Positions 1-64,000 of a stretch of DNA of 64,000 nucleotides are shown one piece after another. Under the pieces are notes generated by a model. That model was not told the DNA's origin. It did no database searches and saw only the letters and a list, made by a program, of their open reading frames with translations. How positions within the stretch are numbered: the stretch's first letter is position 1; each line of letters begins with the position of its first letter. Both the position numbers and the translations under genes were made by a program. Source of the stretch: Leucoraja ocellata (taxonomy: Eukaryota); contig JAWMAR010000263.1 in the NCBI GenBank assembly GCA_036785375.1, positions 2,728,001 to 2,792,000 of the forward strand. Direction: 5' to 3'.

Positions 1-245
1 GATTAAAGATAGCATGATAATCTCCAATTGATTATGCTGCTGGCTTTTCCGAGGCAGCGTGAAGTGCAGCTGGAGTCAATGGAAGGGAGGGTGGTTTGCG
101 AGATGGTCTGGGCTGTGTCTACAACTCTGCAATTTCATGCGGCCTTGGATGGAGCTGTTCCCAAACCATGCTGTGATGCATCTTGATTAAATGCTTGCTG
201 TGGCGCATCTGTAGAAGTTGTGGAGAGTTGTTGGGGACATGCTGA
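1..245 (-). mobile_element. Rex1/Babar LINE fragment
   Basis: Minus strand reads like NFYRC...SI...CITAWFGNSS...LQ.VV.TAQ.I, homologous in character to 33440-33600. Confidence 0.6.
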
Positions 246-251
246 ATGGTG

Positions 252-513
252 GAAACAGGCCGCGGGACAATCGCCATCGCCAGCCGGGGGGCTTTGACTT
301 TGACTCTGACATCGGGGGGTGGGGGGGGGTGGGGAGTGCAGTGGAGAGATGTTTTTTGGCCTTCCATCACAGCAATGTGATGGATGTTTATGTAAGTTAT
401 GTTGTGTCTTGGGTCTATTTGTTTGTAATGTATGGCTGCAGAAACGTCATTTCATTTGGACCTCAAGGGGTCCAAATGACAAATAAATTGAATTGAATTG
501 AATTGAATTGAAT
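252..513 (+). mobile_element. 5'-truncated copy of the GC-rich family with (AATTG)n tail
   Basis: Matches 48450-48685. TSD tgaatggtg at 243-251 and 509-517, overlapping the tail. Confidence 0.8.
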
Positions 514-661
514 GGTGTCTGTGTGGGGTTTTCATGTACACCCTGTGACTGTTTTCTCTGGTTACTCCAGTTTCCTCACATATTCTAAATAAATGGGTAG
601 GATAATTGGCTATCGTAAATTAACCCTGGAGAGGGTGAGTAGTAGAATCGAGTGGGCAGTT

Positions 662-1003
662 AAGTTTAGTTTAGTTTAATTTAATATAGTTTAGTTTAGT
701 TTAGTTTGATAATACAGCGAGAAAACAGGCCCTTCGTTCCACCAGGTCCGCGCCGACCAGTGATCCCTGCACATTAACACTATCCAACACACACTAGAGA
801 CAATTTACAATTTTACCAAGCCAATTAACCTACGAACAGGACGTCTTTGGTGTGTGGGAGGAAACTGAAGCACCCGGAGAAAGTCCACACAGGTCACTGG
901 GAGAAGGTACAAACTCCATACAGATAGCACCCATAGTCAGAATCAAACTCGGTTCTCTCGCGCTGTAAGGCAGCAAATCTACCGTCGCACCATCGTGCCG
1001 CCC
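662..1003 (-). mobile_element. HE1-type V-SINE
   Basis: tRNA-like head, V-domain ggtgcttcagtttcctcccac, (TAAAC)n tail. Confidence 0.9.
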
Positions 1004-1494
1004 CAGTTGATGGAGACGTGGGGACAATAAAATGCAATCAGTGTAGGAGTGATGTAAACACAAGCTTAAAGTATTACATGGTAGGCCCGGATGTGGTGGG
1101 CTGAAGGGTTTGTTCTCGTTCTGTCTGACGATATGTAGTCAATTAAACACAATTAGCATTTTCCTGTGTGCATTCCCACTTTTAAAATGTATTTCCACTT
1201 GTCATAATTCTTGTATGAAGCAAAGAAGCACGTCTGCTTTGAGGCACTAACAATATAATTCCGACAGTCCATGTGGGAGCTGTCTATTGGCAATATTCTT
1301 CCACATTCTATCTTACTCTATATGGCTTTGGGCTTGCCATTTCCTAATCCTCATAATTGGCTTTGGGATCTGAGTGTTAAAAAAAGAAATACATTTGCAA
1401 GCTCTGAGCAGATCAGGGGCATTCCAGCTTAAACAATGCTAGTTAGATCACAGCACTGCATACTGTTCTGGTCACCACATTGTAGGGACATTGA

Positions 1495-1803
1495 CGGGAG
1501 GCTTGCGGCAGTACTACAGCAGTTTCTGCCTTACGGTGCCAGAGACCCGAGTTCAATCCTGACTACGGGTGCTGTTGGTACGGAGTTTGTACGTTCTCCC
1601 CATGACTGCGTGGGTTTTCTCTGCGTTCTCCGGTTTCCTCCCGCACTCCAAAGACATACTGTACATGTCTGTAGGCTAATTGCCTTGGTATAATTGTAAA
1701 TTGTCCCTAGTGTGTTGGATAGTGTCACTGGTCGGCGCGGGCTCGGTGGGATGAAGGGCCGGTTCCCACGCTGTTTCTCTAAAGTGCACTACAGCTAAAC
1801 TAA
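1495..1803 (+). mobile_element. HE1-type V-SINE
   Basis: gttcaatcc B-box-like motif and V-domain. Confidence 0.85.
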
Positions 1804-2809
1804 TTATCTGCTCTAATGCATTTAAAATTTATTTTAGGATTCCAACATAATGAAATTTAGTTTTTGTATTTACTAGTATCTCATCTTCAGAATCTACTTA
1901 AGAGGGCATGTGAAATGCCAGAAAAATGTAAAACATTACTTTTATAGCATTCAAATGGAATGGCAAATTAAGAGGACATGAAATAAAATTAGCTGAACTA
2001 CCTAAATTGTGATCGATTGGCTCTCATGGTGCTGAGGAATCGTTAAAAGGCAGGAACAAAGGAGAATGTAACAACTTGACACGCAGCAGTGAAATCTCAA
2101 CGCAAGTTCACATTTTATTACCATGATGTTAACATAAAATGCCAAGATTACGGATGGCTTTGGTATTTAAGACAAGTATCCCATTAATAATATTTCTGTA
2201 ATTACACATTGAACATCAAGAGAAGCAATTGCAATGCGAAATCACATTGTCAAACAGCTGCCGACAGGTTTTCAGGCTGGCACTAACATTTAGTAAGTTT
2301 GTTTTCTTGCAAAGGGCTATTATACACATCATGCAGTCAGAGAATGGTACTAATGTCATTGACAACACACAGCGCTTGATGTGTGTCACAGAAAGACAAG
2401 ACTACAAAAATTAGTAGGATAGAAATAAGTCCTGTAGCTGCTTCTGTGTTGTTACATTCGTTCTCTATAGAATATGGTTACATAATGGAATGATTCACAA
2501 ACTGATGAACCATCATAGAATCATATTAAGTCTTCATATCAAATGATAGGATGGATGATCCTATACCATGAGAGCATTCCATGAGGTCCCGCAGGCCGTA
2601 AGATAATGGATGTAATAATGACTCACATATATCCAATAGACACAAGCATCCCCTCAAATAACATGCTAGCTTGCCCTCCCCAAAAATTCACAGCCAAACT
2701 TTGTTCTTCATTTGCGGTGTCAAACTGGAGTTGGCTTAAACCCTGCACTATGTGATGCCGAGCTGGGAGTGCTTCAACTGAGACATAGACTCACACTACT
2801 AGTCCATGC

Positions 2810-3140
2810 TGTCACACTGTGAGCAGTTATGGGCCCCATATCTGAAGATGGATGCGCTGGCATTGGAGAGGGTCCAGAGGAGGTTTACGAGAATGATCCC
2901 AGGAATGATTTAAAGGCACTGGGTCTGTACTCGCTGGAGTTTAGAAGGATGAGGAGGAACCTCTGAAACTTATCGAATAGTGAAAAGCCTGGATAGAGTG
3001 AATGTGGAGAAGATGTTTCCACTAGTGGGAGAGTCTAGGACCATAGTTTCAGAATAAAAGGACCTAACGTAGAGAAAGGAGATGAGGAGGAATTTCTTTA
3101 GTCAGAGGGTGGTGAATTTGTGGAATTCATTGCAGTGAAT
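2810..3140 (+). mobile_element. CR1 LINE fragment
   Basis: gagagggtccagaggaggtttac...cagagggtggtgaatttgtggaattc. Confidence 0.85.
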
Positions 3141-3889
3141 CTGAACCATGTTAAAAGGTGTTTAACAAGGCTATTAGTGCTGGGAGTACAGACATTACCA
3201 CATTAAGCATAATTGACATTTTTTTATTTCAAAAGCTTTTAAAAGTTGTTCATGGAAAGTTAGTTATATGGAAGTGCTTCTGTTCCACTAAAATTTATGC
3301 CTAGTGATGTACCTACTAAAAACCAAGCATAGGAACCAATGTTTATTTTTCCCAAATTATTCGCTGTGTGGAAACACTTTTGTGGTATTGGGACGAGAAA
3401 ACAGGATATGAATGCAAATGCAATGCATTCTTTTTCAGTAATAACAGATCAACTTGTCCGCTACAACATTTCCTGCCCTCTGTTTTTCTTAATTTCCAGG
3501 CAAGATGTATAATATGACAATTAGGTCATCGTAGTTTAAAGTTTGATGCCTATTAAAGGATTTTAATGGGAAATTGTGCAATGCAGAGGGAGGCACACAG
3601 CAGACTGTCTCAATCAGAATTCTCCAGCAGCTTGTAAATCTATCAGTCTCGAGCCTTATAAAAGAAAGGTTTTCAAAATAGCTGCCTGGCCTCTCAGCAG
3701 TCTTAAGAACTATTAATGGTCCATTAAGGTACAGTATTTCTTCATCGTTCATGCTTTGTTGATTCTCCGCTCTGCTTGACACATGCACCTCTCGTGTATA
3801 TGAAAGAGGAAAGGTTCAAGAGCTTGGTCGTGTTGAGGGAAAGACGGTGCACGCAAATGCCATCAGCAGCTTATGCTTCAAGACTGACA

Positions 3890-4300
3890 GCTTAATGTTC
3901 CAGGGTACAGGTGCTACAGGGAGGACAGAGGTCTAAGAGGAGGGGGTGCTGCTTTATTGATTAAGGAGAATGTCATGGCAGTAGTCCGATATGACATTAC
4001 CAATGGTCCATCCAGTGATGGTGGGGCTGAGAAATAAATAAAGGGGATGATCACATTGGGGGCATACTATATGCCCCCAAATAGTCAATGCGAATTAGAA
4101 GAACAAATATGCCAGGAGAATGCGGGCAGCTGCAAGACTAATAAGGTTATCATAGTAGTGGATTTTAACTCTATAAATTAACAATACATGTTAGGACTGT
4201 CTAATACCAATGGCTTAGATGGGGTGGAATTTGTCAAATATGTTCAGGAAATTTTCCTCAGACTATGTGTAGAAGGTGCTACAAGGGAGAGGGCAAAGCT
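3890..4300 (+). mobile_element. Old CR1 ORF2 endonuclease-region fragment
   Basis: Decayed GYRC.R.DR...ALLIKEN, Y.PPNS and DFN motifs. Continues at ~5755 after an intervening element. Confidence 0.65.
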
Positions 4301-4301
4301 T

Positions 4302-5740
4302 TAGCAATGTTACAAAATTTTGAGATTTAAAAAATCAAGTCAGCAATTTATCCCATCAGATAAAACATAAAAATAAGTTTAATTTGACACCTAATTGACT
4401 TTCATATCTTCAGTAGGTTATGGTCATTTTCATACTCGGAAATTAACATCTTGTTTCCTATTGCTTTTCCATTGACTTAACACAAAAGCTGTGATCAAGT
4501 CAGTCAAAAGCCCATAACTTTCTTAAAAATTAAGAGATCTGAATGAAATTTTCAGTTATTATAGATCGAAGCATTCTGAAACAAATATAAAACGTCTTAC
4601 TTGGATGACCTGAAATTAAAACCTATAATTAGTTAATTACCTAATTGCAGCTAATTACAAAATTGACCGTTTTGACGGAAATAGTAATAAACACCCAGAC
4701 TGCCTTGAAAATTCAAAAATGTGATATTCTCAAGATCAGAACTTTAATATTATTGTATAATATGCTGTAAGTCTGTAACAGATAGGTAAATAAATTACAA
4801 TTTCTAGCAATAGACCAAGTCTTTTTGGAGAAGATCAGTTGCTAGCTGTTACGTTGGCATATCATAATCAGTAGCATCATCATACTCCTCAGATTGTAAC
4901 CAATAAGCAACTCTGTACACCATGTTTTTCCTCAACTTTTTAATTTTGGCATTGTAAACTACAAGTTTTTGCTTTTCAAACCACACATGACATGCCTTTC
5001 TGCCCACTACTTTCCCATTAAGAATGTCCTGTAGATTCAATTTCTTAAGAATAGGATCATTTTTTTAAACAGCCTAAGAATCCAAATAATAAACTAATCC
5101 CATTCACACAAGAATTCACAATAAAACATGCTATTTAAATCTCACTGTCATGAATTTATATGCCAGATGGAAGGAATTTAATGTTTAATTCCCATAAATT
5201 AATCTAGAAACATCCACTTTCAATATAATCAAAATTATTATTTTTTGCACAATAAATGTGGCTAAAAGTGTTGTGTATATTTAGTTTAAAAATATGAATT
5301 ATAAATGGACAATGACACAAAATATAGATGATTTAGATACTCTTATGACATGATTGTCCAAAAAAAAGACCATTTAAATCTTCTTGCGAGTGGGTGTTTC
5401 TGGAATGCGATCGATTGGAACGTTGCATTTGCGGTGAATTTGGCAGGAGAATATCGGCAGGAAAGGCACTGCCGGTTCGTATGGGGCCCAAATCACATTT
5501 TTGCAAAGTAAAATTAGATTAAAGCCACCCCAAGAAGCAAGATTATATGTAAAATACACGACTTACCCTTTCTTTTGTCCTCATATTGCGATCCGTCACG
5601 TTGTTGGCGTTGAGGGTGTTCAAGGTCGCTTTTTATTTTAATCAAACTATTAGATTGTCTAGCGATTAAAAAAAAAAAAATGGGAACGGACGTCCGATCC
5701 ATTTTTCTTCACTGACTCGCAGCCCGAAGAAATATTTAAG
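4302..5740. mobile_element. AT-rich DNA-transposon-derived insertion (possibly Kolobok-like) carrying a protein-coding remnant
   Basis: Splits a CR1 ORF2 and begins agcaatgttacaaaattttgag. Minus-strand remnant LNLQDILNGKVVGRKACHVWF...YRVAYW...DYDMPT*QLATDLLQKDLVYC. Only one terminus is recognisable. Confidence 0.5.
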
Positions 5741-5754
5741 TTTAATGACAGGGT

Positions 5755-6447
5755 GAGGCATGTTAAAATTCTAAATTGAGGCAAGGCCAACTTTGATGGC
5801 ATTAGGCAGGAACTTGCTAAAATTGATTGGAATAGGTTGTGGGAAAAGGGATCATCCGGGATGCTTCTAAAAGTGTGATGACAAAGGTTCAGGGGGGAGT
5901 AAGGAAGTCTGGATGATGAGAGAAATTGAGGCCTTGGTCAGAAAAAAGGAGACATGGGTCGGGTATAAGGAACTGAGATGAGGTGTATCCCTGGAGGAGT
6001 TTCAGGAACCGAGGAGCATAATTAAGAAAAAATCAGGAGTGCAAAAAGAGGGCAGGAGATAACTCTGATAGATAAATTTCAGGAGAATGGAAATAGATTT
6101 TATGTACATTAAGGGGAAAGTGTAAAAAAGGAGAATAATGCCCTTCAGAAACCAATGCAGTTATCTTTGTGTGTAGTTGCAGGAGATGTGGCATATAAGT
6201 ATTTCTCCTCTGTTTTCACCAGAGAGAGGCATGAAGACTGGGGAACTTGTAACAGTTAATGGTGATGTCTTGAGGACAGTCCATATTATGGTGCTGGATA
6301 TCCTCAGGTGTATGAGGGTAGATAATTCTCCCAGGTCTGATCAGATATATCTGAGGACACAGTGGGAAGCTAGAGAAGATATTACAAGAGCACTGGCTGA
6401 GATAAAGGATCCATTATCAGGTACGGGTGACGTGCTGGAAGACTGGT
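5755..6447 (+). mobile_element. Old CR1 ORF2 fragment (between endonuclease and RT)
   Basis: KANF..IRQEL...DW, WM.REI..LV.KK and SP..DQIY.R.. motifs. Homologous to 40130-40900. Confidence 0.75.
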
Positions 6448-6775
6448 CATTCAAAACTAAAGGTCTTTTCAATATCAATGTTTATTTTTTATTACTGCAA
6501 GCTTAAAGTACTACAGATTATAGCTTACATTGTTCCACAGAGTATTGTTGCACACAAGTCAATAGACATTTTATCAGTTTCCTTGGCCACCTGCAGTTAA
6601 AAATAACAGCTGTGTTTTCAAGAGACAATTGCTTCTGATTGCTGCGAGAGGTCACATGGAAACAGTTTTCCTATACTGTTTAAATCAAAGATTGCTTTTT
6701 TTCTGCTTGTCAAATTCCAAAGTAATTATTAAGTGGTTTACTAGTTCCAGAATGAAATCGTTTTATAGTCAATTC

Positions 6776-7596
6776 AGTCTAGTTTTGTTTAGTTTTGTTT
6801 AGAGGTACAGCATGGAAACAGGCCCTTCGCCCCACCGAGTCCGGACCAATCTGCAATCCCCACACATTAACACAATCCTACACACACTAGGGCCAATTCA
6901 CAATTATATCAAGCCATTTAACCTACAAACCTATACGTCTTTGGAGTGTGGGAGGAAACTGGAGATATCAGAGAAAACACACGCAGGTTACGTGGAGAAT
7001 GTATAGAAACATAGAAAATGGGTGCAGGAGGAGGCCATTCGACCCTTCGAGCCAGCACCACCATTCATTGTGATCATGAATGATCGTCCCCTATCAATAA
7101 TCCGTGCCTGCCTTCTCCCCATATCCCTTGACTCCACTAACCCCTAGAGCTCTATCTAACTCTCTCTTAAATCCATTCAGTGACTTGGCCCCTACTGCCC
7201 CCGGTGGCAGGGAATTCCATAAATTCACAACTCTCTGGGTGAAAAAGTTTTTTCTCACCTCAGTCTTAAATGACTTCCCCTTTATTCTAAGACTGTGGCC
7301 CCTGGTTCTGGACTCGCCCAACATTGGGAACATTTTTCCTGCATCTAGCTTGTCCAGTCCTTTTATAATTGTAAATGTTTCTATAAGATATCCCCTCATC
7401 CTTCTAAATCCCAGTGAATACAAGCCTAGTCTTTTCAATCTTTCCTCATATGACAATCCCGCCATCCCAGGAATCTATTTCGTGAACCTACGCTGCACTG
7501 CCTCAATCACAATGTATAAACAAGTACCTGTAGTCAGGGTCGAACCCGGGTCTCTGGCGCGACACACGTTACCAGCTCTATCGCAGCACCACCGTG
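6776..7596 (-). mobile_element. HE1-type V-SINE interrupted by HER1
   Basis: 3' half at 6776-7005 and 5' half at 7519-7596. Confidence 0.85.
7003..7512 (-). mobile_element. HER1/CR1 LINE 3' fragment nested in an HE1 SINE
   Basis: ORF2 C-terminus GLSYEERLKRLGLYSL...TRGHSLRI...FFTQRVVNLWNSLP, (TTTCTATG)n tail, TSD aatgtata at 6998-7005 / 7511-7518. Confidence 0.92.
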
Positions 7597-7757
7597 TATA
7601 ATGAAAAGTGTTCCTTAATTCATCACTCGCATTATATCAATTATTTTAATTTATTTTATTTTATTGAACTTTTTTAAATGTTTATTTATTGTTTTATCGA
7701 TTGAGTAATGTGTTTACAAACTTATTGTGCTGCTGCAAGCAAGGGTTTCATTGTCCC

Positions 7758-8003
7758 ATGTTCTCCCTTTGACCGCGTGGGTTTTCTCTGGGTGCTCTGC
7801 TTTCCTCCCACTTTCCAAAGATGTGCAGGTTTGTAGGATAATTGCCTTCTGTAAATTGCCCCCTCATGTGCAGGAAGCAAAAGTAGGATAACATAAAACA
7901 TGTGTGCAGGTTGACGCCCAATTACAGTTTTATCAAGAGATAGTCGGCGTGGACTTAGTGGGCCAAAGGGCCTGTTTCCTTTCCTGCATCTCTAAACCAA
8001 ACC
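7758..8003 (+). mobile_element. V-SINE, 5'-truncated
   Basis: V-domain and 3' tail. Confidence 0.8.
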
Positions 8004-8487
8004 AGTTCAAACTAATTAGCAAAGAGTGAAACCGTATTTGTAGCCTATAGGAGCATTGTGAGTGGAAAAGTGGGAAGAACTCATTCAATACGCCTTTGAG
8101 TATTGCTGAAAACCATGGTCAAACCAAGAGGCATAACGTCACAAATGACAGGAGCAGAAATAAACCATTCAGCCCATCAAGTCTACTCAATCATGGCTGA
8201 TCCATCTCTCCCTTCTAACCCCATTACCCTGCCTTCTCCCCATAACCCTTGACACCCGTACTAATCAGGAATCTACTGTATCTATCTCTGCCTTAACAAT
8301 ATCCATTGACTGATCCATTGAGCAGCTGAAGCATTCTAACCTGCCCAGTCCAGGAGGCTTCAATAGGTGAGACAACAAGCAAGGGAGATGCCACCCGTGC
8401 ATAAAGGGCCTCCAGGCAAATGCTATTTCTAGAGCTACAAGCAGAGGGAGCTGTGGCCAGAGGCATAGATCTGACCATGAAGAATGA

Positions 8488-9027
8488 TGAAGGTAGACAA
8501 AAAATGATGGAGAAACTCAGCGTATGAGGCAGCATCTGTGGAGAAAAGGAGTAGGCGACGTTTCGGGTCGAGACCCTTCTTCAGACTAATGTTGGGGGAG
8601 GGGGTGGGAAAAAGAAAGGAAGAGGCGGAGACAGTAGTCTATGTGGGAGAGCTGGGAAGGGGGAGGGGTAGGAGGGAGAAAGCAAGGACTATCTGAAATT
8701 AGAAAATTCAATGTTCGTATCGCTAGGGTGTAAGCTATCTAAGCAAAATATAAGGTGTTGTTCCTCCAATTTGCGCTGGGACTCACTCTGGCCATGGAGA
8801 AGGCCCAGGATAGAAGGGTCAGATTGGGAATGGGAGGGGTAGTTGAAGTACTGGGCAACCGGGAGATCAGGTAGGTTAGTACGGACTGAGCGGAGGTGTA
8901 GGGCGAAGCGGTGGCTTGGTCTCGCCGATGTAGAGGAGGTGACACCTACGACAGCGGATGCAGTAGATGAGGTTGGAGAAGGTGCAGGTGAACCTGTGCC
9001 TCACCTGGAAAGACTGTTGGGGTCCTA
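8488..9027 (-). mobile_element. Penelope-like element 3' fragment (GIY-YIG endonuclease + pseudo-LTR)
   Basis: Minus-strand translation contains FTCTFSNLIYCIRCRRCHLLYIGETK (GIY-YIG motif) and later KLEEQHLIF.....HPS..NIEFSNFR*. Followed by a hammerhead-containing tail. Confidence 0.85.
8557..8584 (-). ncRNA. Minimal type I hammerhead ribozyme motif (Penelope-associated)
   Basis: CUGAAGA-A-GGGU(CUCG)ACCC-GAAAC-GUC with an intact core. Confidence 0.65.
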
Positions 9028-10434
9028 AGAATGGTGATGTATTTGCGAGTTTCTCTTTCTTATATCCTTCATCCTCTAACAGCTTCTGATTTACTAAACA
9101 GGGATGGAATAAGCATTCCCTGTCTCCATTCCACAAAACGGGGTGGGGAAAATAGGGTGGGGAGAAGAGGGTGGCGGGAAGGGGGAAGTGGGAAGTGGGG
9201 TGGGGGAGGGGGAGGGGGGTAAAGGGGAAAAGCATGGTGGGAAAGGAGGAAGGATGAGGTTTGGGGGGAAATAAGCTCATAAGTGATAGGAGTAGCATTA
9301 GGCCATTTGGCCACTCTGCCATTCAATCATGACTGATCTATCTCTCTTTCCTAACCCCATTCTCCTGCCCTCTTCCCATAGCCTCTGACACAAAGTGGAC
9401 AGAAGGACCTGAATCCATGCTTACAGCTCAATACCTCTATGTATTCCCATGTGGGATAAGGCCCCTGCAAGGAGCAACATTTATATTATTTATTTATTTA
9501 TTACTTATTAATTAATTAATTATTTCGTCAGTAGTTCTAGTGAAACGCTGAATATAATTCTTATACCTGCATTTAGTGTATCACCACAAATGACAGACAA
9601 AGAAAAGCTTCAAAAGCACTGTTATGAATTTGCTAACAGCGAGTAGGAGAATTCTTATTCCTTTTTCTCTCCTGCTGTGACTGACTTCAAAGTGATTATC
9701 CCTTTCGCTATTCATACTGTATTTGTGTTACTAATGGAAACTCCATTGTTGCTATCAAACAGTCTAGAAAGCGGGAACTGGGAACAAAATAAAAGACAAG
9801 ACTGCACTGCTCAAGGACTCACAGCATCTGAATGATCTATATCTCCCTCCTAACCCCATTCTCCTGCCTTCTCCCCAAAACGTCTGACACCCGTACTAAT
9901 CAAGCATCTGTCTATCTCTGCTTTAAAAATATCCACTGACTTGGTCTCTGCAGCCTTCTGTAGCAAAGAATTCCATAGATTCACCTCCCTCTGACTAAAG
10001 GGGCAAGGAGAGGCAGAGTTAGGGAAGTGGGGAAGGAGGGGAGCAGCAGGTGGTGGAAGTGGCTTCCTTCTTTTCAGATTCTCCAACCAGACCATGTTGT
10101 GTTGGCTCAGCGCTAAGGGTGTACGTCAGAAGGCACATTTTCACTCATGGCTCGGCTGCCACTAAATAAAGTAGAAATCATTTTTCAGGTGGCACCTGCC
10201 TAGGATGAGTCACTGACTATGGGAGTCTTTCTGGCACGGCAGGCAAACTGGTGGGAAACGGGGAAGGGGAGCAAATTAGGACTTTGACGGGACAGGCTTC
10301 AGAAGTAGATTGATGGGTGTGCACAATGACGTGTTTGGCACACTGACAGTTTTATCAAGGGACCCAGGAGAATCCAGCCCTAATTAAAATACGAGCAGAC
10401 ATAAAATAAAAATGGACAATGGGCAGTGAGCAAT

Positions 10435-10610
10435 GTGTAGGGAGGAACTGCAGACGTTCGTTTACATCGAGGATCGACACACAATGCTGGAGTAACTCAG
10501 CGGGACAGGCAGAATCTCTGGAGAAGGTCTCGACCCGAAATGTCACCCGTTCCTTCTGTCCAGAGATGCTGCCTGTCCCGCTGAGTTACTCCAGCATCTT
10601 GTGCTTATCT
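10435..10610. repeat. Penelope-derived fold-back element
   Basis: atgctggagtaactcagcgggacaggcag ... ctgcctgtcccgctgagttactccagcat inverted arms. Confidence 0.75.
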
Positions 10611-12017
10611 TTTGGCAGTGAGCAATGATGGCTAATCATTGAAAGTGCGTAATTATGCAATCAATATGCTCAATGTTAAGAGCTGGAAATGTCAATTGGT
10701 TTTAAAATGTTTTAAAGTATTATTTCGTATGCCACTTAATTAGACATGAAAGAATTTGGGAGAATCATTATATATGACCCTTTTATTATATTCCAATCAA
10801 TAATAAACCAACCCTGATATTCTGCTGGGAACAGGCAAGCTGACTCCCTGACTCCTCAAACATTAATTCTGCAAAGGTTAATGCAGCATTTATTTTGATT
10901 AAGGTTCAAATAAAACTAGCAGTACAATTGGACAAGACATCTGTTTCAAATTTCTCACCAATCCAGGCAATAACCTCTGATTAACACATTTTAGAGTTTT
11001 GCGGGTGTAAATTTTAATATTGATTCATCACATACGTTAATATTTGCTCAATATTTAGTCACTACAGCATTAGTGGGTGCTTTGAAAAAAGTTGCATTGA
11101 GCTTGTTTTAGTTAATAAAATTCCTTTTTAAGTTCAAAACCATAATTGTTTTCAATTTGAACATAATGAGTGCGGCAGCAATGTACTTAAATCATTATTT
11201 GGCTCTATTTATAGCAATGAACATCTGAAATGTGAGTTCCTTGTGAGTTTACAGTAACTTAATAACAATTGGTAGTTGGTGTCATTGCTAAAAGCAATCA
11301 CAAATATGTTATGCCAAAACTACTGATGTTAACAGGGTGCATTGCACTTAAATAGCAATGTGCTCCTTGGAAGACGAGTTGTTAACACAATGAACTGTAG
11401 AAAAATAAAATTGCAGCTGAACTAATAGTAATTCACTGTGTTCTGTGATTCATCAATACTGCAGTAAGCAGGCGAAATTTTAAATATCTCATTCATCACC
11501 CATGCGCATCTATCATGATGAATGTTGGGCATCATTGCTCATAGCATGAAGCAAGATATTTCTTGTGTGGTATGTAAAAACTGACAACAAAGATTTTTCC
11601 TCTTGTTATTATGCTACAAAATTAATTGAAACATCCTACTAGTTCCATACTATACATTTGGTGATGAAAGTTCATCAATCAGTACTGCACATTTTGAATG
11701 TTCGTCTGTATAAATATTAACATCAATAAGAAAACCTTTTCAAGAGTGTTATGTGCAGTAGGTCAGTACAACATTACACTTTGTAGAGTGTTTGTTCTCT
11801 GTGGGTTTCTGAGACATGACACTCAAACATATGCTAGACATTGTGAGGTCTGAGTAGAATGTGAGCATCAGACTCCAGACACAGGTTTAAGACTTGCTCT
11901 AGGAGTGGTTAAAGATTATCTTTCTTATCAGCTCTGCTTCTGGGGATTCAAATCATTGATCAGATTCCTTTCTTAACCTCAAAAATAGCCTTTGCCCACA
12001 GTCTCCCCTGGCACCTG

Positions 12018-12293
12018 GCGGCACGGTGGCACAGTGGCAGCAGAGACCAGGGTTTGATCCTGACCACGGGTGCTGTCTGTATGGAGTTTGTTCACTCTCC
12101 TCGTGATCTTCTGGGTGCTCCAGTTTTCTTCTGCACTCTAAAGATATACAGGTTTTTAGGCTAATTGCCTTGGTAAATTTGTAAACTGTCCCTAGTGTGT
12201 CAGATAGTATTAGTGTGCGGGGTTCACTGGTTGGCAAGGACTTGGTGGGCCGAAGGGCCTGTTTCTGCGCTGTATCTCTAAACTAAACTAAAC
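12018..12293 (+). mobile_element. HE1-type V-SINE
   Basis: ggcggcacggtggc head through (ctaaa)n tail. Confidence 0.9.
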
Positions 12294-12719
12294 CCTCCTG
12301 ATGTTCTTGAGGTCTCTTCCTGTGGCATAGATCATCCCCTTTGCGGTTCATTCTTCAATCATCTTTGCATCTCACTCTGCCTTGCCCTCACTGCCCTACT
12401 CTTACCCCACAACCTGTTCAATAAATCCTTATCAATACCTCCTTTTCACAATAAATGCTGCACATTCTCTTCCTCACTGGAGCTACTTCTCTTAATTAAA
12501 TTTGGAGGCTTTTCACTTTGTCAGAGAATCATGGCCATGGACTTTTACAGCATGGAAGCCTGACCTTTCACCTAACTCATCCATGCCACCCAAAATTCCC
12601 CATCTAAACTAGTTCCATTTGCCCATGTTTGGTCCAAATCCATCTCAACCTTTCCTATAAATGTACCTGTCCAAGTGTCTTTTAAATGTTGTTATAGTAC
12701 ATGCCTCCATTATTGTACT

Positions 12720-13410
12720 TGGACATAAATGTACAGTAGATGGTTGATAAGTAAGTTTGCAGATAGCACCAAGATTATTGGGTGTTACAGACAGTGAGGA
12801 AGGCTGTCAAAGTATACAGTGGGATAGAGATCAGCGACAGAAATGGGCAGAGAAAAGGGCAGATGCAGTTTAATCTGAGCAAGTGTGAGGTGTTGCTCTT
12901 TGGGAGGTTGAAGGTAAAGAGAAAATATACAATTAATAACAAGACTGTTAACATCATTGATGTACAGAGAGGTCTTGAGGTCCAAGTTCATAACTCTCTG
13001 ACTTGTGGCAATACATGTCGATAGAGTGATAAGGAAGGAATATGGTGTGCTTGCCTTCATTGATCAAGGCAAGGAAATCATAATGCAGTTATATAGGACA
13101 CTCATTAGGTTGCATTTGGAGGATTGCATGCAGTTCTGGTCACCACAATACTTAAAGGATGTGGAGGCTTTGGAACGTTTGAAGTGGAGGTTTACCCGAA
13201 TGATGCTGGATTACAGGGTATTAGTTACAAGGAGAGGTTGAACAGATTCCGATTGTTGGCTCTGGAAAGCCAGAGGTTGGGGAGAGACCTGATAAAAATG
13301 TATAAAATTATATATAGCATAGATACGGTAGAGCCTTTGCCCCAGGATGGGAATATCAAATACTAGAAGGCATAGCATTAAGGTGAGAGGTGTATAGTTT
13401 AAAGAGGACA
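12720..13410 (+). mobile_element. Old CR1 RT fragment
   Basis: SKFAD.TKI, QMQFNLSKCEV..FGR and LIRLHLEDCMQFWSP motifs. Confidence 0.8.
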
Positions 13411-13944
13411 CATTCAGATAGGCATGTAGCATAGATATGGGCCCTTTGACCCAACTAGGCCATGCCGACCAAGATACTCATTTATACTAGTCCCACCTAT
13501 CCGCGCTTGGTCTATACCATTCTAACCATTTTCCATCTATGAACCTGCTTAAATGTCTTTTAAATATTGTTACAGTACCAGCCTCAACCATCTCCTCTGG
13601 CAGCTTGATCCACATACGCACCACACGTCCCCCTCAGATTGCTCCAAAACTCCAAAAGTCACAACACATTTCCTTCATTCCACATACGCGAGGTTTGCCC
13701 TTGCTTTAGATCCATTGATTAGTATAACAGTGCAGCTTCGAAACTCTACATTCAAGGTGAAACTCAGTCAACGTTTTTTTGCAACGAATCATTATGGCAA
13801 AAAGAGGCACTATTTGTTTAGGAAACATATATGTGGTGTTTGTGGTTTTTCAGATTCCTTGCTCTCGTTTCACTGGTGGTCTTAAAATAATTCCTGTATT
13901 TCTTCAACATGTCAAATTGGTAACCAGTTCTTCTTCTTATCGAG

Positions 13945-15024
13945 TCAATACAATACAATACAATATTTAATGTCATTTCAACCTCAGTGAGGCTCAAACG
14001 AAACTTTGTTTCTACACCCATACAAACAAAAAAATGATTCCTACTAGACACACAACCGATTAATTCGCACAAACATCCATCTCAGTGAATCTCCTCCTCA
14101 CTGTGATGGAAGGCAAAGTCTTTTCTCTCCCCTGCTCTCCATTTTTCTCCCGATGATGAAGTCTGATGTTGAAGCCCTAGGTGGGCGAGGTAAGTCCCAC
14201 GGCCATTTTAGGCCGTGCCGGGCGATGTACGGCCCAACGCTCCAGGTCTAAATGTCACAACGTTGGAGCCCCCGGCGGGCGCTGGAATGTCCCGCGGCTA
14301 TTAAAGCCACGTCGGGCGATGTACGGCCCCGCTCCGGGTCGTTCCAACCCCGCGACACGGGCTGGAGAAGTCGCGTTGCGGGAGCTCCGTGTGATGTCTT
14401 TGCAATCAATGTAACAGAAACTCGTGCATGAGCCTCGTGACTGAGGTCAAGTGACCTTCAAGATAAAAGGCAGTGATTGCAGAATAAACGTGCTCTTGCT
14501 CTGGAACATAAACCCGGTGTGGACCTGTCCTTTGTGCTAGTCACAACCAAGCCTCACCTCAGACGAGAATACCTTACACTCCGGAAAGCGGTCTCCCACC
14601 CAGACCCGCGAGCTCCTGATATCACAGTCCACAGAAGTTGAGTTTCTGGAGCCTCCGAGCTCCGGAGTCGGGTCACAGCCGCTCGCCACCAGCGCTCCCC
14701 ACGCTCTGAGGCCGGCCAGCCCCACGATGGTAAGTCCGCAACTCCGCAGGCTCTGCAGGCTCCGCAACTGGAGCCCCCAGGTCGTTCCGGCTGGAGACCG
14801 CTCCACGGTGCTAGGCCCCCAACGACAACGGAGACCCGACAGGGAAAAGGTCGGGTCTCCCGTGCAAGGAAGAGATTTTAATAGTCCCGCCCCCCCCACA
14901 TAAACACAGTAAAAAACAGTATTAAAAAAAACACACCAACTACATTTAACTAGACAAAAAATTTTTAAAAAGACCGACAGACCTGTAGAGGCCGCTGCAA
15001 CAGTGAGTCGTGCTGCCAACCGGA
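13945..15024 (-). mobile_element. GC-rich non-autonomous retroelement (related subfamily), interrupted by a solo LTR
   Basis: Same head, T-rich tract, central ggagacccgac/gtcgggtctcc hairpin and 3' hairpins, with a (TATTG)n tail. Confidence 0.75.
14390..14578 (+). mobile_element. 189-bp solo LTR
   Basis: TG...CA termini, exact 5-bp TSD ctccg (14385-89 / 14579-83), internal GATAAAA then AATAAA. The host element reads through once it is removed. Confidence 0.8.
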
Positions 15025-15068
15025 GTCCACACACAAGATTAGAAGTTGTTCAGCCAGAGCTGAACACA

Positions 15069-15185
15069 CTTCTTGGCATCTGCATACAATGGTGTCTGTC
15101 TTGTCGCTCCTTGTGCTTCTTGTGCGTGGTGGTGCAAAGATTGGTGGAAACAGGGCCGTGACGTGAAGGCTCTTTCCTTGACCCC
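15069..15185 (-). mobile_element. Diverged second family of HDV-like-headed mini-element
   Basis: Minus strand GGGGTC-AA-GGAAAGA-GCC-TTCACGT-CAC-GGCCCT-G-TTTCCA-CCAA-TCTTTGC... ending GCAGATGCCAAGAAG. Same layout as the 53.3-kb element. Confidence 0.55.
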
Positions 15186-15994
15186 GGTAACCAGATGTAA
15201 TACATCAATCGACCCGATGTGGAACAGTTCACTCTGGTTATAATCCTTCAATTGCAGCACCTCCAACAGCAATTATCTTCTTACAGTATTTTCCTCCGCC
15301 CAATTGTACTCTTGCATTACCTACATGGTTTATTGGTGTTTATTTCACATCAGTCCCAAGAACACTATTCCAACAACAATTGATTAAAAGCCTTCCATTC
15401 ATATTGGCAGGCAGCATTTTTGCTTTTTAAAACAGTGAACCCTCATCGGGTCAATAACAACCCATCATAAATGGACCTTTAAGTGCTTTTGATCTTCTGG
15501 GTCCACTATGTTGCATTAGGCACATTGATTATTTAATTGATTTTATTCTTTAGTCTGTAAAACCTATTATTTTCCTCACTGATAAACCCTATTTTTAGTC
15601 CTTCACATAAGGTCATTGGTTCGTGTGTCGAGGCCTTTCAGTAGCTCCTTCTGTTTGTACATTGCTTCATCTTGCTCTATCATCATTCAATGCTGATTAA
15701 GATTGACTCTATATTTATTTGGACAGGTCCAGCTACTTGCTATTTACCCAAATCTGTTATTTGATTAGGTGTTCAAAATTAGAGACATTGGTTTTCGTGA
15801 ATGCTGATTTGCAATTTTTTAAATTAACCTTGGACATAATTTCCCATATCATAGTAGAATAATAACTTGTGGTTTGCTTTACATTAGTTTTTTTTGGCAT
15901 AGTTACAGTTGCATTACGACGTGTAATGTCATATGCTGTATATACATATAAGTATATTGCAAATAATACAACATAAAACAAAACAGTATGCACA

Positions 15995-17112
15995 GGAGCG
16001 GCAAAGTGGCACAGCGGTAGAGTTGCTGTCTCAACCTTAACCTTAACCTTAACCCTGACCCCAACCCCAACCGGGCATCACCCGCAGGACAGCATACGCC
16101 AGCGTGTATGTCGTCAACTTGACGGTTTTACGGGCGTCAGTCACTGACGCTTGCAGTCGCCGAAAAAAATCGCAAAGTGGGACATAGAAACATAGAAATT
16201 AGGTGCAGGAGTAGGCCATTCGGCCCTTCGAGCCTGCGCCGCCATTCAATATGATCATGGCTGATCATCCAACTCAGTATCCCGTACCTTCCTTCTCTCC
16301 ATACCCTCTGATCCCCTTAGCCACAAGGGCCACATCTAACTCCCTCTTAAATATAGCCAATGAACTGGCCTCGACTACCCTCTGTGGCAGAGAGTTCCAG
16401 AGATTCACCACTCTCTGTGTGAAAAAAATTCTTCTCATCTCGGTTTTAAAGGATTTCCCCCTTATCCTTAAGCTGTGACCCCTTGTCCTGGACTTCCCCA
16501 ACATCGGGAGCAATCTTCCTGCATCTAGCCTGTCCAACCCCTTAAGAATGTTGTAAGTTTCTATAAAATCCCCTCTCAATCTCCTAAATTCTAGAGAGTA
16601 TAAACCAAGTCTATCCAGTCTTTCTTCATAAGACAGTCCTGACATCCCAGGAATCAGTCTGGTGAACCTTCTCTGCACTCCCTCTATGGCAATAATGTCC
16701 TTCCTCAGATTTGGAGACCAAAACTGTACGCAATACTCCAGGTGTGGTCTCACCAAGACCCTGTACAACTGCAGTAGAACGTCCCTGCTCCTATACTCAA
16801 ATCCTTTTGCTATGAAAGCTAACATACCATTCGCTTAGGTATGTTAGCTCTGGGGCTGTAAAGGGCCAAGCCCCGGAGACCCGGGTTCGATCCCGACGAT
16901 GGGAATTGTCAGTACGGAGTTGGTACGTTCTCCCTGTGACCTGTGTAGGTTTTCTCTGGGGTGCTTTGGTTTCCTCCCACACTCCAAAGTTTTGTCAGCA
17001 AATTGGCTTTAAAATTGTAAATTGTAAAATGTCCCTAGTGTGTGTCGGCTGGTCGGCATGGACTCAGTGGACCGAAGGGTCTGTTCCAGTGCTGTAACTC
17101 TGAACTAAGCTG
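15995..17112 (+). mobile_element. HE1-type V-SINE split by nested insertions (16031-16871)
   Basis: Head at 15995-16030 and body at 16872-17112. Confidence 0.75.
16184..16832 (-). mobile_element. HER1/CR1 LINE 3' fragment (young)
   Basis: Uninterrupted 183-aa ORF2 C-terminus ([15 protein letters not shown]...QRRFTRLIP), 3' stem-loop and (TTTCTATG)n tail. Confidence 0.95.
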
Positions 17113-18749
17113 AAGGAGCAGGCCCTTCAGCCCTCATCTGTGCTGAACATGATGCCAAATTAAACTATCCTCATCTGCCTGCACATGATCCATATCCTCT
17201 GTTCCCCGCACAGTCATGTGCCTGCCTAAATGCCTATTAAATATTACCATTGCATCTACTTCAACCACTCTCCCAGCAGTGTGGTCTAGGCACCCCCCAC
17301 TCACTTTAAAAAAATTTGCCCTGCACATTTCCTTATAACCTTTCTCCTCTCACCTTAAAGGTATTCCCTCTAGTATTATAAATTTACATGCTGAAAGAAA
17401 ACTCTGAATATACACCTCTCATAACCTTGTAAACTTCTGATAAAGAGTTCTGACCCGGAATGTCGCCTGACCATTCCCCCCAAACATGCTGCCTGACTGC
17501 TGAGTTACTCCGGTACTTTGTAGCTAATTTAAGATCCCGGCATCTACAATTTCTCATGCCTCCAAGCTTTTATCTGGTCTCCATTCACCCTCTGACTCTC
17601 CAATCCCAGTTTATCCTGCCTCTCTTTATAATATGTAGGACGGAACTGCAGATGCTGGTTTAAACCGAAGATAGACACAAAAAGCTGGAGTAACCCAGCG
17701 GGACAGGCAGCATCTCTGGAGAGAAGGAACGGGTGACGTGTCGGGCTGAGACCCTTCTTCAGACGGCTTTACAATATGTTTACAATGCAGAAGTGGGCCC
17801 ATCAGACCAAACACTACAGGCCGATTTATACATACCTTCGAAGCCTCCTTCTAACCTTCTCTCCTTACTCTGCCAAGCTTATCTACAGTATCTGCCGAAT
17901 AGAGACCAATCACCTCGACCACGCCACATGTGAGTCAGTTCCACAAAAGAATTCTAATAATATCACTGTTTGAATTCTGGGTGACGATCTTCTATTGATG
18001 ACCTTTAGTCTTGCTCATCTTCACAAGTTAAAATATTCTCATGATCTCAACTCCATCAATATATTCCATAACGTATTTAGACCTGAGCCTTCCATTTACC
18101 AGAAGGCGTAAATGCAAATGATTAATCTCTTCCTGATAGATGTAACCTCACAATTTTCTTTTACGTGCTTGTAAATCTTTTTGATGCCATTGTGTCCCTG
18201 TCCACATTGAAACACAGTTCCCAAATGTAGTATAAAATATGATTAATTCATTTTTAATTATGATTAATTATTAATGAATTTATTAATTCATGATTAATAC
18301 GGATTAACCACAATATCTTGACTTTTCAATTAATAAACTAAGTTTCTTCATTTTTCTCTCCTTTTAAACGCTGTCACTACTTTGAACGATGTATGCGTTA
18401 CTACCCCGGAAAGCTTTGCTCCCCTACTTAAACCTTGATTTTCAAAACAAACAGATAACATATTAATTCATGTTGACAAAATGTTTTGGATGAATCTTGA
18501 TGACTGGAATTGTCTGTTGAATAGCTGATGTTCAGCTGTTTAAACTTCAGTAAGTCTTGGCCTTCTGCACAGGCACTGCCAACTGTGAAAGTCCGAGGGT
18601 TCCTGAGTAACAGATGGCAGTGCATCTGTCGTTGTGTTCTGTCACTGGAATCTACACTTGGTTCAGCACAGACCCTGGGCCTTCCATCGGACCATGCTGT
18701 GGAATTACCACTCAGATGCTGCATTAGGTCAGACCATCTAATTTAGACT

Positions 18750-19140
18750 TTCACAGTCAGAGTGAGGCTAAACACAAATTGGAGGAACAGCATCTTATAT
18801 TTCACTTGGGCAGCTTACAGCCCAGTGGTATGAATATTGATTTCTCTAACTTCAACCACGGCATTCCCTCTCTCTTTATCCCTCCCCCACCCAAGTCGCA
18901 GCAGCTTCTCGTTTTCACCCACAAACAGCTAACAATGGCCTGTTTCCTTTACCATCGTTACTTTTTTGCATATCTTTCATTCATTGTTCTTTATCTCGCT
19001 ACATCACAATCTATATCTCTCATTTCCCTTATCCCTAACCAGTCTGATGAAGGGTCTCAATCAAAAAGTCACCCATTCCTTCTCTCCAGAGATGCTGCCT
19101 GTCCCGCTGAGTTACTCCAACATCTTGTGTCTATCTTCCA
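18750..19140 (+). mobile_element. Penelope-like 3' fragment
   Basis: Encodes KLEEQHLIFHLGSLQPSGMNIDFSNF, followed by a tail with a decayed ctgatgaagggtctc hammerhead motif. Confidence 0.8.
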
Positions 19141-19309
19141 TCTAATTATTTTACCTTGCTTAATTATTCTTAATTATTTCTTAAACATTTTAAATTATTT
19201 TGGAAAACTGCTTCCATCTATTTACTTTAATAAACTTTAAATATTTCTGAATATTGAAGGGCTTCATAACTTTGAGAGAACAATATCAAACTCCACCCTT
19301 TGTCAAAGC

Positions 19310-19858
19310 ATAAGATAGGCACAAAAAGCTGGAATAAATCAGCGGGCCAGACAGCATCTATGGAGCAAAGAAATAGGTGATGTTTTGGTTTTGACCCTTC
19401 TGAGAGTGAGGGGAAGGAAATGAGTGATATAGACGGTGATGTAGAGAGATATAGAACAAATGAATGAAAGATATGCAATAAAGTAATGATGATAAAGGAA
19501 ACAGGCCATTGTTAGCTGTGTGCTAGGTGAAAATGATTTACAGACAAGATGACTTTGAAGCTGGAATGACTTGGGTGGGGGAGGCATGGAGAGAGAGGGG
19601 TTGCAAGGGTTACTTGAAGTTAGAGAAATCAATATTCATACCGCTGGGTTGTAAGCTGCACAAGCGAAATATGAGGTGCTCTTCCTCCAATTTGCATTTG
19701 GCCTCACTCTGACAATGGAGGAGGCTTAGGACAGAAAGGTTAATGTGGGAATGGGAAGGGGAATTAAAGTGTTTGGCAACCGGGAGATCAGGTAGGTCCA
19801 AGCAAACTCAGTGAAGTCTCTACGATTTAAACCAGCATCTGAAGTTTCTTCTTACATA
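19310..19858 (-). mobile_element. Penelope-like 3' fragment, inverted relative to the 18.75-kb copy
   Basis: ORF 19610-19801 DLPVAKHFNSPSHSH...KLEEEHLIFRLCSLQPSGMNIDFSNFK, the GIY-YIG C-terminus. Confidence 0.8.
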
Positions 19859-20265
19859 TCTTTGTCAAAGCCTGCCAGGGTTAAAGTATAGTCTCTGCTT
19901 GGACATCACTGCCTAACCTGAGGGGCAAGGAACTAATCGCTGGTACATATTGGTGTGCAGGGATGTCAGGCAGAGATTTTGTGCAGCTGGTTTAGTTCAG
20001 CAACAGTCACACTCAATCTGCATTGAAATTAATTTACAAGTTGCTTATTCTACCTGTTTACGGTCTACCTATTTACTTGGTAAGTTGCCTTGCCATTTAT
20101 AATATTCTTCTTCAATATTGACCATTTGGCATGATCGGTGAATTTAGCAGTTTTCTGATTGCAAAAATCCTCATTTGTAGTATTAATTTTGAAGAACTAA
20201 AATCCCAACATTCATTCATGTGGGTTTGCATTCTTCAATTTTGCCCTGCCCTATAAATACTCTTT

Positions 20266-21137
20266 ATAGTCAATAGTCAATAGTCAATAGTCAATTTAAT
20301 TGTCATTTGGACCCCTGGAGGTCCAAACGAAATGCCGTTTCTGCAGCCATACATTACAAACAAATAGACCCCAGACACAACATAATTTACATTTTACATA
20401 AACATCCATCACATTGCTGTGATGGAAGGCCAAAAAAAACTTATCTCTCCACTGCACTCTCCCCCCCCCCCCCCCCCCGATGACAGAGTCAAAGTCAAAG
20501 CCCCCGGCTGGCGATGGCGATTGTCCCGCGGCCATTTAAGCCACGCCGGGTGGTGCGAGGTCGCACACTGGGTCTTGGTGTTGGAGCCCCCGGCGTGCGC
20601 TCGCAGAGTCCCGCGGCCATTCCAAGCCGCGCGGGGCAGTGGTGTTAGGCCCCGCTCCAGGAGCTCTTCAACCCCGCAACTCGGGCGGGAGAAGTCGCCA
20701 TTGCAGGAGCCCTGAAAAGCGGTCTCCCTCAAGGGACCTGCGGGCTCCCGGTGCCGCCGTCCGCAGCCCCGCAGTTGCAGCCTCCGAGTCAGCAGCAGCA
20801 GCAGCAGCAACAGCGCTCCACCACCGCTCCACCCGCTCTGGACTCGGCCAGCTCCGCGACGGTAAGGTGTCAGCACCAGAGTCCCCGGCTTCTTCTGTTG
20901 GAGGCCGCACCTCATTGCAGCCCCAACGACAACGAAGACCCGACAAGAAAAGGTCGGGTCTCCAGTGCAGGGAGAGATTTAAAAGTTGCCCCCTCCCTCC
21001 CACCTCACCCCCACCCCCCCACACACACACCCCAACAAAAAATAACAAAAACTACATATAAACATAGACAAAAAAATAATAAAAACGCGGACGGGCTGCA
21101 GAGGCCGCTGCTGACCAGAGTCGCGCCGCCTACCGGA
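20266..21137 (-). mobile_element. ~870-bp GC-rich non-autonomous retroelement with Rex1/Babar-type 3' tail
   Basis: Near-identical to 47849-48700. Ends in a stem-loop, atgacaattaaa and (CTATTGA)n. No credible ORF and no tRNA A/B boxes seen. Confidence 0.8.
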
Positions 21138-21624
21138 AACCATATACCCATATACTACCGGAAACCATTTATACCCATTCTCCACTTGCCATCTTGAAAC
21201 CTGCGAGATATCAGTTTTAAAACTTGCCTCACAAGTTCACTAGTCATAGGAGTTGAATTAGGCCATTCGGCCCATCGAGTCTGCTCTGCCATTCAATCGT
21301 GGCTGATCTCTGCCTCCTAATCCCATTTTCCTGTCTTCTCCCCATATCCCTTGACATCCATGGATGCTTCCTGACATCCATGCCCCTATAATTAGAAAAT
21401 AGAACGTGAGGTAGTACAGCTCTTTGGCCCTCTATGTCCATGCTGATTCTGATGCCAAGTATCAGTTTCTTCATCTACCATGTACAATTTATCAAATATA
21501 TTGTGAAAATCTGAATACATTTGGTTATCCAAACAAGGATGACATATTATTTTAACTTGAGGAACCTTTCTTCACCTTTTTTCTTGAAGAGTGATATTAT
21601 AATAAAGAATGTGAATGTTATGTT

Positions 21625-22035
21625 CATAAGTTCATAAGTGACAGGAGCAGAATAAGGCCATTCGGACCTTCAAGTCTACTCCGCCATTCAATCATGGCTG
21701 ATCTATCTCTCCCTCTGAGCCCCATTCTATTGCCTTCAGCACCTGACACCCATATTAATCTAGAATCTATCTATCCCTGCCTTAAAAATGTCCATTGATT
21801 TGGCCCCCACAGCCTTCAGTGTCAATGAATTCCACACATTCACCGCCTCTGACAAAATAAATTCCTCCTCATCTCCCACCTAATGGAACTTCCTTTCATT
21901 TTGAGGCTATGACCTCTAGTCCTAACCTCTCGTACTCGTGGAAACATCCTCTCCACATCCACTCTATCCAAGCCTTTCACTAGTCGGCAAGTTTCAATGA
22001 GGTTCCCCCTCATCCTTCGAAACTCCAACGAGTAG
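21625..22035 (-). mobile_element. CR1 LINE 3' fragment
   Basis: YSLEFRRMRGNLIET...TRGHSLK plus 3' UTR. Confidence 0.85.
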
Positions 22036-23335
22036 AGAACAGTTATGACTCCTGTTCCACTGTTAGTCCAGACTGATTTTGGAATTGATGCCATTCCATA
22101 CATTCATTTTCCTTCACACTGCCTGCTGTTCAATGTTAAAGGGAGCAGATTCCAACAAGCTTACTTTTTTATCTCTTTTTTAATAGATTATTTTTTCTCC
22201 GGAATGTTATTTTGCAGTTTTTGAAAGGTTCAGTTGAACTGTTTTGATGTTAGTGTCATAATTCCACAGGACCCTTTCCTTTTCTTAATCAGATTGTTGC
22301 TCTGGTAAATTACCCCAATGTAGGCTTTATTTCTGCTAATCACATCTGTGGAGCCTCAGCAAATGCCCTGCATAAATCGATACTGCCACCAGCAGGTTTC
22401 TGTTGATGCCGTACATTAATAGGATAACACCACAGTTTAGTTTAGTTTAGTTTATTGTCACGTGTACCGAGGTCCAGTGAAAAGCTTTTGTTACGTGCTA
22501 TCCAGTTAGTTGAAAGACAATACATTATTACAATTGAGCCAATCCACAGTGCACAACTACACGATAAAGGGAATAACATTTAGTGCAAGACAAAGTCCAG
22601 TAAAAAGGCCAGAGGCATGCAACAGAGGGTTCTATATGAATGCAAGCTGTTGTATATTGTATCTTTGTTGTGAGTGAGGACGCTGAATGAACACATGGTC
22701 CAATTACCCTAAATTAGTGCACAAGGAAAGATATGCAGGGTTTGCAGCCAGCAAGTAAATGAGTTAATAAACAAAGTCGGAATTGTTATCTTCAATTGTT
22801 TCCTTACTAAAGGGTCTGGCCTCTTCCCATCCTTTCTGGCTTCACCATATTACTCCTGCTGAATTTGCACAGGACCAATGCGGGCTGTTAATGACAAGGG
22901 ATCAACGACAGGGCTGTTACAGGGGCCAGAGAATTACAATAACATTGACCTCACTTCAATGAGCTGGAGCAAGCTTTCCCCATGAACTCTTGCCCCGAGT
23001 TAAAAATCAAGCTGAGGAAAATATATCATTTTGATCTTTGGAAACATTTTTTAAATTAATAGCACTGCAAGAATTATAATCACCTACAGACCCAATGAGA
23101 ATGGATTAATGCTGGTTAGAGTAAATAATGTAAAGATAGATAGAGACAGCAATAGAATGGATAAGCGATCAATATAAGACCTCGTGAAGAGCTAGGCAGT
23201 TTTAATCTGTGCTATCAATCATTCTTTCTCTGGAGAGTGGTGTCTAATGGAATTATAATTTGACCTACGCTGTTAAATAATGTTGCGTCTCTGTTAATGT
23301 GCAAATGTGGTTTGACACTCATCAGTCAATGCCTG

Positions 23336-23630
23336 GGGGCATGGTGGCGCAGAGGTAGAGTTGCTGCCTTGCAGCGAATGCAGCGCCTCGAGACCCGGGT
23401 TCGATCCTGACTACGGGTCCTGTCTGTACGGAGTTTGTATGTTCTCCCTGTGACCTGCATGGGTTTTCTCCGAGATCTTCGGTTTCCTCCCACACTCCAA
23501 AGACGTACACTAAGTAGGTTAATTGGCTTGGTAAATGTGAAAATTGTAGGATAGTGGAGATCGCTGGTCGGTGCGGACCCGGTGGGCCGAAGGGCCTGTT
23601 TCCGTGCTGTATCTCTAAACTAAACTAAAC
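23336..23630 (+). mobile_element. HE1-type V-SINE (young)
   Basis: A box tggcgcagaggt, B box gttcgatcc, V-domain, (TAAAC)n tail. Confidence 0.92.
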
Positions 23631-23633
23631 TTA

Positions 23634-23715
23634 ATGTCGCGGCCCTATTTCCACCAATCTTTCCACCACTGCGCACAAGAAGCACAAGACGCCAGTATTT
23701 GCAGATGCCGAGAAG
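23634..23715 (+). mobile_element. 5'-truncated copy of the 15.1-kb mini-element family
   Basis: gtcgcggccctatttccaccaatctttccaccactgcgcacaagaagcacaag...gcagatgccgagaag matches the reverse complement of 15069-15165. Confidence 0.65.
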
Positions 23716-24175
23716 TGATGTGGTGTTTTTTAAGTGATATTTTCTAATCTTGTGATGTGGGCTCGATAAGAAGAAGTCAATGCCTCACTTTAACAAGACA
23801 GTTGGTTTTAGATGGTAAATCGATAACTCCTTCAACTAAATAAATGTCATTAAAATAGCCACATGATGCTTAGCAGGAGTTATCATTGAAAAACATAATC
23901 AATAGACCATTTCCTTATGATCAAATTCAACTTCAACGCTTTCCCTCGTAACAAATTTGTTCTCCTCAGACATTGATTGGCCTCTCGTTGGAAGATTGAC
24001 ACCATTAATCTGGCTATGAAATTGACCACTAGAAAGTCAGCCATGGTGATCTTGGGTTTATTTTGTTATCCTGTGGACTGCCTCTGTCAAAACACAGTTC
24101 AAATTGAGAGCTTAACAGTTAGACCAAGATCAGGATATGCAAAGTATGAATTTGTGTCTCAATTCTCACTCATTA

Positions 24176-24614
24176 CAAGATTGAGGGGGGATCTTATAGA
24201 AACTTCTACAAAATTCTTAAGGGGTTCGACAGGCTAGATGCAGGAAGATTGTTCCCGATGTTGGGGTCACAGTTTAAGGATAAAGGGGAAATCCTTTAGG
24301 ACCGAGATGAGGAAAACATTTTTCACACAGAGAGTGGTGAATCTCTGGAACTCTCTGCCACAGAAGGTAGTTGAGGCCAGTTCATTGGCTATATTTAAGA
24401 GGGAGTTAGATGTGGCCCTTGTGGCTAAAGGGATCAGGGGGTATGGAGAGAAGGGGGTCTGTTCAAGTTCCATTTGCTAATTCTTCATTCCCAGAGAAGG
24501 CAGGTACCGGATACTGAGTTGGATGATCAGCCATGATCGTATTGAATGGCGGTGCAGGCTCGAAGGGCCGAATGGCCTACTCCTGCACCTATTTTCTATG
24601 TTTCTATGTTTCTA
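24176..24614 (+). mobile_element. HER1/CR1 LINE 3' fragment
   Basis: RLRGDLIET...FFTQRVVNLWNSLPQKVVEASSL, with tail tttctatgtttctatg. Confidence 0.9.
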
Positions 24615-25834
24615 ATCCTTTAAGCAAGTTGCTTTTAAGTAAGTAAGTAAGTTGATTGGCCAAGTATTCACATACAAGGAATTTGCCTTGGTGCTCCGCC
24701 CACAAGTAACAACATGACATACAGTGACAATTACGAATGACTAAGAAAACACTAAACATTAATAATAATAAAACATCTTCTTTCTCCTTATTTTTCCCCT
24801 GGTAATAGTTTATTTTTGGTCTTTGTTGATAGTTTTGTTAATATTGGTAAAACATTACCTCCAGTGCTAAAGGGTTAATTTTACAAGCAGAAATTCAGTC
24901 CAATCGTCCTCTCCAGTACAAATAACACAAACCATGGGATCAGTTCCTTCAGACAGTCAGTGGGATTGCAGTAACCCAACACTTGCTTGTCAGTCTCTGG
25001 GCTAGTGGGCTTCAGCATTGGGACCCTTGAAAAGACAAGGATGGGTATACGGATAGGTGAGATTTGCCAAGATTTGAGGGAGATGGGCCAAATGTAACAA
25101 CATGCAGGAGAAAGAGCAGTAAAGTATGGGTTAAAGATCACTGCAGTTCCATTAGACAATAGACAATATACAATAAGTGCGGGAGTAGGCCATTCGGCAC
25201 TTTGAGCCAGCTCCGCCATTCAATGTGATCATGGCTGATCATCTAAAATCAGTACCCCATTCCGGCCTTCTCTCCATATCCCCTGACTCCACTATCTTTA
25301 AGAGCCCTATCTAGCTCTCTCTTGAAAGTATCCAGAGAACCGGCCTCCACCGCCCTCTGAGGCAGAAATTTCCACAGACTCACAACTCTCTGTGTGTGAC
25401 TATTGTAATGTAGAGGTAGCCAGTCAGCAACTGTGACATTAATTGCCGGCATGAGCCAAGCAGTAGCTCTCAAATGAGAACCTCTCTGCATCAAAGGTGG
25501 GAAATGGAAAGCAGGATGGATTGCAGTCAGTTGTGCTTTCCTTACATTAGAAGAAGATATATTCTCTCTGCACACTGGCATTATAGGATGCTGGCTGGCC
25601 ATGTAGGAAAACATATTTACTTTTCACTGACTCATTCAACCATATGATTAAAAACTGTGCAGCTTTGCCTGACTAAAGTGATCTAAAAATGATTCCGCTA
25701 GTAGCTGAAAGTTTGTCATTCATTTGATGATGGGTAAAAAATAGTCAATGGTGGTAAAGGTCAATGTTCAGCAAGTTCTAATTTTTTTCTGTTAACAAAA
25801 TTGAGGGGGATTAAATGACAAGATCACAACAGCA

Positions 25835-26632
25835 TGGCAAACCCTCGTTATAACGGGCCATGGGTGGGGGGGGGGGGATAATGTCCGTTATTTCCGATTG
25901 ACCACAATAACCAAGTGATGAAACAATGATACAATTTATTTGTTGTCATTTGAACCTCATTGAGGTTCAAACCAAATTTGGTTTCTGCAGTCATACACAC
26001 AAGAAAAAGAACCAAGACACAACACAATTTACACAAACATCCATCACAGTGAATCTCCTCCTCACTGTGATGGAAGGCAAAGTCTTATCTCTCCGTAAGG
26101 TATTATGATTGCATAAGTAGTAGAAATAAACACCAGATAGTAAAACCGCATGTTATATGAAAAGTTTTACTCTTATCAAGCAATACATAAAAGGAAACAA
26201 ACAGCTGGAGTAACTCAGCAGGTCAGGTAGCACCTTTGGAGAACATGGATAGGTGACATTTCGGCTCAGGACCCAACTACGGACTCTCGGTCTGGAACTG
26301 GGTCAGGAATCCAAGTGAGTTGACGACCCAATGGCCGAGGGAATGGTGAGAATCGGTGGAGTCAAAGGTCGCAGCGCGTGGGACGGAGAGGGAGAGGTGA
26401 GGGTCGGCTGTGGAGTTTGTAGGTGCAGCTTTAAGTGGCCATGGAAGCAATGTGGGCCAGCAGTGGCAGCAGCGGTCTGGAAGCGGGGTGAGCCGGGGAC
26501 TGAGGGAGCAGCTGGGGCACGAACAGCCGGCAAGGTGGCACGACCTGGAGGTGGCGTGGTAAGTTGTCGCTAGGTCTGGCCACTATGACCAAAATCCGTT
26601 ATAAAGATGTCCGCTAAAACAAGGGTTTACTG
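25835..26632. mobile_element. pogo/Tigger-like (Tc1/mariner) MITE with nested fragments
   Basis: Left aaaccctcgttataacgg and right ccgctaaaacaagggtttactg|TA, with subterminal tccgttat repeats. Contains a Rex1-type tail (~25925-26095) and a Penelope piece (~26195-26275). Confidence 0.6.
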
Positions 26633-26883
26633 TATGTGTTTTTCATCTTCTACATCCAATGGCTTTTTGGAACTCAGGAATAGAAACAAACTGAGACAGC
26701 AGTAGAGACCAGTCCCACTGACATTCACCAGCAATAAGGTAGGAATAAGGAGAAGGTGTGCAGATCTCATTAAAAAAAGCCTTACTGTTTTAAGTGGTTT
26801 AATTAATTGTTTTTTTAAGTGTCATTAAAATGTTTCCTTCAGTCTTTTAAAAGTTAATGTTTTTCAAATCTCTCTCGCTTAAA

Positions 26884-27200
26884 GGGTGGCATGGTGGTGG
26901 AGTGGTAGAGTTGCTGCCTTTAAGCGCTTGCAGTGCTGGAGACCCAGGTTCGATCCCGTCTATGGGTGCTATCTGTATGGAGTTTGTATGTTCTCTCCTT
27001 TACCGCAAGGGTTTCCTCGGAGATTATTTGGTTTCCTCTCACACTCCAAAGATGTGCGGGTAAGTTAGGTTAATTGGCTCAGTGTACAGTATGTGTAAAT
27101 TGTTCCTAGTGTGTAGTAGGATAATGTTAATGTGTGGGGATCGCTGGTCGGTGTGGACTCAGTGGGCTGAAGGGCTTGTTTCCTGTATCTCTAAAACTAA
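26884..27200 (+). mobile_element. HE1-type V-SINE
   Basis: A/B boxes, V-domain and tail. Confidence 0.88.
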
Positions 27201-27949
27201 AAAGTATTAAAATCTTCATCACCTTTGACAGAAGCTCCACTTCCAACTTTTATCTTCTATCAATGCCTTTCTGGGCTGTTTAGGGAGCTAGAACAGTTGA
27301 GAACCAGTCCTGATTTCAATACCTGGCCCCAATGTGTTGAGATGAGCCATCCACATCGGTGTCAGGAAAATACAGCTGGTGACACAGACTGATCAAGCAC
27401 AAATTGGCCCACCATTTTCCTACAATTTTCACTGCCATATCCCATTTTGCAGCATGAAGCAGCTGAGCAGTTGCTTATTGCTAAAACTCAAATAGTGATT
27501 TCGGAACCATTATGATAAAAGAGGGCATCTGAACTATAGCACAGCAGGACAACTACAATTTACAGAGAATCAAAGTGTACAAAAAACACTGTTACAGTTC
27601 TGTGGAGAAAAAGAAAGCAGCATGTGGGTTTTAGTCATAAAGTCATAGAGCTTTACAGCACAGAAACATGCCCTTTGGCCTAACTTGTCCTTGCCGACCA
27701 AGTTGGCATACTGAACTAGTCCCATTTGACCCAAAGCCCTTTAAACCTTTCCGATGGATATATCTGTCAAAATATTTTCAAAAAGTCATAATTTTATCTG
27801 CTTCTATAGGTTCCTCTGGCAGCTCATTCCAGATATGAACTACCCTCTACGTGAAAAAAGTTGCTCCTGATGTCCCTATTAAATCTCATCCAAATCATTC
27901 ATGTAGGTCACAATGAGCAGTGGGCCTACCAACAACCCATGCGATATCC

Positions 27950-28455
27950 CACTGGTCAAAGTGCCTCTAATCAGAAAAACAACTCTTCATAACTATCCTT
28001 TGGCTTCTTCCTCCAAGCCAGGTGTGAACACAATTGGCTAGTTCATTTTGGATTCCTTCCAGACTCGCCTACCAGGCTTTATCAAAGGCTTTGCTGGAGT
28101 CCATGTAGATAACATCAACTGCCCTGCGACATTTGAGTCAGAGGACACGATTGCCCACACACAAAGTCACACTGACTACCCTAATCAGTCCGTGCCCATC
28201 CAAATGCAGGTAGATCCAGTCCCTCAGAATCCCCTCTATCAACTTCCATTGTCATCAGTCACAGTGACCTGTGTTTACCTGGCTTGTCACTGCTGCCCTC
28301 TTTAATAACGTTACAACATCAGCCACCATCCAGCCTTCTGGAACTTCAATAGTAGCTAACGATGATGCCAATACCTCTGCAAGGGCCTCCGCAATTTCAT
28401 CATTAGCTTCTCACAAAGTCAAAGAAGCACAAGGTCAGGGCCTGGTGATTTATCC
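27950..28455 (-). mobile_element. Old CR1 RT-region fragment
   Basis: Minus strand with VDVIYMD..KAFDK and SGI..G.L.GPLL-like remnants. Confidence 0.6.
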
Positions 28456-28642
28456 TCAGCACATCTTAATACACTTGAATTCTAAATAAAATTCTCTGGA
28501 TGCTCAAAGTATCGCACTCACCAAAAGTTTTGGATTTGACAAATGTTTCAGAATTATGGATGCATTTCTCAGCAATAAACATGGAACCGTACAGTACCAA
28601 AACAGGCCTTTCGGACAAGAAGTGATGAAATCAAACAAACCA

Positions 28643-28947
28643 ACCTGATCGTCCAATTGTTCAGCGCCAACTCCCCCTCCTATTCCCAATCTGATCTTTC
28701 TGTTCTGGGCCTCCTTAATTGCCAGCGCAAATTGGAGGAACAGCACCTCACATTTTGCTTGGACAGTTTGCACCCCAGCAGTATGAACATTGACTTCTCT
28801 AATTTTAGATAGCCCTTGCTTTCTCCCTCTACTGTCTCTGCCCACTTCCTTTCTTTCCCCCCCCACATCAGTCTGAAGAAAGGTCTTGACCCGAAACGTC
28901 ACCTGTTCCTTCTCTCCATAGATGCTGCCTCACTTGTTGAATTTCTC
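28643..28947 (+). mobile_element. Penelope-like 3' fragment with hammerhead motif at 28873-28900
   Basis: cgcaaattggaggaacagcacctc...ttctctaattttagatag, then ctgaagaaaggtcttgacccgaaacgtc. Confidence 0.75.
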
Positions 28948-28998
28948 CAGCATTGTTTATCTACCTTAAAGTGAATTAATGTTGGAAGGACTGCAGAT

Positions 28999-29808
28999 AG
29001 AATAGAATAGAATGCAATTTATTGTCATTCAAACCTAGGTTTGAACAAAATATAATTTCTACAGTTTTTTACATTACAAAACAATGCAAGACCCACACTT
29101 AACACAGTTTACATAAACATCCATCACAGTGAGTCTCCAACATCTCCTCACTGTGATGGAAGGCAAAGTCTTTATCTCTTCCCTTTGTTCCTTCTCCCGT
29201 GGTCCAGCAGTCCAACTGCAGTGTCGAGGCGAACTGGGACTCCGATGTTAAAGCCCCCGGCAGGCGATGGTAAGTCCTGAGGCCGTTTAAGCCACGCCGG
29301 GCGATGTTAGGCCCCGGCTCCATGTCCTTTAAACCCGCGATTCCAGCGGGAGAAGTCGCCGTTGCGGAGCTCGGAAAAGCGGTCTCCCACCAGGGACCTG
29401 CGAGCTCCCGATGTTCCCGTCCACCGGGTCTGCGGCCGGTGCCTCCGAACTCCAAAAGTCGGGTCGCAGCCGCACGCCACCACAGCTCCTCCCGCTCCGA
29501 AGTTGGCCAGCTCCGCGATGACAGTTCCGCAGGCTCTGCAACTGGAGCCCTCAGGTTAGTCCCGGCCGGAGGCTGCTGCCGGCTCCACAATGTTAGGCCC
29601 AACGACATCCGAGACCCGACAGAGAATAGTTGGGTCTCCGCACAGGGAAGAGATTAACTGTTTCCCCACAGCCCCCCCCCCCCACCACCCCCCACATATA
29701 CACAGCTAAAAAAATAAATAAAAACTAACTCAAGACATACATTTAACAAGACAAAAATAAAAAAAGACAGACGACTGTAGTCGAACCGCTGCCGTTAGGC
29801 GCCGCCAC
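28999..29808 (-). mobile_element. GC-rich non-autonomous retroelement (related subfamily) inserted in a Penelope-derived head
   Basis: (CTATT)n tail and the same hairpins. cagat is duplicated at 28994-98 / 29817-21, splitting ggaaggactgcagat|gctggtttaaacc. Confidence 0.75.
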
Positions 29809-29894
29809 TGTACATACAGATGCTGGTTTAAACCAAAGATAGACACAAAAAGCTGGAGTAACTCAGGCAGGATCTCTGGAGAGAAGGAATTGGT

Positions 29895-29922
29895 GACGTT
29901 TCGGGTCGAGACCCTTCTTCAG
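29895..29922 (-). ncRNA. Minimal hammerhead motif in Penelope-derived repeat
   Basis: Minus strand CUGAAGAAGGGUCUCGACCCGAAACGUC, intact core. Confidence 0.65.
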
Positions 29923-30713
29923 ACTAGTCAAGTGAATTAATTTAGAAAGTGAATTAATGTAGTAGCATGAACTCTCTATTCAGTCACAATTTCATTAGTT
30001 ACTGACAGAGGTTAAACACGCAGAATATTCTTCATTTGAAGCAAGCATATGTGATCTCAGGTGTCTGTGACAGCAACAGTCTCAGGAGACACACAATTCG
30101 GAAGCATTCCTCTCACATCAATGCCTCAGATCCAAATTGCATCAGATTAATGTGATCTTTGTGTTCGAGTCACTCTCAGCGATGTGGGAATGAAGAATTA
30201 GCAAGTGGAGCTTGAACAGAACAGGTACACACTCTGCAGTAAGAGAAACAGATCTGAATAACAATGAATGAGTGCCAAGTGTGCACTGTGCACAAAGGTC
30301 TCTCATCAGTAGATATTATTTAGAACTGTGGAACTCACACTATCATTCTGAAGCGATATTTGCAATCACTATTGACTAAAAGATCCACATTACCACTAAA
30401 TGAGCTGTGTGCCATGCCACTGAATACATGTACACGATTCAGCTAAATATAGAAGCATAGATATAGTCATAGTCTTATAGCTCAAAAACAGGCCCTTCGG
30501 CCCATTTTGCCATTGCTTAACAATATGTCTCATCTACACTAGTCTTACCTGTTTATGTGCATGTATGAGATGTGTTGACAGTGCGACAGAAACCAAGGTG
30601 TGAAGTGTAATGGGGCTGCAATTGCCCGCTGGTGTTTCAATGAGTAGAACATCAACCTAAATCACGTGAGCGAGAGATACGAATACTTCGGGATATTGCT
30701 TTGAGAACCTTAT

Positions 30714-31143
30714 GCCCACTTAGGCGATTTTTTTAGGCGACTAAGCTGTCGCCACACAGTCAGCGGGGTGTCGCCTGTTTGGTCGTGAGTTGTCTCCTCA
30801 GTCGCCCAAAGAGTCGTAGCGTTTTTCTGGTCGCCGCTGGAGTTTGAAATGTTTTAAACTTTTCGGCGACCGTCGGCGACCGTGGGCTTGTCGTAGCTTG
30901 TCTTCTCTTGACGTAGGTGCTGTCCTATGTTGTCGCTAGGATGATGTAGGTTGTTGCCAGATGACGTAGATTGGCGTTGGTGCTGACTTCGGTGAATGCC
31001 ATTGTCATAGTCGCCGGCAGTCGCCTAAAAAAATCGCCTAAGTGGGACAGGCCCATTTGTCCAGTCGCAGGTTTATCGGCAACCTGCTACGACTATGACA
31101 GTCGCCAGCAGTTGCCTAAAAAATCACCTAGTGGACAGGCCCT
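30714..31143. mobile_element. PIF/Harbinger-type MITE plus duplicated right end
   Basis: cccacttaggcgattttttaggcgact / agtcgcctaaaaaaatcgcctaagtgggacaggccc long TIR, with a second right end at ~31105-31143. Confidence 0.7.
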
Positions 31144-31204
31144 TTAGCAATTCAGAATGCACATACACACATTTCTAATCCACCATGACAGCCATTCTAT
31201 TACA

Positions 31205-31555
31205 ATCGACTCAAAAAGCTGGAGTAACTCAGCGGGACAGGCAGTATCTCTGGAGAGAAGGAATGGGTGACATTTCGGGTCAAGACTCTTCCTCAAATTG
31301 AGAGTCACGGGAAAGGGAAACAAGAGATAGTGTACAGACGATGATGTAGCGAGATATAGCACACTGAATGAAAGATATGGAAAAAAGTAACGATGATAAA
31401 GGAAACAGGCCATTGTTAGTTGTTTGTTGGGTTAAAACAAGAAGCTGGTGTGGCTTGGGTGGGGGAGGGATAGAGAGAGAGACGTAATGCCGGGCTTACT
31501 TGAAATAGAGAAAACAATATTCATACCAGTGGGTCGAATGCTGTCCAAGCGATAT
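31205..31555 (-). mobile_element. Penelope-like 3' fragment
   Basis: Homologous to 18840-19140 (tail and end of the GIY-YIG coding region). Confidence 0.75.
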
Positions 31556-31744
31556 ATGAATTATATTACAATATGTTAACATCCACTTTCTCTGTGTTTT
31601 GTCGGATAAGTTTGTCGGAAATTATAATGCTATACAATGCTGTGATGGGATGTCCATAACTTTGTTTCTGTGTCGTAACAGGTGCTCTCCAATACTTAGG
31701 CTGGTGTGAAACATCAAAACTGGGAGTAAAGATGCAGAGGTCAG

Positions 31745-32049
31745 GGGCGGCAGTGGCGCACAGATAGAATTGCTGCCTTACAGTGGCTAAGACCGGGTTC
31801 GATCCGGACTACGGGTGCTGTCTGTACAGAGTTTGTCCATTCTCCCTGTGACCGTGTGGGTTTGCTCCGGGTGTTCCGATTTCCTCCCGTACTTCAAAGA
31901 CGTACAGGTTTATAGGTTAATTGGCTTAGGTAAAAATTGTAATTTGTCCCTAGGGTGTTGGGTAGCAGTAGTGGGCGGGGTGATCACTGGTCAGTGTGGA
32001 TTTGGTGGTCCGATGGGCTGTTCCCACGCTGTATCTCTAAAGTCTAAAG
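31745..32049 (+). mobile_element. HE1-type V-SINE
   Basis: A/B boxes, V-domain and tail. Confidence 0.88.
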
Positions 32050-33174
32050 AGTAACGGTTTTATAGAAACATAGAAAATAGGTGCAGGAGTAGGCCATTCA
32101 GCCCTTCGAGCCTGCACCGCATTCAATATGATCATGGCTGATCATCCAACTCAGTATCCTGTACCTGCCTTCTCTCCATACCCCTTTATCCCTTTAGCCA
32201 CAAGGGATAGATGGAAGTGAGGGAAAGAAAAAAAGGTAAAAGGGGGAAAGGCAAGTATGATTTAATGTTAAAAAGATGATGAATAGCATAAGTTACCAAA
32301 GACCTACAGGTGAATATGAACTATGTGAAATTACAAAAAGAAGGAGTGATATGAATCATGAATAAAAATGATGATTGCTCATTATCTGAAATTGTGAAAC
32401 TCAATGGTGTGTCCAGATGCAGGTATTAATTGTAAAAATGAATAGCATTTTGTTAAGCTTAAGTACTTTCTATTTATTATACCCATTCACTTATTGCTGC
32501 ATAACATTCCGTATAATGAAAAGATTATATCCATGGTCACAACACTGATCTGAAGCTTGGAAATATACAAGTTGTCAAGCTGTAGATGTTATTCTGGAAG
32601 TCTGAGTAACGAGCAGTGCACTGGCAAACAAACAAAACGTGATGGCAGTGATTAGGTAAGTGAAGAAAAAGCATACAAAGGTGTTAGTGCTAAATTAACA
32701 AAAAGAGCAGTCCTAGCTGGTATTGATTGTTGGTGTCTGTGTGTGAACAATTTCATCCTTGAAAGATGACGGCCCATAAGTTCTCAGAACATTTCAATAA
32801 AATTGAAAACAATATTTGGCTATTTTCTGAAAGCCATGAGTGCTTTTACAGAGGATAAACTCTAAACGTTCATGGGCAGGGTAGAAAGGATTAGACCTTT
32901 CGCAATAGTTAGTAAGTAAGCGAGGAGAAAAATAAAATCCCTGACATGATTTTTGTTGCCTTGAATTGAGATCAGGTTAACAGATTCACTAACAGAAATT
33001 CCAAAGCCTGATTCATGCACCACTTAAGACTTTCGGCCCGAAACGTTTCCTATTTCCTTCGCTCCATAGATGCTGCTGCACCCGCTGAGTTTCTCCAGCT
33101 TTTTGGTGTACCACTTAAGACTTGTTTTATTCCCCTCACAATTTAGAAATACATTTTACAAATGAAGATTTAAG

Positions 33175-33903
33175 ACAATGAACAAACAACACCAATCTTG
33201 TTCCCAACTTCAGCAACATCAAGGAGCTGATTGTTGACTCCAGGAAGAGAAAGGCAAGGATGCATGAACCTGTCTTCATTGGACAGGACAACAGTGGAGA
33301 GAGTCAACATCCTCAAGTCCCTGGGCATGGATATCTCTGCGGATCTTTACCTAGATTTAGCACATTGATGCAATCACAAAGAAAGCTCATCAATGCCTTT
33401 ACTTCCTTAGAGGATTGAGAAGATACCTTTGAAAACTCTATTGAACTTCTACAGGTGTACGGTAGAGAGCGGATGACTGATTGCATCACGGCCTGGCATA
33501 GTTAAGAATGGAGATGACAGGGTGTGATAGACATTGTCTGGTCCTTCACATGTACTGACCTCCCCAACAATGAAGGGGTCTGCAGAAGACACTGCCTCAA
33601 AAAGGCAACCGCACCACACTGGCCATGCTCTCATTCCGTTCCTATCATCGGGAAGAAGGTACAAGAGCCTGAAAATTGTAACCACCAGGTTCAAGGATAG
33701 CTTTTTCCCATCATTAGGCACTTGAACAATACACAATAATAATCTCAGCAAATATGCTCTACGATGGTTGCACTGAGGACCAGTTTTTGCACTATATTAT
33801 ACTGTAGTTATTAATTTACTGAATTTTGGTGAATTATTATATCATATCTATGTGTATTGCCATAGGCCTGTTAAGCTGTTGCAAATAAGAGTTTCATTGT
33901 TGC
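33175..33903 (+). mobile_element. Rex1/Babar-clade LINE 3' fragment (decayed RT C-terminus)
   Basis: Translates to KELIVD..RK, VERV...K.LG, LYFLR.LRR and SGRRYKSLKIVTTRFKDSFFP, typical Rex1/Babar C-terminal motifs. Confidence 0.8.
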
Positions 33904-34217
33904 ATAAGGTCATAAGTGATGGGAGTAGAATTAGTCCATTCGGCCCAGCAAGTCTACTCCGCCATTCAATCATGGCTGATCTACCTCTCCCTCCTAACCT
34001 CATTCTCCTGCCATCTCACCATAACATCTTGACACCTGTACTAATCAAAAACCTATCTATATCTGCCTTAAAAATATCTACTGACTTAGCCTCCACAGCC
34101 TTCTGTGGTAAAACAATTCCACAGATTCACCGCCATCCATTGTCAGTACTTATTAAACACTCTTGACTCTTGAAGGAGAATTTGGAGGCCCAGCTCAGTT
34201 AGGATTTGACATATCCA

Positions 34218-34695
34218 GATTAAACATACAAGGAATTTAATTTGCCAATTCAGTCATCCAAATAAAAAGCAATCGAACACACAAAATACATTTTAACATA
34301 AACATCCACCACAGTGGACTCCTCCCCATTCCCCACTGTGGTAGAAGGCGAAAATGAAGTTAAATCTTTTCCCTTCCTTGTCCTCCCACGGTCAGGAGCC
34401 TCAAACCTTCCATTAACGGGATGATCTTACTCCCGTAGCTGGCGGCGTTTGGCTCCTCAAGTCGGGGCGATCGCTCTTGCATTGGTGGGGGGGGGTCTCG
34501 GCTCCCCCGCACCGAGCGATCGGACCCCGGGTCGGGGCTGGTTGAACCTTCTGAGTCATTGGCGCTCCCGACATCCGCGGTCTCTCCTGAGACTGCAAGG
34601 TCTCGATGGTAATGTCTGCAGGCCACGAATGGAGCGATTCCAGGCAAAGGATCAGCCCCAATGGTAAGTCCACAACCCCGCGGTGGGGCTCAGGT
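34218..34695 (-). mobile_element. GC-rich non-autonomous retroelement, 3' half
   Basis: Homologous to 35990-36400 in the reverse orientation. Confidence 0.65.
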
Positions 34696-35107
34696 AGAGT
34701 GCGGGATCGCTGGTCAGCAAGGACTTGGTGGGCCAAAGGGCCTGTTTCTGCGCTGTGTTTCGAAAAAAAAACTAAAAGACATTCTATCACAGAGTCCTAT
34801 GTTTGATGTCACAGAAAAGTAAAGGACTGCTGTTAGTTTGATTGGTTGTGAAGCACGGTAATTGATCTCAGTAAACTAGTCAATGAAGATTGAAAGTATC
34901 ATAACTAAAGTAAGAAGCAACAGACCTAATCCAAATGTACAGTTGGATGCTTTGTCCATCTAAAATGTTGCAGGGCGGTTAAACCAGTAATCCATTCCCC
35001 ACATAAAAAACCTTTGACCTGTCAAACTTATTTATAACTTCAAGGTACTCAGATGCAGTAGGCTTTGCTGTATAGCATGCAAACAAAGTCTTTCACTTAT
35101 CTCGGTA

Positions 35108-35590
35108 CATAGAAACATAGAAAAATAGAAAATAGGTGCAGGAGTAGGCCATTCGGCCCTTCGAGCCTGCACCGCCATTCAATATGATCATGGCTGATCA
35201 TCCAACTCAGTATCCTGTACCTGCCTTCTCTCTATACCCCCTGATCCCTTTAGCCACAAGGGCCACATCGAACTCCCTCTTAAATATAGCCAATGATCTG
35301 GCCTCAACTACCTTCTGTGGCAGAGAGTTCCAGAGATTCATCACTCTCTGCGTGAAAAATGTTTTTCTCATCTCGGTTCTAAAGGATTTCCCCTCTATCC
35401 TTAAGCTGTGACCCCTTGTTCTGGACTTCCCCAACATCGGGAACAGTCTTACTGCATCTAGCCTGTCCAATCCCTTAAGAATTTTGTAAGTTTCTATAAG
35501 ATCCCCCCTCAATCTCCTAAATTCTAGCGAGTACAATCTGAGTCTATCCAGTCTTTCTTCATAAGAAAGTCCTGACATCCCAGGAATCAG
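35108..35590 (-). mobile_element. HER1/CR1 LINE 3' fragment (young)
   Basis: ORF2 C-terminus, TSD gtacat at 35105-10 / 35590-95. Confidence 0.92.
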
Positions 35591-35702
35591 TACATGTGAC
35601 AATAATAAACCAATACCAATATCAGATTAATTGCACTCAAGTTGAAGCTTAAAAAAGATTTGAAGACATGGGAGAGAAAGACGTAATATAAAAAATATTT
35701 CC

Positions 35703-36440
35703 ACCAGGGGCGCCGCACCGATTGGCAGCCCCGCCAACAGTCTGTTTTTTCATCTTTTTTAAATTTTTTAGTGTGTGTTAAAAGTTTGTGTAAATGTTCT
35801 CCGGTTTGCTTTATGTGGGGGGAGGAGTCGGGGGGTCAGGAGAATTTTTTTTTTCAGTGTCTTACTTCGCCGATGCGATTATTTTCCAGATCGCATCTCC
35901 GGTTGTTCTGCGGCCTAACATCGATGGAGCTGGAGGCCTCTTCGGACTGACTTTGAGCCGCACTGTGGGTAGTGGACTTAACATCGGAGCCGATCCCTTG
36001 CCTGGGATTGCTCCAACCGTTGCCTGCGGACGTTACCATCGCAAGCTCGCAGTCTCGGGAGAGGCCGAGTTGGGAAGCTCCAACGACGCAGAGGCTCGAC
36101 CAGCCTTGACGTGGGGTCCAATCGTCGGCGCGGGGGAGCTGACATCCCCCCGATGCAGGAGCTGATTGACCCAATGTGGAGGACCCAAACGCAGCCGGCT
36201 ATGGGAGTAAGATCGTCCCGTCGACGGAGGGCTCGAGGTACCCGACCGCGGGAGAGCTACGGGAAGAGATTTGAACTTTTTTTGCCTTCCATCACAGTGA
36301 GGAATGTGGAGGAGTCACTGTGGTGGATGTTTATATTAAAATATGTTCCGTTGCTTTCTTTTGTATGACTGATTTGGCAAATTAAATTCCTCGTATGTTG
36401 CAAAACATACTTGGCTAATAAACTATTATTGTGATTGTGA
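35703..36440 (+). mobile_element. GC-rich non-autonomous retroelement (diverged subfamily)
   Basis: ggggcgcc head, T-rich tract, G tract, central hairpin, ccatcacagtga/tcactgtggtgg hairpin, AATAAA and (ATTGTG)n tail. Confidence 0.7.
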
Positions 36441-36469
36441 CCTAGAGGCTGGGAAAACTCATTTGCTTA

Positions 36470-36757
36470 ATTTTTAGATTAGTTTAGAGATACAGCATGA
36501 AAACATGCTCTTCGGCCCACCGAGTCCATGCCGACCAGCAGTCATCTATACATTAGTTCTATCCAACACACTGGGAACAATTTACAGAAGCCAATTAACC
36601 TACAAACCTGCACGTCTTTGGAATGTGGGAGGAAAGTGGAACACCAGGAGAAAATCAACGTAGTCGCAGGGAGAATGTACAAACGCCGTATAGACAGCAC
36701 CCAGAGTTAGGATCGAAGCCGGGTCACTGGCACTGTAAGGCAGCAACTCACTGCCTT
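36470..36757 (-). mobile_element. HE1-type V-SINE
   Basis: Reverse complement of the family pattern. Confidence 0.88.
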
Positions 36758-37553
36758 GTGCTGATAGAATATATCATGAATGGGTAGGAACATGCTTAGA
36801 TCCTAAGGAACTGAATCAAACAACCAAAGGCATCTCCTACCAAATCTACCTCTGGAAGAAATCATCCAAGAATGGGCAGAGGTCAGGAGTTTTGGCAAAC
36901 ATGATGCTTGAAGTACCAGTATATGAAGGTTATTTGATGATAGAAGTTCCAACATTTACTTTTGGCTTCAGAGTGAACCAAGACACGTTGCTTCAGAAAG
37001 TAGATGAGACCTATTAAGGATTGGTGGACACAGCAGTAATATCCTTATCAATAAAGTAGGTGGCAAAACTCATGATTATCATCTCAATAAGGTAATAAAA
37101 GCCACAAAGACAGGGCATAAACTGAATGTTAACAACTGCATCATGAAGGGGAAAGAATGTCAGTCTGAAGAAAGGTCCCGACCTAAAACGCCACCTGTCC
37201 ATTCTCTCCACAAGTGCTGCCTGGCAATGATTTACCCCAGCACTTTGATTCCAGCATCTGCAGTTCCTTGTGGCTCCAAAAATGTCAGCCTGTTAGACAT
37301 ATTGACACACAAAAATATCACCTCCAAAGCTGAAATGATAGCACCTGAGGATAAGAAACAAGGAGGAAGTTTGCTGGGCTAATCTGTCACACGTCACAGC
37401 CGACAGCAGACCCGAGAAATATTGAAAGAAATACTGATTTGCTGATGAAATTATCCTAAAAAAACGAAGTTTCAACATTACTCAAGGAAATGTTCTGCAC
37501 AAGGGTAAGTCTTTACCGTAAAAGGCAACGCAAGAAACTGCAGTTGCTGAATG

Positions 37554-37871
37554 TGGCACGGCATGGTGGCGTAGTGGTGGAGTTGTTGCTTTTTACAGCA
37601 CTTACAGCGCTAGAGTCCAGGGTTCGATCCTGACTACGGGGCTGTCAGTACGGATTTTGTACATACTCCCTGTGACCGCGTGGGTTTTCTCCGAGATCTT
37701 CGGTTTCCTCCCACACTCCAAAGACGTACAATTGGTTAATTGGTACAATGTAAAATTGTCCCCAGTGTGTACAGGCTGGTGTTAATGAATGGGGATCGCT
37801 GGTCGGTGCGGACTCAGTGGGCCGAAGGGCCTGTTTCCGCGCTGTATCTCTAAACCAAACTAAACTAAACT
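37554..37871 (+). mobile_element. HE1-type V-SINE
   Basis: A/B boxes, V-domain and (TAAAC)n tail. Confidence 0.9.
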
Positions 37872-38344
37872 GAAATCCTGAGCAAAACACAAAGTGCTGG
37901 AGGAATATGAAGAAGGGTCACGACCCAAAGCCTTGCCTGTCCATTCCCACTCCAGATGCTGCCTGACCTTCTGAGACCTGGACCTTCAAACTCCAGAATT
38001 ATGACTTTCCTCTGAAAAACTTACCAAGAAATGAAATGGTACCAATAGATGGGCAATCTTGACTGCCACCACAGGGATGTGTAATATGGGAGATCTCAGT
38101 GTGAATTTAGACGACTTAGTGAATATAACACCAAGGCTGAGTAAAATCAAAGAGGATGGCAAAGACAAACAGTTGTATATGTTCTCCCAATAAGTGATTT
38201 AGGGCAGCCAATACCTTATTGGGCAACCTGAGACAACATGGTGTCCTATTGCCTGAATCCAGAAACATCATACCAAGTTTCCACTTGTGGGAGAGTCCAA
38301 GACTAGAGGCCACAGCCTCAGAATAAAATGACATACTTTTAGAA

Positions 38345-39354
38345 AGAAGCAGGGTGGCAGAGCCTCACGGCTGGGCCCAGGGTCGACGGAGCCCCATGAC
38401 AAGGAACTTGCTCAAGTAGATTGGAGTAAGTGGGTCGACCTAACCCCGCGGCCAGTCCCTGGGTCAACACAGTGGAGGCATCAGGAGTGGACCTGGTGGC
38501 ATTCGTCGAGGCAATCGATGAGGGCGCCAGTCGTCGAGGACGTGGGACAAGGGAGCCGGACCACGTGCCGCCGGGAACAAAGGAGGACCTAGCGTGGGAA
38601 ACATAGAAACATAGAAATTAGGTGCAGGAGTAGGCCATTCGGCCCTTCGAGCCTGCACCGCAATTCAATATGATCATGGCTGATCATCCAACTCAGTATC
38701 CCGTACCTGCCTTCTCTCCATACCCTCTGATCCCCTTAGCCACAAGGGCCACATCTAACTCCCTCTTAAATATAGCCAATGAACTGGCCTCGACTACCCT
38801 CTGTGGCAGAGAGTTCCAGAGATTCACCACTCTCTGTGTGAAAAAATGTCTTCTCATCTCAGTTTTAAAGGATTTCCCCCTTATCCTTAAGCTGTGACCC
38901 CTTGTCCTGGACTTCCCCAACATCGGGAGCAATCTTCCTGCATCTAGCCTGTCCAATCCCTTAAGAATTTTGTAAGTTTCTATAAGATCCCCTCTCAATC
39001 TCCTAAATTCTAGGGAGTATAAACCAAGTCTATCCAGTCTTTCTTCATAAGACAGTCCTGACATCCCAGGAATCAGTCTGGTGAACCTTCTCTGCACTTC
39101 CTCTATGGCAATAATGTCTTTCCTCAGATTTGGAGGCCAAAACTGTACGCAATACTCCAGGTGTGGTCTCACCAAGACCCTGTACAACTGCAGTAGAACC
39201 TCCCTGCTCCTATGCTCAAATCCTTTTGCTATGAAGACCGGGTGAAGACCTGGCGCGAGACTTTGTCAAATGTGTAACTTTGTCACCGCCCTTTATGCAT
39301 AGAAAAAAATGTCACTGTGACTTGTCACATGTGACAATAAAGTATTCATTCATT
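38345..39354 (+). mobile_element. GC-rich element fragment with Rex1-type tail, split by a HER1 insertion (38600-39234)
   Basis: 3' end gtcactgtgacttgtcacatgtgacaataaagt(attc)n. Confidence 0.55.
38600..39234 (-). mobile_element. HER1/CR1 LINE 3' fragment (young)
   Basis: Nearly identical to 16184-16832. Confidence 0.95.
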
Positions 39355-40127
39355 CGAGATGAGGTGGAATTTTTTCAGTCAGATGGTGGTGAATCTGTGG
39401 AATTAATTGCCACAGACAGCTGTGGAGGCAAAGTAATTGGGTATTTTTAAGGCACAGATTGATATATTCTTGATTATTAAGGATGTCAGGGTTTTAGGGA
39501 GAAGGCAGGAGAATGGGGTTGAGAGGGAAATATAGATCAGCCGTGATTGAATGGCAGAGTCGACTTGAGAGGCTGAATGGCCTAATTCTGCTCCTATAAC
39601 TTATGAACAAAAAGAATCACTTCAGAAGTTAAACAGCCATTTTGGCATACATAAAAGTAAACTAGATCATCGATATACTGAATTACCACGTGTAAAGATA
39701 CTGTATGCAGGTTGTTGTTGATGTGCACAATATGCCAAAAGTACAGCAATTTATAACAAAAAGAGATGATGACTATCAAGGTATCAAGGCCACGACAAAC
39801 TGACAAATAGCTGATTTGTTCCCACACAGTCAAAAACAGTACCTCATAATTGCCGTCTATTATTCCTGAGTTCCCATGTGTTGGGAAGCTGAAAGATTTG
39901 AGAGCTGGTACAATAATTACAGCGTTTAAATTTCTCTTTGCAGAACAATACGCAAAAAAAATATGATGACAGTTTCTATTTTACTTTTAAAGAAAGTTAT
40001 AAGTATGAAGCAAATTGGCTTCATAAACACAAGTTATTTCCACATATAATATCCAGATATCTTTGGAAAGAGTCAATCAAATCCGAGGATTTATGGACAA
40101 AGACAGGGATGGCCCACGAGTCAAAGT

Positions 40128-40903
40128 TTTGATTTGGGGTAAGGCCAACTTTGGTATTAGACTGGAACTTGTTCAAGTTGATTGGAGTAAGTTGTTTGCA
40201 GGCTGTATAACATTCTTAAAGGATTGGACAGGCTAGATGCAGGAAAGGTTTTCCCAATGTTGGGCGAGTCCAGAACCACGGGTCACAGTTTATGAATAAG
40301 GGGCAGGCTATTTAAGACTGAGATGAGGAAAAACTTTTTCACCCAGAGAGTTGTGAATCTGTGGAATTCTCTGCCAGAGATAGTTAGATTTAGCTCTTAG
40401 GCTACAGGAATCAAGGGATATGGGGAAAAAGCAGTAACGGGGCACTGATTTTAGATGATCAGCCATGATCATATTGAATGGTGGTGCTTGCTCGAAGGGC
40501 TGAATGGCCTATTCCTGCACCTATTTTTCTATGTTTCTAGGATGGAAAGTGGGATCCTTTTGAAGGTGTGGTGACAAGAGTTCAAGACATGCATGTTCCT
40601 CTTAGAGTGAAGGGATAGGCAGGTGGAAGTAAGGAACCTCGGATGACAAGAGAAATTGAGGAACTGGTCAGGAAAAAGAAGGAGAAATGGGACGTATAGG
40701 AAGCTGGGATCAAATGTATTCGTGAATGAGTTTTGGGAACTGAGGAGAATAATTAAGAAATAAATCAGAAGGGCAAACAGAGGGCAGGAGACAGTTCTGG
40801 TGGATAATATTAAGGGAAATCCAAAGCGATTTTATGTATATTAAGGGAAAGAGGGTGACTAGAGAGAGAATAAGGCTTCTTAGAAACCAAAGTGGGATAT
40901 GGT
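40128..40903 (+). mobile_element. Old CR1 ORF2 fragment with a younger HER1 3' fragment nested (40205-40539)
   Basis: Flanks are homologous to 5770-6170. The inner part has the HER1 C-terminus and tttctatgtttcta tail. Confidence 0.8.
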
Positions 40904-41609
40904 TCATAAGCAGGCAAATGAGATTAGTTTATCCTGGCATCATGTTCAACACAAATATCATGGGCTGAAGGGCCCGTTCCAGTATTGCACTGTTGTACGT
41001 TCTATGTTAGATATGGATTTGTAGAGAGAAATGCCTAAACATTTTTTTTTCTTCTTCAGCAGAGCCTTGGGATTGAGCATGACTTGTTTTCACTCCATTT
41101 CTGAGGAGCGAAATATGACTGCATGTGAATGCTTTTAATGTGGAGTGCCCAATGCACACCAGCCACCTTTTTGTCTTGATCTTATGGCAAAGGATGGCTG
41201 GAGACCAGATTTTTGCTCTATGGAATTGCCACGGAAACACATGTGAAAACACACACACACACAGACACACATACTCTAAATACACATACTGTAGACGCAC
41301 TCAGGTCATAAGCAAATTTCAACATGTGAATAATCTTCTATCACCCTGCCCCCTATTAACCAGTTTCTTTCCTTCCTTCAGTATGCAGTACCTTCCCGAA
41401 GAGGATATCTTCACAAATAACAGTCACCACCCTCCCCCACCAACACCCAGTCCCTGTGGGGACAGCTGGTTAGTTAAGAATAAAGATTATTCTTTAGTCT
41501 ATAAGGGATTCATGCATTATGAAGGACAGGCAGGAAAGTAGAGGCGAGCCAAGATTGCCTCAGTCATGATCGTATTCAAGGGCAGAGCAGTCTTGAGGGC
41601 AACAGGGTT

Positions 41610-42142
41610 TAATGTGGAGTTTGGAAAGATGAGGTGGGACTCAGGCAGGAACGGGGTGCTGATTGTGGATGATCAGCCATGATCACATTGAATGGCGGTG
41701 CTGGCTCGAAGGGCTGAATAGCCTACTCCTGCACCTATTGTCTATTGTCTATGGTCTATTCATTGAAACTTGCTGAATAGCGAAAGGCCAGGTTGGAGTA
41801 AAAGTGGAGAAGATGTTTCCACTAATAGGAAAGCCTAGGACCAGCCTCTGAGGCCATAGCCTCAGAATGAAAGGACGGACTTTTAGAAAGGAGATGAGGA
41901 GGAATTTCTTTAGTCTGTGGGTGATGAATCTGTAGAATTAATTTGGACAGAAGGCTGTGGATGCCAAGTCAATGGATATTTTTAAGGCAGAGATTGATAG
42001 ATTCTTGATTGGTATGGATGTCTGAGGTTATGGGGCGAAGTCAGGAGAATGGAGTTGAGATGGAAAGATAGATCAACCATGATTGAATGGCAGAGTAAAC
42101 AATGGGCTGAATGGCCTAATTCTGCTTCTAAAACTTATGAAT
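41610..42142 (+). mobile_element. CR1 3' fragment with a nested short CR1 tail (~41645-41760)
   Basis: EF..MR.D / IET...TRGHS-like sequence, and a (CTATTGT)n tail. Confidence 0.75.
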
Positions 42143-43192
42143 GTGCTTCTATTTATTATATTGTTGATCCTGGTTATGAGAACGGGAAGAAGTAGAAATA
42201 ACCAAAATGAAAGAAAAATTATGGGGGCTCATAGGCACTGGGTAGGAATTTAAAACAAAATGGCATTGCCCTAGCAGCTGCAATAGAAATGGACACAATG
42301 AAGGTGTCGAATGTGGTACTGAAAGGAAGCAAATGGGCAGAAATATTGTCCTGCTTGCTCTAAGTCAGTGAATTTGTAGCAGATTATGGTCCTTAGCCTC
42401 TCACATGAAATGGAAATAAAGGAGACAAGGAAGGGATTGGTTGGAGTGAATCACATAATGGTGAAGAGCAGAGTGAACATTGGCAGAAAAAAAATGATGT
42501 CCACTTCAATTTGGAGCAGGAATTGACATTAATATAGTCATCATGCCAGAATAAAAAGTACGAGAGGCTGACCAGAGTTGGACTGAAAGAAATAATATTT
42601 CACATATCCTGCAAAGGCACAAGCATAGTTGGGACCCAGGTGCGTTCCCATAGCAACACATTGGGCCAAGTCATGCTGGTTGTAGTCAGCACAATTACAT
42701 CCTAGATTTATATGCATGGTTGTCAGTCTGGGATTGCTCTCTCACTAGACTCTCCAAGGAATTCAATGGCAGATGTCAGAGTTACTGTGATTCAATACAT
42801 TACGGTGGAGAATCACCGCCCTAATCCCCAGGGCTGCATCTGAGAACCCTATGATTCAATTTGACAAATTATTAGGCAAATTGTTTTATTTCAGATTATC
42901 ATTTTACTTGTACCTAATTTTATTTTTTTAACATCAAACCAGGTTTAACGGAGGACAAAGTTTCGACCCCCACCTCTGCTTTCTGACAAAACGTGTTCGG
43001 TGCATTCCAGTGTGCGATCTCTCTACTAAGGTGCCCAAATCCTCAGCGCCATTTAAACCTCTCCATCAAAATAAAGCAAAGGCACATGAGATACAATTGG
43101 CCCATCGGAACCACCCTGCTTGATGTCATCTGTTGCCGGCCTTGATCGCTCCTGGTCTTTACTTGTTTCCAGTTCCTGTCCCATACAATTGG

Positions 43193-43320
43193 CTTTTTCT
43201 TCTCCTTGCCTAAAGTTGTAGGACAACTTGTTCTATTTGATCTTATTTGATTGTGCACGCCGGGTTGATTGCATTCATCGAAACTGGGCGGACCAAGTGA
43301 AGGTTGCAATCTTCCACCCC
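43193..43320 (-). mobile_element. Second copy of the HDV-ribozyme-headed mini-retroelement
   Basis: Homologous to 53276-53411, with an AAG-rich tail and an exact 8-bp TSD acaattgg (43185-92 / 43321-28). Confidence 0.8.
43267..43320 (-). ncRNA. Minimal HDV-like ribozyme motif (catalytic C mutated)
   Basis: GGGGUGG-AA-GAUUGCA-ACC-UUCACUU-GGU-CCGCCCA-G-UUUCGA-UGAA-UGCAAUC. P2 and P3 are perfect and P1 pairs 6 of 7, but CGAA has become UGAA (CpG-type decay). Confidence 0.65.
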
Positions 43321-44316
43321 ACAATTGGTCTGAAGAAGGGTCTCGACCCGAAATGTCACCTGTCCATTTTCTCCAGACATGCTGCCTGACCCAACCGACT
43401 TACTCCTGCAATTTGTGTCTATTTATCACATTAGATACAGGTTGGATGGCCCATTGGGCCGGCTCCACCATTGCATAGGATCATGGCTGATCTGGTTTTG
43501 GCCTCAGCTCCATTTTCTGCCTATCGCCATAAGCAAAGATCAGTATTAATATTCGATGGTTCACCTTCTGCATCTTTCTGGGAAAGAGAATCCTGACCAC
43601 TTACACCTCTCCTCATCTCCGTGCTAAATGATGGGTTAGTTGTTCCGAAACTGGATTCCCCAGGTTTAGATTTTACGTGAGAGGAAACATTCTTTCAGCA
43701 TCTACTTTGTGAATCTCCATTATGTTTCGGTAAGATTTACCTCTTGGTTTTCTAAATGAATGAAGGCTCAACCTGCACCAATCTATCCCCATGCGATGGT
43801 TGAGAGGCTGCCCCTGGGTTCAGCCAGTGTGGGGTTTGCACATTCTCCCTGTGATCACATAGATTTCTCCAATTACTCGGGTCTTCTCCCACGCACCAAA
43901 GGGCAAGTGGTTGTTAAGTTACCGCGAGACACAAAGTGCTTCTGTGACAGCGGGTCAGGCAGCAATCCCTGGAAAACATGGATAGGTGACGTTTTGGAAC
44001 GAGAATGGTTGGTAAGTTAACTGGCCACTGTAAATTGCTCCAAGTGTAACTAGGTGGCAGGACGACTTGTGCGTATGGGGGGAATTTGATGGGGATGCAA
44101 GAGGAAAAATAAGATGAGTGTAGGATTAGTGTTGATGGGTGTTCACAGTTGGCATGGGCATTCTGGACCGTGCTGTTTGATATTCTATGCTTCAGAGATA
44201 ACACTTTATCCCTGGCACCAACCAAGCAAACCTTCTCTGAACCGCTCCAATGCAAAAATATTCCTCCTTAAGAAGACCAGAGTTTTAGTCAGTGTGTGTA
44301 CACTAATACTTTTTTA

Positions 44317-44620
44317 GGTTAGTTTAGGCTTACAGCGCAGAAACAGGCATTTCGGCCCACCAGATTCACGCCAATCAGCAATCCCCACATACTTACACTA
44401 CCCTACACACACTAAGAACAATTAACAATTATACAAAGCCAATTAACCTACAAACCTGTACGTCTTTGGAATGTGGGAGGAAACCGGCGATCCCGTATAA
44501 AACCCACGCAGGTCACGGGGAGAATGTACAAACTCTGTACAGACAGCACTCGCAGTCAGGATCGAACCCGCGTCCCTGGCGGTGTAAGGCAGCAAATCTA
44601 CAGCTGCACCACCGTGCCGC
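44317..44620 (-). mobile_element. HE1-type V-SINE
   Basis: Reverse complement of the family pattern. Confidence 0.88.
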
Positions 44621-44744
44621 ACTTATTCTGTGGCTTTTTAATCTGCTGCGACCTCTCCAGAATCAATGGAATTTTGAACAATCACAATCAATGTAGGGCT
44701 GCTTCTTTTATGAACCCAGAGTTCAGACCAGCAGGTCTAGTGGA

Positions 44745-45100
44745 CTTAGGGTAAAGTGTACAAAATCATGAGAGGAATAGATCAGGTAAATGCACAGTCC
44801 TTGGCCAAGAGTAGTGGAATCGAGAACCGAAGAGCATAGGTTTAAAGTGAGGGGAGAAAGATTTAATAGGAATCTGAGAGGTAGCCTTTTTACACAAAGG
44901 GTGGTGGATGTATGGAATGAGCTGCCATAGGAGGTAGTTGAGGCAGGTACTATCACACATTTAGACAGGTACATGGATAGGATTGGTTTAGAGGGATGTG
45001 GGCCAAAGGCAGGCAGGTGGGACTAACGTAGATGGGGCATGTTGGTCGGTGTGTGGACATTGGGCTGATTAGCATGATTTCATGCTGTATGACTCTGTGA
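44745..45100 (+). mobile_element. CR1 3' fragment
   Basis: aggtttaaagtgaggggagaaagatttaataggaatctgag...ggtggtggatgtatggaatgagctgcc. Confidence 0.8.
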
Positions 45101-45426
45101 TCCTGGTCTCATTAATGTATCTATTATCTAGTGACAGTGATTGTTTTATGTTCCTCCCATTCTTTTGCTTCTGAATTTTTCACTATTATGGGGAGGTCTT
45201 TAGCATGTTCTATTATGATGGGAGATACAAAACATGTTATCAAAGCCTCTACCCTTTCCTTTTTTTAAAAATATCATTAACCTGTCAAAAAAATCAATCA
45301 AGGACTCGGACTTATGGAGAGCGACACTTTATTACGGGTTATCATGGAGGAACTGTCCCAGGAAACAGTTCATCCAGAGTACAGACGGCACGGGTTTATA
45401 TACTGCCGAACAACAGTGTATGTGCA

Positions 45427-45730
45427 GTAGACACAAAATGCTGGAGTAACTCAGTGGGTGAGGCAGCATCTCTGGAGAAACTTCTCTAACTTCAGATAGC
45501 CCTTGCTTTCTCTCTCCATCCCCTTATCCTTCCCAGTTCTCCCACTCCATTTACTGCCTCCGGCTACATTCTATCTTTGTCCCACTCACTCCCCTGACAT
45601 CAGTGTGAAGAAGGGTCTCGACCCGAAACATCACCCATTCCTTCTCTCCAGAGATGCTGCCTGTCCCGCTGAGTTACTCCAGCATTTTGTGCCTACCTTC
45701 GAACCATCATCTGTAGTTCGTTCCTACACA
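45427..45730. mobile_element. Penelope-derived element with inverted pseudo-LTR pieces
   Basis: gtagacacaaaatgctggagtaactcag... at the left and ...ctgagttactccagcattttgtgcctac at the right. Decayed hammerhead at ~45605-45632. Confidence 0.7.
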
Positions 45731-46184
45731 AGTGTATGTGCGGACTAGCCCAGACCTGAGTTCCTTAAACAGCTTAGTAAGGGCATTGCGATTTTATCGA
45801 AACTGCCTAAATTACATTACTTAGATCCGTACATAGGCGTTGTTAGTTTTGCAGATAATAGATAATAACATCATGCACAAAGAAACAGATATCTGTATAC
45901 AATGCTCCAATCATATGGCCAAGGCTTCCCTAAGAACAATGTGCATCTTTAGTTTTGCAATACATGTCAGCAAGCAGAGCAGTTAAAGTCACGCAAAATG
46001 TTCTCATATAACCCCCACAGTCTCATCATCCGAATGACTACCACTTATATTAGTTGCGTTTCTTTTTAAATTCTTGCAAAGCTCTTACTGTCTGTTTATC
46101 AAATTCTTGCAAGCTTACTCTCACAATCTATTTTCTCCCTCTTTATTACTTGTATAATTTAGGGCTGAAACAACTGGCTCGATA

Positions 46185-46940
46185 AGTTTGCTAGCATCAT
46201 AGCAAAAGGATTTGAGTATAGGAGCAGGGAGGTTCTACTGCAGTTGTACAGGGTCTTGGTGAGACCACACCTGGAGTATTGCGTACAGTTTTGGTCTCCT
46301 AATCTGAGGAAAGACATTCTAATAAGCTGCTATAGATTCACTTCTAGGCTAAGATGGCATTGGTGCAATAGCTTATATATATTTTAGGCTAATATGCAAT
46401 TTCTTAATGTATCTGTAATTCTTTCTACTGTTTGATGTGTATATGGACCTGTATCTGAAATAAAGTTTTAATAATAATAATAATAATTCTTACCATAGAG
46501 GTTGTACAGAGAAGGTTCACCAGACTGATTCCTGTACTCGCTAGAATTGGAAGATTGAGGGGGATCTTATAGAACTTACAAAATTCTTAAGTGGTTGGAC
46601 AGGCTAGATGCAGGAAGATTGTTCCCGATGTTGGTGAAGTCCAGAACAAGGGGTCACAGTTTAAGGATAAGGGGGAAATCTTTTAGGATCGAGATGAGGA
46701 AACATTTTTCACAGAGTGGTGAATCTCTGGAATTCTCTGCCACAGAAGGTAGTTGAGGCCAGTCAATTGGCTATATTTAAGAGGGAGTTAGATGTGGCCC
46801 TTGTGGCTAAAGGGATCGGGGATAGGGAGAAAGGCAGGTACAGGATACTGAGTTGGATGATCAGCCATGATCATATTGAATGGCGATGCAGGCTCGAAGG
46901 GCCGAATGGCCTACTCCTGCACTATTTTCTATGTTTCTAT
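46185..46940 (+). mobile_element. HER1/CR1 LINE 3' fragment with a nested 165-bp insert (46321-46485)
   Basis: ORF2 C-terminal sequence and tail. The insert ends AATAAA+(AAT)n and is flanked by an attct duplication. Confidence 0.9.
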
Positions 46941-47526
46941 AAGCATGTTGGTGATAATTCTGGGCAGATCACCAACTGGTGTTTTTTTTGAGGAAATGCC
47001 ATAGAATCAAAGGTTGTTCAAATAGAGAACAATATCAGGAAGACACCAGAGAGTGAATGACGGAGGGACCTCATTTGAACTTTTGTTTGAAGGTCAAGGA
47101 TAATTAGTCCAATCTGCAGGTAAATAGAGAATAGAAGGATCGGACAAAAATGAGATCAGTCAGGAAAATTAAAACTGTCAAAGGCCATCAAAAGTATTTA
47201 AGTTTGGAACAGAATAGAACACTTCAGCTTATACACACGACTGGATTGGCAGAATAAAAACAGAAAATACTCTAACTGTTCAGTGTGCATTTTTGGAAAG
47301 AGAAAACAGTTAGCATTTCAAGCCAGGGATCTTCATTAGAAATGAAAGCAGTTTTTTGATGGATGGGCTGGGTATTTTGTCTCAAAGTTTGTCAAACTCT
47401 CAAATGACAAAGCTGGTTGCAATATTGCGAAATGCAACATGGTAAGGAGGTTGACAGAGGGAATGGGCAAGGTGGCACACACAATGCATGGAAATTTAGT
47501 AGACAAATGGATGATACTGTTTAGAT

Positions 47527-47761
47527 CAGGGGTTTCCCAACCTCTTTCGTCCTGTTTACCCCCTGGCAACTTTTTTGAAAGTAAATTTACCCCCACCCTG
47601 TTTTTTCAGTAATTTGAGTTACGCTTCTACCATAATAAAGCAACCTACAAAGAGGACATTTTAAAATACTGTTTTCAACAAATCCAGATTCAAGAAATGT
47701 ACCCTCTGGGTGGGTGTAATTTACCCCTTGGGGCAAATTTACCTCAGGTTGGAAACCCTTG
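47527..47761. mobile_element. 235-bp hAT-type MITE
   Basis: TIRs CAGGGGTTTCCCAACCT / AGGTTGGAAACCCTTG and an 8-bp TSD gtttagat / gtttggat. Confidence 0.85.
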
Positions 47762-47848
47762 GTTTGGATGATTGTATTGTTTTCAAGAGAGAGTTTGATT
47801 TAGCTCTTAGGGCTAAGGGAATCAAGGGATATGAGGAATAAGCCAGAA

Positions 47849-48700
47849 TCCGGTAGGTGCGCGACTCTGGACAGCAGCGGCCTCTGCAGCCCGTCCGCGT
47901 TTTTATTATTTTTTGTCTATGTTTATATGTAGTTTTTGTTATTTTTTGTTGGGGTGTGTGTGTGGGGGGGGGGGGTGGGGGTGGGGGGTGGGAGGGAGGG
48001 GGTAACTTTTAAATCTCTCCCTGCACTGGAGACCCAACCTTTCTTGTCGGGTCTCCGTTGTCGTTGGGGCTGCAATGAGGAGCGGCCTCCAACAGAAGAA
48101 GCTGGGGACTCTGGTGCCGACTCACCTCACCGTCGCGGAGCTGGCGAGTTCGGAGCGGGTGGAGCGGTGGTGGAGCGCTGCTGCTGCTGCTGCTGACTCG
48201 GAGGCTGCAACTGCGGGTCTGCGGACGGCGGCACCGGGAGCCCGCAGGTCCCTGGAGGGAGACCGCTTTTCAGGGCTCCTGCAACGCGACTTCTCCCGCC
48301 CGAGTTGCGGGGGTCGAAGAGCTCCTGGAGCGGGGCCTGACACCACTGCCCGCGCAGCTTGGAATGGCCACTGGACTCTGCGAGCGCACACCGGGGGCTC
48401 CAATACCAAGACCCAGTGTGCGACCTCGCACCACCAGGCGTGGCTTAAATGGCCGCGGGACAATCGCCATCGCCAGCCGGGGGCTTTGACTTTGACTCTG
48501 TCATCGGGGGGGGGGGGGGGAGTGCAGTGGAGAGATAAGTTTTTTTTGGCCTTCCATCACAGCATGTGATGGATGTTTATGTAAAATGTAAATTATGTTG
48601 TGTCTGGGGTCTATTTGTTTGTAAGTATGGCTGCAGAAACGGCATTTCGTTTGGACCTCAAGGGGTCCAAATGACAATTAAATTGACTATTGACTATTGA
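47849..48700 (+). mobile_element. ~850-bp GC-rich non-autonomous retroelement (same young subfamily as 20266-21137)
   Basis: tccggtaggtgcgcgactctgg ... ggtccaaatgacaattaaattgactattgactattga. Inserted inside a CR1 3' fragment. Confidence 0.8.
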
Positions 48701-49034
48701 ACTGGATACTGATTCTGGATGAACAGCCATGAACATATTGAATGGCGGTGCTGCTCGATGGGCCGAATGGCCTACTCCTCACCCATTTTCTATGTTTCTA
48801 TGGCCATACACTTAGGGATAGAGAATTGGCAGAGACGAGACAGATGATTGACTCCCTTGAACTTAAACCTCAGAAAGAGGGTCAAAGTTGGATATTTGAT
48901 GCAGACAAGGGAGGAGGAGCTGCGGTGTGGTGGAGGTGTTTAAACAGCAAACTACTGGGGGTATTGAAAACGTGAAATAACATGAATATTGAAAATAGAT
49001 CAGGCAGCATCTGTTCAAAAAAAAAAAGTGTGTC

Positions 49035-49225
49035 AGAAGGAATTGCAGATGCAGGTTACATCAAAGACAGCTATTAAATGCTGGATTAACTCAGTGGGAC
49101 GGACAGCAGCTCTGGAGAGAAGGAATGGGTGACTAAGGGTCTCAACCCAAAACGTTGCCCATTCTTTCTCTTCGGAGATGCTGCCTGTCCCGCTGAGTTA
49201 CTTCAGCATATTGTGTCTATCTTCG
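49035..49225. repeat. Penelope-derived fold-back element
   Basis: Inverted arms around gggtctcaaccc, decayed. Confidence 0.7.
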
Positions 49226-49828
49226 AAAGAAAAACGAGTTGCTGATCAGATGCTTTATGCTCTTGTTCATTGACTCAAATGTTTCTCTTCCCACAGATGC
49301 TGCCTCACATTCTGAGCATTGTCAGCTTTTATTTTATTTCTGATATGGTTGCTCTGGATTTCACTAACATAGGTCTATGGGTCTATTTCATTTATTCACA
49401 AATGAAATGAATGTGTTGCACAGTGACAGCTTCACGATAAGATACAACTTTTCTTACAGTGAACGACCTGGTTCAGTGCAGGGATGATGTTTTTCTGGCT
49501 GGCTGAGAGAGGCACAGCTCCAGTGACCAGATGCAATCCTGACCTCGAGTGCTTCTGTGTAGTTTGCACATTCTTCCTGCGCCTGCCTGGGTTTTTTTTC
49601 CGGCAGCTCCTCTCACGTCCCACAGACAAGAAAAAAACATTGCTGATCAGGTGCTTTATGCCTTTTGTTCATCGAATCAAATGTTTCTCTTCCCACAAGA
49701 TGCTGCTCACATGCTAAATATTGTCAGCTTTTATTTAGTAGTTGATATGATTGCTATGCATTGGATAGAGTGATGTGGAGAGATGTTTCCACTAGTGGAA
49801 GAGACCAGGACTAGAGGTCATAGCCTCA

Positions 49829-50137
49829 AGGGCTAGTTCCACTTACCCGACTGCCTGCACCCGTCATAGGTCATTGCAGGTCGCCGAAAATTTTCAACAT
49901 GTTGAAAATCGAGCTACGATTATTTGGGCGACTGAGGAGACTACTCACGACATACACGCGACACACCGGCGACATGTTGTGGAGTGAAGCCTGTATGGTC
50001 GTGAGTAGTCGCCCAAGAGTAGTACCATGTTCTGGTTGCCGCTGGATTTTCAACATGTTGAAAATTTTCGGCGACCTGCAACGATCTATGACGGGTGCCG
50101 GCAGTTGCCGAAAAAGTCGCGTAAGTGGGACAGGCCC
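49829..50137. mobile_element. PIF/Harbinger-type MITE inserted in a CR1 fragment
   Basis: TIRs agggctagttccactta / taagtgggacaggccca. The 3-bp TSD tca restores CR1 agcctcagaattaaagg. Confidence 0.75.
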
Positions 50138-50297
50138 ATCAGAATTAAAGGATGTTCCTTTGGGAAGGAGATGAGGAGGAATTTCTTTAGTCAGAGGGTG
50201 GTGAATCTATGGAATTCTTTACCAAAGAAGACTGTGGAGTGCAAGTCAATGGATATTTTTAAAGCATTTTTAAGATTCTTGATTAGTACGGATGTAG

Positions 50298-50874
50298 GAT
50301 CAGCAGATTGGTCTTCTCGCCTGTAAGTCACCATGAAGGTAACGCCCCTTCCGGCACCCGCGGAGAATAAAGCCCCGGAAGTGGGGCTGAGTCTGTTAGC
50401 TGCGTGCAGGCAGAGAGCAGTGTGAACTATTAAGTTGAACGGAAGTCTCTGAGTGAAGTCGGAGTGGGACCAGGAGCTATTGGGTGAGGCTGAAAGCTGA
50501 TGGTGCAGGGTGAGCAGAGTGCGAGCTTCATCCTCTGCGACTACCCCCCCTCCCCCCCCATTTCCCCCTCCTCCCTTTCCCCACCCGCACTGCCCCCCTT
50601 CCCCACACTGCCCCCCTTCCCCACATACACCCTCCCCCACACCCCCATCACCCATCCCCTCCCCCACACCATGCTCTTCCCCCCGCCCCCAACTCCACGC
50701 CCCTGCCCACACATGAAGAGGAGGGGGGGGGGGGGGGGGGGGGGGGATAAGTGGTAATGAGCCGAGCCAGTTGGGGCTATGGGTGAGTTGTGGAATATTG
50801 CGATGGATGAACGGGTTGTGTTGGGGGCCAGGCCTCCCGTGTGACTGGGACCCAACGGGTCCCACTTAGTCTAG
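50298..50874 (+). mobile_element. Non-autonomous Helitron, 3' portion
   Basis: Hairpin tgggaccc-aac-gggtccca (50846-64), then 6 nt, then CTAG followed by T. The 5' part is homologous to 54880-54980. Confidence 0.75.
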
Positions 50875-50879
50875 TGATA

Positions 50880-51215
50880 CAGTGATCTGCCAAGTCATAA
50901 AAACACAAAATACATGGAACATCAAATTGAAGTGATGACTGTATTGTGCAAAGATTGGGGGGGGGGGGGGGGGGGGGGGGGTGGTCAGTCTACCCCAGGA
51001 CAGAAGGGGGGAGGAGTTGTCAGTTTGATCGCCACAGGGAAGAATCTCCTGTGGCGTTCTGTGCTGCATCTTGGTGGAACCAGTCTGTTGCTGAAGGTAC
51101 TCCTCAGGTTGACCATGTGTGTCATGGATGAGCTGTATTATCCAGGATGCTCTGCAGTTTGAGGAGCATTCCCTCAAAGACCACCTCCCATGAACCCAAC
51201 TCTGCCCTAGGATGG
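50880..51215 (-). mobile_element. Rex1/Babar-like LINE 3' fragment
   Basis: Minus strand ...LVPPRCSTERHRRFFPVAIKL..., typical of the Rex1/Babar C-terminus. Confidence 0.6.
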
Positions 51216-51549
51216 AGCCAGCCTGGTTGTAGGTTAATTGTCCGCTGTCAATTTCTCCTTCAATAAGGCGGGCAGCGGGAGAACCAGCATGAAGATAATT
51301 GGCACGTGTGAGAAAATAGTTTACATTGAAGTAGGTGGGAGAATGTCATTGACAGGGTCACTCCGAGAAGCAGCATAGGATGAATAGCAGCATGGGATGA
51401 ATACCCTCAGGGAAGAGAGAGTCCATGTCATGATGAGATGCATCACTGGAGGTTCTGGCAAGAGCTGTTGGGTCCAGCTGCTTATCCTTCTCACAGGCCA
51501 TGAACACATATAAATAATTATGGAAGATACACACAAACTGCTGGGGTAA

Positions 51550-51815
51550 GTCCTCCTTCTGCAGTTATTCAGAGCCCCAGCAAGACCACACCTGGAGTAT
51601 TGTGTGCAGTTTTGGTCCCCTAGTTTGAGGAAGGACATTCTTGCTATTGAGGGAGTGCAGCATAGGTTTATAAGGTTAATTCCCGGGATGGCGGGACTGT
51701 CATATGCTGAGAGAATGGAGCAGCTGGGCTTGTACACTCTGGAGTTTAGAAAGATGATAACATATAATTTTGTTAAGGGTTTGGACCCGCTAGAGGCAGG
51801 AAACATGTTCCCTGA
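51550..51815 (+). mobile_element. CR1 RT C-terminal fragment
   Basis: [26 protein letters not shown]. Confidence 0.85.
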
Positions 51816-52920
51816 CTAGATTTGGTCTCAGACTGCAAAGCTCTGTAAGGGATTTGAACCAAATTCCAACTGTAAAAAGAACAGTTTGATGTGAAATGTG
51901 TATTTGGGAAACGAGGGGAAACACGGCCCTGTGACTCCGCGGAATACCTTGCCATTAGTCGCGGTGTAGCACAACCAGGCTGTGAGCAGCATCTGCAAAA
52001 TGAAGGGTAAGAAGGCATGTCAGGATTCAAAGGTATTTACCACATATTTACCAAAGGTATTAACCATAAATGTGGGATGAATATAAACGTGCCGAACATC
52101 AGTTGGGAAAGGGTGCAGAGAAGCTGAAGATGACCAAGGTGTGAAGTTGTAGTCAAGGACAATCCGAAAATAACCACAAGTTCTGGAATGGGGACAGTCT
52201 TGCAAAATTAACTACATGTTCTCCAGAGATACTGCCTGGCACACTGAGTTACTCCAGAACTTTAAAGGAGGTTGATGGTGCCATTTAGGCTTTTAGTGAT
52301 ATGCAGGAAAAGAAGGGATATGGATCACGCACAGGCAGATGAGATTAGTTTATATTGGCATCATGTTCAGCACATTGTGGCCCGTAGGACCTGTTCATCT
52401 GCTGTGCTGTTTAATGTTCAAATTCATACATTCTATGAAGAAGAAAAGCTTTTAACCTGTAATGAACTGAATGAAACCAAATTGAATCCACAGATGGAGC
52501 TGGAAGATACATAGAAACAGATCTAATACTTGGGAAATGCCAGAGCAGCCATCAGCTGAACAGATGGGAAAGCAGAAGGTTTCAAAGGAGAGCATCCAAC
52601 AATGCGGTCTTGTACAATGCAAAGCAATGCATGGGAGTGGGGATTTAAAATGGAATTCCAACTATGGGAGGGGTAGCAAGGACAAACACTGCTGTCAGAC
52701 GGTTCGATCTGCACCGTATACTGGAGAAAAACTGATATGGGCATGCAGCAGAGTGAGAACATTGTTTGTCAACAGTCTTCCACACAAAATGATGCTGCTT
52801 CATCTTCAAGGACACTAAATGAATTATAGTTCTTGGCTGTAAGGTTTGTATACGTATTGTACAACGGAACGAGTGATCATGGAATGAGTATGATAACTGC
52901 AGATGCTGGTTTGAATTGAC

Positions 52921-53078
52921 GGTAGACACAAAATGCTGGAGTAACTCAGCGGGACAGACAGCATCTCTGGAGAGAAGGAATGGGTGACGTTTCGGGTCGA
53001 AACCCAAAACGTCACCCATTCCTTCTCCCCACAGATGCTGCTTGTCTCGCTGAGTTACTCCAGCATGTTGTGTCTACC
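52921..53078. repeat. 158-bp fold-back palindrome derived from Penelope pseudo-LTR
   Basis: Left arm ggtagacacaaaatgctggagtaactcagcgggacag...gggtgacgttt is the reverse complement of the right arm aaacgtcaccc...gctgagttactccagcatgttgtgtctacc. Confidence 0.85.
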
Positions 53079-53275
53079 ATGCAATCAGTATTGGATTGGA
53101 ACATAGATGTAGAACTTAAGGATCTGTCCATGACTATTCAAGTTGTGAAAAGCATATTCAAAATGATGGGTATGAAGGCATGTCAAGATTCAAAGGTGCT
53201 TAGCGCATTTGTGGGATGAATATAAACGTGAGTAACATCAGTTGGGAAAAGATGCAGAGAGGTTGAAGATGACCA

Positions 53276-53411
53276 CTTCTTTTTGCGTATGGCGTGCAAA
53301 GCCTAAAGTTGTACGACAACATGTTCTGTTTGATCTTTTGTTTGTGCGTGCCAGGTGGATTGGATTCGTTGAAACAAGGTGGATCACGTGAAGGTTGCAA
53401 TCTCCCACCCC
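53276..53411 (-). mobile_element. ~136-bp non-autonomous retroelement (Vingi/Ingi-like) with 5' HDV-like ribozyme
   Basis: Minus strand starts GGGGTGGGAGATTGCAACCTTCACGTG... and ends ...ACGCCATACGCAAAAAGAAG. Flanked by a 10-bp TSD with one mismatch, aagatgacca (53266-75) / aagatcacca (53412-21). Confidence 0.8.
53358..53411 (-). ncRNA. Minimal HDV-like ribozyme motif (slightly decayed copy)
   Basis: P1 GGGGUGG/CCACCUU, P2 GAUUGCA/UCCAAUC (1 mismatch), P3 ACC/GAU (1 mismatch), L3 UUCACGU, G for P1.1, tiny P4, J4/2 CGAA retaining the catalytic C. Confidence 0.7.
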
Positions 53412-54269
53412 AAGATCACCACAAGTTATGGTTAACCAGGATGAAATCCAATCGCTGAGGCCCCAGTGGAAAGGAGGTTGATTACAAATGCTGATGGAAA
53501 CAAGAAATAAACACTGAGTGAATGAAAGAAGATTAAAAAGAACATGGAACATAACTTCCATTATTCATGTTACTCTTCACAGCCAGATCAGCGTGCTTCG
53601 GGAACAGTGAATTAGAAATACGTACAGTCCATGAAAGAAGGCCCAGCAATTATTCATAGATTTATATGGCACGAAAAGATACCCTTCTGTCAAACTTGTC
53701 TATGCCAAACAGGATGCTACATCTAAGCTGGACCCATTTATCTGTGCTTGGTCCATATCCTCCTAAATCATTCCTATCTATGTAGCTGTCCAAATCTTTT
53801 AAATGTTACTGTAACTGCCTCAAGTCATATACCCACCACCCTCTGTGTGAACAAGCTGCCTCACATGTTCCTGTTAAATCCTTTTCCTCTCATCTTAAAC
53901 CTATGCCCCCCAGTTCATGATTCCCCCACCCAGGGAAAACAGGCGAGTATCTTACTGCAGGACACCCAGCATTTGACCTATTGTCACTACAGTATTCGTA
54001 TGGTTATGCACATAAATAGGCCCTTCAGCCCAATGCATCCATGCCAACCAAATTGTCTGTCTACACTAATTCTATTTGCCCATGTTTTATCCATATCGCG
54101 CTAAACCGTGTACCCTGTCCAAATGACTTTTAAATGCTGTTATAGTACCTGTCTCAACAATGTCCTCTTGCATCCCATTCCAAATACATGCCACACTCTG
54201 TATAAAAAGTTGCCTGTCAGGTTTTTATCGAATCCTTCCCATCTCACCAAAAACCTATGTAGAATAGAT

Positions 54270-54590
54270 CATTATTAGCTCAGGGAAGGTGACAACGAGG
54301 CATGCAAAGTAAAATTTAATCACGAAGACAGTCAAACTAGTCTGAGAACTAGGATGGGGATAGAAAGAGAAAGCAAGGGTTACTTGAAGTTAGAGAAGTC
54401 AATATTCATACCGCTGGGTTTTAAGCTGCCCAAGTGAAATATGAGATGTTGTTCCTCCAATTTGCATTGGGCCTCACTCTGACAATGAAGGAGGCCCAGG
54501 CCAAAAATGTCAGTGTGGGAATGGGAGGAGGAATTAAATTGTCTTAGCACCCAGGAGATCATGTGGTCTAGGACTGAGCGGAGGTGTTCA
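54270..54590 (-). mobile_element. Penelope-like GIY-YIG C-terminal fragment
   Basis: ORF 54380-54673 ends GLLHCQSEAQCKLEEQHLIFHLGSLKPSGMNIDFSNFK. Confidence 0.75.
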
Positions 54591-55024
54591 CTACAATAAT
54601 TGTCAGTTTCAGACCAATCATAATGCATCTCACAAACTGGCTCTCTACTGCAACTTTCAAGTCCCCGAAACATCTGATTTTGGACATCTATACTATTACT
54701 AAAAGTCTCATCTTGACCACTTCCTGTCTATGTTGTAAATATATTTTGGAAAAAACGCTACCCTATATCGCTGTGATTTTTCGCCATCTTACTCACCATC
54801 TTCCTCTCCTCCAACTGCCCCAGGTTTTTTTCCAATCGGTGAAATAATAAAAAAGTTATGAATGTTTAAAAAATCATGAGATCAGCAGATTGGTCTTCTC
54901 GCCTGTCAGTCACCATGATGATGGTAACGCCTCTTCCGGGGGGCAGGAGAATAAAGCCCCGGAGGCCGGACGTGAGTCAGTCACCCCGGAAGACCGTGAG
55001 GGAGACTTGAGTGCAGAACTGTGA

Positions 55025-55151
55025 GTCTGCACTGTGCTGCTTGAACTGAACTGAAGGGTCGGTCTGCACTGTGCTGCTTGAACTGAACTGAAGGGTCGGT
55101 CTGCACTGTGCTGCTTGAAGTGAATTGAAGGGTTGGTTTGCACTGTGCTGC
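55025..55151. repeat. 37-bp minisatellite (~3.5 units)
   Basis: gtctgcactgtgctgcttgaactgaactgaagggtcg starting at 55025, 55062, 55099 and 55136. Confidence 0.9.
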
Positions 55152-55153
55152 AT

Positions 55154-55220
55154 GTCCCGCTCACTATGGAAGTCCAGCTCACAGCGGAAGTCCCGCTTAC
55201 TGCGGAAGTCCCGCTCAGAG
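55154..55220. repeat. 18-bp minisatellite (~3.5 units)
   Basis: gtcccgctcactgcggaa-like units. Confidence 0.8.
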
Positions 55221-55275
55221 GAGAGGCCGCGCTCAACCGCGTGAGTAGATTCAAGAGTTTACTGTCATATATATG

Positions 55276-55407
55276 TAGTGTGTGAGAGTGTGTGTGAGAT
55301 GGAGGGTGTGTGTGTGTGAGAGATGGAGTGTGTGTGTCTGTGAGATGGAGTGTGTGTGTGTGTGATGGAGGGTGTGTGTGTGTGATGGAGGGTGTGTGTG
55401 TGTGTGA
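55276..55407. repeat. Compound (GT)n/gatggag microsatellite
   Basis: Repeated gatggag(g)(gt)n units. Confidence 0.9.
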
Positions 55408-55465
55408 GCCCACCAGCCGTGAGTCAACTGCCAGCACACCAGAAGTGAGTCGGCCGCCACGTTTA

Positions 55466-56696
55466 TGGGCCTGTCCCACTTAGGCGACTTTTTAGGTGAT
55501 TGCAGGAGACATTGCGGTCGCCACATGTCCGCGGGTGGTTGCCGGGTAGTCACCTTCAAGGTCGTGAGGTGCTCCTGCATTCTCGGAACTAGTAGTAGCC
55601 TCATTACGGTTGCCGCAAATTTTTCAACATGTTGAAAAATTAGCGGCGACCAGAATGAAGCCGCCATGGAGAGTAGCGAGAATTCTCGTGCTGTAGGTGG
55701 GTCGCCAGGAGGTCCTAGTGGGTTGCCAGGAGGTTGAAGGTTCCCGTAGGTTGGAGCCGGTGCTGATCGTTGGCTCATTGGGGAAAAAAACGTAAACAGT
55801 AGTTTTCAGAACCAAGGATAACCGACCAACATTTAACCGATGTTAAATGTCCACCGAACTTTACAGCAGTGTGTCTCTGGCTTCTTAAAAGTTGTCTCCA
55901 CTCCTTCTCCCCCCTTCTTCCATCTCCCCCGTCTTTTAAAGGACTTGCGTGACCCTTCCCGTACACTGTGCTTGCACCGTCTTAATTACAGCGCCAACAT
56001 TCCTGTTCATCGCAGTGTGTGTCTGTATCACATTGGCTTTGCACCGTGTGAATTTCACTCAGACAGCGTTCCTCCCGCTTGCCCTGTCCCCCGCCTGCAT
56101 AACGGGCTGGTGAAGGAAGCGATGTGTGTGTGCGTGTTCCGCTCTGAACGCCGCCGTTCCAGTTGCCGATTTTTCAGTGACCTCTTACGACTTGAGTTGC
56201 TGGCAGTCGCCTGAAAAATCGCCTACAGAGGCGTCCCACTTGCATGCGATTGCGTGCGTTTGGCACGACCAACCGGAAGCGGAGGTCGCGCAAGTTCGTG
56301 CGTGACGTAATTTACGTCATGCTTACAAAACAGCTGGGCAGGAGGCGGGCCGACTGAATTTGGGCGTCGCACGGTGACCTCATCACGCAACGCCACGCCA
56401 GGCGGTGACGTCATCAAGCAACGCCACGCCGTCAAGATGCCGCGTACGACGTCAAGACGCTGCGTACGACTGCAATGCGCCTGCGTGCATATGTGGGCTG
56501 TTGGCGCGCGCAGATTTCGGTCACTGCGGGAATTTTGGAGCCCCGCCTGATGTCGGGATCAGCCCCGCACAACTCCATACCCCTCCACGCTTCTAAGTGG
56601 GACCGGCCCTGCGCGGCCATACGGTGCCCGTACGCCTCAAGCGGCCACGAGGTCGCGTAATTTGCGAGCCTAGGTCGCGTAAGTGGGACAGGCCCT
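55466..56696. mobile_element. Cluster of PIF/Harbinger-type MITEs upstream of TMA16
   Basis: gggcctgtcccactt left TIR at ~55467, a second gtcccactt at ~56233, and right TIRs aagtgggac(c/a)ggccc at ~56595 and ~56681. Confidence 0.7.
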
Positions 56697-56802
56697 TACG
56701 TTTCCTTGTAGAGCTTGACGCCTGCCTGTGTAGGAAGGAACTGCAGATGCTGGTTTACATCGAAGATAGACACAAAATGCTGGAGTGACACAGCGGGACA
56801 GA

Positions 56803-57053
56803 CAGCGTCGGCTCTGTGTCCCGGCCCCGGCCCCAGCACCGGCTCCAGCACCAGCACCAGCACCGGCCCCCATTGTCTCCAGCACCGGCACCGGCACCGG
56901 CTCCAGCACCAGCAGCGCCCACTGTGTGTCCCGGCCCCGGCCCCAGCTCCAGCACCGGCTCCAGCACGAGCACCGGCCCCCATTGTCACCAGCACCGGCA
57001 GCGTCGGCTGTGTGTCCCGGTCCCGGCTCCTTCACCCATTGTCACCAGCAGCC
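56803..57053. repeat. GC-rich hierarchical minisatellite (CCAGCA/CCGGCM hexamers in ~100-bp units)
   Basis: ctgtgtcccggccccggccccagc...cccattgtc.ccagca repeated ~2.5 times. Gives rise to spurious APAPAP/GAGAGA ORFs. Confidence 0.85.
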
Positions 57054-57104
57054 GGGGGACGGGGATCGCGGCGCACACGGGCTGCGCTTCCGGCACCAAG
57101 AGCA

Positions 57105-57107
57105 ATG
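57105..57107 (+). CDS. TMA16: TMA16 coding exon 1 (start codon only)
   Basis: GC-rich leader ...gcgcttccggcaccaagagcaATG followed directly by the donor GTGAGG at 57108. Splicing in phase 0 to exon 2 gives MPKAPK..., and an ATG-only first coding exon matches my recollection of the vertebrate TMA16 structure. Confidence 0.8.
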
Positions 57108-57138
57108 GTGAGGATGGTGGCGTCTATACCAGAGACGT

Positions 57139-57326
57139 CTCTCTCTTCTCTCTCCCCTCTCTCCCCCTTCTCTCTCTTCTCTCTTCTCTCTTCTCTCTCT
57201 CCTCTCTCCCCTCTTCTTTCTCTTCTCCCCTCTCTTCTCTCCTCTCCTCCCCCTCTCTTCTCTCCTCTCCTCTTCTCCTCTCCTCTCTTCTCCCTCTCTT
57301 TCTCCCCCTCCTCTCCCTCCCCCTCC
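57139..57326. repeat. ~190-bp pure polypyrimidine (CT-rich) tract at the start of TMA16 intron 1
   Basis: Only C and T from 57139 to 57326. Confidence 0.95.
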
Positions 57327-58372
57327 GTTTCAGTCACAGGGTCTGCACGCTGCCGTCTGATCAAATTTGGGCCGAGAGTGTAGGAAGCAACTGTAGATGC
57401 TGGTTTAAAACGAAGGCAGACACAACATGTAGGAGTAACTCAGCGGGACAGGGAGCATCTTTGAAGAGAAGGAATGGGTGATGTTTTGAGACCTTTCTTC
57501 AGACTGGGCTGAGATGTGGACCTGAGGCACCAACATGTGGGGGAGGTTTATAAGTGCAATTAAAGATGGTTGCAAGTATATCAGCCTTATCTTTTGCACT
57601 CAATATGTTGTGATCCACTGTCACTGTGAATGTTCATGTTATTGGAACCAGCACCTTCAGTTAGTTTATCATTCATATCTGCTTGTGGTAGGTAAATTCA
57701 CAGCTGCTAGAGCAGAGAACAATATAGCACAGTAACACACCCTTCAGTCCACAATATTTGTGCTGAACATGATGCCGATAAAACGATCTCATTTGTCTGT
57801 GCATGACACATATCCCTCTATTCCCTGCACTTCCAGCCTATCCATAAGCTTCTTAAACGCGACTATCGTATTTACTTCCACTACCACCCCTGTCAATGTT
57901 TTCCAAACACTCTATGTAAAAAAAAAACTTGCCCTCCCCATCTCCAATAAACTTTCCCCCTCTCACCTCATAGCTATGGCCACTAGTGTAGGACATTTCC
58001 ACCCCAGAAAAAGATTCTGACTCCCCTCTATGCTTCTCACAATTTTATATACTTCTCACAAGTCTCCTCTGACGTTCCAGTGAACAGTGAACATAATCCA
58101 AGTCCATCCAACCTCTCCCTGTAGCTGAAACTAATCGAGACAGCATTCTGGTAAACCTCTGCACCCTCTCTAAAGCATCCACATCTTTCCTGAAATGGGA
58201 TGACCAGAACTGCATGCATTGTTATATTGGGATATGGATCACTAGGCCAGGCCTTTGGATTGCTAGCCCTGTAAGATATTCCAGTGTTGTTTCTTCTCCC
58301 CGAATCTTTCACTTACAAAATATTGCTCTGTTGGAGCAGCCTGGCAAGAGGTACAGAAGTTTGAAAACACAC

Positions 58373-58683
58373 GTTTAGTTTAGTTGAGAGATACAGCGCG
58401 GAAACAGGCTCTTCGGCCCACCGAGTCCGTACCGACCAGTGATCCCCGCACATTAACGCTATCCTACACACATAAGGGACAATTTACAATTTTACCAAGC
58501 CAAATAACCTACAAATCTGTACGTCTTTTGAATATGGGAGGAAATCTGAGCACCCAGCGAAAATCCACGCAGGTCACGGAGAGAACATACAAACTCCATG
58601 CAGCCAGCACCCATAGTCAGGTTCGAACCTGGGTCTGTGGCTCTGTAACGCAGCAACTCTAAAGCTGCACCACCGTGCTGCCC
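58373..58683 (-). mobile_element. HE1-type V-SINE in TMA16 intron 1
   Basis: Reverse complement of the family pattern. Confidence 0.88.
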
Positions 58684-58909
58684 TAATGTCTTAAGTCTCA
58701 GTTTCTATTAATCCTGCCTGTGTAAGATTGCTTAGCAGCATTCTACCACTATTTGCATGATCCCAGATGCAAATAGATTTAGAATTGGATTTGAACTCAT
58801 TGTTTTCTGTTGGTTTGTTATGATTGCACTCTTTCTGTAATGTCTAATTTCCTAAGGTTAGTGGCAGCTTCTTTTATGTTACCAGGGACCAATCACATTT
58901 AAAAGTCAA

Positions 58910-59120
58910 GGCACAAAGTGCTGAAGTAATTCAGTAGATCAGGCAGCATTTCTGGAGAACAAGGATAGGTGACATTTTGGGTCGGTCCCCTTAAGTCTGA
59001 AGAGGAGACCTGACAAGAAATGTCACGTATCCATGTTCGCTAGAGTTGCTGCCTGACCCATTGAGTTACTTCAGCAATTTGTGTCGTATTTTGTAAACCA
59101 GTGTCTGCAGTTACTTGCAT
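58910..59120. repeat. Penelope-derived fold-back element (older) in TMA16 intron 1
   Basis: gctgaagtaattcag...aggcagca and tgctgcctga...gagttacttcagc inverted arms. Confidence 0.65.
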
Positions 59121-59330
59121 CCACTTTTAAAGGATCCTTGTTTGTCAGCTTCTGCAATGCTGTTAATAATTCATGTCAACCAAGGAAGACAAAAAGGGAA
59201 ATAAAAATCAAAGGATAGCTACTTGAGTACTATTGAAGAATTGAAAGCAGACCAAGAAATTCTAAGGTAGACAAAAATGCTGGAGAAACTCAGCGGGTGC
59301 AGCAGCATCTATGGAGCGAAGGAAATTGGC

Positions 59331-59358
59331 AACGTTTCGGGTCGAAACCCTTCTTCAG
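59331..59358 (-). ncRNA. Minimal hammerhead motif, antisense within TMA16 intron 1
   Basis: Minus strand CUGAAGAAGGGUUUCGACCCGAAACGUU. Confidence 0.6.
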
Positions 59359-60175
59359 ATGAGTCATACTCCAAACTAGTTTTGCCCAAAAATAAAAATG
59401 ACAGGAATAGGTGTAAAATTCCATGAACATAAATTAATATTTTACCTATATTGTAATAGTAACACATGAAAGCAAACCTTAAATTCCAGGAAAATCCAAG
59501 GACAATCTGTAAATACCTGCAATATTGTTAGTAGCAGCATTTTATTGTTGCAAGTGCACAGTAATAACTCAGGAAATTTGTAGCACAATATTATCCACGC
59601 TTATTTGCATTCTCTTAATATTGCTTGTCGCATACTTCCCTCTTTTTGTTCAGATTGAAAATGAGAACTAATTGTTACCATTTGCTGCTATAACATGATT
59701 GTACCATGCATTCATCAGCAGCCAAATATTGCATTAACTAAAAGGTCAATTAATTGTAATTTCCTCAATATTTTGCTAAACTACTTCAAAATAGAACCAG
59801 TAACCTGCCTGTATTTGATCACTGGCTAATCTTTCTGCTATTTTTGTTGCTTTTAACTAAATGAAGAATGAAGAGAACATCTGTTTCTTGTAATGAATCC
59901 ATTGCACCCAGTTTGATTGCACATTTGGAGGTTGTTCTTGCATTTTGTCAGGGCTGGTGTTGGCAACATTGCTGTTGACACTGTCAATATAGCTTTTGTA
60001 AGGAGAGTCTGAATGACACTTTCATAAATAAATCCATTTATTGCTTTATTAATACAGAAATACTAAGTTTGTTTGTTGATTGATTAATTATATGTCTCAT
60101 GAACTAAGGACATGTGAATTAAATGTTAAGTAGGACAATGTGATGTTTTTAAAAAAAATCTATATTTTTGTATAG

Positions 60176-60285
60176 CCGAAAGCACCAAAAACCAAGAAAG
60201 GGCCAGAGCAGAAGGTAATCCATCCGTACAGCAGAAAGGCTGCCCAGCTTGTGCGGGAGACACACAAACAAGAAAAGAAAGATAA
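60176..60285 (+). CDS. TMA16: TMA16 (translation machinery associated 16) exon 2
   Basis: Acceptor tttttgtatAG (60174-75) and donor GTATGT (60286), 110 nt. Encodes [36 protein letters not shown](K), matching the TMA16 N-terminal motif [12 protein letters not shown]...HKQEKK. Confidence 0.95.
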
Positions 60286-61154
60286 GTATGTAATTGCTCA
60301 ATGCATTGCTCTGTGATACATTTTTTCATTTTTTTCATTTAAAGTGCCTTTTCCTGTTTTTGTTTCCTATCGCATGTCCGTCTGTTGATCAGTAATCATG
60401 GTCTGCCATTTTGCTTTGTACCGTGCTTCATTTAACAGTGTTAATACTGATGATGGGTCTGTCAGATTTGACACATTTTTACTTTCTATCAATTATCGAT
60501 AGCATCCATTAGATCAATAATATATTATATGCAAGGTAAATTATTTGCAATTTCATTAGCTTTTTTTATAAACTGATTAGTGACAAGACCAATAACTAGT
60601 TAGCATCATCTAGGTCCAATGGAGCTATTTTTGTACTTAACAATTGGATACGGGGGAATGGTTTATGTTTTGTGACTTAATTGGGTTGACAGCATTCTCA
60701 GTACAACCACCACCATGGACTTCAAACACATATTTCTTAATAACTAAGGAAGTACTAAATGAGGAAGATGCCAATTTTTGGGTTCATTTTAAATTAAGGG
60801 CTTGTTCAGGTGGACAAAAGATCATGTCATTATTTTTGCTATTTCTATGTGCAGATTTGCTGCCATGTTATCTTATGAAAAGCAAATGGTCATGAAATAT
60901 GATGGACACTGGTGATCTGGTTAGATTTAATTTCAAAACCTACACCTTAATGCCACAGAAGCAGACATTTTGCCGGTTCTCATTATTCACCATTCACACA
61001 CATTGGTATTGTATATCCGAACGGATGAATGGGGAACCTGAATTATTGTTTTCCCTTCCAGACCACTTTGATGTGGTCAGCTGGGTGAAATTGACATTAA
61101 TACAATGCCATCTGGTATCTATCTGGTATATTTCGATCAGTACCGAGCAATGCC

Positions 61155-61963
61155 TGGCAGGGCGACTTCGAGTATGGCTGTCCTGCCAGCAGCTGTTAGT
61201 CCTTTCACCCTTTTTTTACATTTTTAGTGAGTTAAAGTGTTTGTTTTGGAGGTCTTCTAGTCTTTTATGTGGGGGAAGGGGGAAACTTTATTTCCTAGTG
61301 CCTACCTGGTCGGAGAGGCAGCTTCCCTCCGAGCTGTTTCTTCGCCCCCTCTCCTCGCGGTCTAACATCGAACTGGAGCGGCCTTTCCTGTCGGGACCGG
61401 GCAGCTTCGGCGGCGGCGCAACGCAGGGATGCCATCACAGAGCGGGCGATGCCTTACCGGGTCGCCGTGCGGTGGGCTCCGGAGTGCTGTGTCCGCCGAC
61501 TAACATCCGAGGAGCTGTGGCAGTGGGCACCGGCCGCGGGCGGCGCTGGATTTAAAACACCGCAGAGCCTGGGATCCGAGATCGCCAGAGTCGGAGCTCC
61601 AACCAGCGCGGCCTGAGGACTATGGGTGCCGCAGTCTCCAGGGGAGGAAGTGGCCGCTCCAGACATTTCCAAGCTGCTGAGGAGTGTTCACCCGACGCCG
61701 GAGTTCCGGCAAGAGGGCCTGAAAACATCGGACTGGCTGCGGAGGCCACAATAGGCCTGACTATGGGTGAACAGGGGATGGGACTGGACTTTGCTGCCTT
61801 CCTCCACAGTGGGAACCATTGTAGGAGGGATGTTTTTAATGTTGTTAAATTCTTTAATGTTGTGTCTTATCTTTATTCGTGTGCTGCATTGGCAAGTCAA
61901 ATTTCACTACACCATTTGGTGTATGTAATAATAAATGTCCTTTGTATCATTTGTATCTTTGTA
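61155..61963 (+). mobile_element. GC-rich non-autonomous retroelement in TMA16 intron 2 (diverged subfamily)
   Basis: Same architecture. 3' end aaatttcactacaccatttggtgtatgtaataataaa followed by (TTGTATCW)n. Confidence 0.65.
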
Positions 61964-62234
61964 ATGTACTTATCAATTGAGCCACTCATTGGTGACCTTG
62001 GATGTGTTTCCTTGGTGAGCTAAAATCAAATATTTAGAAATATATTCAGAATGGATGAACTTTCCTCTGTTGTAAATGCTCAAAACTATGGTCACTATTA
62101 TGCCAAATAAGATCAATTGTGACTGCTTTCTTATAACGTTCACATGTATTCATAAATGAAAAGAAACCTGCTACAATGTGACTGAGCATTGCACGCCCCA
62201 GCTTTTGCTTTGGCTTGTAAGCATCCAGACGTGG

Positions 62235-62680
62235 TGCAGAATTAACCTTTTCAACCAAGCGCAGGCTTGACGATCGCTTCGCCCAACATCTCCGCTCAGT
62301 TCGCAATAACCAAACTGATCTTCTGGTGGCTCAGTACTTCAACTCCCCCCCCCCCCCCCCATTCCGGATCCGACCTTTCTGTCCTGGGCCTCCTCCATGG
62401 CCAGAGTGAGTCCCACTGCAAATTGGACATCATATTTTGCTTGGGTAGTTTACACCCCAGCGGTATAAACACTGGCTTCTCCAATTTCAGGTAGTCCTTG
62501 CTTTCTCCCTCCTTCCCCTTCCCAGCTCTCCCACAGCCTACTCTTCCAACTCTTCCTTTATTTTTCCGCCCACCCCCCCACATCAGTCTGAAGAAGGGTC
62601 TCGACCCGAAACGTTGCGTATTCCTTCGCTCCATAGATGCTGTCTCACCCGCTGAGTTTCTCCAGCATTTTTGTCAACTT
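62235..62680 (+). mobile_element. Penelope-like 3' fragment in TMA16 intron 2, with sense hammerhead motif at 62588-62615
   Basis: LSVLGLLHGQSESHCKL...LGSLHPSGINTGFSNFR*, then ctgaagaagggtctcgacccgaaacgtt. Confidence 0.8.
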
Positions 62681-63004
62681 TTTCAACCATGTCAGTAAAG
62701 TCAAATGGCATGCTTGGCCCAACTAGTCCTTGCTGGTCAAGATGCCCATCTGAGCTAGTACTGTTTGCCCACATTTGTCCCATATCCACCAGGTGAAAAA
62801 TTCCACTAGAAACCACTTTATTTGTTCACAATATGTAGAGTTCACTGGCTGTCATTTTTTTTCAGCCCTGATTGAGATAATGTTGAGTGCTGTATTATAG
62901 AGATAGTTTAGAGTCAACTGCGCTTTTGTGGTTGGGAACCATATATGGACCAGACCAGTAAGGATGACAGATTTCCTTCTGAAGTACATTAGCGATGTCG
63001 TACA

Positions 63005-63848
63005 ATCATAAGTGTCATACGGCACAGAAGCAGACCCTTAGGCCCAACTTGCCACTGCCGATCAAAATGCCCCATTTACACAAGCTGTACATGCCCCATT
63101 AAGCCCAAATGTCTCTAAACCTTTCCTATCCATGTATCTGTCCAAATATCTTTTAAATATTATTGTACCTGCCTTAACTACCTCCTCTGACAGCTCATTC
63201 CATATATATAAAACAATCTCTGTGGAAAAGTTGCCCCTCAAGTTCCTATTAAATATTTTCCCTTTCATCTTAAACCTATGTGCTCTTGTTCTTAATTATA
63301 TATCTTGGGGGAGGGGAGGGGGCGTTGTGCATGCATACTATTTATTCCCCTCATGATTTTGTACACGTATACACTTTTACAGAATCCTGAGTATCCTGTA
63401 ATTTAATGAATACAATTCTAGCTTATTCAACATCACAATAACTCAGACCTTTGCATCCTGGTCAATCTTCTCTGCACCCTTTCCAGCTTCATGTCATCTT
63501 TCCTTTGGCAATGTGACCAAAACTGAACAAAGTACTCCAAGCACAGCCTCACCAACTTTAACATCCCAACTTCTATACTTATTTCCCAGACTGATAAATG
63601 CCAGCATGCCAGAAGTTTTCCTCATCACCCTATCTACCTGTGATGCCTCTTTCAGGAAACGATGTACTTGTAGAGCAGAGGGAAATAGGAGTAGCGCACT
63701 CTCCAATGTTCCACCTAGCACCGTGACGGTCCTGCTCTGGTTTGACTTCCCAAAATGCAACATCGCACACGTATCCGAATTAAACTCCATTCCTAGACCC
63801 AGTTGCCCAGCGATTAAGATACTTTGTGATAACTATCTTCACTGTCTA
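63005..63848 (-). mobile_element. Old CR1 3' fragment(s) in TMA16 intron 2
   Basis: MEFNSDTC..LHFGKSN, QVDRV..K..GMLAFI and WNELSEEVV motifs. Confidence 0.75.
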
Positions 63849-63898
63849 TTTGGCACAAACATTTTAAAGGTGATGTTTGAACTTCATTTTCTATCTAG

Positions 63899-63936
63899 GA
63901 TAAAGAATGTGAAGGCTGCACGTCTAAATGTTACTG
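63899..63936 (+). CDS. TMA16: TMA16 exon 3 (gene continues beyond the window)
   Basis: Acceptor cattttctatctAG and donor GTAAGA, 38 nt, phase-compatible with exon 2 (AA|G). Encodes (K)IKNVKAARLNVT(G), compared with vertebrate KLKNEKALRLNLVG. Confidence 0.92.
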
Positions 63937-64000
63937 GTAAGATGCTAATTATTGTCACTGCTTTTGGTTGAAAATGGACCATCGTTTACCAATCTAGAGA

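Follow-up and report, generated by a model that had tools for sequence, protein, structure and literature searches.

Bipartite derivatives, in which the two ends of a LINE remain after its middle has been deleted, are said in the accessible text of one survey to be made only by RTE, Ingi, Vingi and R2, and the few clades concerned do so 'for unknown reasons' (Kojima 2018, PMC5786205). Vingi is described as a clade of compact LINEs with a single reading frame that contains an endonuclease (APE) and a reverse transcriptase (RT), without RNase H (PMC13708176). In the NARTc/L1Tc and RIME/ingi pairs of trypanosomes, which belong to a sister clade, the short partner has the first 77 and the last 30 nucleotides of the LINE, and an HDV-like ribozyme cleaves just before base 1 (PMC3383444). 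The R2 SIDEs of Drosophila follow a similar plan, in that a ribozyme is joined straight to the 3′ end of the LINE and the element is released from a co-transcript (PMC3414825). The mammalian CPEB3 ribozyme (RF00622), a single conserved intronic copy that has been studied for a role in memory, has a P1.1 of one pair plus U.U, and in helices as short as P3 a single change can have a strong effect (PMC9901934). HDV-like ribozymes without P4, the minimal delta-like and theta ribozymes, are active in vitro and are dead with a C-to-U change (PMC10879173).

The element described below is, with a probability that we put at about 0.72, a non-coding, internally deleted derivative of a LINE, in which a predicted P4-less ribozyme would cut at base 1 and a predicted stem between the two ends would be recognised by the LINE protein.

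The copies in the window

The window (the whole 64,000-nucleotide stretch analysed) contains two copies, both on the minus strand and both starting GGGGTGG. Copy 1 lies at 53276..53411 and is a 136-nt bipartite non-autonomous element of Vingi type; copy 2, at 43193..43320, belongs to another subfamily. A first-pass annotation had reported two such copies flanked by target-site duplications, and this was borne out: the duplications are of 11 bp (with one mismatch) for copy 1, where the 5′ copy (53412..53422) adjoins G1 and the first base of the 3′ copy (53266..53276) overlaps the tail, and of 8 bp for copy 2 (5′ copy 43321..43328, 3′ copy 43185..43192), all read on the minus strand.

The head of copy 1 (53358..53411, minus strand) is a predicted 54-nt ribozyme fold of HDV/CPEB3 type, as judged by descriptor parse, alignment and covariation. 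It consists of P1, P2, P3, L3, a P1.1 of one pair plus U.U, and J4/2 (53365..53368), with a stub of 5 nt where P4 would be. J4/2 aligns with its counterpart in the Rfam CPEB3 model via sister families, and position 53368 (element nt 44) is its presumed catalytic C. The descriptor parse gives exactly the P1, P2, P3 and P1.1 that had been proposed, and P4 is, as had been claimed, nearly absent, with the same 5-nt stub in the element and its parent. The 5′ arm of a predicted end-to-end stem follows at 53343..53353 (nt 59-69, derived from the parent 5′ UTR and carrying two changes in copy 1). Comparison with the parent then delimits a junction segment at 53314..53332 (about nt 80-98), which folds with the first bases of the 3′ part into a small hairpin, and the 3′ 38 nt in common with the parent LINE (53276..53313), all likewise on the minus strand. 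These 38 nt comprise the last codons and stop of the parent frame, the 3′ stem arm (53290-53300), a terminal AUACG motif and a (GAA)n tail. The longer 3′ motif GCCATACGCAAxAAGAAG that had been noted is present in the 53-kb copy, whereas the 43-kb copy has lost 16 nt there.

Both copies are damaged and are probably inactive, to judge from their sequences. Copy 1 (53411-53276) parses with 7/6/2 pairs in P1/P2/P3, with a C.A mismatch in P3 and C.C in P2. Copy 2 (43320-43193) has 6/7/3 pairs; the catalytic C, the G1.U wobble and the conserved L3, all present in the family, are absent from it, being replaced by U (T at 43277), G1.A and an altered L3, and its 16-nt deletion takes out the 3′ stem arm. 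For each copy the same contig contains a near-twin at a distance of 1.1 Mb, and the twin of copy 2 retains the C, so the C-to-U change in copy 2 is recent. The 43-53 kb region as a whole has an inverted near-duplicate at that distance (G000:C263:1658807 and 1668194), which is either a segmental duplication or an unmerged haplotype; many other loci likewise occur as such pairs. The window between 7094 and 62682 is also rich in other short repeats (families D2-D19), with CR1/L2-like LINE ends among them; one short-repeat family has about a dozen copies, and copy 2 is inserted in one of these. It should be noted that the loose descriptor was used only for parsing copies located by other means, since many of its matches arise by chance: within the window it gives 27 rows, of which three fall on the two copies described above. 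An Rfam scan of the window gave nothing HDV-like and called neither copy.

Family size and insertion

In the 3.44-Gb genome the family numbers at least 7,164 copies, a lower bound given by exact matches to a 35-place pattern running from L3 to P2; the reversed pattern gave 0. A DNA search with copy 1 yielded 1,397 candidates at first look; the 40 that were scored have identities of 89-100% and are nearly all at full length (copy 1 is 89-94% identical to the 39 others). The median divergence from the majority sequence is 5.1% among 68 insertions, a set that is not random, its members having been found by similarity and by pattern. The element is abundant in contigs of three organisms, and loose ends pile up at both of its termini.

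Sixty parsed copies represent 50 distinct insertions, of which 45 are flanked by duplications of at least 8 bp (mostly 10-13), as compared with 2 of 288 mismatched flank pairs. Base 1 is directly adjoined by 38 of the 45 duplications, so that the start at G1, inferred earlier from two copies, holds for the family. The simple-repeat tail and the target-site duplications are those that a bipartite non-autonomous LINE requires. One insertion has been amplified in a tandem array of ~2-kb units (G000:C1:19.26-19.49 Mb; L228, L229) with at least 15 element copies that have an intact head. Another copy (L023:2451-2576) has a 10-nt deletion of the 3′ strands of P3 and P1, within a clean 12-bp duplication.

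The parent LINE

When contigs were aligned on the element, a common loose end was found to join at about nt 99. The motif of this loose end has 590 matches in the genome (8 for the control), and 28 of 30 fetched loci run, by eye, into the last 38 nt of the element itself; most are 5′-truncated LINE ends. Walking upstream from them led to 41 matches to the RT region. Among 30 RT-region loci the element head is inverted in four, and among seven extended parent regions it is present in sense in three, inverted in one and lacking in three. Inversion of the 5′ part including the head is frequent in parent copies (L203, L211, L213, L215, L222, L182). The first-pass annotation had proposed a search for an autonomous LINE with both termini of the element, and such a LINE exists, as a decayed 2.8-kb endonuclease/RT element that has in common with the short element nt 1-79 and the last 38-44 nt. 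One locus, L225, spans 2,771 bases flanked by 11-bp duplications, and in this length it has the head (87% identical over nt 3-79), homology to endonuclease and RT, and the tail. Across six parent fragments, Pfam detects endonuclease and RT domains but not RNase H. The parent copies fetched contain no intact reading frame (the longest has 238 codons); because the frames are broken, a single frame is deduced from collinear homology with family A, a LINE family of the same genome discussed below.

The element accordingly consists of nt 1-79 of the LINE, a junction of about 14-19 nt, and the last 38-44 nt including the stop codon; by coordinate, the parts in common with the parent are nt 1-79 and 93/99-136. 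No match longer than 10 nt to nt 80-98 was found in four parent copies. Two further elements, L190 and L230, arose from this parent by deletions of their own. Since both ends come from the parent and the coding middle is deleted, the element is a bipartite non-autonomous LINE and not a Pol III SINE. The earlier label of 'SINE-like' has therefore to be dropped, the head being the parent LINE's own 5′ end, and it follows that P4 was lost in the LINE lineage. The proposal that a Vingi/Ingi-type LINE mobilises the element held, in that a related parent has been located.

The parent is likely to belong to the Vingi clade. Its 2.77-kb size and its APE and RT without RNase H fit the description of the clade (PMC13708176). 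Its protein is 25-45% identical to that of family A over long stretches, and the family A head matches the printed 5′ end of Vingi-2_Gav at 35 of 41 positions by eye; the parent 5′ end has only layout and core in common with named Vingi elements. A search with PF14529 gave at least 150 matches, and a motif scan of 30 of those loci and of 60 earlier ones found no unpaired head or tail. When the parent was sought with the C-terminus of the family A protein, 150 of 150 among the matches listed were family A.

The ribozyme fold

The head is an HDV-type nested double pseudoknot over 54 nt that is conserved in five families of the genome. Twenty natural heads from these families align without gaps outside P4, and 94.4% of the cells pair, as against 72.7% in shuffles (0 of 500 as high) and 36-46% when partners are slid by 1-3 columns. 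Two-sided changes occur at 14 of 22 pairs, a figure reached by 39 of 500 shuffles; these cells come from five related families, not from 20 independent events, and kinship inflates their counts. P1.1 is an invariant C-G pair in all 20 heads. Within the short family, two-sided changes are absent, and conservation of the head (0.949) does not stand out from that of the rest (0.925 and 0.944). The HDV-like fold had been expected to persist family-wide, and this agrees with the covariation and with the catalytic C, which a hand count finds in 95 of the first 100 listed pattern matches (80 of 84 when the 16 from one tandem array are left out). Any base can follow the C (G 41, U 39, A 11, C 4 in the same hand-counted 100); the parent and an older subfamily read CUAA, and younger subfamilies CGAA. 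The two-copy consensus that had been drawn up also corresponds to real sequences, since 10 of the 24 distinct insertions in the copy 1 search set, e.g. L003, have every pair and core base intact.

A subfamily with a dead C-to-U ribozyme, indicated by 23 of 26 copies in one sample, was considered and rejected as a product of query-driven selection. In one subfamily, C-to-U (TG) is found in 10 of 100 matches and the mirror CpG change (CA) in 18 of 100 (hand count); the former being no commoner, no dead subfamily has been amplified.

The P4 that is used to recognise HDV-like ribozymes is missing, and the head fits the minimal subgroup. A genome scan for a longer P4 on the short-element head gave 20 matches with a longer stub, all of them small indels, and no long-P4 version. 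Of the expected matches to Rfam models, those of the sister families lie above the RF00622 cut-off, while the element head lies far below every cut-off: an intact copy matches the HDV-F-prausnitzii model (RF02682) over exactly nt 1-54 at 15.9 bits (E 0.68, cut-off 44), and RF00622 does not match it. When L003 and 20 nt of its flank are folded by a plain, pseudoknot-blind method, P2 and the end stem are recovered, with P1 and P3 not as drawn. We think it quite probable, on the strength of the conserved fold, that the head self-cleaves 5′ of G1.

Predicted pairing between the two ends

The stem predicted for the short element is formed by nt 59-69 and nt 112-122; it is 11 bp long and contains a palindromic hexamer. 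No shuffle in 1,000 was as stable for each of four copies, and five in 1,000 were for the older L206. In families A and B, whose sequences are unrelated, an arm 5-6 nt past the ribozyme likewise pairs just before the terminal motif. In the same register, the 9-bp stem of family A is equalled by 0 of 979 body windows and 0 of 2,000 shuffles, and the stem of family B (11 bp with one bulge) by 0 of 965 and 0 of 2,000; non-cognate pairs of ends score 1-4. The register test failed on L224, the sole parent copy tested with both ends, which is decayed and scores 1; the parent reaches 9 only with a 5′ arm from L223 and a 3′ end from L184. On energy alone, L225 does not exceed its shuffles (119 of 1,000), and 13-40 of about 590 body windows equal the family A stem.

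The stem has grown from 8-9 pairs in the parent to 11 in the short element, the younger subfamilies having turned mismatches into pairs, where the order of subfamilies is inferred from likeness to the parent. A variant without the 3′ arm has 11 matches in the genome, on mixed backgrounds, and represents about ten insertions that integrated without the arm. It was for this reason rejected as a subfamily; the stemless variant inserts, arises probably by slippage during copying, and did not spread. The crocodilian SINE2-1_AMi, as printed, has a 5-bp hairpin in the same place (by eye) and a tail that resembles that of family B and is marked 'unknown' in its paper. L139 has a damaged ribozyme, and its two ends nevertheless pair. 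We consider it likely, from complementarity in a conserved register, that the end stem presents the tail to the LINE protein.

Sister families and the CPEB3 ribozyme

In this genome 59 places were scored against RF00622, and 56 of them exceed its cut-off; none of 14 control genomes has such a match. Of 30 fetched loci, 23 belong to family A (a 3.1-kb LINE of Vingi type), five to family D and two to family E, and family B came from the next ranks. These sister families score 50-65 bits (cut-off 35) and have no sequence in common with the element beyond motifs. Each of 12 full-length copies of family A examined begins at G1 and finishes with a similar motif followed by (GAA)n; its copies (L122, L124, L125, L127-L135; e.g. 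C82:979142 onward) are about 95% alike and it has at least 150 3′ ends. If any autonomous family was active recently, family A is the likeliest one. The genome also contains short derivatives of other Vingi-type families that begin with a ribozyme (L096, L101, L105, L107, L108, L139).

The heads of the old family E (L110:1501-1571, L117:1501-1579, L140:239-306), for which no body or tail was identified, differ very little from the consensus of the mammalian CPEB3 ribozyme, and the likeness extends to P4. L110 matches 55 of the 62 consensus positions of RF00622 that run from the final bases of P1, the P4 stem among them (hand count), which indicates likeness of sequence and not merely a common fold. 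The simplest reading is that the mammalian ribozyme may have descended from such an element. CPEB3-related sequences in non-mammals, and a general link to retrotransposon 5′ ends, are already in print (PMC8256844); in the accessible text of an ancestral reconstruction of CPEB3 (PMC8233481), the words 'origin', 'retrotransposon' and 'transposable' are all absent. With near-copies of the CPEB3 ribozyme at the 5′ ends of LINEs, a transposon origin can be tested directly.

Proposed mechanism and its alternatives

A source copy would be transcribed by Pol II, either as part of a read-through transcript or from a promoter that lies in the head. The ribozyme, whose fold is indicated by covariation, would then cut 5′ of G1 to leave a defined, uncapped 5′ end, and pairing of nt 59-69 with nt 112-122 would expose the single-stranded terminal motif and (GAA)n. 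The LINE protein, acting in trans as LINE biology suggests, would insert the element by target-primed reverse transcription with 10-13-bp duplications, and inserted copies would decay, as both window copies have done. We regard as evenly balanced the wider proposal that Vingi-type LINEs define their RNA template by a 5′ CPEB3-type ribozyme and an inter-UTR stem, and that the mammalian CPEB3 ribozyme is a domesticated Vingi 5′ end.

It might instead be supposed that the head is a fossil or weak ribozyme, and that the 5′ end is set by an internal Pol II promoter at base 1 or that the fold protects the RNA or binds the LINE protein. In L1Tc the same 77 nt (Pr77) are both promoter and ribozyme (PMC3383444); the head has no P4, and its P1.1 of one pair plus U.U is a feature tied to slow cleavage by CPEB3 (PMC13635239); moreover, a 136-nt RNA would be copied to its end however that end arose. 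We nevertheless find this account unlikely, given that the catalytic C, the G1.U wobble, L3 and P1.1 have persisted in families in which the helix sequences have been replaced, and that the base after the C varies as it does in active HDV-type ribozymes. An untemplated G at the junction is a signature of capped LINE RNA, and a lone extra G is seen at just three of 60 5′ junctions, which weakly favours an uncapped template and counts against the internal promoter. More doubtful than convincing is the suggestion that the ribozyme is real and the end stem incidental, the 5′ ribozyme and 3′ terminal motif each being needed separately. R2 SIDEs require only a ribozyme and the 3′ end (PMC3414825), and the failure of L224, the weak result for L225 and the existence of stemless copies are in keeping with this; against it stand the unrelated sequences of families A and B that pair in one register beyond all controls, the lengthening of the parent's stem in the short element and the hairpin of SINE2-1_AMi.

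The size, copy number, short duplications and simple-repeat tail would also suit a conventional Pol III SINE with an RNA-gene head. This is very improbable, and is in effect already refuted because the parent LINE has the same nt 1-79 as its head. Three copies contain no A box, exact or with one mismatch, and no exact B box, in the usual forms of these boxes, in agreement with the earlier remark that a Pol III promoter is missing; Rfam scans of the window and of an intact copy gave no match to tRNA, 5S or 7SL.

The wider proposal, of a LINE template defined by a 5′ ribozyme and an inter-UTR stem, would if true explain the two-ended parasites of the Vingi clade. The 54-nt head would then be among the smallest natural HDV-type ribozymes in an animal, with thousands of copies able to cut host transcripts.

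Comparison with known systems

The overall design of ribozyme plus tail is already known from R2 SIDEs and NARTc/RIME. In the searchable literature (Repbase, Dfam and patents lying outside it) we found no statement that Vingi heads are ribozymes, that the CPEB3 ribozyme derives from a Vingi head or that Vingi-type ends pair, no paper on long-range UTR pairing, and no P4-less ribozyme on a Vingi-type element. Priority is accordingly uncertain. The 'Ingi' ribozymes of Ruminski 2011 may include elements now named Vingi. A P4-less ribozyme with thousands of natural variants is a ready mutational library, and a stem between the UTRs is a possible and testable reason why Vingi yields two-ended derivatives. 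Vingi-1_Acar already serves for gene insertion in a two-RNA system, with both UTRs on its templates (PMC13708176), so that the ribozyme and the stem bear on template design.

The Vingi-1_EE derivatives, Bov-A and RTE-N resemble the element in being LINE 5′ and 3′ ends joined by internal deletion (Kojima 2018, PMC5786205). The trypanosome pairs are alike in plan, but their ribozymes have P4 and have been shown to be active (PMC3383444), whereas the 54-nt head has no P4 and is a predicted ribozyme; the element also differs from them in its (GAA)n tail and in its thousands of dispersed copies in a 3.4-Gb animal genome. R2 SIDEs are rare and site-specific in rDNA (PMC3414825), whereas the element is abundant and dispersed and would use an APE-type LINE. 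The mammalian CPEB3 ribozyme has the same helix lengths, identical L3, J1/4 and J4/2, and the same P1.1 of one pair plus U.U; the element head has diverged helices and no P4, falls under the model threshold, and is not a single intronic copy. The minimal delta-like and theta ribozymes have the P4-less fold in common with the element, but they come from metagenomes and gut phages (PMC10879173), whereas the element is an animal retrotransposon.
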